The notes beneath the pieces are model-generated. The model did not search any database. It was given only the letters and a program-made list of their open reading frames with translations, and was not told where the DNA came from. Below are positions 1-64,000 of a stretch of 64,000 bases of DNA, one piece after another. This DNA comes from the human T2T-CHM13v2.0 reference genome, Homo sapiens, in the NCBI RefSeq assembly GCF_009914755.1, contig NC_060928.1, one strand, 5' to 3'. The first letter of the stretch is position 1. Each line of letters opens with the position of its first letter. The position numbers and the translations under genes were made by a program.

Positions 1-109
1 ATTTAGTTTATCTGTACAATTAAGCTAACTTCTCCCCGAAAAGAAGCAGTTCTCATATTCTAACTTTGTTTTAATAACTTTTTACTTATATAAACACATG
101 TACTTATTG

Positions 110-281
110 TTTTGTTTTGTTTTGTTTTGAGACAGGGTCTCCCTCTGTCACCCAAGCTGAAGTACAGTTGTGCAGCCATAGCTCACTGTAACCTTTAACT
201 CCTGGCCTCAAGCAATCTTCCTAACTCAGTCTCCCAAAGTGCTGGGATTACATTTACAGGCATATACCACCATGCTCAGCT
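110..281 (-). mobile_element. Alu monomer (FRAM/FAM-like), old
   Basis: (TTTTG)n tail then gagacagggtct...gctcactgta...gctgggatta; single arm only. Confidence 0.8.
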
Positions 282-1239
282 CACATGCACTTAATTTTTA
301 AAAATAAGATGGTACTTTTAAAAGCTTATATCTAAATACAGCAGTCTCTTTTCTCCTTACTAAAAGAGGCTTCCTCCCTAAAGACAGCCCCTTTCAACAT
401 TCTTAGCCATTCTTCTGCTAGTTGCTTCCATGTTTCTAAAAATTGTCTTCTTTCTGCTATTTCTGTTACATTTTTCATTCTTTTATTCAAATAAGTAATA
501 TATTTACATAGTTCAACATTCAAGAAAAAAAAAGATAAAAACAATCAAAGTCTCTTTCCTACCCTGGTCCCCAGCCTCCCGAATTTTCTTTTGGCAGGCA
601 ACCAGTATTACCAGCCTCTCCCATATCCTTCCTGAAATGTCCTTGGATATACATATACTACTGATTATTGATAAATTTTTTGTATTATCTGTTGACTCTC
701 ACTTATAGTAGATGAGAACTTAGCTTTCTCTTCTACACTCTACTTTCTGTCTTTCCTTTCTTATGACTTACTTATAGTACAAGTCTTGATTACGTCTGTA
801 TTTATATTACTAGGACCATGTAAATATTGTCACTGCTGAGTCAAGTAGTTTACTATAGTTGTGTTTCCTTTCATAGGCTGGATTTTTTTTTGTTTTGTTT
901 TATCCAGAGCTAATTATTACTTCATTTTTTTATACTAGATTTTCTATGGGTTTATTGTTAGTCTTCTTCAAATGCTCCAACAGATATGTCACGATTATTA
1001 AAGTTTTTTGTTTAATTCAAAACGTTCCCGACACTTTATGGGTTCCACTTCTCCACTCCCTCTGGGATTTTCCTCTCTTAGTTCTCAATCCCACCCCAAT
1101 TTGGACTGGTTTTATTTCCGCCCCAAGATGCTATTGTTTGGGGCTTGCTTTTGTAATTCTTCTACATTAGATTCTCTTTTCCTAGAACCCCATATCTTTT
1201 CCTTGCTTGGTTTAATTCTGTTTTTCTGAAATAAATCCT

Positions 1240-2330
<1,091 letters not shown>

Positions 2331-2444
2331 GAGTCTTTGCGTGATTGATGGGTTTGGTAATTGGGACAAGACCTTTGTAGGGTGATCTGGCAGTAATCTA
2401 GGTTTTTCTTTGGGTGATCCCAAAAGGCAGTGCTGGAAGGATTT

Positions 2445-2698
<254 letters not shown>

Positions 2699-2994
2699 TA
2701 ATGGGACCATTTAGTTTCTTCTAAGACTAAGAAGCCTCCTAAGAATACTTCTGCTTTGGGTAAATAAAAGTGACTTCCACCATTCTAGGAGCATGAAATG
2801 GAACAGAATCTGGAATGCCTACCATTCAGTATACAGATTCACTTTAATCTCCAGCTTTCAGTTTGGTATGCTTCCACCTCCCGGGGGTCTGTCTGGAGAC
2901 CTCAGATTAAATTTCTCCTCTTGAATAGAGGCTGTTAATTTTTCAGCATTTTACTTAACCACAGGGCTGTCAGGGTGTGTGTGGTAAAATTAGC

Positions 2995-3100
2995 CACATA
3001 ATGATCTCAAGAGTATGGACCCTACAGCCAGAATGTTTGAGTTTAAATCCTGGCTGTGGTAGTTACTAGTTGCATGACCTTGGTCAAGTTCCCTAAGCCC
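2995..3100 (+). mobile_element. MIR fragment
   Basis: gagtttaaatcctggct...ttactagttgcatgaccttggtcaagtt MIR core. Confidence 0.65.
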
Positions 3101-4778
3101 TGCAGTTGGTGACTCCACACTAAAGGTGAATACCACAGTGTCCAGGGAGGTAAAGAACACATTTGGATTTTATTTCTTTTCTTCACGGTCTATTAGTTTT
3201 GTACTGTAAGAATGCTTTCTTTTATAACACATAACCAAACCAATGAAAGCACAAAGGAATACAATTGCACACATGATCTTGCCGCGAAGATGGTATGGTG
3301 TTTCCCACTGAAGTAATTCATTGTTCACAGAATTTGGCAATAAGAAAAGGAAAAAAGTCTCTAAACAAATAACCCATTGAAAAACATACCATGATTTGAG
3401 GATGACGCAATGGCAAATTGCAACATGGAAAGAAGTCCTGAATGAAAATTTTATATTACAAAAAGATCAAAAACTGTCCAACAAAATGGCAAAGAAACAA
3501 TGTTTATTTTGAAGTCTTACTCAGTTTTCATGTTTGACTTTACTCTCGCAGTCTTACCAAGTTATTTATTTTCAGTTTACCACCATACTTAGAAATAGCA
3601 TGGGATCTTTCTCAGCTCTTAATTCCCTTTGCCCCTGGGACAAGTATAAAACTATGGGGGTGCAGTGAATCCTACACCCTCCACAGTAACTGGAAGGAGA
3701 AAAACAATTGCCTGGAGAAAACTGCAGGAGAAAAGAGCGCAGACTTAGGTCAAACCTTCACAAACAGTGCCTAATTTAAAGGACACAGGCATGAGGTTCT
3801 GTCCACCAGTGGTCCTAGGCTTCCAGGGGTTGCTGAAAGTGATCCTGAATCCCTCTGCCCAGAATTTCTCTTCTGCAGACTTTCTGACTTGGAAGCACAG
3901 GAAATGGTAAAACACATAAGTGTTGGATAACATGAAATATAAAAACATGTACTTTATGAGGCTCATTTGCCAGTTTCTTTGCCATTAATTAATTCTTGGT
4001 TTATTTGTGATTTTTAAAAATAGAGAAAATGTAGCCAGCTACTTATAAGTAAACATTTTAAATAGGAAAAATTTACAAAGGTGTCTGTACAAGGATTTTT
4101 TTTTTTGCATTTGTTTATATTCATTTACCTACATTAGGGAATTGGTTAAATAAATTGTGCTACATTCATAAAATAGCATGCTATGCAACCACACACACAC
4201 AAATGAGCATATAGAACTAAATATTTCTATAAGGAAAGTTATCCATGATATATTCTTGGTAAGAAGGCAAAATAAATAATAAATTACATAAATTGTTTTG
4301 TTTTAATAGGCACTGTTTTGATAATATGTTTTCCTAGGAAACCGTCTTGCATGATACTAAATTGTTAAGTAATGATTTCTCTGTGGTAGGATGTTATATG
4401 AATTTTTGCAAAGAGCATTTATTGCTTTGGAACTAGAGAAAAAAGTGACCAAAGATAGGCAGTGACCAAAGGCAGGCACTGGGAACCACAGAGTTAGATG
4501 AAAATGATCTTAATAACAACAAATTAGATAATCATGATTGCCTGGGATTAACACTGTAGAGACTTTAAGGGAAATAACTCGAAACATTTTTTTCATTTTC
4601 TCAAATAAAACCAGTTGGGTGAGGAGGCAAGGGAGTGTCAAAGAAGTTTTTCTGAAAAAAAAAAAAAATCAAAGAAAATCAATTGAGTAGGCTTAAAGAT
4701 ATAAAATAGTGTTTCTTAAATTAGGAAGTATATTTGTATATAGCAGTTGGTTTAATTGCATTTTTAGAAGTTCTCTAA

Positions 4779-5058
4779 GGCTGGGTGTATTGGCACTCAC
4801 CTGTAATCCCAGCACTTTGGGAGGGACTACTTCAGCTTAGGAGTTCAAGACCAGCCTGAGCAATATAGCAAGACCCCGTCTCTACTAATCAATCAATCAA
4901 TCAATAGCTGGGCATGGTGGCACATGCCTGTAGTCCCAGATACTCAGGAGGCTGAGGTGGGAGGATCACTTGAGCTTGAGAGGCCGAGGCTGCAGTGAGC
5001 TGATTGTACCACTGCACTCCCACCTGGATGACAGAGCGAGACTTATCTCAAAAAAAAA
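4779..5058 (+). mobile_element. AluJ-type
   Basis: Dimeric Alu with (AATC)n linker and A tail. Confidence 0.9.
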
Positions 5059-7274
5059 GTCTTTAAAATACATTCTCATAGTGTTGATTCTTCTCAGCTC
5101 TAACCTAGCACTTATTCAAAATTCTTTAAGAGTTTCATTTGATTAAAAAATCCTTCCACAGTGGAGGCATCTTGTTCTCTTCAAGAACTTGATACATATT
5201 GAAGAGTGGAGAGGCTGTTACTTACGACACACTTGGGGCCAATATTTCAGGCAGAGTCTTGAAAGAAACTTTGCTGTGACTGACCTGCCTCAGAAAACTT
5301 AGACTCCCACACCATGCTTTAATGTACACATTGAACCTATCCAGTTTGCTTTATTTAACAGTTCCCTACGTTTGTTTTCTGGGAGACAGCAGGCTTAGTT
5401 ATCAGATTATTCCAAGATAAACTGTGTAATATGCTCTTCTTATGATGATCTACCTTGGTATGTGACTTTTGATTTAATTTCACTTGCCTATTTGAGGTAG
5501 CATTTTTTTGACCTATCATTTTTCTGGCATATTTCAAGTTTTGTAAATATATACAACTGTATGTGTGTGTATATTGTATATATGAATGTATATGTATTTA
5601 TATGATGTTTTACTAAAAAACAAAAAAAATTAAGCCATAGAATTTGTAAAGATTTTAATATTGATGAAAGCTCTCTGTGATTCTTCACTCTAACATTGAC
5701 AAAAGAATCAACCTTGTGAAATATTCCTCCAGACTTGCACATAGTCTATAATTGGAATGTATTTGAATTTTCAAGATTTCCAAATGTCTACGTGTGGCAT
5801 CTTTCCATGCCTAAATATGGGATACGTGAACCATGTTCATTTTCCTTTATAGCACAGCACTTCGTGTGAGTGAGGCGCGTGTCTCTCCACAATGGCCGTC
5901 TACACAATCAGGCACATTCTAACTTCATCCGCATCTAAAGAACAGATGTGCACTTGTGTGGCCATCCATGGAGGTATTCATGGCGCCTGCAGCTGGGATG
6001 TGGATGGTACATTTCAATCCACTGCATAGCAAAATACATGCTGAAGTGAATGGCCTGATTGTTGAGGATAACAGTGTTAGCCTTTTTACTGAAGAAGAAG
6101 GAGAAGGAGGAGGAAGAGGGGGAAAAGGGAGGTGGAGGAGAAGGAGAATGAAGGGTAAGAGACAAGACAAGGTTTAATCAACCTCAGTTATACAGTAACT
6201 TTCATTCTGATTGTAACAAACAAGTTAATCTACATTGACAAATTAGTTACCATCTCTATCACCACTTTTCAGTGAATATGAATATGTTCATTAGAATATG
6301 TTTTTAAACTAATCAATATAATTGTCTGGTATCCCTTGAACACTAGGAATGGCATGTTTAACCGGACCCCAGCCTGGTGAGCTTCAGGCTGATGGTGCAG
6401 GGCATTGTGGCTATAAAAGGGGTGGTATTGGGGGTGGCGGCAGGGAGCAGATTAGTTGCAAAGCATCTGCCGCATGGTTGCTTTTTAAAAAAATCCTGCA
6501 GTTATGCCACAGCAACCCCCAAACACAAGCTGGTTAGTACCACACAACTGCTTTTTGAATGCTGAGCACATTCACCCACAAGCTAAATTGTAGGCAAGCC
6601 CTGGAGCTTTTACTCCTCTTGGGAAATTTGCTGGGGATGAGGTGAGCCTGGGAAACCTACTCAGAGGCCCTGTATATGATGTCCAGATTGAACCCTATGC
6701 CAGGGAGCTCAGCCAGGGAGTAAAAACAGCTGTCCCTTTGCTCATCAAGCCCTTCACCCTGTTGAGGGCTATGCCAGCCCTGAGAAAGGGACACCTTTTT
6801 CTAATCACACAAAGGGCTACTGGTGGGCTGCCCAACTAGATGTGATGTTAGCTATAACCACTGACACCTGACCAGTAGACTTGGCAGGCACCAGGCTAAG
6901 ACTATTATTATCTTACTTTACACTCATAACTACCATTAGCTGCTTTTTATAAATGAGGAAATGGAGATCTAGAAAAAGTAAGTGGCTTTCCCAAGATAGC
7001 TTTCATAGTCCCACCTTCCCTTTTTTAGTAAGGATGGGTTGCTAGCCTTAGGACCGAGGCTGTGGGACAGCAGGTCCCAAGAGTTCGTTGAATCAGCATA
7101 TCCAGCATCTGGGAAGGGTCAGCGTTTTCCATGCCCAGGTGGCCAAATGTAAACTACTATAGATACTTATCCTGTACATATTTGATACTTGATCATGTCT
7201 GATGTAGCTCTGCACCCCTCACAAATCCTACCAGCACACTTTAACACAGCAAAGTTTCACTCAGTATGAATTGG

Positions 7275-7589
7275 GGCTAGACGTGGTGACTCACACCTGT
7301 AATCCCAGCAATCTGGGAGGCTGAGGCAGGCGGATCACCTGAGGTTGGGAGTTCCAGACCAGCCTGACCAACATGGTGAAACCCCGTCTCCACTAAAAAT
7401 ACAAAAATTAGCCAGGCATGGTGGCGGGTGCCTGTAATCCCAGCTACTTGGGAGGCTGAGGCAGAAGAATCACTTGAACCCAGGAGGCAGAGTTTGCAGT
7501 GAGCTGAGATCACATAATTTCACTCTAGCCTAGGCAACAGAGCGAGACTCCATCTCAAAAACACAAAACAAAACAAAAAAATATATATA
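7275..7589 (+). mobile_element. AluS-type with TSD tatgaattgg
   Basis: Full-length Alu; TSD at 7265-7274 and 7590-7599. Confidence 0.93.
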
Positions 7590-8160
7590 TATGAATTGGA
7601 TTGGTTAATGGAAAAAAAGGTATGTCCTGGTTTAAGGGCTTCAGTGACATTTAAAATATGTTTCTTTTGGAAAATTGGAAAATTACACAAAAGTAGAAAG
7701 AGCATGAAACCTCCATGAATCCAAATTCAGTGTCAACAGTTACCAACATTTTGCCAACCTTGTCCCTCCCCGCATCCCAGCTTTTTGCCATATTTTCGTT
7801 TTGGGGCTTTTTTTTTTTTTTTTTTTTTGCTAATGTATTTTAAAGCAAATCTCAGATATTTTGATTCACATGTCACTATGGATAACTAACAGATAAGGGT
7901 TTTTAAAAAGTAACCACCATGGAATTATTATACCTAATATTAACAATAATTTTTAAATATAATGTAATACCTAGACCATATTCAAATTGATTACCTCAAA
8001 GGTGTCTTTCTGCAGTTAGTTTGTGGAATCAGAATGGAAATTATGTGCACAGTGTATTTGGTTATGTCTCTTGTATTTTCTCTCATAGTTTCACCTCCCC
8101 TTTTATGATAGTAATTTTTTTTTTTTTTAGAAACCACGGCATTTATTACAGTGATTTTTA

Positions 8161-8460
8161 TTTTTATTTTTTATTTTTTGAGACAGAGTCTTGCTCTTTC
8201 ACCCAGGCCGGAGTGCAGTGGTGCTATCTCGGCTCACTGCAAGCTCCACCTCCTGGGTTCACGCCATTCTCCTGCCTCAGCCTCCTGAGTAGCTGGGACT
8301 ACAGGCGCCCGCCACCGCGCCCGGCTAATTTTTTGTATTTTTAGTAGAGATGGGGTTTCACCATGTTAGCCAGGATGGTCTCGATCTCCTGACCCCATGA
8401 TCCGCCCGCCTTGGCCTCCCAAAGTGCTGGGATTACAGGCATGAGCCACTACACCCAGCC
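8161..8460 (-). mobile_element. AluY-type with 17-bp TSD
   Basis: Y-like diagnostics (gcaagctcc, ttcacgccattc, gttagccaggatggtctcgatc); TSD tattacagtgattttta at 8144-8160 and 8461-8477. Confidence 0.93.
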
Positions 8461-9216
8461 TATTACAGTGATTTTTAACTGACTCTGGAAACACTTCCTG
8501 GAAGGGAGTTGATGCTCAGTTTTCAGGAGATTTGGGAATTCTCGGTTAGATCATAATTGTTCATTCAGCGCAAATGTGTACTGAATGCCCACTGTGTGCC
8601 CACCCTCTGCCCAATGCCGGAGATACAGTGGTATCCCAGTGCCCTGTCTGCTGGAAAGTGATGAGTGGCCATAAAACAGGATAGGAACATAGAGAATAAC
8701 CAGGATCAGGGGAGGGAGGTGGTGGCTTTAGAGGGGGTAGTTCGACAAGGACTGAAGCAGTAACATTTTGAGACCTCAGTAATGAAGATCTGGAGAGCAG
8801 TGTTCCAGGCAGAAGGAACAAGGGCTCAAGACAGAGACAGCAAAGAGCTCAGTGAGTTACAGCCAGAGAAACAAGCACACTGCATGAATGTGGGAGGTAG
8901 AAGGGCTCCTTGGGGCCACAACCCCAGGCGCTTGGGAAGAGAATGGATTTTAACCTGGGCACAGTGCAAAATGATTGATGTCATGTTATCACCCCTGATT
9001 TAACCAGGTTTCAAAAATTTCCTTACCAGCTAATGGCATGGGGATGTGGCTGGAGTGCAAAGTGACACCCTTCGGCCTGGGTTTAGGTGTCTCTAATCGC
9101 CCTCACCTGCACTTGTGCCATCGCACACTCAAGGCTTAGGGGTTGAGGAAGGAGTGCTGGAAGGGCCCAGAAGGCAGAGCACTGGTGTCTGCACTATCAG
9201 GTTCAAAGCCCAGAAA

Positions 9217-9960
9217 GGCCAGGCATGGAGTGGCTCACGCCTGTAATCCCAACGCTTTGGGGTCTGGAGGATTGCTTGAGGCCAAGAGTTTGAGACCAGC
9301 CTGGCCAACATGGTGAGCCCCTACCTCTATTTAAATTTTCTTAAATTAAAAAATAGACCAGACACAGTGGCTCACACCTGTAATCCCAGCACTTTGGGAG
9401 GCCGAGGGGGGTGGATTACGAGGTCAGGAGTTTGAGACCAGCCTGGCAACATGGTAAAACCCCATCTCTACTAAAAGTACAAACAATTAGCTGGGCATGG
9501 TGGTGGGCGCCTGTGGTCCCAGCTACTTGGGAGGCTGAGGCAAGCAGAATCGCTTGAACCCGGGAGGCGGAGGTTGCAGTGAGCCGAGATCGCGCCATTG
9601 CACTCCAGCCTGGATGACAAGAGCAAAACTCCGTCTCAAAATAATAATAATAATAATAAGGCCGGACGTGGTGGCTCACACCTGCAATCCCTGCACTTTG
9701 GGAGGCCAAGACGGGTGGATCCCTGAGGTCAGGAGTTCAAGACCAGCCGGACCAACATGGAAAAACCCCATCACTACTAAAAATACAAAAATCAGCCGGG
9801 TGTGGTGGCACACGCCTGTGGTCCCAGCTACTCAGAAGGCTGAGGCAGAAGAATCGCTTGAACCTGGGAGGCAGAGGTTGCAGAGCCAAGATCGCGCCAC
9901 TGCAGTCTATCCTGGGTGACAAAGTGAGACTGTCTCAAAATATAAGAATAATAATTAATA
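9217..9960 (+). mobile_element. Tandem Alu cluster: left monomer plus two full AluS
   Basis: Monomer about 9217-9345, Alu about 9356-9659 with (AAT)n tail, Alu about 9660-9960. Confidence 0.9.
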
Positions 9961-10087
9961 AATACATAAAAACAAAAGGAAATGCAAGCAACACATTCTC
10001 AAGGTGGCCACAGGAGGGACAGTAGCAGAAGCCCCAGGCCCCCGGGTGGGAATAGCCCTCGTGGGTGCCTGAAGTGCCCGATGGCAG

Positions 10088-10183
10088 AGATGACAGCCCT
10101 TGGATGCTAGACCTCAGACCTTTGCTGCTGGGTGGTGACCCAGCAGCAAAGGTCTGAGGTCTAGCATCCAAGGGCTGTCATCT
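10088..10183. repeat. Perfect 46-bp inverted repeat with 4-nt spacer
   Basis: 10088-10133 is the exact reverse complement of 10138-10183; loop GGTG; checked base by base. Confidence 0.97.
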
Positions 10184-10246
10184 TAATGACAGCACCGTTT
10201 TCAGTGGAAACCCTTGCATTGCCTATGGGTTTTATTTCTCCTTCTC

Positions 10247-10332
10247 CTTACACTTCTGGGGATTCTAAGTCAATGGCACTGCAGTTTGAAGATGTGGCAG
10301 TGCCATTGACTTAGAGTCACCAGAAGTGTAAG
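10247..10332. repeat. 36-bp inverted repeat (34/36 matched) with 14-nt spacer
   Basis: cttacacttctggggattctaagtcaatggcactgc / gcagtgccattgacttagagtcaccagaagtgtaag. Confidence 0.95.
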
Positions 10333-11053
10333 AACGGTGGCCCCCCCTGAAAGTGTGGCTGATGCATTCCATTTGCCAGGAAAGCCAGACCTTTCCATCC
10401 CTTCCCTCTTTCTTTCCTCTCCTGGTATAAGATCCAGGAATCAGTCCTGAGACTCAGGGTGAACAGAGAGAGAAGGACATAAGCACCTCCCAGGCCTCCC
10501 AGTACCCGCTGTTAGTGTGGGGGCTTCTCTGGCTCCTGGTCAGGCCCCCTGCCCCCACCGGGTGTGCAAAGGAGCAGGGCCTTTTTGCCCACAGATCAGA
10601 CAGGCTGCCCTTTCCCAGGGCTGCGGCCAACCTGCCAGCACCAGGATTCTTCCAGAACAGTTTCCTGAGAGCAGGGCGGTGATTTCAGCAGCAATATACT
10701 CACCAATTATTCATCTCACTGAATTTCATTAGTTTAAAAAATTATGTTTCTCTTTATTATAAAGGCAGGCAATTGACTACTGCCTGAAGAATAAACTCAG
10801 TGACGCTAGAGAGAGCTCGGCAGTATGTGAATAAAAGGTCATTAACAAGCCTAGTTCTTGCCATAAAGACAGGTGAGAGGAAAATAAACTCTCAAGGATG
10901 AGTAAATCACATCTCCTCAGCCATCTTTATCAAATACATGGCAAGATTGCCACTGTATGTGAACAGAACACAAGTAACCGTTTAATGGCTGCTTCCATTC
11001 GGGAGGCTTAGATGATCCAAGTTCCCACATCTTTGTCAACTGGTGCAGTTTTT

Positions 11054-11384
11054 GTTGTTGTTGTTGTTTTGTTTTTGTTTTGTTTTTTTTGAGACAGAGT
11101 TTTGCTCCTATTGCCCAGGTTAGGGTGCAGTGGTGCAATCTCGGCTCGCTGCAACCTCCGCCTTCTGCCTTCCGGTTTCAAGCGATTCTCCTGCCTCAGC
11201 CTCCCAAGTCACTGGAATTACAGGCGTCTGCCACAATGCCCAGCTAATTATTTTTTTGTATTTTTAGTAGAGACAGGGTTTCACCATATTGGTCAGGCTG
11301 GTCTCGAACTGCTGACCTCGTGATCCACCCGCCTCGGCTTCCCAACGTGCTGGCATTACAGGCCTGAGCCACCGAGCCCGGCCC
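11054..11384 (-). mobile_element. AluS-type with 17-bp TSD
   Basis: TSD caactggtgcagttttt at 11037-11053 and 11385-11401. Confidence 0.93.
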
Positions 11385-11754
11385 CAACTGGTGCAGTTTT
11401 TTTCCGGCGTATTGATTTCCTTGGGCAGTTATCGGAAGTGATGTGCACAGCCGGATATTCCCTATCCTTGAGCAATGCAAGAACTCTCACACTGCCGTGA
11501 TGGTTGCCTTCACCGAGACTGGACTCTCAGAACTGGATTGGGAAACAGCGGGGGGAGGGGGTGCATGGCAGATCTAGGAAAACACACTCAGGAAGCTTCC
11601 ATGGACAGGGCCTGGGTGGAGTTGAATAGCAGGAGGAAGGCGGATGGTGAATTTGGAAGAGTAAGGAGGTCAAAGTGGCAATAGGCTACATATGCAACAT
11701 GATGTCTTTTTAATTTGGAGTTTTCTCCTCTTTCTTTTTACAAAATACTCTCTT

Positions 11755-12976
<1,222 letters not shown>

Positions 12977-12990
12977 TACATGCTATTTAT

Positions 12991-13725
<735 letters not shown>

Positions 13726-13774
13726 TCAGGAGTCCTAGAATATGGAAGAAAGGGAGAATGGATGGTGGCTCGCT

Positions 13775-13888
13775 CCTTCCTTCCTTCCTTCCTTCCTTCC
13801 TTCCTTCCTTCCTTCCTTCCTTCTTTCCCTCCCATCCTCCCTCCTTCCTTCCTCTACTTTCTTTCTCTTTCTCCCTTTCCTCTCTTCC
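13775..13888. repeat. (TTCC)n microsatellite and pyrimidine tract (Alu tail derived)
   Basis: About 11 consecutive TTCC units then degenerate CT tract. Confidence 0.95.
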
Positions 13889-14171
13889 TTGATGGAGTCT
13901 CGATCTTGTCACCCAGGCTGAAGTGCAGTGGGGCGGTCTTGGCTCACTGCAACCTCCACCTCCAGGACTCCAGTGATCCTTCCACCTCAGCCTAACGAGT
14001 AGGTGGGACTACAGGTGCACACCACCACGCCTGGCTAATTTTTGTATTTTTTGTAGAGATAGGATTTCAGCAGTTTGCCCAGACCACTCCCAAACTCCTG
14101 GGCTCAAGCAATCTGCACACCTCGGCCTCCCAAGGTGTTGGGATTACAGCTGTGAGCCACCGCACCTGGCC
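13889..14171 (-). mobile_element. AluJ-type
   Basis: gatggagtctc...gtgagccaccgcacctggcc. Confidence 0.9.
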
Positions 14172-15000
14172 ATGATTAGCAGTTTCTATCAAATCAAGTC
14201 CTCTTCAGAAGACAGTTTGGCTCCTGGCAGCCTCCATAAAATCTGGGACCCAAGAGCCCCACTGAGAGGTCAGGCTGGCCCTGTCTCGTAATGCAGCTCG
14301 GTTAGCACAGGGGCTGATGTGCAGGCTGTAGGTTCCGTAACCTCCTGCCATCTCAAGCATGCACCCCCAGCGCCCCAACCCCACGCCGAACTCTGTGGAC
14401 TGTAGGAGATCCACTCGTCGATGACCAGTTACTGTACTTGAAGGTTAATCCCTCACGTGGCTTTTGTCTAAGAGAACAAACGATTAAAAAAGAAAACAAA
14501 ACTGAAGAGAATACCTTGAGTCAGAATGAAGGCTCTTGTGCCTTCTGGCTGCCTCCTGTGCTTATAGTGAAACAGAAGTCACACTTATTTTGCAGTTTGA
14601 GAGAGGGTAAAAATGCCTGTTTTGTTGAAAAGCTCACTATGCTAGCTAATAAACAGTGTTTTTGGTTCCTTGAGATGTTGGCTTTAAGGCAGGGGATAAT
14701 ACAGAATGACTCCTGGTCAAAAAAATTTGAGACTCATGCATCCTGTAGCCTTCTCTTAGAGATTCACAATGCACATTAATACTTTAAAGGCTCTGAGAGG
14801 CCCTCTGTTCCTGCAACTTTTCTGTAAGTTTAAAATTATTTCCCAATAAGAAAAATTTTATGTGCTATTTATTATATTAGTTAAGACTTAATGCAGCTGT
14901 CACAGAAAACACATGACAGTAGCTTAATCAAGAGTAAAATTTACTTCTCTTCAAGTAAAAGGAATCTGCCAGAAGTTTTCTGAAAGTTGTCAGGTCTCAA

Positions 15001-15218
15001 GCTCCAACACTTTGGGAGGCCAAGGTAGGAGGATGGCTTGAGCTCAGGAGTTTGAGACTAGCCTGGGCAACAAACACAGTGAGACCTCATCTCTACAAAA
15101 AATTTAAAAATTAGCCCGGGTATGGTGGCACTTACTTGTGGTCCCAGCTACTTGGGAGACTGAGGCTGGTGAAGGTCAAAGCTGCAGTGAGTCATGATCT
15201 CACCACTGCACTCCAGCC
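15001..15218 (+). mobile_element. AluJ-type, truncated at both ends
   Basis: cactttgggaggccaagg...cactgcactccagcc then AT-rich tract instead of normal 3' end. Confidence 0.85.
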
Positions 15219-15470
15219 ATTAATTAATTGTTAATTAATATCAAATATTAACAGTAATTTGTTAATAGCAATTTTGATATTAATACATTAATTTTATTTT
15301 TAAAATAAATAATGTTAAGTAAATACCTACTTAATAATAAAATTAATTTATTAATATTAATACTTAAATTTATGTTAAAATAAATTTTAAAGTATTTAAT
15401 AAATTATTTTATTGATATTAAAATTAATATTTAATGTTAAATATTATTATTTGATTATTAATAAAATAAA
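15219..15470. repeat. Extremely AT-rich low-complexity tract with short inverted repeats
   Basis: Almost only A/T; attaattaa-ttg-ttaattaat and tattaaca...tgttaata. Confidence 0.9.
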
Positions 15471-16524
15471 AGCTCTGAGAAGTCCTGCAAAAAGATGTCT
15501 ATTTAATTCACAGCCTCCCAGACTTATTTCCCCAACTTTTTTCCTCTGTTGCCACCTACCTGCTTCACTCCTGCAAGTAGGAGCCTCCCTTGGAAAATGC
15601 CGTACCAAGACACGCTTTTGGATCTTGAAGCCCGCACTGCACAGACTTTAGCTTTTATTCTGGAGCAGGGATTCTGGGTTCTGGGTATTTCACAGAACAG
15701 GCACTTAAGTCACTGTTTACGCATAATGACAAGATTTTTTTCACGTGGCTGAATGTGAAAGCAAATGGAAGCTGCACTCTCAAGGGGGGAGGTGTATTGA
15801 CACCTGAGAGTTTTTAAAGGCGTGTTTAGAAAATCAGCACCTTATTTGTGGCAAGGCTAGACTGCAGTCACTGTGTGTGTGACACTTGGGCCGTCGTGGC
15901 CCTACTGAGGCTCACAACGGGAGCCTCTATTTAGATATCCAGCCACTGTGTTGAAGATGCCCCTCCAGACGGAGGACAATCTTTAATGGTGAGATTTTTA
16001 TTGCTAAATCTATACGGTTAATTGGCCAAGCATTGGAGGCCTGGAGTTTTCGTCTAAACCATGTCAAGTTATCAGAATTCAGTACTCAAGTGAGTTTTAT
16101 GTGAGCTGGTGAGAAGATGAGGACAGATATTTTCACCTTCCATATGCAACCCGCAGTGAATGAAATGTATTTGCTTTCTCTTGGGAGAGTCAAGTGATAA
16201 CACTGCAGCCTGGCCTCTGATGCTAACTAAACGGGCAGAATGATTTGTCTTCAAGAAATCAACAGCCCCATTAACTCTACTCATTTTGGGTACATTTTTC
16301 ATTATTTTGCTGTGTAGTAATGTCAGGCTCTCTTTTGTGATGCTCATGGCACATTTCACATGCTGTCTCATTAATTTTTACAATACTCCTAGGTGTTAGT
16401 ATTTTTGCCAGGAAAAACAAGGTTCTCGACAGCCTGGGGTCATGCAGCTAATTGGGACCTGCCAGAGACAGAGCCTTGAACCCCCTGGTCCTGAGGCTTA
16501 GCTGTCAGGGCACACAGCCTGTGA

Positions 16525-16992
<468 letters not shown>

Positions 16993-18499
16993 TGAGTGCT
17001 GGGGAAGCCCCTGCCCTCAAAGAGATTGCCTATACACTTGTCCCAAGTGTCACAAAGAGCCCCAGCAGGGGTTGGTGAGCCCACTTTGCATATAGAAAAG
17101 TGAGAAGGGCTGAGGAGTGGGACCTCAGGGTGGGTGTTTGTAATTCCAATAATAATGATAAAAAGAGAGAACTCTCACAGGATGAGCTGGCATGATTCTA
17201 AGTACGAACTTATGTATTCTCCTAACACCTCTTTGATGTGGATACCATTATTGAATCCATCTTTTCAGATGATGAAATTGAGGCCCATAGCAGCTCCATG
17301 ACTTGTCCAGGTCTCACAGAACAGGTGGGATTCAGTGCAGGCATTTAGCATTTAACTGTGCTCTCCTGCTCTCTAGAAAGCCTTTCAAAGGCAGGCAGGA
17401 AACGAAGACAGTTCTGGAGGCCCTGTGGGCCCTGGTCACAGTTTCAGGAGAGGGGAATGGTTCCAATAAACAAGGCAGCGACCATGTGATGGCCAGGTTC
17501 TGTGTCAGGCTGAGTCACCATTTGAGCAGAATGAAGGCTCACTTGCCCTCCTTGCCCCAGAGGACAGGCCAGGGAGACACACAGAGACCTTCTAGGCCAT
17601 GAGAGGCTCATGACCACACATGCTGCCACCTCCCAGGCTGAAGACAGCTCTGGCGTTCAACCTTCCCTCATGCGCCAGGGATGAGATGTATGTATGGGGC
17701 ATAGGGCTAGACACGCTCAGAGCACAGGAGGTGGGATGTGGCAGCGATGAGTCCCCAGGGCCCTTCTTGTCTCGTGTGGACTCATCCCAGCAGCCTTGTA
17801 CACCTGGGCTGGAGGTGGGCAGGTGAAAGGCATCCCCTCTACTCAGGATCGTTGGGTGCCCGTTTCCTGCCTTGCCCCTTTCTTGGCCCAGCTCATGTCT
17901 CCCCAGATGACTCAGGAGGGGGCTGTGTGCCGGGGCGGGTGCCTCACAGGAGTCAGAAGACAGAGGTTCCTACCCTGAGGGCCTGGCAATGGAGCACTTT
18001 GCTTTTAGAAATGGGTGTGTTCTAGAAAAAGACGTGACTGGGTCCTAATGAACAGCTTTACTCCACCCTCAACTCTGATGCTTTCTTCATATTTTAAGGG
18101 AACAAGATGCATGAGGCTCCCCACCCATCTCAGTCTACCGAGTGCCCAAGCAGCCCATTTTACAGATGAGGAAACTGAGGCCCTCAGAGAGATAAGATGT
18201 GGTAGAGGGGAGGTGAGGAAGAAGCTCTTTGCTTCAGAATCAGAACCAGAAATGAAGCCAGAAGGGGTAAGAGCGCCAAGGAGGGGCACCTCCTAAGGCT
18301 GTAGCCAGATACCATTGGATCTGCAGATGCTAGGTATTTTTGTTATTGTAGTGCCTGGAAATGGCAAGTGAAGAGACTGGGGTCCAACCAGGCTCCTTGA
18401 TGTAATTGCCCACAAATGGGACCTTGGGAAAAAGAGTCCTGAGAGGTGTGTGGTGTCTCAGCTGAACACCACCGTAGAGTCCACCTGCACAGCTCACGC

Positions 18500-19140
18500 C
18501 CACTGACCCCACTTCTCAGCTCTGTGACCTTGGGCAACATGTTGCCCGTGACTCGGTTTCCTCATTTGTAAATAGTACACACCCCATGGGATTGTTATTA
18601 GGGCTAAGTGAGCTGATTCATATAAATAAAAGCTGTGAGCACAGTGCCTGCCCTGCAGCAGGAACCACTCAGTATTCAAACCATAAACAAGAGTTCATTT
18701 CAGTATTTAGGGTGCACACAAATATGGAATGGCTCATTTTATGATCTTATGGATTTCTCCTAAAATCTGTTAGGTGTTTCAGAATAACCTAATACTTGGG
18801 TTAAATTATTTAAAATGTTACTTAGATTCTCCCAGCCCCGTCATTCCCCTTTTTGTTCCTTAGTCTCTAAAAGTGCTTCCCTACCTGGGGGCTATTGCAC
18901 TTGTTCCTTTCCCCTGTCTAAGATGCTCTACCCACCTTCTCAAATGCCTTTTCCCTGGGACCCTCTATCCCAATACCCCAGTTATTCCTTCAGAGCCACT
19001 GTCCCAGGCCGTGACCTTATTTATTTATTGTCTAATTTCCCCCGGGTGCTTGTTCACTGCTGTATCACCTAGCATAGCACTTGGAACATACTAAAGATTT
19101 GATGAATGAAAGAATGAATAAATGAATGAATGAATGAGTG
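18500..19140. mobile_element. MIR (about 18500-18680) and L2 3' end (about 18850-19140)
   Basis: ctgtgaccttgggcaa...cctcatttgtaaa; L2 end with (TGAA)n tail. Confidence 0.65.
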
Positions 19141-20207
19141 GCTGAATAGGAAGTGTGGGCTGGTGTGTTTAGCCTCAAAGCCTGTGATCCACTGACTGAC
19201 CCTGCCATAGTCCACTTCCTCCAAGGCCTCTCATGTCTTGCCAGTGCAGAGCTGCCTCTCTCCTCTGAACACACAGCTGTCGTGGTCTGCACCAGCACTG
19301 GGCAGTGATGCATGGGCTGCTTCTCCTCCTTGTACCTGCCTTGATGATTTGACAGTTGCATTATTTCACATTCCCCGTGATAAAGCCCAGTGCCCAGCTG
19401 AATGATAAATGTTCCTTGAAGGCATGTATTGTGAAGTAGAAGAAAAAGTCCTCTGCTGAGGGGCGGAGAACAGCTGCTTTAAGAGAGTGACAAGGGTTGG
19501 AGCAGCGATGTGGAGCATGTCTGAGGCTCCAGCTCTGAGCACAGGTGTGGGAACCTGAGCGACACCCAAGGAGTGGGGCATGATTGCCCAGAGGGCCATA
19601 GACAAAGGGGGAAGGGTGCTATGGGACCAGGTTCTGGAGCACAGCTGAACCTGAGAAGCAAGCAGATAATATCCCCAGGCATGGTTGTGCAGGGATGAGC
19701 AGAGGCTGAAACTCATATGAGAGGACGGGCTGGGTTCAAGACATCAGATCAGTGTATCTGAGTTTGTACCAGTGTGTAAGAAGTTTGGCCAAAGGAGGAG
19801 GCCTGGAGTGCAGGGGCTTTGCTAAGGGTTAGAAAGAGCCCAGGGGACCCACTGAAGGAAAAGCTAGACCACACTGAACAGAGATTAGGATCCCTTGTAG
19901 GTGTAAGGGAGACAATCTCCTTGCAGACCTGTGTTCCAGTTCTAGCTCCTCTACTTAGTCAGTCTTAAACTGGGTAAGTGTCTTAACTTTTCTGAGCTTT
20001 GGCTTCCTCCTCTGGGAAATTAAGGTAATATTGCCTACCTCATAGGGATTAAATGGGAGGACAAAGGTGAAGCATGTAGCACTACCCAAGAATGTAATGT
20101 CTGCAGCAGTGGAAGGCTAAGCTGCATGGGGATGAGCTTCCTGAAGGGCATGGGTGAACCAAGGGTCTTTACCTTGGGCAGGGATTCTAGCTCATGGGGG
20201 AGACAGG

Positions 20208-20608
20208 GTGTCTTAGTCTGCTCGGGCTGCCATAGCAAAATACCATGGACTGGGTGTCTTCAACAACAGAAATTTATTTTCTCACAGTTTTGGAGGCTGG
20301 AAGTCGAAGGTCAGGGTGTCAGTGTGGTTGGTTCCTGATGAGGGCTCATTTCCTGGCTTGCAGACAGCTGTCTTCTGACTATGTGCTTACATGGCCTTTC
20401 CTTGATGTGCACACGTGGAGAGAGAGAGAACACATGCTCTGATGGCTCTTCTTATAAGGACACTAATTCTGTCAAACCAGGGTCCAGCCTTATGACCTCG
20501 TTTAACTTAATTACTTCCTTAGAGGCCTCATATCCAAATACAGCCACATTGGGGGCTAGGGTTTCAATGGATGCATTTAGAGTTGACACAAACATTCGGT
20601 TCATAACA
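20208..20608 (-). mobile_element. MaLR solo LTR (MLT1A-like)
   Basis: TG...CA termini; tgtcttagtctgctcgggctgccatagcaaaatacc...cattcggttcataaca. Confidence 0.85.
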
Positions 20609-22054
20609 AGTAGGGTAAAGGGTAGCTTAAGTGACAAGAAGTCCTCTGAGCACTCTGAACAGAGCCCCAGTCCAGTCTCCCCAGTGTGGCCTGGCTTTTC
20701 ATACCAGATATGAGAATGGTTGAATTCAGTTTTGCTCACCTGGAATTGTCCTTAAAGTGATATTCCACTGTGCATATTGGAAAACTCAGTCTTCAGAGTT
20801 CATTGGGAAATCACCATCAATACTGCTGCTTTTATCCTGTCTTTGGGAAGTGGAGTAGGGTCTCTCAGATACGAGAAACCTCATCAGAAGGAAAGCACAT
20901 GTTCTGCTGCCACCTTCATGCCTGGTGACACATTTCCATCTGGAGCAGCCACAGACCATACCACTGAGACCATACCACTGCACTCCAGCCTGGGTGACAG
21001 AGTGAGACTCTGTCTCAAAACAACAACAACGTTTTCCCTGTGGGGAATGCCATTTCTTCTTTTTAGAGTCAAATTGTGTCCTATTCCATTTCCAGATACC
21101 GTTTTCTAGGACAAGTTCCCCAGACAGGAATCTCGACATTCTTTCAGCAGCATCGTTCCACAGTGATTTGCCCTTTGTATTCTTTTTAACGCATTCTTCC
21201 TGTGTATGTATTGAATGAATTCCAAAACAAATGAGTGAGTGAATGAATGAATGAATGAGTTGTTTTCATTGTGATTGTGGTTCCCCAAGAGCAGAGTTTA
21301 TTCTTTCTTTCCACACACACAAAGAAACCCTACTGGCCAGTAGATCGCCCAATAAGTGTTAGCTTCTTACATGACAGGCTCCCCGTCAGAGAGCTATTCA
21401 CTCAGTTCATAAATTTGGAAATCTCAGGAATATTTTGATTTTCACTGCATTGGCCTTTTTACACCATGTTTACTCAGTTTCAACCTTACTTCAATAAAGC
21501 AGAGGCTTGATCATACTCTGCACAGCCTACTGCATGTCTCGGTGTGATGAGTGGATCTTGAGCCACAGCAGGGACTGCCAATCTGTCATTTTCTGAGGAA
21601 TACTCCTTTTTTATTGGCTCTGATATTTTCATGTGTGATCTCAGCAGCTGTGCCTTTGTGTTTGAAAAGAGCCAGGTCTCACTGAGGAGCTGTGTAGCCA
21701 GTAGCATTTATTGAGTTTCTGCTTTGTCCCTCCACATAAGCAGTAGGAACCCTGGGATAAATTGTGCCCATCAGGGAGGAGATGCCTCTATCTCTGGGGA
21801 GCTTAGGAAGGAGCTGGGGAGACAGGACATACACAAGAGAGGTTCCATGAGGAGCACTGAGAAACCAGAAGATGGTTTCATGATTCCTGGGGGCCAGTTA
21901 ACCTGCCAGGGCTTCTCTCTCCCTGAGGAGGAGTTTGATAAGAAAGACTGGGTTCAATTAGCAGCTGATTAGGAGACATGAACAGAGTAAAGTGCACTTT
22001 CCAGACAACTATTGCTGACTGCTCCTGTGGGCAGGGGGCTGAGGAAATTGCTAG

Positions 22055-22260
22055 ACCAGGGGTGATTTTGCCCCCAAGGGAAAATTTGGCAATGTCTAGA
22101 GACATTGTTGGTTCTCACAACTAAGGTGGGGGAAATGCTACTGGTATCGAGTGGGTAGAGGCCAGGGAGGCTGGTACACATCCTGCAATGCACAGCACAG
22201 ACCCCCACCACAAAGAATCATCTGTCCCACAACATCAGCAGTGCCCAGGCTGAAAAACCT
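22055..22260. mobile_element. MER20 (hAT-Charlie DNA transposon)
   Basis: ggggtgattttgccccc...tttggcaatgtctagagaca...gtagaggccaggga...aagaatcatctg. Confidence 0.85.
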
Positions 22261-24258
22261 CATGGCAGCCTGAGTGAGCGTCGGGGCGTGGTCTGAGTGC
22301 TGGGAACTGGGTCACTTTTCCTCCTTGGGTCTCAGTTTACTTATCTGTGACGTAATGATCTCTTAGGTTACATTCAGCCCTAACATTCTGTGATTTGGTG
22401 AAGCTAACTTTAACTAGAGATTAAAGGTGGGATGTGAATGTCTTTAGAATATCGTGCTTTAAAAAAATCAGAAGAAATATGGAGGGCATTTAAGAGACTT
22501 TCTAGGAAATAGCGCTTAACCTCAGGTAAATACTTAAAACTTTGAACCATTTCACCCTCTTAAGGAGCTGTACAAGGAGCTGAAAGGGCCTCGTTCTGGT
22601 GCTTTGTCTCTAAGGAAGGAATTTTTGTTGGCGCTCAAGGGACAGCCCAGAGCAGAATCTTCTCCTCGAGTTACACAGGACTAAGATGCCAGCCAAGGGC
22701 ACCTGAGGGCCCCTTTTCAAGTCTTGTCCCCACTGCCAAGTCCCCGAAAGGGGAAGCCTTTCCCACGCCTGCACCATTATTCCACCTCCTCTGGCTGAAT
22801 TTGAGCCACACCCTCACCTGATACCTGTCTCTGTTCATATCAAAAAAAGCCTGCTCCTCTAGACCTTAAGAAATGACCAGAGGGAGAATATGAGAAAAAA
22901 AACAAGCTCTACCTGTGTGGGGAAGCCAGCCTAAAGGGAGAACAGATTGTCAGAATTGCCAAGACAGAGGGATGCTATTACATGTACTGGGACTTTCCAG
23001 AAAAAGCAATTGCTTCCAATAGAATCCCCTTGCCACAAAATAGTAAAGGCTGTTTAATGAACTATTTTAAAAATCCAATGTTAAAAATTCAAATCATCCT
23101 TGTAAAGCATGCTGTTTATGAAGAGAAAATTCCACAGGAAGATAACCCTGATGAAGGATCTATCACCAGGTCGTACGTATGATAATTTTAAATTTCAGAA
23201 TGTTTGGCAATGTTTTCATGGAAGTGTCAGGAATTTCGTTACAGTCACAAATCATGTATGTGTAATTAGAATGCTAAAACAGCACATTTTTTCTATCAAT
23301 GTAAACTGGGGCCCCAAAGGATGAAAAAAAATTTGTAGATGCCCATTACTCTCATATTACAAAGCAAGGTAAGTCCACCGTCAAGGACTTACTAAGGGGC
23401 CAGCCGGTAGCTGTTTTGCAACCCTAAGCCCATTTACCGACGTGGAGGATTACTCTGGATCTTTGGAAAGGTTGTCAATGTGTCAGCTTCTCTGACCCAC
23501 CAGGGCCATGGCAGAGGGAAGAGGTGCTTCCTTCTCACCAAGTGACAAGGGAGAGATCAAGAGGAATACTGAGAGAGCTTGATGCTCATCCGCAGGTTAG
23601 AGGAGTGCAGGAATGGATAAGAGCAGAGAGAGAGGAAGAAGGCTGCGTTGAGAGCCACTGCTGTACCCCAGCTGTTGGGGCAAGAATGCAGTTTTTCAGT
23701 AGGCCAACCAGACCTCTCCTGAGGGTCCAGTGAGGAGCCTGTCACAGAGCCTCGCCCAGGTGGGCTGCATGGAGGAGTGACTGGGCCCTGACAAAGGGGA
23801 AGTCTGTGTGAGGTAGACCCCTGGATGATCCGGCACTGAGGTTCAGTGACAGGCAGAAAAATGGCGGCCGCATCATAGGTGTTTCAATGGGGGATTCACA
23901 GCAGAGCCATCTCCAAGGCCCCACACAAGCTTTCCTGGAGACAAATGCCAGCTTCAGACGTCCGCCAAGTCCTGAGTGCACAACGTCCTATTATATCTGG
24001 TCCTATTATATAACCCAAAGACTATGACTATTTTTTCCTAAGTCCCCTTCATAGGCCAACTCTGGGAGGACCTCACAGGCTACAGGAGGAGGAAGTAGAA
24101 TCTAGAAGAAAGAGAAAGAAGCAGCCAAGCTTTCCCATATCTGCCCTTCAGGTTCCTAGGACGAAAGCACAGAAGCTCTAAATCATAAGAAGCTGGAGTT
24201 GTTATTCTAACACTGGAAGGAACATTTTTAAAGTGTACAGAATACTTGTAAAAGCGAG

Positions 24259-24565
24259 GGCCAGGCGCGGTGGCTCACGCCTGTAATCCTAACACCTTGG
24301 GAGTCTTCAGTGGGTGGATTGCTTGAACCCTGGAGTTTGAGACCAGCCTGGGCAACATGGTGAAACGCCTTCTCTACAAAAAATACAGAAGTTAGCGGGG
24401 CATGGTGGCGCACACCTGTAGTCCCAGCTACTCAGGAGGCTGAGGTGGGAGGATCATCTGAGCTCGAGAGGTAGAGGCTGCAGTGAGCTGAGACCATACC
24501 ACTGCACTGTAGCCTAGGTAACAAAGTGAGACTCTGTCTCAAAACAACAAAAACCCCATAAAAAA
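24259..24565 (+). mobile_element. AluJ-type
   Basis: Full dimeric Alu. Confidence 0.92.
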
Positions 24566-24728
24566 ACAAAAGCAAAAAACTGATGGCTCCTCAGTCAGTC
24601 TATTAGCCTTGTTCTTCCCTGGGGTTCCCTGAGGGATATAAACCCATGCCCCAAGGCACCCATTTCTGAATTCACTCCTCTCTTTTGCAGTTAGAATGGT
24701 TCTCTGAGCATCCTTGGAAGGGATGAGG

Positions 24729-25231
24729 GGCTGGCACAGTGGCTCATGCCTATAATCCCAGTGCTTTGGGAGGCTGAGGTGAGAGGATCACTTGAGGCCA
24801 GGAGTTTGAGACCGGCCTTTCCCTGAAAACAAAAAAAAAAAAAGGAAGGATGAGGAAACAGTCATCCAAATCATTTTCTGTCCTGTCCTGTGTTCACATA
24901 AAGAATCTTGTTTTACATTAAAACATTTTACCTTCAGAAGAAGTTTAATTTTATTTCTCAAACTGTACATTTTATACCCAGAAAATCCAAAGTCTTTCAT
25001 AACCTGGCCCCTGCTTACCACTCCCCATACTCCCTTCATTTGTGGATAATCATTTACATCTCCATGGCTTTGCACAGGCCATTTCTTTCTTTAAAAAAAA
25101 AAACAATTAATTTTATCAAATAGAGATGGGGCTGTTGTCCAGACTGTTCTCGAACTCCTGGGCTCAAGCAACTCTCCCACCTCAGCCTCCCAAAATGCTA
25201 TAATCACAGGCATGAGTCACCGCACCGGCCT
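24729..25231. mobile_element. Two Alu left monomers in opposite orientation (24729-24845 +, 25086-25231 -)
   Basis: Left-arm sequences each with A/T tail. Confidence 0.8.
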
Positions 25232-26776
25232 GGAGAGGCCGTTTCTAACTAGAATGCTGTTGGCTTCTTGTACTTCGGTAAAGAATAAAATGAAGACTGA
25301 GAGACCAATGATTGAGAGATGAGGGGAAAAGTTTCACTGCCAAGCAGGAAATCTAATCCAAAACAGAGTCTAGTTTCCCTGGTGGATGAGATTCAAGGGA
25401 GAGGAAATGGGGTAGGTCTTTAAAAGCCAAAACGTATTGAACTGTCTCTATCCTATTTTAGGAGAGCAAAGTCTTGGCATGTTCTAATTGGTGACTGATA
25501 TCTGGGCTTGTTGATTAGGAAACCACAGAGCTGGCTGAAGGTGACCTGCTGTGGTCGCATCTGGATCACGGTGTGTACTTGTCTGTGATGTGGCTGTGAG
25601 GCACTAGAATGGGGATTATGGTGTCTGGGAAATTCTCCTGCCTAATATCCCCTGTCCACTATTCCACCCTACACGCCAGCTCGACTGAGGGAGGCCCCTT
25701 CCTCTGTGCTGCTGTAACTCTCAAGCTCATGCCTCCCTGTGACGGCACTCACCCTGTGTCTTGTTTAATCATTGATTAATCCTTGTGTGTCCAGCACCCA
25801 GAACAATGTCTGGAACACTGTAGCCACCTGCGGTTTATTTAATGAATCAGTAACAATAGCATATGCAAATTGAAGATTTATCATTTCTATTGTTTCCTCT
25901 AAAGTATACACAACAGACATTTCTTTAGAAGTGACATTTCAAGATTCAAAAGAATGTAGTTTTGAATTGAAGTGGGGTGTAGAGAATGATGGTATGAGGC
26001 AATATGAATATCTTGGTAGGGGTTCAACTTATCCTAACTAGTGATTTAAATTAATATTTATGTAGATTTGATTTAAATCAAATCCATCTTGGAAGGGAGA
26101 AATGTTTATAACAGATGGGCATATAATAGAACCCTGTAATAAAATCTAAGTTTAAAGCTCAGCAAATTCCTTTCGGCTTGCAGATGGAGTTGGGAAAAAC
26201 AGTTGACATTGGTGAGTTACAGTTAGTTTCTCAGGAAAGCTAGTGATTCAAGAATGAAGGGTGTTTTTCTGCTAGAAAGGAAGTACTGTAGAGAAGATGA
26301 ATTCTGTATCCAAAGACATGTAAGAGAAGATGTGGGAATGACAGCAGGAAAAAGAGGCTGTACCTTAAACAATAGCCAGATGGAAACAAACAGAATAGCA
26401 GATAGTGGTGGGTATGACTTGATTTTTAGTGCCATTCATTACAGTAAGTAACATTTACTGAGCACCTACATTGTGCCTGGCACTGTGCTAAGTGCATTTT
26501 ATGATTTATCTCTGTATTCTTCACAGGACTTAGGGGAGGATGCTAATATTATCACCAGTTTACATATGAAGAAGTTGAGGCTTAAAGATTTTTTTTAAAG
26601 CAGCCCAAAATCTCAAAGCATATAAGTTATGGGGCCCGACTCCAGAATCTACTGTTAACCATCTTTTCATGACAAGAAATAGAAACAAAACTCAAACTAA
26701 CTCAGAAAAAAGATGGATGTCATTGGGAGGAATACTAGGGCATCTGACAAGACTCAGAGATGCATTTGGACATTAG

Positions 26777-27115
<339 letters not shown>

Positions 27116-28394
27116 TGGAATGCTATTCTTTTTCTCTGTCTCTTATTTCTCCTTCTCTATGCCTTTTAGCTTTATTCTCTTCTTCTGAAGCTTAGCTTTT
27201 TTCACTTGGCAGGAATACAGATGATTAAAGCTGGTGACCTCCTATCTTATGGAGTCAAGCAGCAGGAAGGATTGGTTCTTTTCCCTTAGTTTTAGTTCAA
27301 AAAGTCCAATGATGGGCTTAGTTTGAGTTGGGGCCTCCCTTGTTTTCCCCAACCCCTCTTTTCCAGATCAGTCATCTATGGCTAAACAGTCTGAGAAAAA
27401 TTATTGGCTTAGCTTGGATTAATCATGAGCAAGATCATATAGCACAAACACGGCCTTGGGGGCCATCCCTGTGTCCCGGACAATCCTGGAGAAAGAGATA
27501 ACACTTTAAATTGAACATCCATCCCCGAGTGGATGCTTAAAAATGCAATAATGAGGAACACAGGTTACTTTAAACGTAAAATATTTAAGTGAGAAATGCA
27601 TAGCTGTATAACTGAGATATATGGGGATTCCCCAGAAATCAGACAGTCTGTGCTTTCAGAAAATGTACCCAGATTTTTTGTTCTTAGGCACAATTCTGGA
27701 GAGGCATTCTAAGCTATTGTTTGGTACTTCTTATTTATTTTTTAAACAGTAGATTTCCTTCATGATGATATAGTTCTGAAAATAAGTGAGCCTGATGACA
27801 AGGTTGAAAGGATTTTTGTTTTCATAAGCTTCTTCATTTCAGTAATTTCAGAGACTGGGAGTCACACAGTCTGCAATGTTTAACAAGCCTTCCTATAGTA
27901 TATAGAAGCTCCTTTTCATAAACATCCCTAAAGTCATCGTGCCGCAAGTTAAGCCTGTTTTCTTTGAGTTTGTTCTCAGAAGAAATGGGTATGAGCATAG
28001 AAGCTTCCCTTCATCAAACCACGTAGTTGCATCCTCAGTTCCTAGCATGTCCCCTCTGGGTTTATTGTCCAGTCAGCCCTTTTATTATCTCAGTTACTCT
28101 CTGTGAATCTCCTCTGCCATCTCCACGTACCCCTTTTTGTTGCCAAGCCCAGATCTAATTGGTCAGTCTTTTAGTGAAACCCCAGAGCAACAAAGACAAT
28201 TCCTCACCCCACACCCTTCCCCAGGCATCCCGCACCACAGTGATTGTTTAAGCACAGGGCCACAGGCCAACTTGTTGCATTTGAATTCCACTATAACCAG
28301 CATTGTATCTGTATTCTAAAAAGTGTCAAGTCTCTACATTACAATCAAAGCATCAATCTCTAAACAGTGGGGGAGAAAATGTACATCAAGGTTA

Positions 28395-28700
<306 letters not shown>

Positions 28701-29206
28701 GAAAGTTAAAAGATTCTAACAGCAAGTAGAACAAATGGAATTAATGATGACAGTTCGATATATTGTGCCCATCACAGTCAGCAGATCCGAAACAGCCACT
28801 AAGCACTAGATCCAGGAGTCCCCGGGCCTTTGCACCCACTGTTCCAAACACTACCAAGGATGCTGTTTTCCCAGACAGCCCATGGCACACTTGATGGGCC
28901 CATCCAGATCTTCTCACAGAAAGTGTTTCTCAGTGAGGCTTTCCTTGACCATCCTATTTAAAACTGTGACTTTCTGGTTCAGACCAGCCCACCCAAGTCC
29001 ACCATCAGTTGTTCCCAATCCTCTTTTAAAGCTGTTTTATTTTTCCTGGCAGCACTTACTGGACATGGTCTATAGTTTTAGTTGTCTATCTGTAATTGTC
29101 TGTCTACCCTAGTAGAATGTAACTTCTGTATGTTTTGTTCACTGCTTTATTCCTCATCTCTTAGGAGCATGCCTGCCTACCACAGAGGGACCCTTAGTGA
29201 ATAATC

Positions 29207-29510
29207 TTTTTTTTTTTTTTTTTTTTTTTGAGGCAGAGTCTCACTCTGTCGCCCAGGCTGGAATGAAGTGTCGCGATCTCAGCTCCCTGCAAGCTCTGCC
29301 TCCCAGGTTCATGACATTCTCCTGCCTCAGCCTCCTGAGTAGCTGGGACTACAGGTGCCTGCCACCACGCCAGGCTAATTTTTTGTATTTTTAGTAGAGA
29401 CAGGGTTTCACTGTGTTAGTTAGGATGGTCTCGATCTCCTGACCTCGTGATCCGCCCGCCTTGTCCTCCCAAAGTGCTGGGATTACAGGCATGAGCCACC
29501 GCGCCTGGCC
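29207..29510 (-). mobile_element. AluY-type with TSD tgaataatcttt
   Basis: Long pure T tail; Y-like diagnostics; TSD at about 29198 and 29513. Confidence 0.92.
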
Positions 29511-30359
29511 CATGAATAATCTTTAAGTGAAGAAATCTATGAATGCAAGTAGAATTCTTTGTGGTGAGGAAGAGCACTTGAACATTTTTATTTATTTATT
29601 TTATGGAGAATGTATATAATGCTTGCTATATGCTAAACACTGTTCTAAATGATTGACAACTATATCTCATTTAATCCTCACAACAATCATGTGGGGTAGG
29701 ACTATTATCTTCCCCATTTTGTGGATAAGGAAACATAGGCGCAGTCATGAATCACAGTGGGCGTGTGGCCTATTCTGAGTCTGCTCTCAAACACTACCAT
29801 GCTGCCTTTATTAATTAAATAACTGAAATATAGCAGAAACACAAAATTGGACAGATTTGGGCTGGGGCGAGCCACGGAGAGCTTTCTGGGCAAGGTGAAT
29901 TGAGCACAGATGCTGCAGAGGAGGCAGTGAATCAAATCCAAGTGTGGGAGAGACGAACTGGGAGACTCAGAAGTGGCAAAAGAAATGGAGAGAAGGATGT
30001 GCAGGTGAGAACAGGGATGCGGGGCCCCCAGGATATACAGAGAGAAGCACAGGCACTAGGAGAGACTGACTGAGAAGCCTGGACAAACTGAATGAGGCGT
30101 CCACTGATGGCCCCCAGGGACCCTTCACTACGGCCTGGAATTCAGGAGCCAGCATCCAGCCAGTGGCTTACGCAAAACAAGGGTTGGGGAAGCAAGTGTG
30201 GGCATGAGCCTAAGTATATGTAATTTAAGAGTGAGATGGGGAAAGAGTGAAGAAGGAAAGAGAGAGGAAACACAGATTCTCAGAAATTTGCATTCATAAT
30301 CTCTCATCTCTCCCCTAATCTTAGATTATCAAATATATTCATCGATTAAAACTTCTTTA

Positions 30360-30800
30360 AGAAGTGAGTGGATAAACCAATTGTGGTATGTGCATATAAA
30401 GAAACACTGCTTAGAAATAAAGAGAATGAACAACATTTTGGTTTCTTTCATTCCACTTAATCAAAATGAAATCATTTTCATTCCACTTAATCATTTTGGT
30501 TGATGCAACAACATGGATCAACCTCAAAATGATTAAGTGGAATGAAAGAAACCAAACAAAAAGTATAATCTGTATGATTCCCTTTACATAAAATTTTAGG
30601 CAATGCAAACCAATTGATAGTGACAGAAAACGGGTCAGTGGATGCTTGGGGATGGAGCTGGGGGATGCAGGAAGGACTGGAAGGGAGGGATTACAAAGGG
30701 GTCCAAGGAAGTTTTTGGGGTGATAAGTATATTCCTATCTTCATTGTGGTGATGGTTTCACAGGTGTTCACTAGTGTCAAAATGCATCCAAATTTACACT
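30360..30800 (+). mobile_element. Old L1M 3' fragment
   Basis: gtggataaaccaattgtggtat...atgcaacaacatggat...ctgtatgattcc...gtggtgatggtttcacagg. Confidence 0.8.
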
Positions 30801-31021
30801 GTTTTCCCAAGGTTTTTAAGTTGGGAACTCTCATCTTCTCCTAAGATTTGATAAATAATTTCTTGTCTTCTAGGTTTTCTTCTTAAGTTGGAGATGAGGG
30901 GTGGTGGTTAAAAACTCCTGCTTAGCTTATTTTCCCTTTAGGGATTGATTACACTTATTTCTGTCTCCCTTGCCTGTGTGAGGAAACCTCTCCAGCCCTG
31001 GAGCAACTTCTTGGGGCTTCT

Positions 31022-31730
31022 AAGTGGATTGAATTCTGGTCCCCAGAAGATATGTCTACGTAGAACCACAAAATGTGACCTTATTTAGAATAAAGGTCTT
31101 TGCCAGACCTTATTTAGCATAAGAGTCTTTGCCATTGTAATTAAGGTAAGGATGTCAAGATAAAAATCATCCTGGATTAGGGTGGGCCTTAAATCCAATG
31201 GTGATTGTCCTCATGAGAGATAGAAAAGGACAGAGACACCATAGAGGGAAGGCCATGTGAAGACAGAGACAGAGACGGGAGTTCCTGCAAGCCAAGGAAC
31301 ACTAAGAATTGCTGGCAGCTAGGCACGGTGGCTGAGGCCTGTAATCCCAGCACTTTGGGAGGCTGAGGCAGGTGGATTACTTGAGCCCAGGAGAGCAGCC
31401 TGGGAAAACTGGCAAAACCCCATCTCTACAAAAAATACAAACATTAGCTGGGTGTGGTGGCATGTGCCTGTGGTGGTCCCAGCTACTCAGGAGGCTGATG
31501 TGGGAGGATCATCTGAGCATAGGAGGTTGAGGTTGCAGTGAGCTGAGATCGCACCACTACGCTCCAGCCTGGGAGAAAAAGTGAGACCCAGTCTCAAAAG
31601 AAAAAAAGAAAAAGAAAGAATTGCTGGCAGCCACCAAAGCTAGGAGAGAGGCGGATTCTCCTTCAGAGCCTCCAGCAGGAGCCCTACATTTGTGTTGTTT
31701 TAAGCTCATAGTAATATGTTATGGCAGCTC
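31022..31730 (+). mobile_element. MaLR LTR (MLT1-like) with nested AluJ (about 31318-31615)
   Basis: aatgtgaccttattt...atcctggattagggtgggcc...; Alu TSD aagaattgctggcag on both sides. Confidence 0.85.
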
Positions 31731-31888
31731 AGGAAATCAGGCCACTAGGTACTTTTGTTGCTACTGTCCTTAGTTCTACCACTGTATTTTGTTTCCGCTG
31801 TTTGTTCTTCATTCTCTGAACTAATCCTGTTAGAATTTTATTCTCTTAGTATTTCACCATTTCTACCTAGCTGAACATGTTCATTAAC

Positions 31889-32189
31889 TTCTTTTTTTTA
31901 TTATTTTTTGAGATGGATTCTTGCTTTGTCGCCCAGGCTGGAGTGCAGTGGGGCAATTTCAGCTCACTGCAACCTCCGCCTCCAAGATTCAAGCAATTCT
32001 GATGCCTGTCTCCCAAGTAGCAGGGATTACTGGCGTGCACCATTATGCCTGGCTAATTTTTGTGCTTTTAGTAAAGACGGGGGTTTGCCATGTAGGCCAG
32101 GCTAGTCTTGAACACCTGGCCTCAAGTGATACACCTGTCTCAGCCTCTTAAAATGCTGGGATTACAGGCGTGAGCCACTGTGCCTGGCC
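31889..32189 (-). mobile_element. AluS-type
   Basis: Full Alu. Confidence 0.9.
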
Positions 32190-32223
32190 AGAAAAGGGAA
32201 ACTTTGAGAAGTTAATGAACATT

Positions 32224-32540
32224 GGCCGGGCAGGGTGGCTCACACCTGTAATCCCAGCACGTCGGGAGGCTGAGCAGAAGGATGGCTTGAGCCCAGGAGT
32301 TTGAGACCAGCTTGGGCAACATGGCAAGACCCCATTCCTACCACCCCCCCCCACACACACACACACACAAACTGGGTGCAGTGGTGCATGCCTGTAGTTC
32401 CAGGTACTCAGGAAGTTGAGGCGGGAGGATTGCTTGAGCCCAGGAGGTCAAGGCTGCAGTGAGCTATGATCACACCACTGTACTCCAGCCTGTGGGACAG
32501 GGCAAGACCCTGTCTCTTAAAAAATCATAAAAATAAAAAA
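32224..32540 (+). mobile_element. AluJ-type with C-run/(CA)n linker
   Basis: Full Alu; middle A-tract replaced by C8 and (CA)n. Confidence 0.9.
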
Positions 32541-33525
32541 GTAAACAAAGTTTCCATTTCCTTGTCTGCAGAATGAGCGTGAGTTCCTATGCCTGGGGTT
32601 GGTTGTGAGGATTCAATGAATCCATACATGGAAATGCTTTAGAACAGTACCCAGCACGTAACAAATGCTGTATTCATGTCATTACCGTTATTACTAGGTA
32701 CTGCTCACACTTTCCAAGGGGTGGCTCTCTGGTAGCTTCTTCAAAATTAATGGTACATTTTCTTCCATCAGGGTTATTGATGAAATGTTGCATTAGTCTT
32801 GGATCTTGGGTGATGGTGTGAGAAAGTCTTTGCATGGGTCCTGGGATTAATTCTGAACTAGGTTTTCAGCAAATCCCCTTATGATCTCTCCCAACAAACG
32901 GAAAACCTCAGTGGTGTTAAAACTAGTCATGGTTTACCTCAATGGTTGGAGATGAGCAAAGGGCTCCCAGGCCATTGCTTGGTCCACCATCGAAGCCAAT
33001 TTACTGTTCTTTGTTCCACAGCTTCAGCCTAACTTTAGGCATCCTTTTCCATGTGTGGGCCATTGGTCATATGCAGACCGAGCAAAAAAATGTAGGAGGC
33101 TTATAGAAAACCCATTGGCATGTTTGGAAAGACAGAAGTCCACACTGTGTTGATGTGTGGTTAGCAGCATCTTCTTCACTGTCTGACTACATATGAAACT
33201 GACTTTAGGCCTTGCCACCACTTTCTTTCTCAAAGAAATATGAAGAAATTATGTAGAATAATAAATATGGAGCTTCCAGGTAGTAAGTTTAATGGAATGA
33301 GTTTAGAACTTTTCACCTCCTTAATGGGTTGTGAGTTAACCTAAGAGTATTTTTTATCCATAATTTGCAATGCACTGAGGAACAGGTAAGCAAAACAAAA
33401 TCAAAAGCTTCATCAAAGCCAAGAAAGATTGCAGCTTTCATTCCTTCTATTTGCAAAGCCCTTCAATGTCACTGAAGGCTAAGTGTCTAGCTCCCCTCTT
33501 TATCAAGCCATGCTGCCTGTGCATC

Positions 33526-34189
<664 letters not shown>

Positions 34190-34300
34190 ATATTCTTTTT
34201 ATTATTTTAAAAAAGAAATTAAAGGATTCTAAAACACATAATTTAAGCTTAGAGATTTGTGATTTCCAGAATCATCTGAGACTTAGGAGGTCTGAGCATT

Positions 34301-34654
34301 TGATATGGTTTGGCTGTGACCCCACCCAAATCTCAACTTGAATTGTATCTCCCAGAATTCCCGCATGTTGTGGGAGGGACCCACAGGGAGGTAATTGAAT
34401 CATGGAGGTTGGTCTTTACTGTGCTATTCTCATGATAGTGAATAAGTCTCATGAGATCTCATGGGTTTATCAGGCGTTTCTGCTTTTGCTTCCCCCTCAT
34501 TCTCTCTTGCTGCCACCATGTAAGATATGCCCTTCACCCTCCACCATGATTACGAGACCTCCCCAGCCATGTGGAACTGTAAGTCAAATTAAATTTCCTT
34601 TTCTTCCCAGTCTCGGGTATGTCTTTATCAGCAGCGTAAAAACGGACTAGTACA
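34301..34654 (+). mobile_element. THE1 solo LTR (MaLR)
   Basis: tgatatggtttggctgtg...cccaaatctcaacttgaattgta...ctttatcagcagcgtaaaaacggactagtaca. Confidence 0.92.
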
Positions 34655-35834
34655 CCATTCATCTATGTATTATCCAAAGGGCCTCTGTTGTGACTTCACC
34701 CAGTTCCATTCACCATATTTATATGGTCTCTTGACATGAGAATATAGTTTTATGTGTATATCATTTTTTTAAAAATCAGAAAGCAATTTAATGTTTTCCC
34801 CTGGTAAAGTGTTTTGTATGTTGGCAAATCAGGGACTTGATAATGAGTGCAGTACTGGATATTGAGCTAAGTCAGTTAATTGGGCTTTGGCTCTTTAGAA
34901 GGGTTTGGTGAAGCTCTGCTTATGGGTAATTGAGGCTTCAGGTTGCCAAGAGTTGGGTGACTAAGAGGTAGCTGTTTTGGATCAAGGGTAAAATTTTAAT
35001 TAGATGATGAGCATTCTCAAAGGGCATGTAGCAATTTTCTGAACTGCATAATCTAATGGTTCGAAATTTAGAAAGTAGTGATGTCATCTCTCCATCTTTT
35101 CAAAGAACACACATCTGCCTCTGTAATCATTTTGTTTATTATTTTTAATAACAGCAATAGGCCAATGCTAAGTAATATGATGATCAGGAAAGAAATAGGC
35201 CCCGGGGATATGTGAAACAGCTTTGTCAGACAGTTTCAGCTCTACAGAATTGTGTTTTCTTGATGAAATTTCTGGCAAAGTCTTCTTTCCATGTTTTCAA
35301 AGTCTCCTCTTCCTCCTCGTTGTCAGTTCATTTCCTGTTTCAACCTTCCAAGGGGTTTACCTATGTTAAAATGAACTGAGTTCAAATATAGTCCTTCCCA
35401 GATAAAAACTTGTGACTTTCTCTTTTCTTGATTGATTTTAATGAAATATATGCTGAAAGAAGTAGGAAACTCACTGAGAATGTCAAACATAATCTGCAGG
35501 TCATTATATACCCAGAGTTTACAGAGGGTAGGAATGATATCTATTAGTACTATAACGAATCTGTTTGCTTGCAGAGTGGCTTTCTGACTTGCTGCCAGCC
35601 TGTGCCTATTCCACACTTACACTTTTTGACATTTAAAATGCTTCTTAATAAATCTTAGTCAGTTATTATTATTATTATTTTCATTTGCATTGGAAAACAG
35701 CATTCTTCCTTACCTTCCATAGAAAGGGTGCAAGCAGGTCTACTGGCACCCACCTGCCTCACAGTGCCTGGAGCTTAATAGATGCTGAGTGATGCACAAA
35801 TATAATGGATGAATTCATTTAATAAATCCTCTTT

Positions 35835-36363
35835 TTATTTATTTATTGTTTATTTTTATCATATTTTTTAAGACACAGGGTCTTGCTCTGTTGCCCAGGC
35901 TGAAGTGTAGTGGTACCATCATAGGTCATTGAAGCCTAAAATTCCTGTTCTCAAGTGATCCTCCCGCCTCAGCCTCTGGAGTAGCTGGGACTACAGGCAG
36001 GCACCACCATGGCCAGCTAATTTTTTTTTTTTTTTTTTTGAGATGGAGTCTCACTCTGTCGCCCAGGCTGGAGTGCAGTGGTATGATCTTGGCTCACTGT
36101 AATCTCCGCCTCCTGGGTTCAAGCGATTCTCCTGCCTCAGCCTCCTGAGTAGCTGGGATTACAGGCACCGCCACCACGCCCACCTACTTTTTGAATTTTT
36201 AGTAAAGACAGGGTTTCTCCATGTTGGCCAGGTTGGTCTCGAACTCCTTACCTCAAGTGATCGGCCTCCCAAAGTGCTGGGATTACAGGCGTGAGCCACT
36301 GTGCTCAGCCGGCCAGCTAATTTTTAAAATTGTTTTAGAAAAGGGAGTCTCCCTGTGTTGCCC
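35835..36363 (-). mobile_element. AluS nested in the central A-linker of an AluJ
   Basis: Inner Alu about 36021-36310; TSD ggccagctaattttt at 36011 and 36311. Confidence 0.9.
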
Positions 36364-37865
<1,502 letters not shown>

Positions 37866-37879
37866 TGAAGCTTTTTAAA

Positions 37880-37989
37880 ATGACAGGATCCTAACACTTG
37901 TGAAGGCTATGTCACGGGCGTGTCCTCAACCTTGGAAAAATAAACTTTCTAGGTTAATTGAGAGCTGTCTCAGATTTTCTGGGTTCACA
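37880..37989 (+). mobile_element. ERV1 LTR 3' fragment (MER4/MER41 group)
   Basis: gtcctcaaccttggaaaaataaactttcta...gctgtctcagattttctgggttcaca. Confidence 0.7.
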
Positions 37990-38497
37990 CACCTTAGAAG
38001 AAAACTAGATTATTTCAGGAAGGTAACCTGTACCTTAAAGTCAAAATTGTGAAAGTATGGATGTAACAGCTCTTTTGAAATAATTAGAAGGATACAAGGG
38101 CCAGAAGGAGCCTCATACATCATTTAGAAAAGGTTCTGGAGGAATTTTACTTTAATACAAATTAAACACCAGTGGCAGAATCATAAACATTTTCAAACTA
38201 ATATAGATTAGAAAGGATGGCATTTGGGGATTATTATTTTTATAATCAGAAGGGCTTGAGAAAAAGTTTGCGGAAAATAAATACGTTTCAACATTTTTCT
38301 CTGATAATTCATTTTGACAACTACTGTGTTCATTTTGATAACTACTATATCACTTTATAAATGATGAAACTATTTCAAATGTAATGACTGTACTTTTCAC
38401 AGTTTGTATGCCTATAATTTATGCAATGCCACACAATCAACCAAACAACTCTTAACTTTATTTTTACTTCAGTGTATTATTTAGAAATGATATAAGG

Positions 38498-38823
<326 letters not shown>

Positions 38824-38908
38824 CTACAGTTTACTTTCTGGTTCTTGGTTATTATCAAAGGGCATTGGAAGGTTAAGCTGCTGTAATAGCTTTAAAAGGG
38901 GAATTTAA

Positions 38909-39310
<402 letters not shown>

Positions 39311-39314
39311 TCAT

Positions 39315-39474
39315 GGTCTGGCATGATTATAGGTGCAAGCCTGTAATCCCAGCTACTAGGGAGGCTGAGGCAGGAGGATGACCTGAGCCCAGGAGTTTGA
39401 GGCTACAGTGCACAATGATTGTGCCTGTGAATAGCCACTGCACTCCACCTTGGGTGATATAGTGAGACCCACAT

Positions 39475-39516
<42 letters not shown>
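39315..39516 (+). mobile_element. FAM monomer with (CA)n microsatellite tail (39479-39516)
   Basis: gcctgtgaatagccactgcactcc is the FAM-type segment; about 18 CA units. Confidence 0.85.
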
Positions 39517-39518
<2 letters not shown>

Positions 39519-39608
39519 AGAAGAACATAAACACATCAAATGTGAGCCATTTTGCTGACTTGGGCATACAATAAATCCATATCTCTGGGTTCTAAAGATG
39601 TACCAATC

Positions 39609-40002
<394 letters not shown>

Positions 40003-40419
40003 TAAAGATGTGCCAATCAAACAAGTGTTTGCTCTGTAGATGAGGTGAGTGCTCCTGATCAGATAGTATATTCAATAAAATAAGCATGTCATCAAACTAA
40101 CTTTCTTGGCCTTTGTTCTTTGGTTGAAAAACTCCCGTTGACCTCATGAATACCACATTTATTAACCCCGGAAGACAACAGATAGCTAATGCAACATAAA
40201 TATCTGTGGCTTTAAAAATACATATTATTATGTGTGCAGTCTACAAACACTTTCCTGAAATTGGTCTTCTGTGGGCAGTGATTTAAACTTTTCAACTTGG
40301 ACGCTTTTCCTACTGGGGGCTGTAAAGATGATAACTCAGCCCTTACTCTTCAGTGTTTCTCATTCCCGTCTCCCCTACTTCGGAATGAAACACAATATCT
40401 TAAGCAAACAGAGCCCAAA

Positions 40420-40530
40420 GAGGCTGATCATTGGCTCTCATTGTCCCCTGATACTGTAGCCCCGCCCCTTTGGCTTGTGCTGACTAGCTGTTTATATTTT
40501 AGTAAGGGCCACCCTTTAACTCGGCAGCTT
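40420..40530 (+). promoter_or_regulatory. TRIM2: Core/proximal promoter of TRIM2 long-isoform first exon
   Basis: Inverted CCAAT (ATTGG about 40430), GC box (gcccgcccc about 40460), TATA-like tttatatttt 40491-40500, directly upstream of the coding first exon; repeat-free region. Confidence 0.7.
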
Positions 40531-40640
40531 GATGACTATAATGGGCCCAGTTGTCTGCGGGCTGCGGGGAGCTAAGTCCCCAGATTGGAGGAGGCTGGCT
40601 CTGGTCTTCGATGCACAGGAGTGGCCGTTATGGAACGCAG
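40526..40640 (+). other. TRIM2: First exon (5'UTR plus 10 codons); TSS approximate
   Basis: Ends at consensus donor CAG|GTAAGG (40641); start inferred about 30 nt below the TATA-like element. Confidence 0.75.
40611..40640 (+). CDS. TRIM2: TRIM2 long isoform N-terminal coding segment MHRSGRYGTQ (phase-0 intron follows; rest of gene beyond window)
   Basis: Direct translation of ATGCACAGGAGTGGCCGTTATGGAACGCAG; matches my recollection of the TRIM2 isoform N-terminus MHRSGRYGTQQQRAGSKT... preceding MASEG; not database-verified here. Confidence 0.88.
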
Positions 40641-42179
40641 GTAAGGACGCTTCTCAATGTGGGATAATTCTTTTTCTGGGCCAGCTGGTTAATCCGGGGC
40701 TGGGAGAAACAAGTTGTGATTGGGTTGCTACTTTTTCCTGGTTTTAATTTTTTCCCTGCAGAAGAGGGAAGGAAAAGACTGGGATTTGCTGACAAAGCTC
40801 ACAGTGAGCTCTGTTAATCCAGGCAGGAAGGGAGTAAGGAAGCAAAAAATCGAGGGAGAGACACAGCTGGATTTGACACCAAAGCAACATGAATGTGGCA
40901 AAGCATAAGGCCAGTTCCAGTGATGTTGTGAGACTCAAATGCTGTTTTATTTCCTAACATAGGTAGTCACAGTCAGGAGCTTAGCTGGGCCTCTCCGGGG
41001 TTTCTGTAAGCCAGCTGCTAGCCGATGTAACTCAGTCGACCCCATTTGAAAGGACCTAATATCTGCTAGTATTTTCAAAGGGCAAACTGTAGTAGTCTTG
41101 CATGTTATAAATAGGTCTATTCAGAAATGTGGGAACAGTTTAGAGCAGACAGGAGACTGTAAAGTTTTACTGCCCCATAAAAGTGCTCAAAGGGTACTAT
41201 GTCCCTCTGCCGTGCGACTGTGGAATGAAGAAATAGCCCCAGGTGAATAGAGCGTTTGTCCTTGACTACCCAAGTGAGAAGTCAGCAGAGCCTGGGGACG
41301 CCATGTGAGTCGGGGGTGAAGCCTGATGTGGGCTCAGCCAGCCACACCTCGGGGTGCTTGCTGGTTTCCGGGGTGTGAATGGGTGAGGGTGGAAAACCAC
41401 TCAGGCACCGGTCTTTGGTGCCTGCTTTATCTCTTGGCTGGCCCATTCGGTGCTCAGTGAGGCACCTGTCGTAGCTCACGGGGTGCGCAAAGGGCAAGGA
41501 AAGGGTTGTGCTGTCATTGCGACCTGTAAGGTGGGGAGGGGGCTACAACATCTCGAGTCCTGGGAGTTGCTTTAGAAAGTCCTCCTCCTCCTGCTGAAAA
41601 AAAGAATCACCTACGGCAGCTTTGATCAGATAAGTTTCTGGTGAGCCCCGTGGTGTGGAGTCAGTGAACTTGCGGTTTGTGTTTGTTATCGACAGGAGCC
41701 TGATAAAATGAAAAGGTGAGGTTTAATTTTTACATAAAGCTAGAGGTGAACCATGGGACTTTAATACATTTAATGCTTTGAAAGTCTCCCCACCTCTCCA
41801 AATTCCCTCAACTTGTATCTATTATCTAGGTACACCTTGTTTAAAGCCACCATGCTGTTTGCGGATCCTGGAGGTATTAAGTCAGAATACAAAGGGTGTT
41901 TTTCAAATGAATTTGACGCCAAGCAACATGAATGCTTGAACCCATTGTATGAAAACAGGCAGTCTCTAAGTGAGGCCAGGTTCTCCTGGTGCGGTCCTAG
42001 AGCCCTGGAGAGGGATGAGTCACCCCACGAGGAGGTCCTGACAAGGAATGGAAATTCTGACTCTGCCAGTGAACTTTTGACTCTCCCAGGTGGGGTGGAG
42101 GCTCCAAAGGGAAAGGACAGGTGTGCATCATTCACCCTCCAGGCCCACCGCAGGCCTCACAAATCCCATTTGGTCAGGT

Positions 42180-43218
42180 CAATGCATTCTCACCTTCCCA
42201 CCTAAGTAGGTGTCCCACAGTTTAACTCAATTCTGACACTAACTGCAGTGAGTGCAGACCCTGAGGTTTAAGGGCTCAGTCCTACCAGGCTGCCCCGACC
42301 TCAGAGGCCAGTTGCAGGCTGAAGGTTGTCACTTGTGCTTCTGACTAGCTGGCTATCCATGAGAAGTTCTCACGATCCTTCCTCAGGTAGATTACAAGCT
42401 GTGTAACTTTGTCTAACTTTGTGCTGTAAGTCAGAGATTGACTTCTTGGGGTCACTGTTTTGTTAGCATAGCTCACGGAACTCAGGGAGACACTTAATTC
42501 CATTTACCAGTTTATTATAAAGGGTATTACAAAGGATACAGTTGAATGAATACATACAGCCAGGTGAAGAGATGGCTAGGGAGGGTCTTGGAGCTTTCAT
42601 GTCCTCTCCGGGCGCCACTCTCCCAGCGTCTCCATGTGTTCAGCTATCCAGAAGCCCTCCAGACCCGCTCCTTTGGGTTTTTATGGAGGCCTCATTACAA
42701 AGGCATGATTGATCAAACCATTGGCCATCGGTGATTGAGTCAACCTCCTGCCCCTCTTTGCTCCCTGGAAACAGGGTCAGGGGGTGTGTATGGGTGGAGT
42801 AGGGAGAAAGGGGCTGAAAGTTCCAACTCTCTAATCACTTGCTTGGTTCCCCTGGCAACCAGCCCCCTCCAGAGGCAATCTGGGAGCCCTCAGTCGTCAA
42901 TCATCTCATTAGCATACAAAAAGGCTCTTTATCACTTTGTACATTCCAAGGGGTTTTCTTTCTTTCTTTTTTAAATTTGAGACAGGGTCTTGCTCCGTCA
43001 CCCAGGCTGGAGTGCAGTGGCATGATCATGGCTCACTGCAGCCTTGACCCCTTGGGCTCAAGCGATCCTCCAGATCCTCCCGCCTCAGCCTACCAAAGTG
43101 CTGGGATTACAGGTGCATGCCCCCATGCCCAGCCAATTGCAAGGATTTTAAGAACTATGTGCCAGGAAGCAGAGACAAGACCAAATATATATTTCTTATT
43201 ATAAATCACAATATCACA
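42180..43218. mobile_element. MER21-like LTR with nested Alu monomer (about 42958-43133)
   Basis: aactcaattctgacacta...aagggctcagtcc...tttatggaggcctcattaca...ataaatcacaatatcaca. Confidence 0.8.
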
Positions 43219-43429
43219 CCTTCCTCATGATTCACACTTCAGGTCACTTACTCACTGTGTAACTCTGTGCAAGTTCCCTAACCTCTCTGTGCCCCAGTTC
43301 CCTTATCTGTAAAATTCGCTAAATTCCAGGAAGGGCCAGCCACACTGGTAGGCCTATGCGGTGCGGTGGCCGATGGGGGACAGACGACACACAGAGGCAG
43401 AAGCCAAAGAACACGGGTTTAAAAACAAG

Positions 43430-43670
43430 GGGTTAAGAGCAAGAGCTTTGATTCAGACGAACCTGGAGTCCAGCCTCACTTTCGTTGTTTTACTTATATG
43501 TTATTGGGCAAGTTACCAAATCTCCCTAAGTCTGTATTCCTTCAGCCAAATAATGGGATGACAATCTGTTTCACTGGATGATTGTGAGGTTTAAATGTGG
43601 TCATGCATCAAAGTTCCTTATACAGCACTCAGTGCACAGCAAATATTCAGTGAATATTAATTATTTTATT
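43430..43670 (+). mobile_element. MIR
   Basis: ggttaagagc...ttgggcaagtta...attgtgaggtttaaatg. Confidence 0.65.
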
Positions 43671-44093
43671 ATGACTGCTACCAGCATCTAACGACAGTCC
43701 TAAATACCATCTAAGTTTACCAAATGTCTCTCTGATTTACTGGTGACATTGGATAAAGGAAATGCTAAGAGAATGCAGTGCAGTGGAAAGAAGGGCGGGC
43801 TGGACATCAGCGTTCTGGTCTCCATCCGGGACTGGCCAGCAGGTGGCTCTGGAAAAGGGAGTCCCTCAGGGTCACGGTTTTCTATCTGTCCTGAGGCATG
43901 ATCTTCAAAGTCCATTCTAGCTTCTGTCTATGACTTTAGATCTGACAGAAATCTCCCCGGAGGAACTCATGAGCCGTAAGTTAAACATGGTTTGAAATCA
44001 CCCTTGAGCTCCTTGCTGATCATGCTTATCCATGTTGAAGGCTCATCCAGGAATAATAGATGGGTCTTGTGTGTGGTTTGAAAAGTTCACTTC

Positions 44094-44372
44094 TGGCCAG
44101 GTGCAGTGGTGAACCCTGTAATGCCAGCACTTTGGGAGGCCAAGGTGGAAGGATCGCTTGAGGCCAAAAGTTCAAGACCAGCCTGGGCAACATAGTTAGA
44201 CTTTGTCTCTAAAAAATAAAAATAAAAATTAGCTGGGCATGGTGGTACACACCTGTGGTCTCAGCTACTCAGGAGGCTGAGGCGGTAGGATCACTTGAGC
44301 CTGGGAGGTGGAAGCTGCAGTGAGCTATGATTGTGCCAGTCCACTCCAGCCTGGGCAAGACCTTGTCTCAAA
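44094..44372 (+). mobile_element. AluJ-type
   Basis: Dimeric Alu with short tail. Confidence 0.9.
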
Positions 44373-46133
44373 AGGAAAGTACACTTTTTATTTTCACAGG
44401 AGGTAATGATACATTCAAGTTGGTTACTTTACACAAGAAGAAATTTGTGTAATTTCTTACACAAAGAAATTACACAATTTTAGATAAATTTATCTTTATC
44501 TAAAATTATAATAAATAATTTTATTATTTAATAAACAATAAATAAATCTAAAACTCATTTATGTAAAATTTGTCACTATCTAAAATTTTCATAGTAAATT
44601 GTATGGAAAATATAATATCCCGTAGATGTGTCAAGACCAGAACATAGGTCAAACAGAGCTGAACTCGAGTCTCAGGTCTGCTGGTTGACTGCTAGTGACC
44701 TTGGGCAAGTCACTTACCCTCTCCAGTTCTTGTTTTCCTCACCTGAAAATGGGAACGATATTGTCTGCCTTATCGGGCTATGATGAGAATGGAAAGCTAG
44801 AACATGTAGACTGCCCTCCATAGTGCTTGGCATGGGGTCGTTCCTTTTCCCTCCCAGATGGAACACTGCATCCATCCCGATGGAGGTTTCTAGATGATGC
44901 TCCAGAGGATTCCAAGCAGAGAACATTTACAATTTCCATACATTACAAAAGTGTGAGCCTGCAAGGCAAGGTCTGGAGCTGGGAGCACATCTGGAGCAGT
45001 GGGTGGGTACTGAGAACCATATCCACACACACAAAGAAATGTGTTCGTTCAGAAGATCCAGCATCAATTCCTTCTTCCTAAGATTTGACAAGACTGGAGT
45101 CATTTCTTCACCAGGCCCATTTTATGAAAAACCCTGGGAAAACTGAGGTCCAGCAGCCAAAGATCTAACACAGCGGAATCAGGAAAAATGGTGGACAGGC
45201 CCCTGAAGGCACGTAAGGAGCAGGGAGCCTGGTGACCTTGGTGCACCCAATGCCTCCCTAACTAGAGTAATGGAACACCAATGTGGTTTACATTCATAAT
45301 CCCTTGCATTTGAGAATTTTTAAATCTACTTAAATTTTCAAACAAGGGACACTCACACCACCTCCCACACTTATTAGCATGCTGTTTTATCACTCCGATA
45401 TGTTCAAGGGACCCACCCCCATAAAAGATGGAAGATGAATCAGAAAACTCAACTGGAATTGCACTCCCTAGAGGGGCCCTGGGAGTTGTTTAGATATGCA
45501 TAGTCTCACCTCAAGGCACATGCTGGGTACAAGATCCCTTATCACACCTCCAGTCCTGCTCAGCTTTTTAAGGGAGCATTTCCTGATATATAGGTCTTTA
45601 ACTACCAGGTGTATTTGCCCACTGTCCACCTGTGCCTTCAAGTACCGTACTTAACAAGTTGGAACCGAGGGAATGGTACACTTCACATTTTGCAACTGTT
45701 ATGCAAATAGAACTTCAATGAAATTCCTCAAACTGTTGACTCTAGAAACCGTGGGAGACAAAGGGTCAGTGTCTGACTTCACGAACGTTACCAACTTGAA
45801 AAATGAGATCTATTCCTTAGTGTGTGGGAGGAAGACATTTAAATCTGTAGTACCCTCAAAGCCTCACTCTAAACCTGGTCTGGCACTTTTCAATGTGTGT
45901 TCTTTGATATGGTAAGTAGTTAAGTATATCCCACCAGAGACCTTCCAAGGATGGGTTTTTTCCTCCATATGACTTCTCTCACTCTTTGCAGGAGAATAAA
46001 ATAGAGTTTCAACTGAACTTTAAAGCTGTAACCTGATCTCAGAATCATGCACCATAAACAGCATTTGTGCTTTTCAAGATACTTTCAAATCCATATAGTT
46101 TTCCAAGATATTCCTAGTTGCCACATTGGGTGA

Positions 46134-46448
<315 letters not shown>

Positions 46449-47549
46449 TGACTTAATTTTAAATGTAGGGACATCAAGCAAAATGTTGCTGAGGAGTCTC
46501 TTTCGCAGCAAAAGTCCTGTGAAATCTGCAAGGCCATCTTTTTCATGGGTCCCCAAATGTTTCACAGGCAACTGGGCAATAATTGCATTTCCAGGAATGC
46601 CAAATGGAGCCAAATCCTTTTAATAGCTCACTGACATGCAGGTTATTCCACTGGGGACCAAAAGGAAGGAACTAGAGCTCTCAAAATATTTGATTCTTGA
46701 TTTGTGCTCTTCACTGGATGATTCTATTTTCTTGAGAGCATTTTTAACGAAACAGCAGCAATCAGTGATTTCTTAGAAATGTGGCCCCTTTAAATACACT
46801 TCAGTGAGGCTAGCTCTTGTGTTTCCTGGACACTCTGTGTGTTCTGGACATACTGGAGGCACAGCATAAATATTAATGCTGGCCATTACAAAAAGAAAAT
46901 GAAAAGACCCCATAAGGCAGCAGTGACCCTAGAAGCCCCAGAAGCCGTGTTGGAACTGTGACAAGGAAGGATAGTGACAAGATCTGAAAAAAGCAGCCCT
47001 CTTCCCACACTCAACACATGCAGTAAACCCAGACATGCAGGGCACCATTGTCTGAGCTGTCACTGGAGGGCTGGGAGGAGACAGGGGATGGGGCAATGGC
47101 AGCCTACCCACCCCTCCTCATCACTGTCCAGGGGCATTCAGGAAACACAGGCTTCCAATATGAGGCTGCCTTTTTTTCTCACAAGCCATGCTCACTAGGA
47201 ATCCATAGCGGCCATCTGCACACCGACCTGGTGGTGTCTCAAGCTTCCAGGTGTGGTTTTGGGGGCAGGGTCCTTGAGGAAGGGGGTGCTGCTGACAGTG
47301 AGGTAACCTGAGGTCAGCTCTGGACAGGGCTGGGTGGAAGAAGAGTGTAGTGACTGCTGATCCCTGTCCTTTCTAGGAATTGGGGTTACTGGGTCAGAGA
47401 AACATCTCAATACCTTCCAGGCTTCCAAGGCTGGTTGTAAACCTGCTCCTTGATAAAAGAAACTACATCCAACCTTTAGGAGCAAGGTGGGGTAACATGG
47501 GAGCAGATCTTAGTTCATTTGTTTGTTTGTTTTTGCTTGCCTGCTTGCT

Positions 47550-47868
47550 TTTTTGTTTTTTCTTTTTCTTTTTTTTTTTTTTTTTGAGACAGGGTTGCAC
47601 ACTGTTGCCCAGGTTGGAGTGCAGTGGTGCAATCATGGCTCACTGCAGCCTTCACCTCCCAGACAGGTGATTCTCCCACCTTAGCCTCCCAAGTACCTGG
47701 GACTACAGGCATGCACCACCATGCCTGGCTAATTATTTTTTATTTTTTTGTAGATATGGGATTTTACCATGTTGCCTGGGCTAGTCTCTGAACTCCTGGG
47801 CCCAAATACTCTGCCCACCTGGGCCTCCCAAAGTGCGGGATTACAGGCATGAACCACCTCACCCAGCC
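47550..47868 (-). mobile_element. AluJ-type
   Basis: Full Alu. Confidence 0.9.
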
Positions 47869-48206
47869 TACAAATTCTTATATGACAATTTGAATCTCTG
47901 CTTGGATTTGTTTTATCCTCTCTTGTGCTTGTAACTCAAACTTTAATACTTGAAAAGTTTCATCAAAATTTAAATATACTTTTCTAAATCTGTGAGAAGG
48001 CTGTCTCCCAAGATGGTTTGTTACTGCACATCTTTTCCCCGGTAGATGGAAATATCCCTTCTCTATTCTCTTTCCCTTAGTCTTTCAAAAACTCAGTGAG
48101 GAGGAAGTGCTTGCTTCTAGCTTCTGGCGGTAGGCTACATTTCCCAGCCTGTCAGAATGGCCTCTCTGCAGGCTTCAACCCTTATGAGAAATAAAGCTGT
48201 CCTTTA

Positions 48207-48789
<583 letters not shown>

Positions 48790-49572
48790 TTAGGAAAGCC
48801 TTTTCAGCTCCTTTCTCTTGCCAAGTCTTGTTTGTGGCTTTGGTGGGTGGTTTTGTTTGGGGGCCTGTCTTCTTTATTCCCTTTTCTTTTTTCTCTTAAT
48901 CAAAGCAGTCTGTTCTGGTACTGCAGTGAAACAACTCTTTCCAGTTCCTTTGCATGGTGGTTGTGCACGTAGCCTCCAGGCCTGGGCTTGCATCAGTCAT
49001 TTTGTCTATTCATACAAAGGGAAATTTAGGCTTTGTTCAGTTCATCTCCTACCAGGGCATGTACTTTCACAGCTACTGCCTGGGAAGCTTTGTGTGCATG
49101 AGATATCACCAGTCTGCCAGGCTACCAACTTGACTGTAAGTGGAGAGACTAACTGATGAAGCAATGACTGTGTGCCAGGAACTGTTCTAAGTGCTTTATG
49201 TGTATGAGCCAGTCAGCCCACTATTACTGTTCTTCTCCATTTTCAGGTGAGGAAACTGAGGCTCAGATTGTTGAGAAAATTGTCCCAAGCCGCACAGCTG
49301 GTCAGGGGCAGGCCAGCATTCAGTTTCCAGAGCCTGTGTTTTTAACCATTATGTGATGCCTCCAGGGTACATTATATTCTTTTGCATGAATGTGCAAAAA
49401 TATGTCTTCATGCTTCTATTTCTGTTCATTTAACTTGTTTCAATTTTTTTCTATCACAAATAATACAGCAATGAATGTTTTTGCAATAATAGCTTATAAT
49501 GATAGTTAACATTTGTCGAATCGCTAACAAAGTGATGGGCTCTGTTTCAAGTTCTTTATGCATCTTAATTAA

Positions 49573-49904
<332 letters not shown>

Positions 49905-52677
49905 AAATCCTACTATTATTACTATTTAACGAATTTAATCTTTGTAACAAACCTACTATTATTACCATTTAACAGAAGAGGGAAACGAGGCACAGGACAG
50001 TTGGCTACATATTTTGTTCCAGATTGCACAATTAGAAAGTGGCAGCTTAGCACCATAAGACATAGTGAGGAAAAAAGAAAAAAAAAAAGTGGATGGGCTG
50101 GCATTGAAACCCAGAGCTGGTACTCTTATGATAGTGTCTAGACAATATCTGTGACCACACCTCTGATTGTACCTCAAGAAGAAAGATTTTTAAAGTGAAA
50201 TTACTAGAGCATAAGATATAAACATTTAAAAGGTTTTTGATACATCTTACAAAAGTGCTTTTCAATAACACTGATTGATCATGCTCATTTGCATTTCCAT
50301 GAGCACTGTGTAATTGATCAAGGACTCTAAAAGTTAGATAAGCCACTGATAAATGGAGATGCCCCTCTAAGTCCCTGGGCAGTAAAACCTGACCAGCATA
50401 GCCTCCAATAACCTGCATAGTGTTGAGGAGAGCTTGGATTTAAGAGATTAAGAGGGTCAAACTCTTTTCTGTCCATTTTAAAATGCAAGTTTTATTTAAG
50501 AGGAACTATCTAATATGCTGAAGACAGTATCAGGTATCTGTAAAATTGCTTTTTGTAACTCAGAATCTTGGAACAAAAGAAACAATAAAGAAAATTTGGA
50601 ACCAGAACTGTTTACCCTACGGAAAATTTTTGTCCAAAGCAGCCTCTCAGCGTTCCACATCATTTTCATCATTATGAATAACGACAACAGCAACTAAGGT
50701 TTATGTTGCACTTTTGACTGAACACATGCCTCTTTCGTATTTCTTAGACCAAGCCAGTGTTTCTTGTACTTTCCTGATGATAAGAAGTACCAAGAGGTGT
50801 TGTTAGCTAGATCGTCATAAATAATCAGGCCTCCCCTAGGTAAGTTCTGATTTAGGAGGTCTGGGTTGGAGCCTTAAATCTGTGTTTTGACAAGCATACT
50901 AGGTGTTTTTTATTTTCTGAGGATTTTGGAAACTACTAGAAAACACAATAAAATTGCTGTAGTAGGTTCTTTTTTCAATGTTAAGCTATTAACATTAGAA
51001 TGCTTGCTTTTAATTGGAATCAGGTGTTAAAGAGAAAATCTACAACGATCAGTCATTGCAACAGAAGTAACAATTATATACTAGCCTCACTTAGCATTCT
51101 TCACCCACACTGGTTCCCTAAATGTACATTTCTTAATTCTCTTGAATGTCTATTATACAGGCAGATGCAACTTGCAAATCACACTAACTCGAACATACAC
51201 TTCAGTGCCTCACTAGAACCCCTAACTGACATCTTTTTCCTAAGTCAGTATACCTGGCATATGCCTGGCTAAAGTGCCACTTTCTCTTGTTTAGACCCTG
51301 AAGCTGATGTAGACTGGGAACTGATTACTGAGATCTAGACATACCTCCTCCTCTCCTCCACATAGGCCCACCCACCAAGAATCCCTACATTGGAAACCCT
51401 TGGGGTTCAAGGATCATGAGTCTGGGGCATGCACCCTGGGATCACTGTTCAGAGCTGAAAATGCATTTCCCCATGGAAACATTGATGTTGATGTGGTGCC
51501 GTTTTGCTAGAGTCCAAGTACATTTTCTGGTTTTTGTGGGCTGATCTGGGCTCTTGCTGCCATTTATCATATTTCTATAAAAAAAAAAGCTCAAAACTAC
51601 ATTAGGGAGGGGTGCATCTGGAGTGTTTGAAATATCCCAATTCTTGTTCTGGATGGTGTTTTTACCCTGTTACCATCCCTTTGTGATATTCCGTTGAGCT
51701 GTTGCCTTAGGATTTGTGCACTTCTCTGTTTTTGAATTATATTTATTAAAAATTTCAACATATGGGGGTTTGCAAGAAAAAAGGTTTCTTAAATAAAACC
51801 CCTCCATATGGAATATAGCCTTTTGGAAATTAAAAACAGGCATTGAAATCTATGATTAATATAAAGAATAAGAAAATAAATCAATTATCATTTTTTTTCA
51901 CACTGTGGATAGAAGATTTCAAAAGAAACCCTTTCATGGTTCCTTTTATTTGTTTTTTCATCTGTAATTTGAGAATTAAACATTCAGTCACACTAGTCCC
52001 AAGCAATACAGTTCAAAAAACTTTTTTGCCTGTTTTTATTTTTTTGTTGTTGGTTTATGCAAATGAGGTTTTTAGCTGGAAACTTCAAAAGCCTGACACA
52101 TATTAAAAATAAGCAGATTTATGATGAGTGGGATTTTTGGCAAGCAATTGAGAAAAATCACCAAGACTCCAAAGAGAGTTGTTCTCTTTCTGTCTTGGCT
52201 TTGTCATGTGCTCTTTCTTAATATTTGGTTTGAAGCAGTGTATGGTTCTGTAATGTGACCTGGAGCCTCTATTGAGTAAGCATCCCTGGAGACTAAGAAA
52301 CATCTTTCTATGCTAATGGATTAGTCAAAGAAGATCAATGTATCATCATTTCAAGAAAATATTACAAGAAAGTATGCTCTTACTCTAATGGAAGCCAGTA
52401 GCAATTTTCTTGTCAATTTCCCAGCTATTTTTTAATATTATTTTAGTACTTACTTTCCTGTGCTGACTCTATGTTCAATCTAAAATTAATTGTTTGTCCC
52501 AGTTCACTTCCTTAGTCCCTAGACTCCAGTTGCAACTTTCATGATATTCTGTTCCTCTCCTGCAGAGGGTTTAAAGGGCTGCAGAATAAGAGGGCAGCTT
52601 GTACATTCTTTTGACAAAAGGAGGCATGTCTCTCAATGCTTCCCTTAGTTTCTATCCCCAGAAGTTCTCAAGATGAA

Positions 52678-53044
52678 TGTCCAAGTCCATTTGTGCTACT
52701 ATAACAAAATGCCTGAGGCTGGCGAATTTATAGACAATAGAAATTTATTTTTAGTTCTGGAGGCTGGAAAGTTCAAGAGCAAGGCACCAGGAGGTTTGGT
52801 GTCTGCTGAGGGCTGCTCTCTGATTCCAAGGTGGTGCCGTGAGCGTCTTTACATTGTGAAGGGGATGGAAGGACAAAAGGGCTTGCTAGTTCCCTCAAGT
52901 CCTTTTATAAAGGCATTAATCCGTTCATGAAAGGGGAGCCCTCATGATCTAAACACTTCCTAAAGGCACCAACCTCTTAATACTATCACATTGGCAGTTA
53001 AGTTTCAACATACGAAGTTGGAGGCACACATTCAGGCCACAGCA
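52678..53044 (-). mobile_element. MaLR solo LTR (MST/MLT1A-like)
   Basis: tgtccaagtccatttgtgctactataacaaaat...ttctggaggctggaaagttcaaga...cacattcaggccacagca. Confidence 0.82.
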
Positions 53045-54236
53045 ATGAGATTCTGTGAGTTCTTTGATTTAGATGAACTTTGTTTAGATGAACTTTTATT
53101 TCTCCCCAACATCTTACCATGAGCACAGTCAATACAACTGAAAATTAAGCTTTGATTTTCCTTTCAAAGTGGCTCTTTTTTTCTGCTCATGTTTCTGTTA
53201 AATGACATGATTTTATTTTTTAATTTGTAAAATGTTTTGGGGTTTCTGCTAATTGAATTATGGGACCCTAGACATAAAGAAGACATAAACTCCCCACGGA
53301 GTATACAGGGTAATAAGCAGATGAGGTATCTGTACATGTACAGATAACCCAAGTACCCAGGAGGCTGGAAGTGCTGTCACTGAAATACAAAGTATATGGG
53401 ATTCAGAGAAAGAGGTCATTCTCATCCATGGGTACCAGTTGAAATTCGTCAGGAACAGGCAAGATTTGGACAGGGGAAGATGAAGAAAAGGCCACCCCAG
53501 ACTCAGCAGGAACAGACACTTCAAAGGCAAGAAAGTGCAGGTCAGTTGAAACTGAGGGAGTCAGTGCAAGAATTGCTGTGAAGTTTAATTTTACAGCATA
53601 GGAGGAAGTTAAGTTCTAAAACCAGCACTTAAAAAAGAGAGTCATAGTGACTCAGTGATGCTTGACAATCTGAACATACTGCCTCTCAGTAATTCTCACA
53701 CCACCAAGATGTCCTTCCAGTGTTGCAACAAATCATGATTTCTTTGATTGATCACCAGATGAAGCAGTTGGCTATGTTTAGAGGCTATGTTGGAGAGCAG
53801 GGAGAGACAGAGAATAAGGATAAGAATTTATTTTTAGAAAGTAAATCACACTTACCATGGCAGGATGTTCACACAGTCATAGCCACAGGGGAACCAAGAT
53901 TGAGAAAATTTCAGATTTTCTCCAAGTTCTCCAAAGAAAAATGTACAAAGATCATGAATAGGCAATTTAAAGGAAATAGTAATGGTTAATGATCATATGT
54001 AAAATGTTCAACATCACCAATGATCCCATAAATCTAAATTTCAGAAGGAAGTTATTATTTTCTTCCTATCATTTGCAAATATTTAAAAATAACACTGCTG
54101 GTGAATATGTGTATCTTAATTTCATGCATTGCTAATGAGAATGTAAATTGGTACCACCTTTGTAAAAAGCAGTTGCGTACAAGAAAAAATAGAGACTATA
54201 AATGGTAATATAATTTATTCACCTATTCAATTGTAA

Positions 54237-54588
<352 letters not shown>

Positions 54589-55665
54589 TATTTTATTCTT
54601 TATACTTTTATGGGTTTTCCAAATTTTCTAGAATATTTAATTGCCTCTTATCAAAAACATGCATTTTAATACATCCTTTCCATCTTTTAGGTCCCAAGTC
54701 AAGTCTACAAGTCTACCCTTTCCGTATAGTATTTCCTGGGCTTTAGGAAGTGCTCTCTCATTTTTCTGTGACCCTTCCAAATGAGTCTTTTCATATATGG
54801 TCTTGAGTTGTAGCCACTTGTATGTATGACTTTCTTCCCAACTAGTAAGGGAGTTACTGAAGAGTAAGGATTGTGGTGTAGAAATTGTAAATTTTTAGGC
54901 AAAAGACTAGTTCTCCTTCCCTACCTTCTCCAGGAAGCCTTTTCTACTACTCAAAGAAGAAAAAAAAGGTGATTACTTCTTCCCTGAATTCTCAAAACAG
55001 TTTTTTATGCCTCTATTATGGAGAGTAAAACACCCCGCTTTGCTTTGGATTACAGATGATTGTCCTTGTCCTGACCCCCCCCATTCTGCTTTGGATTATA
55101 GTTAATTGTGTTTATCTTAACCATAGCACCCATTAGTCATCCAACTCCTTACTATAGGAAACGAATCTCATATCTCTGTGTGCCCAGGGTAGTGTTTTAC
55201 ATAAGGTGTGTGCTCAGTAAACATTGGTTGATCTTATGACAGAATGAAACTGGCTCTTTCCAGCTATTTCAAAGAGGTGCATTTCAGTTAGTCTGGAATC
55301 CAAAGTTTCAGAGTGCCATGCAAGAAGCAGACCCAACTGTTGAGGAGTGGCAGTCATAAAGCCCGATCCGCCAGAAAAAAACCTACCAGGAAATGAATTC
55401 ACCTTAGACTTCTGATCCCTCAAATAATACTACTTAGTGCCTTTATGGGTCCTGAGAACTTTATCTGTGAAGCCCTACCTTCTTTGACCATCTCACAAAC
55501 TTCTAAAAATTATTTTGCAAAAGAATTCCACCTTTTCATTCCTAAATTGAACACCACAGATTTGCCCTGAAACCCAGTTTCAGGCCCTCATCTTCCACAT
55601 GTGGCCATTGAGAGAAAAGTTTAAAATCAAGGACTGCATAAATATTATTTTAGAATTTTAAAAAT

Positions 55666-56010
<345 letters not shown>

Positions 56011-56539
56011 TCATTTCCATTTAATACACATTTATTGTAATCCAGGATTTTGCAAAGCCCTGTCCTGGGCACTAAGGATGATCCAGAGATTAAATAGGAC
56101 GTTGATCTCATAAGATCCCATGTGGCTATGGCAATGTAATTGAGGAAAGGGAGGAACAGTGTAAAAGGAGTTAAGAGACGGGGAGTTCATTGCCCTTGAC
56201 TGCAGGGTTTTGAGCCAGAATTGGGTTAGAAGTGGGAAATAAATAGGAAGGCCACTGGTAACTGCTCATAATTGTGTTGGTGGTGACTGCTGATGCTTTG
56301 AGTCTGTGCCCAGTAAATATAAGACGTAGGTGGGATTCAGATAGAATGAGAAAAGCTTTAGGAAAAAAAAAATCAAAGTTCTAAGGCAATATTGGATAGA
56401 AGATATGATGAGAGACAGGTTGTTATAGAAAAGGATGGCATTTAACAGGACACAGTGCATCTGTGAGTGTTCTTAGCTTCTGACAACAGACTAACTCTAG
56501 TTAGTCTGAAAGTAAAAGAAATGTATTAAAGACTATTAG

Positions 56540-57535
56540 GACACCATCAAGAAAGTGAAAGGACAGCCCGTAGAATAAGAACAAATATTTTCAAAGCACA
56601 CATCTGATAAGGAACTCACATCCAGAATGTGAGAACTCAACAATAAAAGACAAGTTTAAAAGGACAATTTAAAATGGGCAAATAGTGTTGGTTTTGCAAC
56701 AATGTAAATGTACTGTTCACAGTATATATACATTTTGATGTAACAAATAGTAAGTTTTGTTATATATATTTAACCCTAATTTTAAAAATAAATTTTTTTA
56801 AATGGGCAAACATTTCAGTAGGCATTTCTACAAGGAAGATACCCAAATGGTCAACAAGCACATGAAAAGATACTTAACATTATTTGTCATTAGGGAAATG
56901 CAAAGCAAAACCATAATGAAATACCACTTCACACCCACCAAGAAATTGAAACCCTCATACATTACTTGTGGTAGTGTAAAATGGTGTAACTGCTTTGGAA
57001 AACAGTCTGGCAGTTCCTCAAAATGTTAAACATAGAATTAGCGTATGACCCAGTGATTTCACTCCTAGGTAAATACCCAAGAGAAATGAAAATATATGTC
57101 AACTCAAAAACTTGCATTCAAATGTTCATAGCAGCATTATTTATACTAGCCACCAGTGGAAACGATCCAAATGTCTATCAAATGTTAAACAGATAAGCAA
57201 AATGTGGTGTATTTATATAATATAACATTCTTTGGCAATAAAAAGTCATGAAGTACTGACACATGCTACGTGGATTCCTGAGTAAACTGAAAAAATTTTG
57301 CTGAGTGAAAGAAGCCAGACACAAAAGCCCACACATATTATATGATTTCATTTATATGAAATGTCCAAGTGTGGCGGTGTGCCTATAATCCCAATTACTG
57401 GGGAGGCTGAGATGTGAAGATCGCTTGAGCCCAGGAAGTCAAGGCTGCAGTGAGCCATGTTTGTGACACTGCACTCCAGTCTGGACAACAGAACGAGACC
57501 CTGTCTCAAAACAAACAAACAAAAAAACCAAACAA
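56540..57535 (+). mobile_element. L1MB-like fragment followed by Alu monomer (about 57368-57535)
   Basis: gacaccatcaagaaagtgaaa...cattagggaaatgcaaa...gttcatagcagcattatt...gagtgaaagaagccagacacaaa. Confidence 0.88.
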
Positions 57536-57737
57536 ATGCAGCCTCCTCTGGGAGGCCTTTCTTCGTTTCCTGCTTCTATGTTCCTATAACCCTCTGTCCA
57601 TACACTTCTATCATTTCATAGTGTTTTGAAATTGTAGGTCGTCCCTCCCCACCTTCCCCTCTGCCCCCCAAAGAAGATAAGGCCCTTGAAAGTAGACTCA
57701 TGCTTTTTCAAGCTTTGTATTCTCAGCCTTGTGACAG

Positions 57738-58171
57738 ATGAAGGAAGGGAGGAAGGTAAGGAAGGAAGGATGGAGGGAGGAAGGAAGGAAGGAAAGAAGA
57801 AAAGAAGGAAGGAAAGAGTGAGGAAGGGAGGGAGGGAGGAAATAAGGAAGGAAGGAAAGAAGAAAAGGAAGGAAAGAGCGAGGAAGGAAGGGAGGGAGGG
57901 AGGAAATGAAGGAAGGAAGGAAAGCGCGAGGAAAGAAGAGAGAGAGGAAGGAAGGGAAGGAGGAAGGAAGGAAGGAGGGAGGAAGGAAGGGAGGGAGGGA
58001 GAGGGAGAAAAGGAACGAAAGAGTGAGGAAGGAAGGAAAGAGGGAGGAAGGGAGGAAGGAAGGAAGGGAGAGAGGAAGGAAGGAAAGAAGGAAGGAAAGA
58101 GCAAGGAAGGAAGGAAAGAGCGAGGAAGGGAGGGAGGAAGGAAGGAAGGAAAGAAAGAGAGAGAGAGGAAG
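57738..58171. repeat. About 430-bp GGAA/GGGA polypurine tract
   Basis: Nearly pure A/G on the + strand. Confidence 0.97.
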
Positions 58172-58399
58172 GGTCCCTACTCCAACTTCTTTTACGGAGT
58201 AAAAAGGCCTAAAGAGACAGTCATGACTTATCATTTGCAGGACTGATTGTATCATACTTGACTCATTTGTTAACATTCACTTGAAGGAAACGCAGAGATT
58301 TTTTTTCTTCGCTCACATTCAGGAGCTGTGCTTGCTTATAATGAACTGTCATGATGGAGGCCGGCCCGTTTCAGCTCTCTCAGCCCCGTCAAGCTGAAC

Positions 58400-59400
58400 T
58401 CACTTCCCCTGAAAGGACAGTGTTTGCATTTGTGTTTACGGGACTGGGGAAGAGGATGCGTTTTCAGGAGACCTGAAAACCGAGCCAACCCCCTTTTCCT
58501 GCCCCGCTGTGCTGCGATTGGCCCATCTTGGAGGCTGGCTGCAGGAGCCTTTAGTCATCGCACAGGGAAATCTTTCTGGAACCGGGCACCAACTTGCGTG
58601 TTTGTTTTCATGCTCTTTGTGCGGGGATTAGCTGTCGTGCCGGGCCTGAAAATGCTGCGAGCGCCGGGCGACATCTAATCCAGGATTTGCCTCTGCCTCG
58701 CGGTTGATGGAAAACAGATGTCTTACTGCTCTGGGCCTGAGCACAGAATGGAAATGACCGACCAGAGAGCCATTTGGAGCCGAGGACACCCGGTGAAAGC
58801 CATTCAGAGTCCAGCCAGGAGGCCGACTTTCCTCCTCTGGTCTGTTTTTACTACTTGAGCCGCTCGCTCAGAAAACGGCCTTAGATAAAGCAGTTTCACC
58901 TTCAGATCGCCTGAGGCTGCAGAAGGGCGGCTGCGGGGGAGGAAGGAGGAGGCGGAGAGGAGCGGGTGCGAAGTCCTGGGTCGCCTGCCCGCTGCCTGAT
59001 GTCGTGAGCTAGGGCACCTCGGCCCTGGCTGGGCGCGCAGCGAGGCCCAGGCCCGAGGGGTGAGGCCCAGGCCACTCCGGAGCGCGCGCTGTTCCCGCGA
59101 AGCGAGTCGCCGTCTCGTAGTAAGTCGTGGCTCGGGCTGTGCCCTGGGAACCCTCCCGCCCGGGCAAGGTCCGGTGGCCGGAGCGTGCGGGAAGCCTGCC
59201 CAGAGTCCATTTCCGGACGGGCGCTGCGGGGCTGGCAGCCGGCCTGGAGCGGGTGCAGTGGGTCGGCGCGGCGCAGAGCTGTCAGCAACAGGGCCGCTGA
59301 GCAGCAGAACCTGGACGCCGCGCGGCTCCCAGGCCCTGCCCGCGGAGCTCTCCCGGGAGTCGCGGACCTCTGCCGTCCTCAGTCACCCGCGTCATGCAGG
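58400..59400 (+). promoter_or_regulatory. TRIM2: CpG island; probable alternative TRIM2 promoter with non-coding first exon
   Basis: Only CpG-dense non-Alu segment (core 58900-59395); + strand donor candidates GGG|GTGAGG at 59060 and GTA|GTAAGT at 59120; assignment to TRIM2 is inferred from position in its intron. Confidence 0.72.
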
Positions 59401-61914
59401 ATAGCTTTCAAAGTCATTTTGCAGAGAAAAAAAGATACTGAGCAATCTGAAAGCAGGACTGTAGTAATTTTGAAAAGATCGGCTTCCTCTTTTTCTTTAA
59501 AAACATGTTTGGTCATTTTCCTAAAACTACTTTCCTTCCTTTAGCCTCCTCTTTTATTCTTTGCCCCAGCTCGTACTACAGTTCGGGCTTATTAGAGCAG
59601 GGAGATGGTGACTTTTGAGGGTTTGCAGGGCTCTTTCTGGTTGGTGTATGTATTCTGAAAATACTTGCCCGGTGTTGAAAGCTGCATGCCGCTGACAAAG
59701 TAGATAAAAAGCTGGGAGTGTGGAGGACGGTTCGTCTCACTAAATGCCTGTCAGATCCAAAGCATTCTGTGAACCCCAAATTCGTTCCGACCTGTAATCC
59801 AACCCCATGGAGCAACTGATGCCTTCCACCAGGCCCCTTTGCTTTCCCGGGAAATCACCAGCTTTAATTTATGGAACAGAGACAGCTTTAGATTCAAAGA
59901 CTTTTAAAGAGTTAATTTTAGAGCACTTAGAATTCCAGCCATCCAAAGATTAGGCTAGCCCCTTAGGGTGTGAGGGGTTGTTCTTGCAGCAGTATGCACA
60001 TCTATGCCTTTTTTCATTGTTTTCTTCTAAAAATGGAGATTAAATTTTACATCAATATTTTTAGAATGTAGTTAAGAGTTGTTGCCTGACAACTTGTATT
60101 GAGGGTTCCTTTCCCAGGGGGTGGGAGGAGGTATTGTGCTGGGTCCACTGCTTCCCAGCTCCACGTGACCTTTCCTCTCAAATTTCCACTTGATTTCATC
60201 TTTGGCAGAACTGGTACCTGCCCTTCAGCTCCAAGAAACAAAAGAGCAGGGGTGAGTCAGAAGGCTTTGACTACCTCACCCTTAACTAGAGATAGAAAGT
60301 ACTTGATTAAATTCTTTGTGATACACATTGCATTTCCTTCCCTTTCCAACTTAGGTTCATATAACAATGAAGGATCAATTAAAATGAACTCCACCTCCCT
60401 TCTCCCTTAGGGTAAATATGGATTCCCTTAGGGCTGAGTTGGGCAGGGCCATCTACACTAATGAAAAGTCTTCTAGGTGAGGTAATCTGGCCTGTTCTGG
60501 GCTAGGTACAGAACACCACATCCCATTTGCCCTCATTAACTCATTCTTTTAACTCATTCTTTTCCTGGCAGCCTCCCTTTTCTTTCTATCCTTTTCTGTA
60601 TAATCCCATTTAGCTACCCACCATAACTCTACTTTGGATCATGGAATCTAGGATACCATCACTGACAAGGTTTGTTTAGATGACTGTCTCTTATCAGTAT
60701 TCCCTGAGAACATTTTTCCAATTCCTGCCTTTATTTTCCTGGAAAATTCTATGTCGATTAAATCCTCCACTAGAAATTCCATTGTATCTGTCAAAAATAA
60801 GCATCACACTCACATCTTGAATATTTTTCTTGCATCATCATTTTAATGCTGACTTGCACAGCTTCCTGATTTCTACTTCAAATTTAAATACAAATGGAAG
60901 GAAGTTGTTATAAGACACTAAATATAAATGGGTTAGATAGTCTCAGTGAGAATTAACATCTTATTCTCTGACCTTTTCTTTAGTCTGTCCTTGGGTTGAA
61001 TTCTATCCTTTCAATTTCTGACCATTGACTACTCTAGAAAGAGGTTGGATAGTTATTTTGTGTGTCAGGAATGATCTGTTTACTTGGCCTTTTCTGAGCA
61101 GCAGTTACTCACTACCTCTCCTAGTGCTGATTGGTAAGAATTTGGCCTATTCAATGATGATAACTCAACGGGGTAATATAGCAAGGCCCTAGGAAGCTTT
61201 GAAAATGACATCTTGAAGCCCTGAAATCCTGGTGCAATAACATTATCAGAACTTTCTCCTTCTTTCACCACTCCATGAAAAATGACACTGCTTGGTTTAT
61301 ATCAAATATGTCTTAGATTATAAATTCCCAAAGACAGCTTTAGCTTGATTTGTACAGGTACTAAAAGTTTATGCTGGCGGGTCAGCACCTGGCAAATGCT
61401 TTTGATGCTGCTACTAATGATGAAGACAGGAACAATGATGGTTTTCCTTTTTGGTTTCTTGAGAAAAGACTTCCTGCTTAGAATGTCTGTTTGAGAGGCT
61501 ATTCTGTGAATGTTATCTTAAAAGGCTTGAGGCAAAGGCTGGCATAATATCATACTTAGTCCCAACATTATTTCTTATACTTTTACATTTTAGACCTTCA
61601 GCCTGACCTGTTAGTTGGCATGTCTGAAAAAGTCCACCTATGAGTTTAATTTAGTATTTTCTCTGGAAGAAAATGACAGGTCTTTTGAAATGGGTAGTAT
61701 TTGGTTTAAGGGTTAAAAGAATTGGCAAGTGCAACCTTTGAGATAAATAGGTAGAGAGGAAATTAAGGGGAGTGAATTTCATGACCTTGAGCCACTATTT
61801 ACTAGACACTCAGCTTTTATGTATGGTTAGAGGGTTTACTGGAAATTAAATCTCAGAAAGTGAGCTTTTGTTGGCAAATATTTTGTATTACTAATATAGT
61901 TATTTCCTATGTAA

Positions 61915-62250
<336 letters not shown>

Positions 62251-64000
62251 TATGTCCTGCCTTTGAATCTCATCTTAATCCTTGAACAGAAATATTCTCT
62301 CCCTAGAATTTTCAATATTTTCCTTTTTCATAATATACTGTATATGTAGATGAAATTTGTCTATGCAGAAGGGCTGGCCCAAGAGACTAAAATGTGTTCT
62401 TGAGTCTAAAATAAATACCATATATGTCAGCATCTTTATTAATTTAAGACTGTTTAGAAGTGCTCAAATAGAAGCTGTGGATACAGGTTTTGCTTCTGTC
62501 TTAACTGCAGTAAAACGAACTAACCTAAGACATGCTGACTTCTGGAACAAGGGCAATTTGTAGAAATATGCTGCAGGCAGTTGGAGTTTTGAGAGATGAA
62601 TACCCTTTTAAACTGACATCTCTTCAGTGTAAGTGTTTTTCAGGTTTCAGAATGTCTGCTGTTTGAGGGACGCCTTTTTTAGTTTAATGCAGTCATTGGT
62701 CCAACCTAAAATATTAAGAGAGGCACAGAGTTGCTGACCTACTTATCTCCCATTAGGATGAGGACTAGCGTTTTAGTACTCTCATTGCTGACCTTCGGGG
62801 ATGATGACTTTGAGGACCAGGAAGCAAACAAATTGGAAAGCCTCTCAGATTAAGACTCCTGAAAAGAGAGATCTAAGACCAAAAATGTGAAAGATTAGAA
62901 CAAGTTTCCTTTTAGAATGTTCTGCCCAATCAGGTAGAAGAAAGGAAAGATAATTTTCAAGCCCATGCCCCAGTCTGCTAGCCAACAAGGATTTATTGAG
63001 CAAATACTATGTTCTGAGCCCCCTGCTTATGATCTGGAAAGTACAATAGCCTAAAAGGCAAAGAACAAGTCTTGAAGGAATTTTCAAGTCCTGGTGGTAC
63101 CTTTAGGCATTAGTGAGCATCCTTCTCCCTCCTGTTCTCTGAGCTCCTCAAGTCTTTCCTCAGTGAGGAAATCAGCTCTGGCTGTGGTAGAACCCTCTGC
63201 AGTGGTTCAGCTACAAACACTTTCTGAGAGAATCAAGTTGGCCCCAACCTAAAATTTGTTTCCTTTGGCAGTGAAAGGTGTGTTGGTAAAAGGCTCTTTC
63301 AGCATTACCTGGATGAAGTGGCATTTGCTACTTAACCCCAAGACTCTTGTTCAGTGCACGGTTCTATTCCTAAAATGTCCTCTCCTCAGCTACCAGACAA
63401 TTCAACAGTGGCCCTGGGTAGCGCCAAAATAACCCATCATAGAAACACTGCTTGAGAGTGAATAGTAGATAGGCTTGAGCTTTGCCTTAATTAAGAGGAT
63501 GAGATCGGGTCTCTTTAATCGCCAAAATAGCCTCTCAGACTACACAAAGACAGAACTGTCTCTTTTGCTGACTACATGCAATTTATTTAAATTAGTGTTG
63601 CACATTCAACGATGGTGTGGAAGCTATATTAGAAAACCACCAAATTGAATGAGTTTTCTAGGTCTTTGGTTAGGGATAAAAAGGGCATTAGCCACATTGA
63701 ATGGGATTTGCATCTCGTTAGCTTGCCCGTATGTCCTCAGCTATTGGACACAATGGAGGGTGCACGTCTCTCTTTTCAGCTGGGTAGTCTGCTTCAGTTG
63801 TGATTCTCCTGGGAATTAAAATTGTGAACTAGAGTCATGGTGGGGGAAGGGGAAGGGCTGGAACTTGTCTGACCACACCCTCCCCCGCTTTTTGTAGTTC
63901 AAGATTATAATAGTTTGCCTTAGCAGCAGCAAAATCTATCTCAGTGTTTAGTACTCTCCTCGGTATTGGCTGTGAACAATCTCCTTGCAGATATTGGGCA

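What the first reader, a model, noticed from the sequence alone, without database searches (positions are those of the whole stretch)
10088..10332. Two unrelated long hairpins only 63 bp apart: possible nascent miRNA cluster or fold-back hotspot
Seen: the two longest non-Alu inverted repeats I found in 64 kb lie within 245 bp, immediately downstream of a three-Alu tandem block. Chance co-location seems unlikely. Inference: either a bicistronic hairpin RNA, where an optimal hairpin assists processing of a short-loop neighbour as established for miR-144/miR-451, or a site where fork stalling repeatedly triggers template switching.
Basis: inference. Interest (0 to 1): 0.78.

Follow-up and report, generated by a model that had tools for sequence, protein, structure and literature searches.

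The report
Two template-switch hairpins in TRIM2 intron
Two strong, unrelated hairpin-forming sequences lie side by side in the first intron of human TRIM2; they look like scars of DNA-copying slips, the known raw material for new microRNAs, and nothing yet shows that they do anything.

Summary
IR1 has 46-nt arms, 100% complementary, with a 4-nt spacer (10088-10183). IR2 has 36-nt arms, 34 of 36 complementary, with a 14-nt spacer (10247-10332). They lie 63 nt apart. They are the two longest short-spacer inverted repeats in complex, non-Alu sequence of the window. About 262 kb of other human DNA held no repeat with arms of 30 nt or more.

Both are single-copy in the T2T genome. A control search found 72-79% identical repeat copies, so the method can see old families. 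The two hairpins share no sequence and match no Rfam family at threshold.

The best reading is short-range template-switch or fold-back copying, a known mutation class. It made over 6,000 miRNA-sized hairpins in primate genes, 0.9% of them annotated miRNAs (PMC10710096). A polarised example lies 20 kb away in this window.

IR2 has Microprocessor-friendly geometry but lacks the usual sequence motifs. IR1's stem is too long and its loop too small. No expression data could be consulted. I could not decide whether the adjacency reflects one complex event, a hairpin-induced second event, or chance. No primate outgroups were available.

The parts
10088..10133 (.). IR1 left arm (46 nt)
   Evidence: 100% complementary to 10138-10183
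10134..10137 (.). IR1 spacer GGTG (4 nt)
   Evidence: it forms the loop of the 47-bp RNA stem, which includes a terminal G-U
10138..10183 (.). IR1 right arm (46 nt)
   Evidence: single-copy in the own genome
10174..10193 (.). Mini inverted repeat at the right edge of IR1: an 8-bp stem (10174-10181 with 10186-10193) and a 4-nt turn. It re-copies the first 8 nt of the IR1 arm motif in forward orientation (also present at 10090-10097).
   Evidence: Exact matches. The empirical chance of such a mini-hairpin abutting a given boundary is about 0.005, a post hoc figure.
10184..10246 (.). 63-nt linker between the hairpins
   Evidence: no significant similarity to the arms or flanks
10213..10235 (.). 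Possible third inverted patch: a 19 of 23 inverted match to 9966-9988
   Evidence: I3; p about 0.014 in 500 dinucleotide shuffles, one of 4 tests. Weak.
10193..10199 (.). 7-nt segment complementary to 10333-10339, the bases that directly continue IR2's right arm
   Evidence: Position. The pair forms a helix enclosing the linker and IR2 in the 341-nt fold. Its significance was not established.
10247..10282 (.). IR2 left arm (36 nt)
   Evidence: 34 of 36 complementary to 10297-10332
10283..10296 (.). IR2 spacer (14 nt)
10297..10332 (.). IR2 right arm (36 nt)
9218..9978 (+). Upstream Alu block: one monomer-like piece and two full Alus with an A-rich tail
   Evidence: SRP/Alu-type Rfam hits and the sequence itself
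11054..11384 (-). Downstream inverted Alu, flanked by a 17-nt target-site duplication (11037-11053 and 11385-11401). With the + Alus it brackets the hairpins.

Best explanation
Both inverted repeats are most likely products of short-range template switching, also called fold-back copying. During germline DNA synthesis in a primate ancestor, a nascent 3' end left its template and re-annealed a few bases back on the complementary or its own strand. It copied 46 nt (IR1) or 36 nt (IR2) in reverse-complement orientation and then returned.

For IR1 the turn is 4 nt. A 3-nt complement (GGT/ACC) flanks the spacer and could have primed the switch. An 8-nt re-inverted patch after a second 4-nt turn suggests a second, abortive switch before the return.

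The result is neutral intronic DNA that can fold in two ways. As single-stranded DNA it forms very stable hairpins that could stall forks. As sense-strand TRIM2 pre-mRNA it forms two adjacent hairpins.

What is shown: the structures, their uniqueness in the genome, their stability, and the absence of family membership. What is inferred: the mutational mechanism, the direction of copying, and neutrality.

My odds for the cause of the adjacency are about 30% one complex multi-switch event, 25% a first hairpin that promoted the second event, and 45% chance.
For: (1) Structure: perfect 46-nt arms with a 4-nt spacer, and 36-nt arms at 94% with a 14-nt spacer, both in complex sequence.

(2) Not a repeat family: the T2T genome search with 10060-10360 returned only the locus itself and its own inverted self-matches, with 1 first-look candidate. 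The right flank is unique up to the next Alu. The same tool found 373 candidates at 72-79% identity for an old repeat, so it can see diverged families.

(3) No target-site duplication or shared termini flank the arms (read). The flanks, linker and arms are unrelated: 20 comparisons gave 2 at p<=0.05, about the number expected by chance.

(4) Both meet the published operational class. That class requires an inverted fragment of at least 15 nt at 80% identity or more, and its 'miRNA-like' subclass a stem of 30-55 bases. The same paper counts 53,666 putative events in genic regions on the human lineage, 31,007 making new stems and 6,054 of miRNA size (PMC10710096, Results and Methods read).

(5) A polarised example lies in the window. 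At 30437-30498, two inverted copies of 30525-30556 sit in a block of about 60 nt that 11 of 11 paralogous repeat copies lack.

(6) The mini inverted repeat abutting IR1 has an empirical p of about 0.005. It fits iterative switching.

(7) Rarity: 0 comparable repeats in about 262 kb of other human DNA plus the rest of the window.
Against: No outgroup sequence could be consulted, so the defining test was not done. That test is an ancestor lacking the inverted copy.

The supplement of Walker et al. 2021 (PMC7954356) lists no chr4 event at my estimated GRCh38 position. The position rests on a recalled coordinate offset, and that survey covers only recent great-ape events.

PMC10710096 reports that template-switch events are depleted in introns and show no distance bias to transposable elements. 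This speaks against an Alu-driven hotspot.

The small supporting patches (8-nt, 7-nt and 19 of 23) were found post hoc, and two of them are weak.

The mismatch counts (0 of 46 against 2 of 36) do not show different ages (p = 0.19) and allow ages anywhere up to tens of millions of years.

Neutrality is assumed, not tested.
Confidence: 0.6

Rival explanations
1. The same inverted copies arose during double-strand-break repair rather than at a replication fork. A resected 3' tail snapped back on itself, primed synthesis, possibly twice, and was then joined to the other end. This is synthesis-dependent microhomology-mediated or polymerase-theta end joining.
For: Both turns are 4 nt (GGTG and CTTA), a 3-nt complement flanks the first, and a short abortive second copy follows. 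This pattern fits iterative snap-back synthesis. Foldback-templated inverted insertions at breaks are described in PMC11724301 and PMC5728401 (search listing and abstract openings only).
Against: The abstract of PMC11724301 gives most such insertions as about 5-34 bp. A 46-nt perfect copy is at or beyond that range. The present sequence alone cannot separate this from a replicative switch.
Confidence: 0.2
2. The pair is a nascent or unannotated bicistronic miRNA-like locus, transcribed within sense-strand TRIM2 pre-mRNA. IR2 recruits Microprocessor and assists the suboptimal IR1, as miR-144 assists miR-451.
For: Both hairpins lie on the sense strand of an intron of an expressed gene (hub table). 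IR2 has a 36-bp stem and a 14-nt loop. Helpers need a stem of about 35 bp and a loop of at least 10 nt (PMC10576077 sections 5 and 6). IR1 has a 4-nt loop, a suboptimal feature in the same paper, and a CNNC at flank position 7. The hairpins are 63 nt apart and both persist in the 341-nt fold. In PMC10710096, 81 of 99 intragenic template-switch miRNA loci are sense-intronic.
Against: No Rfam family reaches its gathering score: the best hits are generic plant hairpin models, 49.9 against 200 and 42 against 96. RefSeq lists no MIR gene in the window (hub table). IR2 lacks the basal UG and apical UGU/GUG, and its first CNNC is at flank position 9 rather than about 5-7 (motif positions recalled). 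IR1's 46-47-bp stem is 11-12 bp over the optimum, and a 5-bp stem insertion already attenuates processing. The base rate is 57 of 6,054, or 0.9%. The file sd01 of PMC10710096 does not mention TRIM2.
Confidence: 0.07
3. One or both hairpins are relics of small palindromic mobile elements (MITE-like DNA transposons).
For: Long, nearly perfect terminal inverted repeats with a short centre resemble foldback elements or MITEs.
Against: Single-copy in the whole T2T genome, although the search detects 72-79% identical repeats. No target-site duplication and no shared termini. A perfect 46-nt arm pair is not expected of the ancient DNA transposons of primates (recalled background knowledge). The control query had about 165 nt of homology, so a 96-nt element at about 75% identity could be missed.
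Confidence: 0.04
4. IR1 is a private, cell-line or assembly-level inverted duplication of CHM13, not a fixed human feature.
For: Perfect arm identity is compatible with a very recent origin. I could compare no second human assembly.
Against: Perfect identity over 92 bases is also compatible with ages up to about 33-65 My at the assumed rates. Nothing in the sequence suggests an assembly join. IR2 already carries two mismatches.
Confidence: 0.04

Closest known systems
Template-switch-mutation (TSM) hairpins of primate genomes (Loytynoja and Goldman 2017; Monttinen, Frilander and Loytynoja 2023, PMC10710096)
   Same: A single-copy, perfect or near-perfect inverted copy of adjacent sequence. Stems are within the 30-55 base 'miRNA-like' class. 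[quoted passage not shown]
   Different: Here two unrelated hairpins lie 63 nt apart. The ancestral state was not reconstructed, so membership is inferred. IR1's 46-nt perfect copy with a 4-nt turn is longer than the 28-base example described in the text I read, though shorter than the 83-base example.
miR-144/miR-451 cluster assistance (PMC10576077)
   Same: Two hairpins on one transcript lie within about 100 nt of each other. One has helper-like geometry (stem about 35 bp, loop at least 10 nt) and one has a 4-nt loop.
   Different: The short-loop hairpin has a 46-47-bp stem, whereas the miR-451 series tested 18-24 bp. There is no evidence of processing, no conservation data, and no annotated miRNA. 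The usual sequence motifs are missing from IR2.
Snap-back or foldback templated inverted insertions at DNA breaks (PMC5728401, PMC11724301; abstracts only)
   Same: An inverted copy of immediately adjacent sequence with a very short turn and a possible second round of copying.
   Different: The reported insertions are mostly about 5-34 bp, against 46 and 36 nt here. No break junction can be identified without the ancestral sequence.
Cruciform-prone short inverted repeats and large perfect inverted repeats of the human genome (PMC13155455)
   Same: IR1 is a perfect inverted repeat with a spacer of 8 nt or less, the class catalogued there.
   Different: The ten largest human examples have arms of 80-140 bp and are mostly AT-rich, with GC content 1-37%. 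IR1's arms are 54% GC and are shorter. That catalogue does not consider neighbouring pairs.

Membership tests
Template-switch-mutation hairpin | Inverted fragment of at least 15 nt, at least 80% identical to nearby sequence | tested here: met
   46 of 46 and 34 of 36; criterion read in PMC10710096 Methods
Template-switch-mutation hairpin | The parent (ancestral) sequence lacks the inverted copy, and the change is better explained by an inverted than by a forward alignment | not testable with these tools
   No primate or other mammalian genome is held. The own-genome search found no paralogue to polarise with.
Template-switch-mutation hairpin | Not a simple or low-complexity repeat and not part of an interspersed repeat | tested here: met
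   Distinct-trinucleotide fractions of the arms are 0.59 and 0.76, with AT 46% and 53%. Single-copy. Not in the hub's listed masked stretches (longest stretches only).
Template-switch-mutation hairpin | 'miRNA-like' subclass: new stem of 30-55 bases with the loop central | tested here: met
   Stems of 46 and 36 with central loops; criterion
Canonical pri-miRNA / miRNA gene | Stem of about 35 bp with an apical loop of at least 10 nt | tested here: inconclusive
   IR2 meets it (36 bp, 14 nt). IR1 does not (46-47 bp, 4 nt). Requirement read in PMC10576077.
Canonical pri-miRNA / miRNA gene | Auxiliary motifs: basal UG, apical UGU/GUG, CNNC downstream (positions recalled from the literature) | tested here: not met
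   IR2 on the + strand has none at the expected positions. IR1 on the + strand has a GUG at the loop and a CNNC at flank position 7 only. These motifs are auxiliary and many miRNAs lack some of them.
Canonical pri-miRNA / miRNA gene | Discrete ~22-nt reads, with Drosha and Dicer dependence | not testable with these tools
   No small-RNA data are available here
Canonical pri-miRNA / miRNA gene | Match to a curated miRNA family or annotation | tested here: not met
   All Rfam hits over the hairpins are far below their gathering scores. No MIR gene appears in the RefSeq table supplied by the hub.
miR-144/451-type assisted cluster | Optimal helper hairpin next to a suboptimal one on the same transcript | tested here: inconclusive
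   The geometry is compatible. It is unknown whether either hairpin is a Microprocessor substrate.
miR-144/451-type assisted cluster | Processing of the suboptimal hairpin depends on its neighbour (and on ERH/SAFB2) | not testable with these tools
   Needs a minigene experiment
MITE / palindromic DNA transposon | Multiple related copies in the genome | tested here: not met
   Only self matches. A positive control shows sensitivity to 72-79% identical copies.
MITE / palindromic DNA transposon | Target-site duplication flanking the terminal inverted repeats | tested here: not met
   No direct repeat directly flanks either arm pair (reading; the direct matches of 8 nt or more do not flank the arms)

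The most novel reading that the evidence does not exclude
The locus is a self-propagating fold-back site that is turning into a gene. One template switch created a fork-stalling perfect palindrome inside the spacer of an inverted Alu pair. That palindrome provoked a second, unrelated switch next door. The resulting pair now forms a two-hairpin unit in TRIM2 pre-mRNA, in which the Microprocessor-shaped IR2 can assist the long, short-looped IR1. This would be de novo birth of a miRNA cluster, rather than a single miRNA, through template switching.
Probability: 0.07. Interest if true: 0.65.

Novelty: new member of a known kind. Interest (0 to 1): 0.3.

Why it matters
If the reading is right, this is one more example of a known mutation class, notable only for two unrelated hairpins lying side by side.

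It would matter more if the adjacency is causal. A demonstration that one template-switch hairpin raises the local rate of the next would give a mechanism for the clustering of complex mutations and for the birth of miRNA clusters.

The locus is also a convenient natural test substrate. It offers a 96-bp GC-balanced perfect palindrome next to a hairpin of near-ideal pri-miRNA geometry, in an intron of a gene expressed in brain (the expression pattern is recalled, not checked here).

Tried and rejected
Rfam scan of 9000-11500 on both strands at E<=10. Over the hairpins it gave only generic long-hairpin hits far below their gathering scores (MIR868 49.9 against 200, MIR831 45.9 against 100, MIR6426 42 against 96). 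The other hits are Alu/SRP-derived.

Own-genome searches for copies of the hairpins and of the right flank found only the locus itself and Alu-tail hits.

Smith-Waterman comparison of left flank, IR1 arm, linker, IR2 arm and right flank in both orientations against shuffles. Of 20 comparisons, 2 reached p<=0.05 (an 11-nt and a 9-nt match), about the chance number. I found no sign that the hairpins are related or that the flanks are duplicated.

Test for different ages from the mismatch counts: not significant (p = 0.19).

Literature look-ups for this locus:
- Of the 49 papers holding 'TRIM2', 'intron' and 'novel miRNA', 10 were listed and none concerns this site by title. The one I opened mentions only TRIM28.
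- The event tables of Walker 2021 hold no chr4 entry with the number prefixes 15316-15318 or 15409. My GRCh38 position is an estimate from a recalled offset.
- The supplement of Loytynoja 2022 could not be read.
- File sd01 of PMC10710096 holds no 'TRIM2', 'chr4' or '15317'. Its PDF supplements cannot be read here and may bear on the claim.
- I did not search the literature for the hairpin sequences themselves.

The background rests on 200 kb of random DNA, 62 kb of other loci and the window.

The catalogue in PMC13155455 gives only the ten largest perfect human inverted repeats (arms 80-140 bp). It does not rank a 46-bp one.

Full report
WHAT IS THERE

IR1 has 46-nt arms (10088-10133 and 10138-10183) that are 100% complementary around a 4-nt spacer. 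IR2 has 36-nt arms (10247-10282 and 10297-10332) with 34 of 36 positions complementary around a 14-nt spacer. The two IR2 mismatches lie 3 nt apart, at 10260 and 10263. A 63-nt linker (10184-10246) separates the hairpins.

As RNA, the + strand folds at -101.6 kcal/mol (IR1) and -61.8 kcal/mol (IR2), with z-scores of -18 and -11. None of 200 shuffles folded as well, and the - strand is equivalent. Both hairpins survive in a 341-nt context fold. As single-stranded DNA the energies are -64 and -38 kcal/mol.

SURROUNDINGS

Upstream lies a + strand Alu block: one monomer-like piece and two full Alus, 9218 to about 9978. IR1 begins about 110 nt after its A-rich tail.

It carries a perfect 17-nt target-site duplication and is 77-87% complementary to the upstream Alus. 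The hairpins therefore sit inside the ~1.1-kb unique spacer of an inverted Alu pair. The locus is in TRIM2 intron 1 on the sense strand (hub table).

IS IT MORE THAN CHANCE?

In the window-wide scan (10 pairs), only an Alu-Alu pair at 83% identity has longer arms. I then scanned with my own routine.
- With arms >=25 nt, identity >=88% and spacer <=30 nt, the window yields IR1, IR2 and one 96% AT repeat.
- Twenty random 10-kb pieces of the same genome yield only a (TA)n tract and one 22-26-nt repeat.
- Another 62 kb of unrelated loci yields one 26-nt repeat.

So about 262 kb of other DNA, plus the remainder of the window, holds no complex-sequence repeat with arms of 30 nt or more.

From the 200 kb plus the window, the 95% upper bound on density is 1.1e-5 per bp. 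A second such repeat within +-250 bp of a given one then has probability of at most 0.6%. Across 3.1 Gb, the same arithmetic gives about 0.8, 7 or 100 chance pairs for densities of 1e-6, 3e-6 or 1.1e-5 per bp. The pair is locally improbable but not impossible in a genome-wide scan.

WHAT IT IS NOT

Not a repeat family. The T2T genome search with 10060-10360 found only the locus and its own inverted self-matches, from a single first-look candidate. The right flank is unique up to the next Alu. The tool can detect old families: a query from 30330-30680 returned 373 candidates, and the 40 scored were 72-79% identical. A 96-nt element at that divergence could still be missed.

Not a transposon by its ends. 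No target-site duplication flanks either arm pair.

Not two copies of one thing. Flanks, linker and arms show no similarity beyond chance.

Not a curated RNA family. Rfam hits over the hairpins are generic long-hairpin models far below threshold. RefSeq lists no MIR gene in the window (hub table).

MOST LIKELY ORIGIN

The features match short-range template-switch mutations. In PMC10710096 I read the Results and Methods. Such events are called from an inverted fragment of at least 15 nt at 80% identity or more. [quoted passage not shown] On the primate-to-human lineage they gave 53,666 putative events in gene regions, of which 31,007 made new stems and 6,054 were of miRNA size (stem 30-55). 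Both IR1 and IR2 fall in that size class.

I could not run the defining test, an ancestor without the copy, because no primate genome is held. Membership is therefore inferred.

Two pieces of internal evidence help.

First, the window holds a polarised example of the same mutation type. At 30437-30498, two overlapping perfect inverted copies (27 and 23 nt) of 30525-30556 sit in a block of about 60 nt. All 11 aligned paralogous copies of the surrounding old repeat lack that block. The source arm is therefore ancestral and the inverted copies are derived, in more than one round of copying.

Second, IR1 has a comparable zig-zag. Directly after its right arm comes a second 4-nt turn and then an 8-nt forward re-copy of the arm's start, at 10186-10193. 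This forms an 8-bp mini-hairpin with 10174-10181. Such mini-hairpins occur at 4.5e-4 per bp in 264 kb. One abutting a given boundary therefore has p of about 0.005, which is a post hoc figure.

Two weaker patches point the same way.
- A 7-nt segment (10193-10199) is complementary to the bases that continue IR2's right arm (10333-10339). The two pair in the context fold.
- A 19 of 23 inverted match links the linker (10213-10235) to 9966-9988, with p about 0.014 in one of four tests.

Together these allow a patchwork made by one multi-switch event, but they do not establish it.

A break-repair variant would leave the same scar and cannot be separated here. In that variant a resected end snaps back and primes synthesis (PMC5728401 and PMC11724301, abstracts only). 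The reported sizes, mostly 5-34 bp, make it somewhat less likely for a 46-nt copy.

AGE

The counts are 0 mismatches in 46 pairs and 2 in 36. Ages are not distinguishable (Fisher p = 0.19). At assumed rates of 0.5-1e-9 per site per year, IR1 is younger than about 33-65 My (95% bound). IR2 has a maximum-likelihood age of 28-56 My, with an interval from 3 to 200 My. The rates are recalled. The calculation assumes that the mismatches arose after the event.

WHAT IT MIGHT DO

At the DNA level, IR1 is a 96-bp GC-balanced palindrome interrupted only by its 4-nt spacer. That makes it a strong hairpin or cruciform former. Whether it stalls forks here is untested. PMC10710096 reports no distance bias of template-switch events to transposable elements and a depletion in introns, which argues against an Alu-driven hotspot.

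At the RNA level, both hairpins are transcribed within TRIM2 pre-mRNA. IR2 (36 bp, 14-nt loop) has the geometry that PMC10576077 finds necessary for efficient Microprocessor cleavage and for helping a neighbour: a stem of about 35 bp and a loop of at least 10 nt. It lacks the basal UG, the apical UGU/GUG and a CNNC at the expected distance (motif positions recalled).

IR1 has a 4-nt loop, which is suboptimal in that paper, and a stem 11-12 bp over the optimum. A 5-bp stem insertion already attenuates processing.

The base rate for such hairpins being annotated miRNAs is 57 of 6,054, or 0.9%. I found no expression evidence and could not look for any.

VERDICT

Its best explanation is a known mutation class, so I rate it a new member of a known kind. 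'Repeated triggering' and the miRNA-cluster idea remain untested, and I give the miRNA-cluster idea about 7%.

Noticed in passing
window 30437-30556: Two overlapping perfect inverted copies (27 nt at 30437-30463 and 23 nt at 30476-30498) of the downstream segment 30525-30556. They sit in a block of about 60 nt that 11 of 11 aligned paralogous copies of the surrounding old interspersed repeat lack. This is a polarised, multi-round templated inverted insertion. The repeat looks like an old L1 3' end; that name is recalled and comes from no call.
   Followed up: yes
window 11037-11401: A - strand Alu (11054-11384) with a perfect 17-nt target-site duplication. With the + strand Alus at 9218-9978 it forms an inverted Alu pair (77-87% complementary segments) whose ~1.1-kb spacer holds both hairpins.
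   Followed up: partly
window 32139-32274: Head-to-head Alu ends: 52-nt arms, 83% complementary, only 32 nt apart. This is a closely spaced inverted Alu junction.
   Followed up: no
window 15274-15371: AT-rich (96% AT) inverted repeats of 27-30 nt with spacers of about 27 nt, in low-complexity sequence.
   Followed up: no
window 9488-9539 and 9793-9844: Alu-internal matches to the Rfam mir-1268 model (74.5 and 47.3 bits against a gathering score of 83), and other Alu-derived miRNA-family hits (mir-1285, mir-3135, mir-619, mir-1972). These are expected for Alu sequence.
   Followed up: no
L030 8814-8891 and L045 2487-2591: The only complex-sequence inverted repeats in the background sample: arms of 22-26 nt at 88-96% identity, with spacers of 26-53 nt. 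They may be small template-switch products elsewhere in the genome.
   Followed up: no

What the first reader, a model, noticed from the sequence alone, without database searches (positions are those of the whole stretch)
10088..10183. Perfect 46-bp hairpin in non-repeat DNA: candidate de novo pre-miRNA or cruciform
Seen: agatgacagcccttggatgctagacctcagacctttgctgctgggt, a GGTG loop, then its exact reverse complement. There are no mismatches in 46 bp of complex, GC-balanced sequence, and I recognise no transposon here. The octamer ATGACAGC at the stem base (10090-10097) recurs just past the stem (10186-10193), where it can form a competing 8-bp mini-hairpin with 10174-10181. Established: replication template switching can create perfect hairpins in one step, and long tight palindromes tend to be unstable and extrude cruciforms. 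Inference: this is a young template-switch product with the octamer marking the switch or return point. If transcribed from an upstream TRIM2 promoter it would be a Drosha/Dicer, ADAR or PKR-length duplex.
Basis: partly seen in the sequence, partly recalled or inferred. Interest (0 to 1): 0.8.

Follow-up and report, generated by a model that had tools for sequence, protein, structure and literature searches.

The report
Twin DNA hairpins in TRIM2 intron
A flawless 96-base DNA palindrome, with a second, slightly worn one right beside it, lies in unique DNA inside an intron of the human TRIM2 gene; it is most likely a by-product of DNA-copying slips, not a working gene.

Summary
Arms 10088-10133 and 10138-10183 are 46 nt, 100% complementary, with a GGTG loop. 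The sequence has 55% GC and no CpG. As RNA it folds to -105.9 kcal/mol, z = -17.6.

The arms occur nowhere else in the T2T genome. Controls show the search finds Alu and old repeats of 74-85% identity, so a multi-copy MITE is rejected.

In 264 kb scanned, these two are the only complex, non-repeat inverted repeats with arms of 24 nt or more.

No Rfam family reaches its gathering score, and the hub's RefSeq table lists no MIR gene. A 46-47 bp stem with a 4-nt loop lies off the 35-bp-stem, loop-of-10-nt-or-more preference for pri-miRNAs. The second hairpin fits that preference better.

Best reading (0.6): fold-back or template-switch inverted duplications, a known and abundant class (PMC10710096). 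Function is not shown. Origin and age could not be tested because no primate orthologues were available. Perfect arms only bound the age at about 33-65 My.

The parts
10088..10133 (.). Hairpin 1, left arm (46 nt)
   Evidence: exact reverse complement of 10138-10183. Unique in the genome apart from its partner arm.
10134..10137 (.). Hairpin 1, 4-nt spacer/loop GGTG (not itself palindromic)
10138..10183 (.). Hairpin 1, right arm (46 nt)
10186..10193 (+). Third copy of the octamer ATGACAGC. It is a direct repeat of 10090-10097 and the complement of 10174-10181, and can form an 8-bp mini-hairpin with loop CTTA.
   Evidence: Its position at the stem base is unusual (about 2e-4, post hoc). The arm-flank alignment is not significant. 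Its role is unresolved.
10247..10282 (.). Hairpin 2, left arm (36 nt)
   Evidence: 34 of 36 positions complementary to 10297-10332. Unique in the genome.
10283..10296 (.). Hairpin 2, 14-nt loop AGTTTGAAGATGTG
10297..10332 (.). Hairpin 2, right arm (36 nt, 2 differences from a perfect complement)

Best explanation
Hairpin 1 is a single-copy inverted duplication made by fold-back (template-switch) DNA synthesis. During replication or break repair, the growing 3' end left its template and copied about 46 nt of the neighbouring sequence in reverse complement, using either the nascent strand folded back on itself or the opposite strand. It then returned, leaving a 4-nt turn. This happened in unique DNA of an intron of the long TRIM2 isoforms. 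Hairpin 2, 64 bp downstream, is a product of the same kind that has since picked up two substitutions. The two may be independent events at a site prone to fork stalling, or parts of one multi-switch event. I take both to be neutral. On single-stranded or supercoiled DNA they can fold into hairpins or a cruciform. In TRIM2 pre-mRNA started upstream they would fold into a 47-bp perfect duplex and a 36-bp near-perfect duplex. Shown: the structure, its uniqueness, and its absence from RNA-family and gene annotation. Inferred: the mutational mechanism, the order of events and neutrality.
For: Perfect 46-nt arms with a 4-nt turn, about 1e-17 expected by chance. The arms and flanks are single-copy in the T2T genome: only a self match for 10060-10350, only the two arms for the 37-nt arm core at up to 3 mismatches, and only self plus a simple-repeat tail for 10333-11080. 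The same search returns 7185 candidates for an Alu and 89 candidates at 74-85% identity for an old repeat. There is no direct-repeat flank of the kind a transposon leaves: the flanks are GATGGCAG and TAATGACA. A second palindrome of the same build lies 64 bp away. In 264,000 bases scanned (the window plus 20 stretches of 10 kb around TRIM2), 5 inverted repeats had arms of 20 nt or more, at least 90% identity and a spacer of 60 nt or less. Four of them had arms of 24 nt or more: hairpins 1 and 2, one AT-rich low-complexity repeat, and one Alu/Alu pair. With 0 other complex ones, the 95% upper bound on density is about 11 per Mb. That gives under 0.6% for a second within 250 bp on either side (my arithmetic, post hoc). 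Clustering is therefore unlikely to be chance, which fits a local mechanism. The class is documented. PMC10710096 reports 53,666 putative template-switch mutations in human genic regions since the primate ancestor, 31,007 of them forming new stems and 6,054 of miRNA size. Events of 28 and up to 83 bases are described there.
Against: The defining test could not be run: one arm absent in outgroups, and a fit of the four-point model. The great-ape template-switch list of PMC7954356 has no event at chr4:15317xxxx. That hg38 position is my recalled estimate, and the method targets short events on the human, chimpanzee and gorilla branches. TRIM2 and chr4 do not occur in the 3 readable supplements of PMC10710096; its genome-wide locus list is not among them, and one file was too large to read. 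That paper reports template-switch events as depleted in genes and introns. I could not tell which arm is ancestral. I found no clear microhomology at the junctions, and the third octamer copy is not explained by a simple two-switch event.
Confidence: 0.6

Rival explanations
1. An unannotated small-RNA locus. Hairpins 1 and 2, both in the sense strand of the TRIM2 intron with centres 154 nt apart, act as a young two-hairpin miRNA or hairpin-siRNA cluster processed by Drosha and/or Dicer. The origin may still be template switching.
For: Both hairpins form together in the 341-nt sense-strand fold: -210.4 kcal/mol, z = -16.3. Hairpin 2 has a 36-bp stem with one mismatch, one G-U pair and a 14-nt loop. 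That matches the 35-bp-stem, loop-of-10-nt-or-more preference quoted in PMC10710096. Hairpin 1 has a CNNC-type tetramer (CAGC) 18 nt past the predicted 3' cut (the motif window is recalled). [quoted passage not shown]
Against: No Rfam family reaches its gathering score. The best hits for hairpin 1 are plant long-hairpin models: MIR868 at 49.9 bits against 200, and MIR831 at 45.9 against 100. The best for hairpin 2 is MIR6426 at 42 against 96. The hub's RefSeq table lists no MIR gene in the window. No paper text holds either arm sequence. Hairpin 1 has a 4-nt loop and 33 bp above the basal-ruler cut. Neither hairpin has a basal UG or apical UGU at the expected place (motif positions recalled). 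The base rate is low: only 0.9% (57 of 6,054) of suitable template-switch hairpins are annotated miRNAs. No expression data could be consulted.
Confidence: 0.08
2. An old palindrome, pre-primate or early primate, whose arms are kept identical. The cause would be either recurrent arm-homogenising template switching (quasi-palindrome correction) or selection on a DNA or RNA structure.
For: Template switching was first proposed as the conversion of quasi-palindromes into perfect ones (PMC10710096). A paper by the same group is titled as showing that it can 'create and maintain RNA hairpins' (PMC8794818; search listing and start of abstract only). Perfect arms do not prove youth. Hairpins 1 and 2 are statistically compatible with one age: the chance of 0 mismatches in 46 pairs at hairpin 2's rate is 0.078.
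Against: There is no evidence of function or conservation. Hairpin 2 next door has not been homogenised (2 mismatches). No regulatory element is annotated here in the hub's table; the nearest enhancer is at 42074.
Confidence: 0.12
3. A relic of a mobile element (a palindromic MITE or other DNA transposon) that is now the only recognisable copy.
For: Short palindromic MITEs exist in the human genome and some give miRNA hairpins (recalled, not tested). An 8-nt direct repeat, ATGACAGC, is spaced 96 nt apart, and 8 bp is the hAT target-duplication length (recalled).
Against: The genome holds no other copy of either hairpin or of 1 kb of flank. The same search finds repeats down to 72-74% identity. 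The left octamer lies inside the stem and also pairs with 10174-10181, which a target-site duplication does not explain. Sequence immediately outside the arms is not duplicated. Perfect arms would be odd for an element old enough to have lost all its relatives.
Confidence: 0.04
4. Not a fixed human feature: either a very recent variant private to CHM13 or rare in the population (still a fold-back event), or an assembly error.
For: Zero arm divergence is what a very recent event would give. Only one assembly could be examined here.
Against: A 96-bp element is far shorter than the reads behind a T2T assembly, and I know of no assembly artefact that yields a 46-nt inverted duplication (inference). 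The worn hairpin 2 beside it shows the locus has carried such structures for a long time. Fixed events accumulated over tens of millions of years should outnumber segregating ones (inference).
Confidence: 0.08

Closest known systems
Template-switch-mutation (TSM) hairpins of the primate lineage, including TSM-born miRNA genes such as hsa-mir-4713 and hsa-mir-576 (PMC10710096)
   Same: [quoted passage not shown]
   Different: No ancestral state is known here, so TSM origin is inferred and not shown. There is no miRNA annotation or read evidence. The stem is longer (46-47 bp) and the loop shorter (4 nt) than the pri-miRNA preference. Two hairpins sit side by side.
Quasi-palindrome correction and fold-back priming (Ripley-type strand switching; fold-back inversions at breaks)
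   Same: The same chemistry: a 3' end primes on a nearby complementary stretch and copies it, giving arms that are exact complements.
   Different: Those models start from a pre-existing imperfect palindrome or from a break. Neither can be seen in a single genome. The only candidate seeds are the 4-bp GGGT/ACCC pair around the loop and the 8-bp octamer mini-hairpin.
Palindromic AT-rich repeats (PATRR11, PATRR22 and others) and other fragile palindromes (review PMC7999016, passages read)
   Same: Long arms, high identity and a very short spacer are the features the review says raise the risk of hairpin or cruciform formation.
   Different: This element is 96 bp against roughly 200 bp or more for the named PATRRs (PATRR17 about 200 bp, PATRR8 about 350 bp). 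It has 55% GC, not AT-rich. No rearrangement is known at it.
Palindromic MITE-derived hairpins (for example MADE1 and the mir-548 family; recalled)
   Same: A palindrome of about 80-100 bp that folds into a long hairpin when transcribed.
   Different: MITEs have many copies. Both hairpins here are single-copy.

Membership tests
Template-switch (TSM) generated hairpin | Adjacent inverted repeat with (near-)perfect arms and a short turn | tested here: met
   46 of 46 pairs with a 4-nt loop. Hairpin 2 has 34 of 36 pairs with a 14-nt loop.
Template-switch (TSM) generated hairpin | One arm absent, or a different sequence in its place, in the ancestral or outgroup state, with the change explained by one switch-and-return path (four-point model) | not testable with these tools
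   No primate or mammalian genome is available. Exact 24-mer scans of genome contigs and viral contigs gave 0 hits. There is no entry near the recalled hg38 position in the great-ape TSM table of PMC7954356.
Template-switch (TSM) generated hairpin | Not explained by a repeat family or low-complexity sequence | tested here: met
   Single-copy, with controls. Dinucleotide entropy of the arms is 3.6 bits.
Canonical miRNA gene (pri-miRNA) | Stem of about 35 bp with an unstructured apical loop of 10 nt or more (as quoted in PMC10710096) | tested here: not met
   Hairpin 1 has 46-47 bp and a 4-nt loop. Hairpin 2, with 36 bp and a 14-nt loop, does meet it.
Canonical miRNA gene (pri-miRNA) | Membership of a described family or an annotated MIR gene | tested here: not met
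   All Rfam hits over 10085-10336 are below their gathering scores. No MIR gene is in the hub's RefSeq table. miRBase and MirGeneDB themselves were not searchable.
Canonical miRNA gene (pri-miRNA) | Discrete 5p/3p small-RNA reads with Drosha/Dicer overhangs | not testable with these tools
   No small-RNA or CLIP data are available. The arm sequences occur in no searchable paper text; supplements are not covered by that search.
MITE / DNA transposon | Multiple dispersed copies in the genome | tested here: not met
   Only self matches. The tool detects repeats at 72-85% identity.
MITE / DNA transposon | Target-site duplication immediately outside the terminal inverted repeats | tested here: not met
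   The flanks GATGGCAG and TAATGACA differ. The octamer repeat overlaps the stem itself.
PATRR-type fragile palindrome | AT-rich palindrome of roughly 200 bp or more | tested here: not met
   96 bp, 55% GC.

The most novel reading that the evidence does not exclude
One palindrome begets another. The older quasi-palindrome (hairpin 2) stalls forks in this TRIM2 intron and provoked the fold-back event that made hairpin 1. Alternatively, one multi-switch event made both, with the stray third octamer as the trace of an aborted extra switch. Either way the result is a two-hairpin unit in the sense strand of a transcribed intron. That would be a newborn bicistronic small-RNA or long-dsRNA (ADAR/Dicer substrate) locus caught before any refinement of its stems.
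Probability: 0.1. Interest if true: 0.55.

Novelty: new member of a known kind. Interest (0 to 1): 0.3.

Why it matters
If the origin is confirmed, this would be an unusually clean example of raw material for new hairpin RNAs: 46 perfect pairs, complex sequence, single copy, and a second older hairpin 64 bp away. It would also bear on whether such events cluster because one palindrome disturbs replication enough to seed another. As it stands, it is one more instance of a class already counted in the tens of thousands in human genes (PMC10710096). No function, instability or expression has been shown. A practical point: a 96-bp perfect palindrome can trouble PCR, short-read alignment and variant calling at this spot in TRIM2.

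Tried and rejected
- **Multi-copy element.** Rejected by own-genome searches with positive controls.
- **Known RNA family.** The Rfam scan at E up to 10 over 9000-11500 gave only sub-threshold, structure-driven hits to long-hairpin miRNA models on both strands.
- **Footprints of the event in cis.** I ran Smith-Waterman comparisons of eight segments (upstream flank, both arms of each hairpin, the segment between the hairpins, the hairpin 2 loop, downstream flank), direct and inverted, against 200 shuffles each. At p of 0.03 or less only three pairs came up: the two palindromes and a weak AAACCC/GGGTTT stem in the segment between the hairpins. I tried by hand to fit the three octamer copies to a two-switch path with either arm ancestral. 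No fit worked without assuming a third switch or a pre-existing mini-hairpin, so this stays unresolved.
- **Target-site-duplication reading of the octamer.** Rejected, because the left copy is inside the stem and is also present in inverted form.
- **Independent copies of the locus.** Exact 24-mer scans of genome contigs and viral contigs gave 0 hits, as expected.
- **Literature.** No paper text holds either hairpin's arm sequence. A TRIM2 / intron / hairpin / small RNA search gave nothing relevant, and 'TRIM2' as a word start also matches TRIM21 to TRIM29. A template switch / inverted repeat / T2T search gave nothing relevant. The palindrome catalogue PMC7680136 needs a perfectly palindromic central 8 bases, so it would not list this element.

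Full report
**1. The observation**

The repeat finder reports arms 10088-10133 and 10138-10183: 46 nt, 100% complementary, 4 nt between them. A script confirms exact reverse complementarity, 55% GC and no CpG. It also shows that complementarity ends at the arm ends, apart from one possible G-U pair.

- As RNA, the 131-nt stretch folds to -105.9 kcal/mol, against -41.5 +/- 3.7 for 200 shuffles (z = -17.6, 0 of 200 as good).
- As DNA, it folds to -64.1 kcal/mol, z = -19.6.
- The chance expectation for such a repeat in 3.1 Gb is about 1e-17.

The octamer ATGACAGC at 10090 and 10186, and its complement at 10174, are also real.

**2.

A second palindrome lies 64 bp downstream: arms 10247-10282 and 10297-10332, 36 nt, 34 of 36 positions complementary, with a 14-nt loop. 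It folds to -64.3 kcal/mol, z = -9.6.

Both hairpins form side by side when 341 nt are folded in either strand: + strand -210.4 kcal/mol, z = -16.3; - strand -200.8 kcal/mol, z = -14.8.

**3. Repeat or unique?**

The window's own genome (T2T-CHM13) can be searched.

- The 291 nt spanning both hairpins gave one candidate locus, itself. The other two rows are its own inverted self-matches.
- The 748 nt downstream gave itself plus nine 33-37-nt matches to the simple-repeat tail at its end.
- A 37-nt core of the hairpin 1 arm at up to 3 mismatches occurs once forward and once reverse, which are the two arms.
- The hairpin 2 arm occurs once forward (0 mismatches) and once reverse (2 mismatches).

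The tool warns that very common words are skipped, so I ran controls. An Alu from the same neighbourhood gave 7185 candidates. A stretch at 30400-30600 gave 89 candidates at 74-85% identity. Repeats both young and old are therefore seen. The hairpins and about 1 kb around them are single-copy at that sensitivity, and a multi-copy MITE is rejected.

**4. How unusual locally?**

I scanned the 64-kb window plus twenty 10-kb stretches on both sides within and around TRIM2, 264,000 bases in all. Five inverted repeats had arms of 20 nt or more, at least 90% identity and a spacer of 60 nt or less.

Four of them had arms of 24 nt or more: hairpin 1, hairpin 2, an AT-rich low-complexity repeat at 15277-15357, and an Alu/Alu pair at 32154-32259. 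So the only two complex, non-repeat ones are neighbours.

With none elsewhere, the 95% upper bound on their density is about 11 per Mb. That gives under 0.6% for a second one within 250 bp on either side. This is my arithmetic and it is post hoc.

**5. Known RNA?**

An Rfam scan at E up to 10 over 9000-11500 gave 44 matches. Those over the hairpins are all far below their gathering scores, and they are to long-hairpin miRNA models of unrelated organisms, on both strands:

| Hairpin | Family | Bits | Gathering score |
|---|---|---|---|
| 1 | MIR868 | 49.9 | 200 |
| 1 | MIR831 | 45.9 | 100 |
| 1 | mir-4872 | 34 | 58 |
| 2 | MIR6426 | 42 | 96 |

These are matches to shape, not to sequence.

The hub's RefSeq table lists no MIR gene in the window. 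No paper text in the library holds an 18-nt stretch of either hairpin's arms in DNA or RNA letters, on either strand. Supplementary tables are not covered by that search.

**6. Fit to the miRNA pathway**

PMC10710096 (introduction) quotes a strong preference for a 35-bp stem and an apical loop of 10 nt or more. Hairpin 1 has 46-47 bp and a 4-nt loop, which leaves 33 bp above a basal-ruler cut. Hairpin 2 has 36 bp and a 14-nt loop, which leaves 23 bp.

Neither hairpin has UG at the basal junction or UGU at the apical junction. Hairpin 1 has a CNNC-type CAGC 18 nt past the predicted 3' cut. These motif positions are recalled, and CNNC is common by chance.

By length, the hairpin 1 duplex is in the range of ADAR, Dicer and PKR substrates (recalled). 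Nothing here shows that it is transcribed, exported or processed. If either hairpin is miRNA-like, it is hairpin 2.

**7. Origin**

Template switching as a one-step maker of perfect hairpins is documented. PMC10710096 (abstract and sections 6, 8 and 9 read) reports the following for human genic regions since the primate ancestor:

- 53,666 putative events, of which 31,007 form new stems and 6,054 are of miRNA size.
- Of that last group, 0.9% (57 of 6,054) are annotated miRNAs.
- Events of 28 and up to 83 bases are described.
- 105 of 111 template-switch miRNA loci have gained further mutations since the event.

A 46-nt copy with a 4-nt turn in unique intronic DNA fits this class, and its flawless stem looks like unrefined raw material. 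The defining evidence is an ancestral state lacking one arm, and I could not obtain it, because no primate or mammalian genome is available to these tools.

- TRIM2 and chr4 occur in none of the 3 readable supplements of that paper. Its genome-wide list is not among them, and one file was too large to read.
- The great-ape event table of PMC7954356 has no chr4 entry at 15317xxxx.
- The searchable supplements of PMC5453318 have no entry there either; one file was not searched.
- The hg38 position used for these look-ups is my recalled estimate. Those methods target short events on recent branches, so the misses weigh little.

**8. Age**

With 92 CpG-free stem bases, the chance of no substitution depends on the rate:

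| Rate (per site per year) | 6.5 My | 15 My | 30 My | 5% level reached at |
|---|---|---|---|---|
| 0.5e-9 | 0.74 | 0.50 | 0.25 | 65 My |
| 1e-9 | 0.55 | 0.25 | 0.06 | 33 My |

'Perfect' therefore means primate-age or younger, not necessarily recent. It says even less if the arms are re-homogenised by further switching; PMC8794818 makes that point in its title, of which I saw the listing only.

The 2 differences in hairpin 2 give point estimates of 28-56 My, with 95% limits of 3-201 My. At hairpin 2's rate, hairpin 1 would show no mismatch with probability 0.078. The two could therefore be of one age.

**9. The octamer**

There are three copies: 10090 (+), 10174 (inverted) and 10186 (+). The last two form an 8-bp stem with loop CTTA at the foot of the big stem.

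A simple estimate for such a mini-hairpin at either stem base is about 2e-4. This is post hoc. The stretch holds 14 direct 8-mer recurrences in 713 bp, and the arm-flank alignment is not significant.

A target-site duplication does not explain the inverted copy. A two-switch path with either arm ancestral does not generate the third copy. It needs either a pre-existing mini-hairpin or an extra short fold-back after the main copy. I leave it unexplained.

**10. DNA-level behaviour**

The review PMC7999016 (passages read) states that longer arms, higher identity and shorter spacers raise the likelihood of hairpin or cruciform formation and of breakage. It also states that in eukaryotes hairpin formation on the lagging strand is limited by an Okazaki initiation zone of 100-200 nt. 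A 96-bp element would fit within that zone.

Hairpin 1 therefore has the features of a potential fork obstacle, but it is much shorter and more GC-rich than the known fragile PATRRs. No instability is shown.

**11. Verdict**

The palindrome is real, unique and far beyond chance, and it has a worn companion next to it. The best-supported reading is a small cluster of fold-back or template-switch inverted duplications in a TRIM2 intron (0.6).

Rivals:

- An old palindrome kept perfect (0.12).
- An unannotated small-RNA locus (0.08).
- A private variant or assembly error (0.08).
- A transposon relic (0.04).

It is a new member of a known kind. Interest is modest until orthologous sequence and small-RNA data are consulted.

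Noticed in passing
window 30437-30556: A 27-nt perfect inverted repeat (30437-30463 / 30530-30556, 66-nt spacer). The right arm lies inside an old interspersed repeat: 318 candidate copies, 40 scored, 72-79% identity, with homology to the copies starting near 30503. It looks like the 3' end of an old L1, which is a recalled resemblance. The left arm lies outside that homology. A 17-nt piece of it is also repeated directly at 30447-30463 and 30477-30493. This looks like a multi-switch inverted duplication, or an L1 5'-inversion junction. The paralogous copies could serve as an outgroup to test that.
   Followed up: partly
window 10193-10199 and 10333-10339: CACCGTT and AACGGTG are complementary. 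In the sense-strand fold they close a 7-bp helix around hairpin 2 and the spacer before it. A weak AAACCC/GGGTTT stem also lies at about 10208-10232 (p = 0.01 uncorrected). Both may be chance.
   Followed up: partly
window 9190-9987 and 11089-11413: The unique 1.1-kb island holding the hairpins is bracketed by Alu elements: Metazoa_SRP-like sub-threshold hits on + at 9218-9938 and on - at 11089-11382. One Alu arm scores 74.5 bits against the mir-1268 model, whose gathering score is 83. This is an ordinary Alu-derived look-alike.
   Followed up: no
window 10480-10660: A GC-rich stretch about 300 bp downstream of hairpin 2, in unique DNA, with no annotated element in the hub's table. Not examined.
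   Followed up: no

What the first reader, a model, noticed from the sequence alone, without database searches (positions are those of the whole stretch)
10247..10332. Second hairpin with canonical pri-miRNA geometry (36-bp stem, 14-nt loop)
Seen: 34/36 complementary arms with one G-A mismatch and one U-G wobble on the + strand RNA, loop AGTTTGAAGATGTG. Its sequence is unrelated to the first hairpin. Established: Microprocessor prefers stems of about 35 bp with apical loops of 10 nt or more, and the loop ends in UGUG (although the known enhancer motif normally sits at the 5' side of the loop). Inference: this is the better miRNA candidate of the two and is slightly older, since it has two substitutions.
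Basis: partly seen in the sequence, partly recalled or inferred. Interest (0 to 1): 0.75.

Follow-up and report, generated by a model that had tools for sequence, protein, structure and literature searches.

The report
Young inverted duplication, unproven microRNA hairpin
This is a real, single-copy 36-base-pair DNA palindrome in a TRIM2 intron that most likely arose when a DNA polymerase briefly copied the wrong strand; it has the shape of a microRNA precursor, but nothing seen here shows that it makes one.

Summary
Arms 10247-10282 and 10297-10332 are 34/36 complementary around a 14-nt loop. The RNA fold is far stronger than shuffles on both strands. Chance cannot produce this.

The hairpin lies 63 nt downstream of a perfect 46-bp-arm palindrome (10088-10183). 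Both palindromes, and the 731 bp around them, are single copy in the T2T genome. The same search does detect old repeats of 74-85% identity, so a palindromic transposon is not supported.

No Rfam family reaches its threshold. The gene table supplied with the finding lists no miRNA gene in the window. The hairpin is absent from the two novel-miRNA candidate lists I could read.

Stem length, loop size and open flanks fit Microprocessor. The basal UG, 5'-apical UGU and mismatched GHG motifs are absent, and CNNC is marginal.

Best reading: a young templated inverted duplication (replication template switch or break-repair foldback), carried passively in TRIM2 long-isoform introns. In published counts only 57 of 6,054 such hairpins (0.9%) are miRBase loci.

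"Slightly older" than the neighbour is not supported (2/36 versus 0/46 mismatches, p=0.19).

Outgroup genomes and small-RNA reads were not available and would decide both questions.

The parts
10247..10282 (.). Left arm of hairpin 2 (36 nt)
   Evidence: Inverted repeat I10. Exact and 2-mismatch matches only here and at 10297-10332 in the window.
10283..10296 (.). 14-nt spacer or apical loop, AGTTTGAAGATGTG
   Evidence: UGUG sits at the 3' end of the loop on the + strand RNA, not at the 5' side.
10297..10332 (.). Right arm of hairpin 2 (36 nt), 34/36 complementary to the left arm
   Evidence: Mismatch pairs are 10260/10319 and 10263/10316.
10341..10347 (+). Run of seven C that gives CNNC words 18-23 nt downstream of the putative 3' Drosha cut (marginal position)
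   Evidence: Script; sequence.
10184..10246 (.). 63-nt unique spacer between the two palindromes
   Evidence: No similarity to either palindrome except an 8-mer, ATGACAGC, at 10186-10193.
10088..10183 (.). Neighbouring perfect palindrome (hairpin 1): arms 10088-10133 and 10138-10183, 46/46 complementary, 4-nt loop
   Evidence: Inverted repeat I8. Single copy in the genome. Fold.
9988..11061 (.). About 1.07 kb of unique sequence holding both palindromes, bracketed by oppositely oriented Alu-like repeats (about 9230-9987 and 11062-11383)
   Evidence: Long inverted-repeat pairs I1-I7 at 77-87% complementarity. Metazoa_SRP-like hit at 9800-9938. 9990-10720 is single copy. The name 'Alu' is my reading, not a tool label.

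Best explanation
The feature is a young, locus-specific templated inverted duplication. During replication (short-range template switch, within or between strands) or during repair of a break (foldback priming), a nascent 3' end annealed to nearby complementary bases. It then copied about 36 nt of adjacent sequence in reverse-complement orientation and returned to the proper template. One step of this kind creates a perfect stem. Two later substitutions, or an imperfect copy, account for the G.A and U.G positions. The perfect 46-bp palindrome 63 nt upstream was made the same way. It arose either in the same multi-switch event or separately at a locally switch-prone site. The product lies inside the TRIM2 gene span on the sense strand. 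It would therefore be transcribed passively within the intron of TRIM2 isoforms that start upstream of the window, and would fold into a 36-bp hairpin. I judge it to be raw material, not an established gene: it is most likely not processed, or only inefficiently processed, into small RNAs, and has no selected function. Shown here: the palindrome, its non-random nature, single-copy status, absence of any family match, and geometry with and without motifs. Inferred: the mutational mechanism, the timing, transcription, and the lack of processing.
For: (1) The reverse-complement copy is near-perfect and directly adjacent to its partner, which chance cannot give. (2) It is single copy. Own-genome DNA searches with 121-nt, 131-nt and 731-nt queries returned only the locus itself and its own reverse complement. 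The same tool found 40 other matches at 74-92% identity, 39 of them 74-85% matches to one old repeat, for another stretch of the window. So old repeats are within its reach. (3) No target-site duplication flanks either palindrome in register: the longest word shared between a 20-nt flank and an arm is 4-5 nt for hairpin 2. (4) The kind is documented. PMC10710096 (abstract and sections 8-9 read) reports that template switching makes perfect hairpins in one event, with 53,666 putative events in genic regions on the human lineage, 6,054 of miRNA size, and 57 (0.9%) annotated in miRBase. Passages of preprint 10.1101/2021.11.26.470150 report copied stretches up to 90 bp in complex sequence, and one locus with two adjacent events of 62 and 32 bp separated by 16 bp. 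That is a precedent for a paired event. (5) Such palindromes are rare. My scan (arms >=20 nt, <=6% mismatch, spacer <=60) found 0 in 200,000 bases from 20 other chromosomal sites and 5 in the 64-kb window, two of them these. An independent second one within +-250 bp has probability <=0.009, which favours a linked origin. (6) The same process is demonstrable 20 kb away. A 62-nt insertion at 30432-30493, built of inverted copies of downstream sequence, is absent from all 6 other copies of that interspersed repeat that I aligned. (7) Against function: no Rfam family, no annotated miRNA (hub table), not in two candidate catalogues, and three of four Microprocessor motifs absent.
Against: No outgroup or population sequence could be examined. 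The ancestral state, which arm is the copy, and the age are therefore all inferred. Arm divergence of 2/36 allows anything from about 3 to 200 million years under the two mutation rates I assumed (rates recalled). Replication template switching and break-repair foldback (PMC11724301, abstract only: mostly 5-34 bp in yeast) give the same product and cannot be told apart here. The hairpin's geometry is what Microprocessor prefers, and a C run gives a CNNC near the expected place, so processing cannot be excluded. The catalogues I could read are small beside those I could not: Londin 2015 is not held and the supplement of PMC6468295 was unreadable. PMC10710096 notes that TSM-derived miRNAs are mostly sense-intronic (81 of 99 intragenic loci), which is this hairpin's setting.
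Confidence: 0.72

Rival explanations
1. It is a newborn intronic miRNA (or hairpin-siRNA) precursor. It would be transcribed with TRIM2 long isoforms, cut by Drosha about 11-13 bp above the basal junction and then by Dicer. The products would be roughly a 5p from about 10258-10261 onwards and a 3p ending about 10321-10323. The neighbouring hairpin might assist processing, as in clustered miRNAs.
For: 36-bp stem, 14-nt loop and open flanks. Sense orientation inside the TRIM2 span (hub table). CNNC words start 18-23 nt after the putative cut. Published precedent that template-switch hairpins in sense introns become miRNAs. One mismatch and one wobble already break the perfect duplex.
Against: Base rate of 0.9% (57 of 6,054). 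No basal UG, no UGU at the 5' side of the loop, and no mismatched GHG on either strand. No Rfam family above threshold. Not annotated (hub table). Not among the 2,469 candidates from pooled small-RNA data nor the brain candidates. The exon of the selected TRIM2 transcript in the window lies 30 kb downstream, at 40523-40640. If that is its first exon (my recollection, not tested), only transcripts from the distal promoter contain the hairpin.
Confidence: 0.07
2. It is the relic of a short palindromic DNA transposon (MITE-like element), as are the MADE1-derived miR-548 hairpins.
For: Terminal inverted symmetry. The arms read C-TTA...TAA-G, so a TA dinucleotide lies near each end.
Against: Only the locus itself and its own reverse complement match in 3.1 Gb, with a search shown to find 74-85% identical old repeats. 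There is no flanking direct repeat. The TA symmetry follows automatically from the palindrome. The arms are 94% alike, although any human DNA transposon would be old (recalled).
Confidence: 0.03
3. It is a selected structural element: an RNA hairpin acting on TRIM2 pre-mRNA (editing, splicing or stability), or a DNA cruciform or dimeric protein-binding site.
For: Very stable fold as RNA and as DNA. It lies in a GC-richer unique island between repeats.
Against: No RefSeq functional element is listed at 10000-10400 (hub table). There is no family match. Near-perfect arms are what a recent mutation leaves, and selection on structure cannot be read from one sequence.
Confidence: 0.04
4. It is an assembly or sequencing artefact, or a variant private to the sequenced genome, and so not a feature of the human reference population.
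For: Only one assembly could be examined. Perfect palindromes are prone to deletion and may be polymorphic (recalled).
Against: It is a small, unique, complex-sequence locus in a finished assembly. Three separate palindromic structures occur in the window, each with a clean junction. A private variant would still be a templated inverted duplication.
Confidence: 0.04

Closest known systems
Template-switch-mutation (TSM) hairpins of the primate lineage (Monttinen, Frilander and Loytynoja 2023, PMC10710096; Loytynoja 2022 preprint 10.1101/2021.11.26.470150)
   Same: A near-perfect reverse-complement copy lies next to its source. The sequence is single copy and complex, the hairpin is of miRNA size, and it sits on the sense strand inside a gene. 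Arm length is within the reported range. There is a precedent for two adjacent events at one locus.
   Different: Membership needs an ancestral state without the repeat, which I could not test. Here two long palindromes (46 and 36 bp) of unrelated sequence lie 63 nt apart, which is unusual but not unprecedented.
Foldback (snap-back) templated inverted insertions at double-strand breaks (PMC11724301, abstract read; Pol theta / SD-MMEJ literature seen only as the search listing)
   Same: The product is a short inverted duplication of flanking sequence with a small spacer, seeded by microhomology.
   Different: The events documented in yeast are mostly 5-34 bp, whereas these are 36 and 46 bp. No deletion scar or junction microhomology can be read without the ancestral sequence.
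Canonical animal pri-miRNA, including near-perfect palindromic human loci such as mir-3179 (Rfam RF02021)
   Same: About 35-bp stem, loop of at least 10 nt, single-stranded flanks, intronic sense position.
   Different: No read evidence, no family homology (all Rfam hits below gathering score), and three of four processing motifs absent. The duplex is much more perfect than typical pre-miRNAs: MFEI 1.55, against a typical value of about 1 (recalled).
MITE-derived miRNA hairpins (MADE1 / miR-548 type)
   Same: A palindromic hairpin of 80-90 nt that folds on both strands.
   Different: Those belong to families with many genomic copies (recalled), whereas this is single copy in the genome.

Membership tests
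Animal miRNA gene (pri-miRNA) | Hairpin with a stem of about 35 bp, an apical loop of at least 10 nt, and single-stranded basal flanks | tested here: met
   36-bp stem and 14-nt loop. Flanks are mostly unpaired in the minimum-energy and centroid folds.
Animal miRNA gene (pri-miRNA) | Discrete 5p and 3p small-RNA reads with 2-nt 3' overhangs; Drosha/DGCR8 and Dicer dependence | not testable with these tools
   No read data are held. Indirect checks: absent from the 2,469 candidates in PMC4054668 supplement 3 and from the PMC5050850 supplements. Larger catalogues could not be read.
Animal miRNA gene (pri-miRNA) | Processing motifs (basal UG, apical UGU/GUG at the 5' side of the loop, mismatched GHG, downstream CNNC). 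These enhance processing and are not strictly required. | tested here: not met
   On the + strand the -14/-13 positions read CU, UC or CC, the 5' loop start reads CAG/AGU, and -7..-5 reads CAC, ACU or CUU. CNNC starts at +18 to +23, which is marginal. The - strand has none of the four. Motif positions are recalled from the literature.
Animal miRNA gene (pri-miRNA) | Homology to a described miRNA family | tested here: not met
   Rfam 15 in E-value mode: the best hits for hairpin 2 are MIR6426 at 42 bits (gathering score 96) and mir-576 at 36.2 (gathering score 99). The remaining listed hits are also to miRNA families at lower scores, on either strand.
Template-switch (TSM) generated inverted repeat | A reverse-complement copy of immediately neighbouring sequence, near-identical, in non-repetitive DNA | tested here: met
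   plus single-copy status, with the sensitivity control.
Template-switch (TSM) generated inverted repeat | The ancestral or outgroup sequence lacks the repeat, and the change is explained by one four-point switch | not testable with these tools
   No primate or population genomes are held. It was shown only for the analogous locus at 30432-30493, using 6 paralogous repeat copies as outgroup.
Template-switch (TSM) generated inverted repeat | Copied length within the observed range | tested here: met
   36 and 46 nt here, against up to 90 bp in complex sequence in the preprint passages.
Palindromic DNA transposon / MITE | Multiple dispersed copies in the genome | tested here: not met
   Only self and self-reverse-complement matches.
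Palindromic DNA transposon / MITE | Target-site duplication flanking the terminal inverted repeats | tested here: not met
   The longest word shared between a flank and an arm is 5 and 4 nt for hairpin 2, as expected by chance. The flanks read ...CCTTCTC and AACGGTG....

The most novel reading that the evidence does not exclude
Both palindromes were written in a single multi-switch replication event. Together they form a newborn two-hairpin small-RNA cluster in the intron of TRIM2's long isoforms, possibly specific to humans or apes, or even polymorphic. The 36-bp/14-nt hairpin would be a Microprocessor substrate and the 46-bp/4-nt hairpin a Dicer-type substrate or a helper. That would be a miRNA cluster caught at birth, with the mutational event still readable.
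Probability: 0.04. Interest if true: 0.55.

Novelty: new member of a known kind. Interest (0 to 1): 0.22.

Why it matters
If the reading is right, this locus is a textbook-clean example of how one replication or repair error writes a complete, miRNA-shaped hairpin into a transcribed intron. It is unusual in having a second, unrelated hairpin 63 nt away and a third, demonstrable event 20 kb away. It would be a convenient natural test case for two questions. What separates the roughly 1% of such hairpins that become miRNA genes from the rest? Do paired hairpins arise in one multi-switch event? By itself it changes no current understanding.

Tried and rejected
(1) Known RNA family. An Rfam E-value scan of 9800-10800 gave only sub-threshold hits driven by generic hairpin structure. 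Hits included plant and insect families, and MIR6426 was hit on both strands. Rejected.

(2) mir-183/mir-263 relationship. Rfam gave mir-263 at 29.4 bits against a gathering score of 51.3 at 10261-10318. From memory, the stretch AATGGCACTG resembles the 5' end of miR-183/263. Here it sits at the apical end of the arm and runs into the loop, so it cannot be a seed-bearing mature product. Treated as coincidence.

(3) Transposon. Own-genome searches were negative and there is no target-site duplication.

(4) A nearby source copy other than the partner arm. Self-comparison of 9988-11062 with 7-nt words found none.

(5) Junction clues to which arm is the copy. The apical ACTGCAGT word and the 8-mer ATGACAGC recurring 2 nt past hairpin 1 were examined. 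The 8-mer is reached by 1.2% of shuffled flanks, which is marginal after four tests. Neither is diagnostic without an outgroup.

(7) Catalogues of candidate miRNAs. Supplements of PMC10710096 held no TRIM2 or chr4 entry. PMC4054668 had no entry by my recalled hg19 coordinate prefix, and its only two 9-mer motif hits are on chr6 and chr10. PMC5050850 had none. Londin 2015 is not held and the PMC6468295 supplement was unreadable.

(8) Full-text search for the 36-nt arm: 0 papers. This does not cover supplements or sequences printed in RNA letters. I did not search RNA-letter versions.

(9) A wider sample of neighbouring genome for palindrome density.

Full report
**Observation**

The repeat finder lists arms 10247-10282 and 10297-10332, 36 nt, 94% complementary, 14 nt apart. 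The loop reads AGTTTGAAGATGTG.

Comparing the arm with its partner against the ruler places the two exceptions. They are 10260(G) opposite 10319(A), and 10263(T) opposite 10316(G). On the + strand RNA these are one G.A mismatch and one U.G wobble. On the - strand RNA both are mismatches.

Folds of 10220-10360 are far stronger than shuffles:
- + strand: -68.2 kcal/mol, z=-7.95, 0 of 200 shuffles as good.
- - strand: -65.4 kcal/mol, z=-7.64, 0 of 200.

The stem survives in a 421-nt RNA context and when a 301-nt stretch is folded as single-stranded DNA. The expected number of such matches by chance is 8e-12 in the window and 4e-7 in the whole genome. Some mutational process therefore wrote it.

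**Surroundings**

A perfect palindrome lies 63 nt upstream: arms 10088-10133 and 10138-10183, 46/46 complementary, 4-nt loop. The two palindromes share no sequence.

Both sit in about 1.07 kb of unique DNA between oppositely oriented Alu-like repeats. The long inverted pairs I1-I7 are, and an SRP-like hit at 9800-9938 is. The name "Alu" is my reading, not a tool label.

According to the hub table, the locus lies within the TRIM2 span on the sense strand. It is 30 kb upstream of the only exon of the selected transcript that falls in the window (40523-40640). I could not establish whether that exon is the transcript's first. If it is (my recollection), only transcripts from the distal promoter contain the hairpins.

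**Is it a transposon?**

The window's own assembly could be searched. Queries of 121 nt (hairpin 2), 131 nt (hairpin 1) and 731 nt (9990-10720, E up to 10) returned only the locus and its own reverse complement.

There is an internal positive control. The same tool, given 30400-30600, returned 40 other matches at 74-92% identity, 39 of them 74-85% matches to one old interspersed repeat. Old repeats are therefore within its reach.

No direct repeat flanks hairpin 2. A curated repeat library was not available.

**Is it a known RNA or an annotated or candidate miRNA?**

- Rfam 15 in E-value mode over 9800-10800 gave many hairpin-shaped but sub-threshold matches. For hairpin 2 the best are MIR6426 at 42 bits (gathering score 96), hit on both strands, and mir-576 at 36.2 (gathering score 99). 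For hairpin 1 the best is mir-3179 at 62.7 (gathering score 90). The three alignments shown, all for hairpin 1, match mostly through compensated pairs, not sequence identity.
- The hub's RefSeq table lists only TRIM2.
- The table of 2,469 candidates from pooled small-RNA data (PMC4054668, supplement 3) has no entry with my recalled hg19 coordinate prefix. Its only two hits to 9-nt motifs of the hairpin are on chr6 and chr10 (table format seen).
- The brain study PMC5050850 has none.
- The supplements of PMC10710096 mention neither TRIM2 nor chr4.
- A full-text search for the 36-nt arm found 0 papers.
- The largest catalogues could not be read. This negative evidence is therefore weak.

**Microprocessor fit**

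Stem length (36 bp), loop (14 nt) and open flanks fit the preference quoted in PMC10710096.

I placed the Drosha cut 11-13 bp above the basal junction (motif positions recalled from the literature). On the + strand:
- There is no UG at -14/-13 (it reads CU, UC or CC).
- There is no UGU or GUG at the 5' side of the loop.
- There is no mismatched GHG.
- CNNC words start at +18 to +23, from a run of seven C at 10341-10347. This is marginal.

The - strand has none of the four motifs. The duplex is far more perfect than usual, with MFEI 1.55. So the shape is right and the sequence aids are mostly missing. Processing is neither shown nor excluded.

**Origin**

A near-identical reverse-complement copy next to its source, in unique DNA, is the product expected of short-range template switching.

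- PMC10710096 (abstract and sections 8-9 read) reports that such events create perfect hairpins in one step. It counts 53,666 putative events in genic regions on the human lineage. Of these, 6,054 are of miRNA size and 57 (0.9%) are annotated in miRBase. TSM-derived miRNAs are mostly sense-intronic (81 of 99 intragenic loci).
- Passages of preprint 10.1101/2021.11.26.470150 report copied stretches up to 90 bp in complex sequence. They also describe one locus explained by two adjacent switches of 62 and 32 bp, 16 bp apart.
- Break-repair foldback gives the same product (PMC11724301, abstract: mostly 5-34 bp in yeast). I cannot separate the two mechanisms.

**Clustering**

I scanned for palindromes with arms of at least 20 nt, at most 6% mismatch, spacer up to 60, and the apical 8 bp perfect.
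- In 200,000 bases from 20 other chromosomal places the scan found 0.
- In the 64-kb window it found 5: the two hairpins, an inverted Alu-like junction at 32154-32259, an AT-rich low-complexity pair at 15277-15357, and a pair at 30476-30547.

From 0 in 200 kb, the chance of an independent second palindrome within +-250 bp is at most 0.009. A common event or a local hot spot is therefore more likely than coincidence.

**A demonstrable analogue in the same window**

At 30432-30493 the window carries 62 nt that are absent from all 6 other copies of the surrounding interspersed repeat that I fetched and aligned. These were 6 of the 39 matches to the repeat listed. From memory the repeat looks like the 3' part of an L1; no tool named it.

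The insertion consists of two overlapping perfect inverted copies (27 and 23 nt) of sequence 30-90 nt downstream. The paralogues serve as outgroup here, and they show a multi-round templated inverted insertion. This supports the mechanism by analogy only.

**Age**

Arm divergence is 2/36 for hairpin 2 and 0/46 for hairpin 1, with Fisher p=0.19. "Slightly older" is therefore not supported.

With assumed rates of 0.5-1e-9 per bp per year (recalled), 2/36 allows about 3-200 million years, and 0/46 allows 0-80 million years. Arm homogenisation would make these underestimates.

The two mismatches lie 3 nt apart, which has a 16% chance.

**Verdict**

The palindrome is real, non-random and single copy. 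It is most likely a templated inverted duplication carried passively in a TRIM2 intron.

It belongs to a known kind of raw material for miRNA birth, and by the published base rate it is probably not a miRNA gene. The pairing with a second, unrelated palindrome is the only unusual aspect.

Outgroup alignments and small-RNA read maps, neither available here, would settle origin and processing.

Noticed in passing
window 30432-30556: A 62-nt insertion (30432-30493) is absent from all 6 aligned paralogous copies of the surrounding old interspersed repeat. From memory the repeat looks like an L1 3' region. The insertion is made of two overlapping perfect inverted copies (30437-30463, 27 nt; 30476-30498, 23 nt) of downstream 30525-30556. 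It is a demonstrable multi-round templated inverted insertion.
   Followed up: partly
window 10176-10195: The outer end of hairpin 1's right arm (GCTGTCAT) is followed after 4 nt by ATGACAGC. This forms a second small 8-bp/4-nt-loop palindrome and repeats the start of the left arm (10090-10097). Only 1.2% of shuffled flanks reach an 8-nt shared word. It may be a trace of an extra switch, and remains unexplained.
   Followed up: partly
window 9230-9987 and 11062-11383: Oppositely oriented Alu-like repeats (77-87% complementary over 58-104-nt segments) bracket the 1.07-kb unique segment that holds both hairpins. Whether such a pair promotes fork stalling and local template switching was not tested.
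   Followed up: no
window 10271-10282: The apical end of the left arm reads AATGGCACTG. From memory this resembles the 5' end of miR-183/miR-263. Rfam gave mir-263 at 29.4 bits against a gathering score of 51.3. The position in the hairpin is wrong for a mature miRNA, so I judged it coincidence.
   Followed up: partly
window 32139-32274: Two Alu-like elements meet head to head: 52-nt arms, 83% complementary, 32 nt apart.
   Followed up: no
whole window versus 20 other 10-kb samples (L006-L025): The window holds three separate young, perfect or near-perfect, non-low-complexity inverted duplications (10088, 10247, 30437/30476). The 200 kb sampled elsewhere in the genome holds none under the same scan. 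The numbers are too small to call the region a hot spot.
   Followed up: partly
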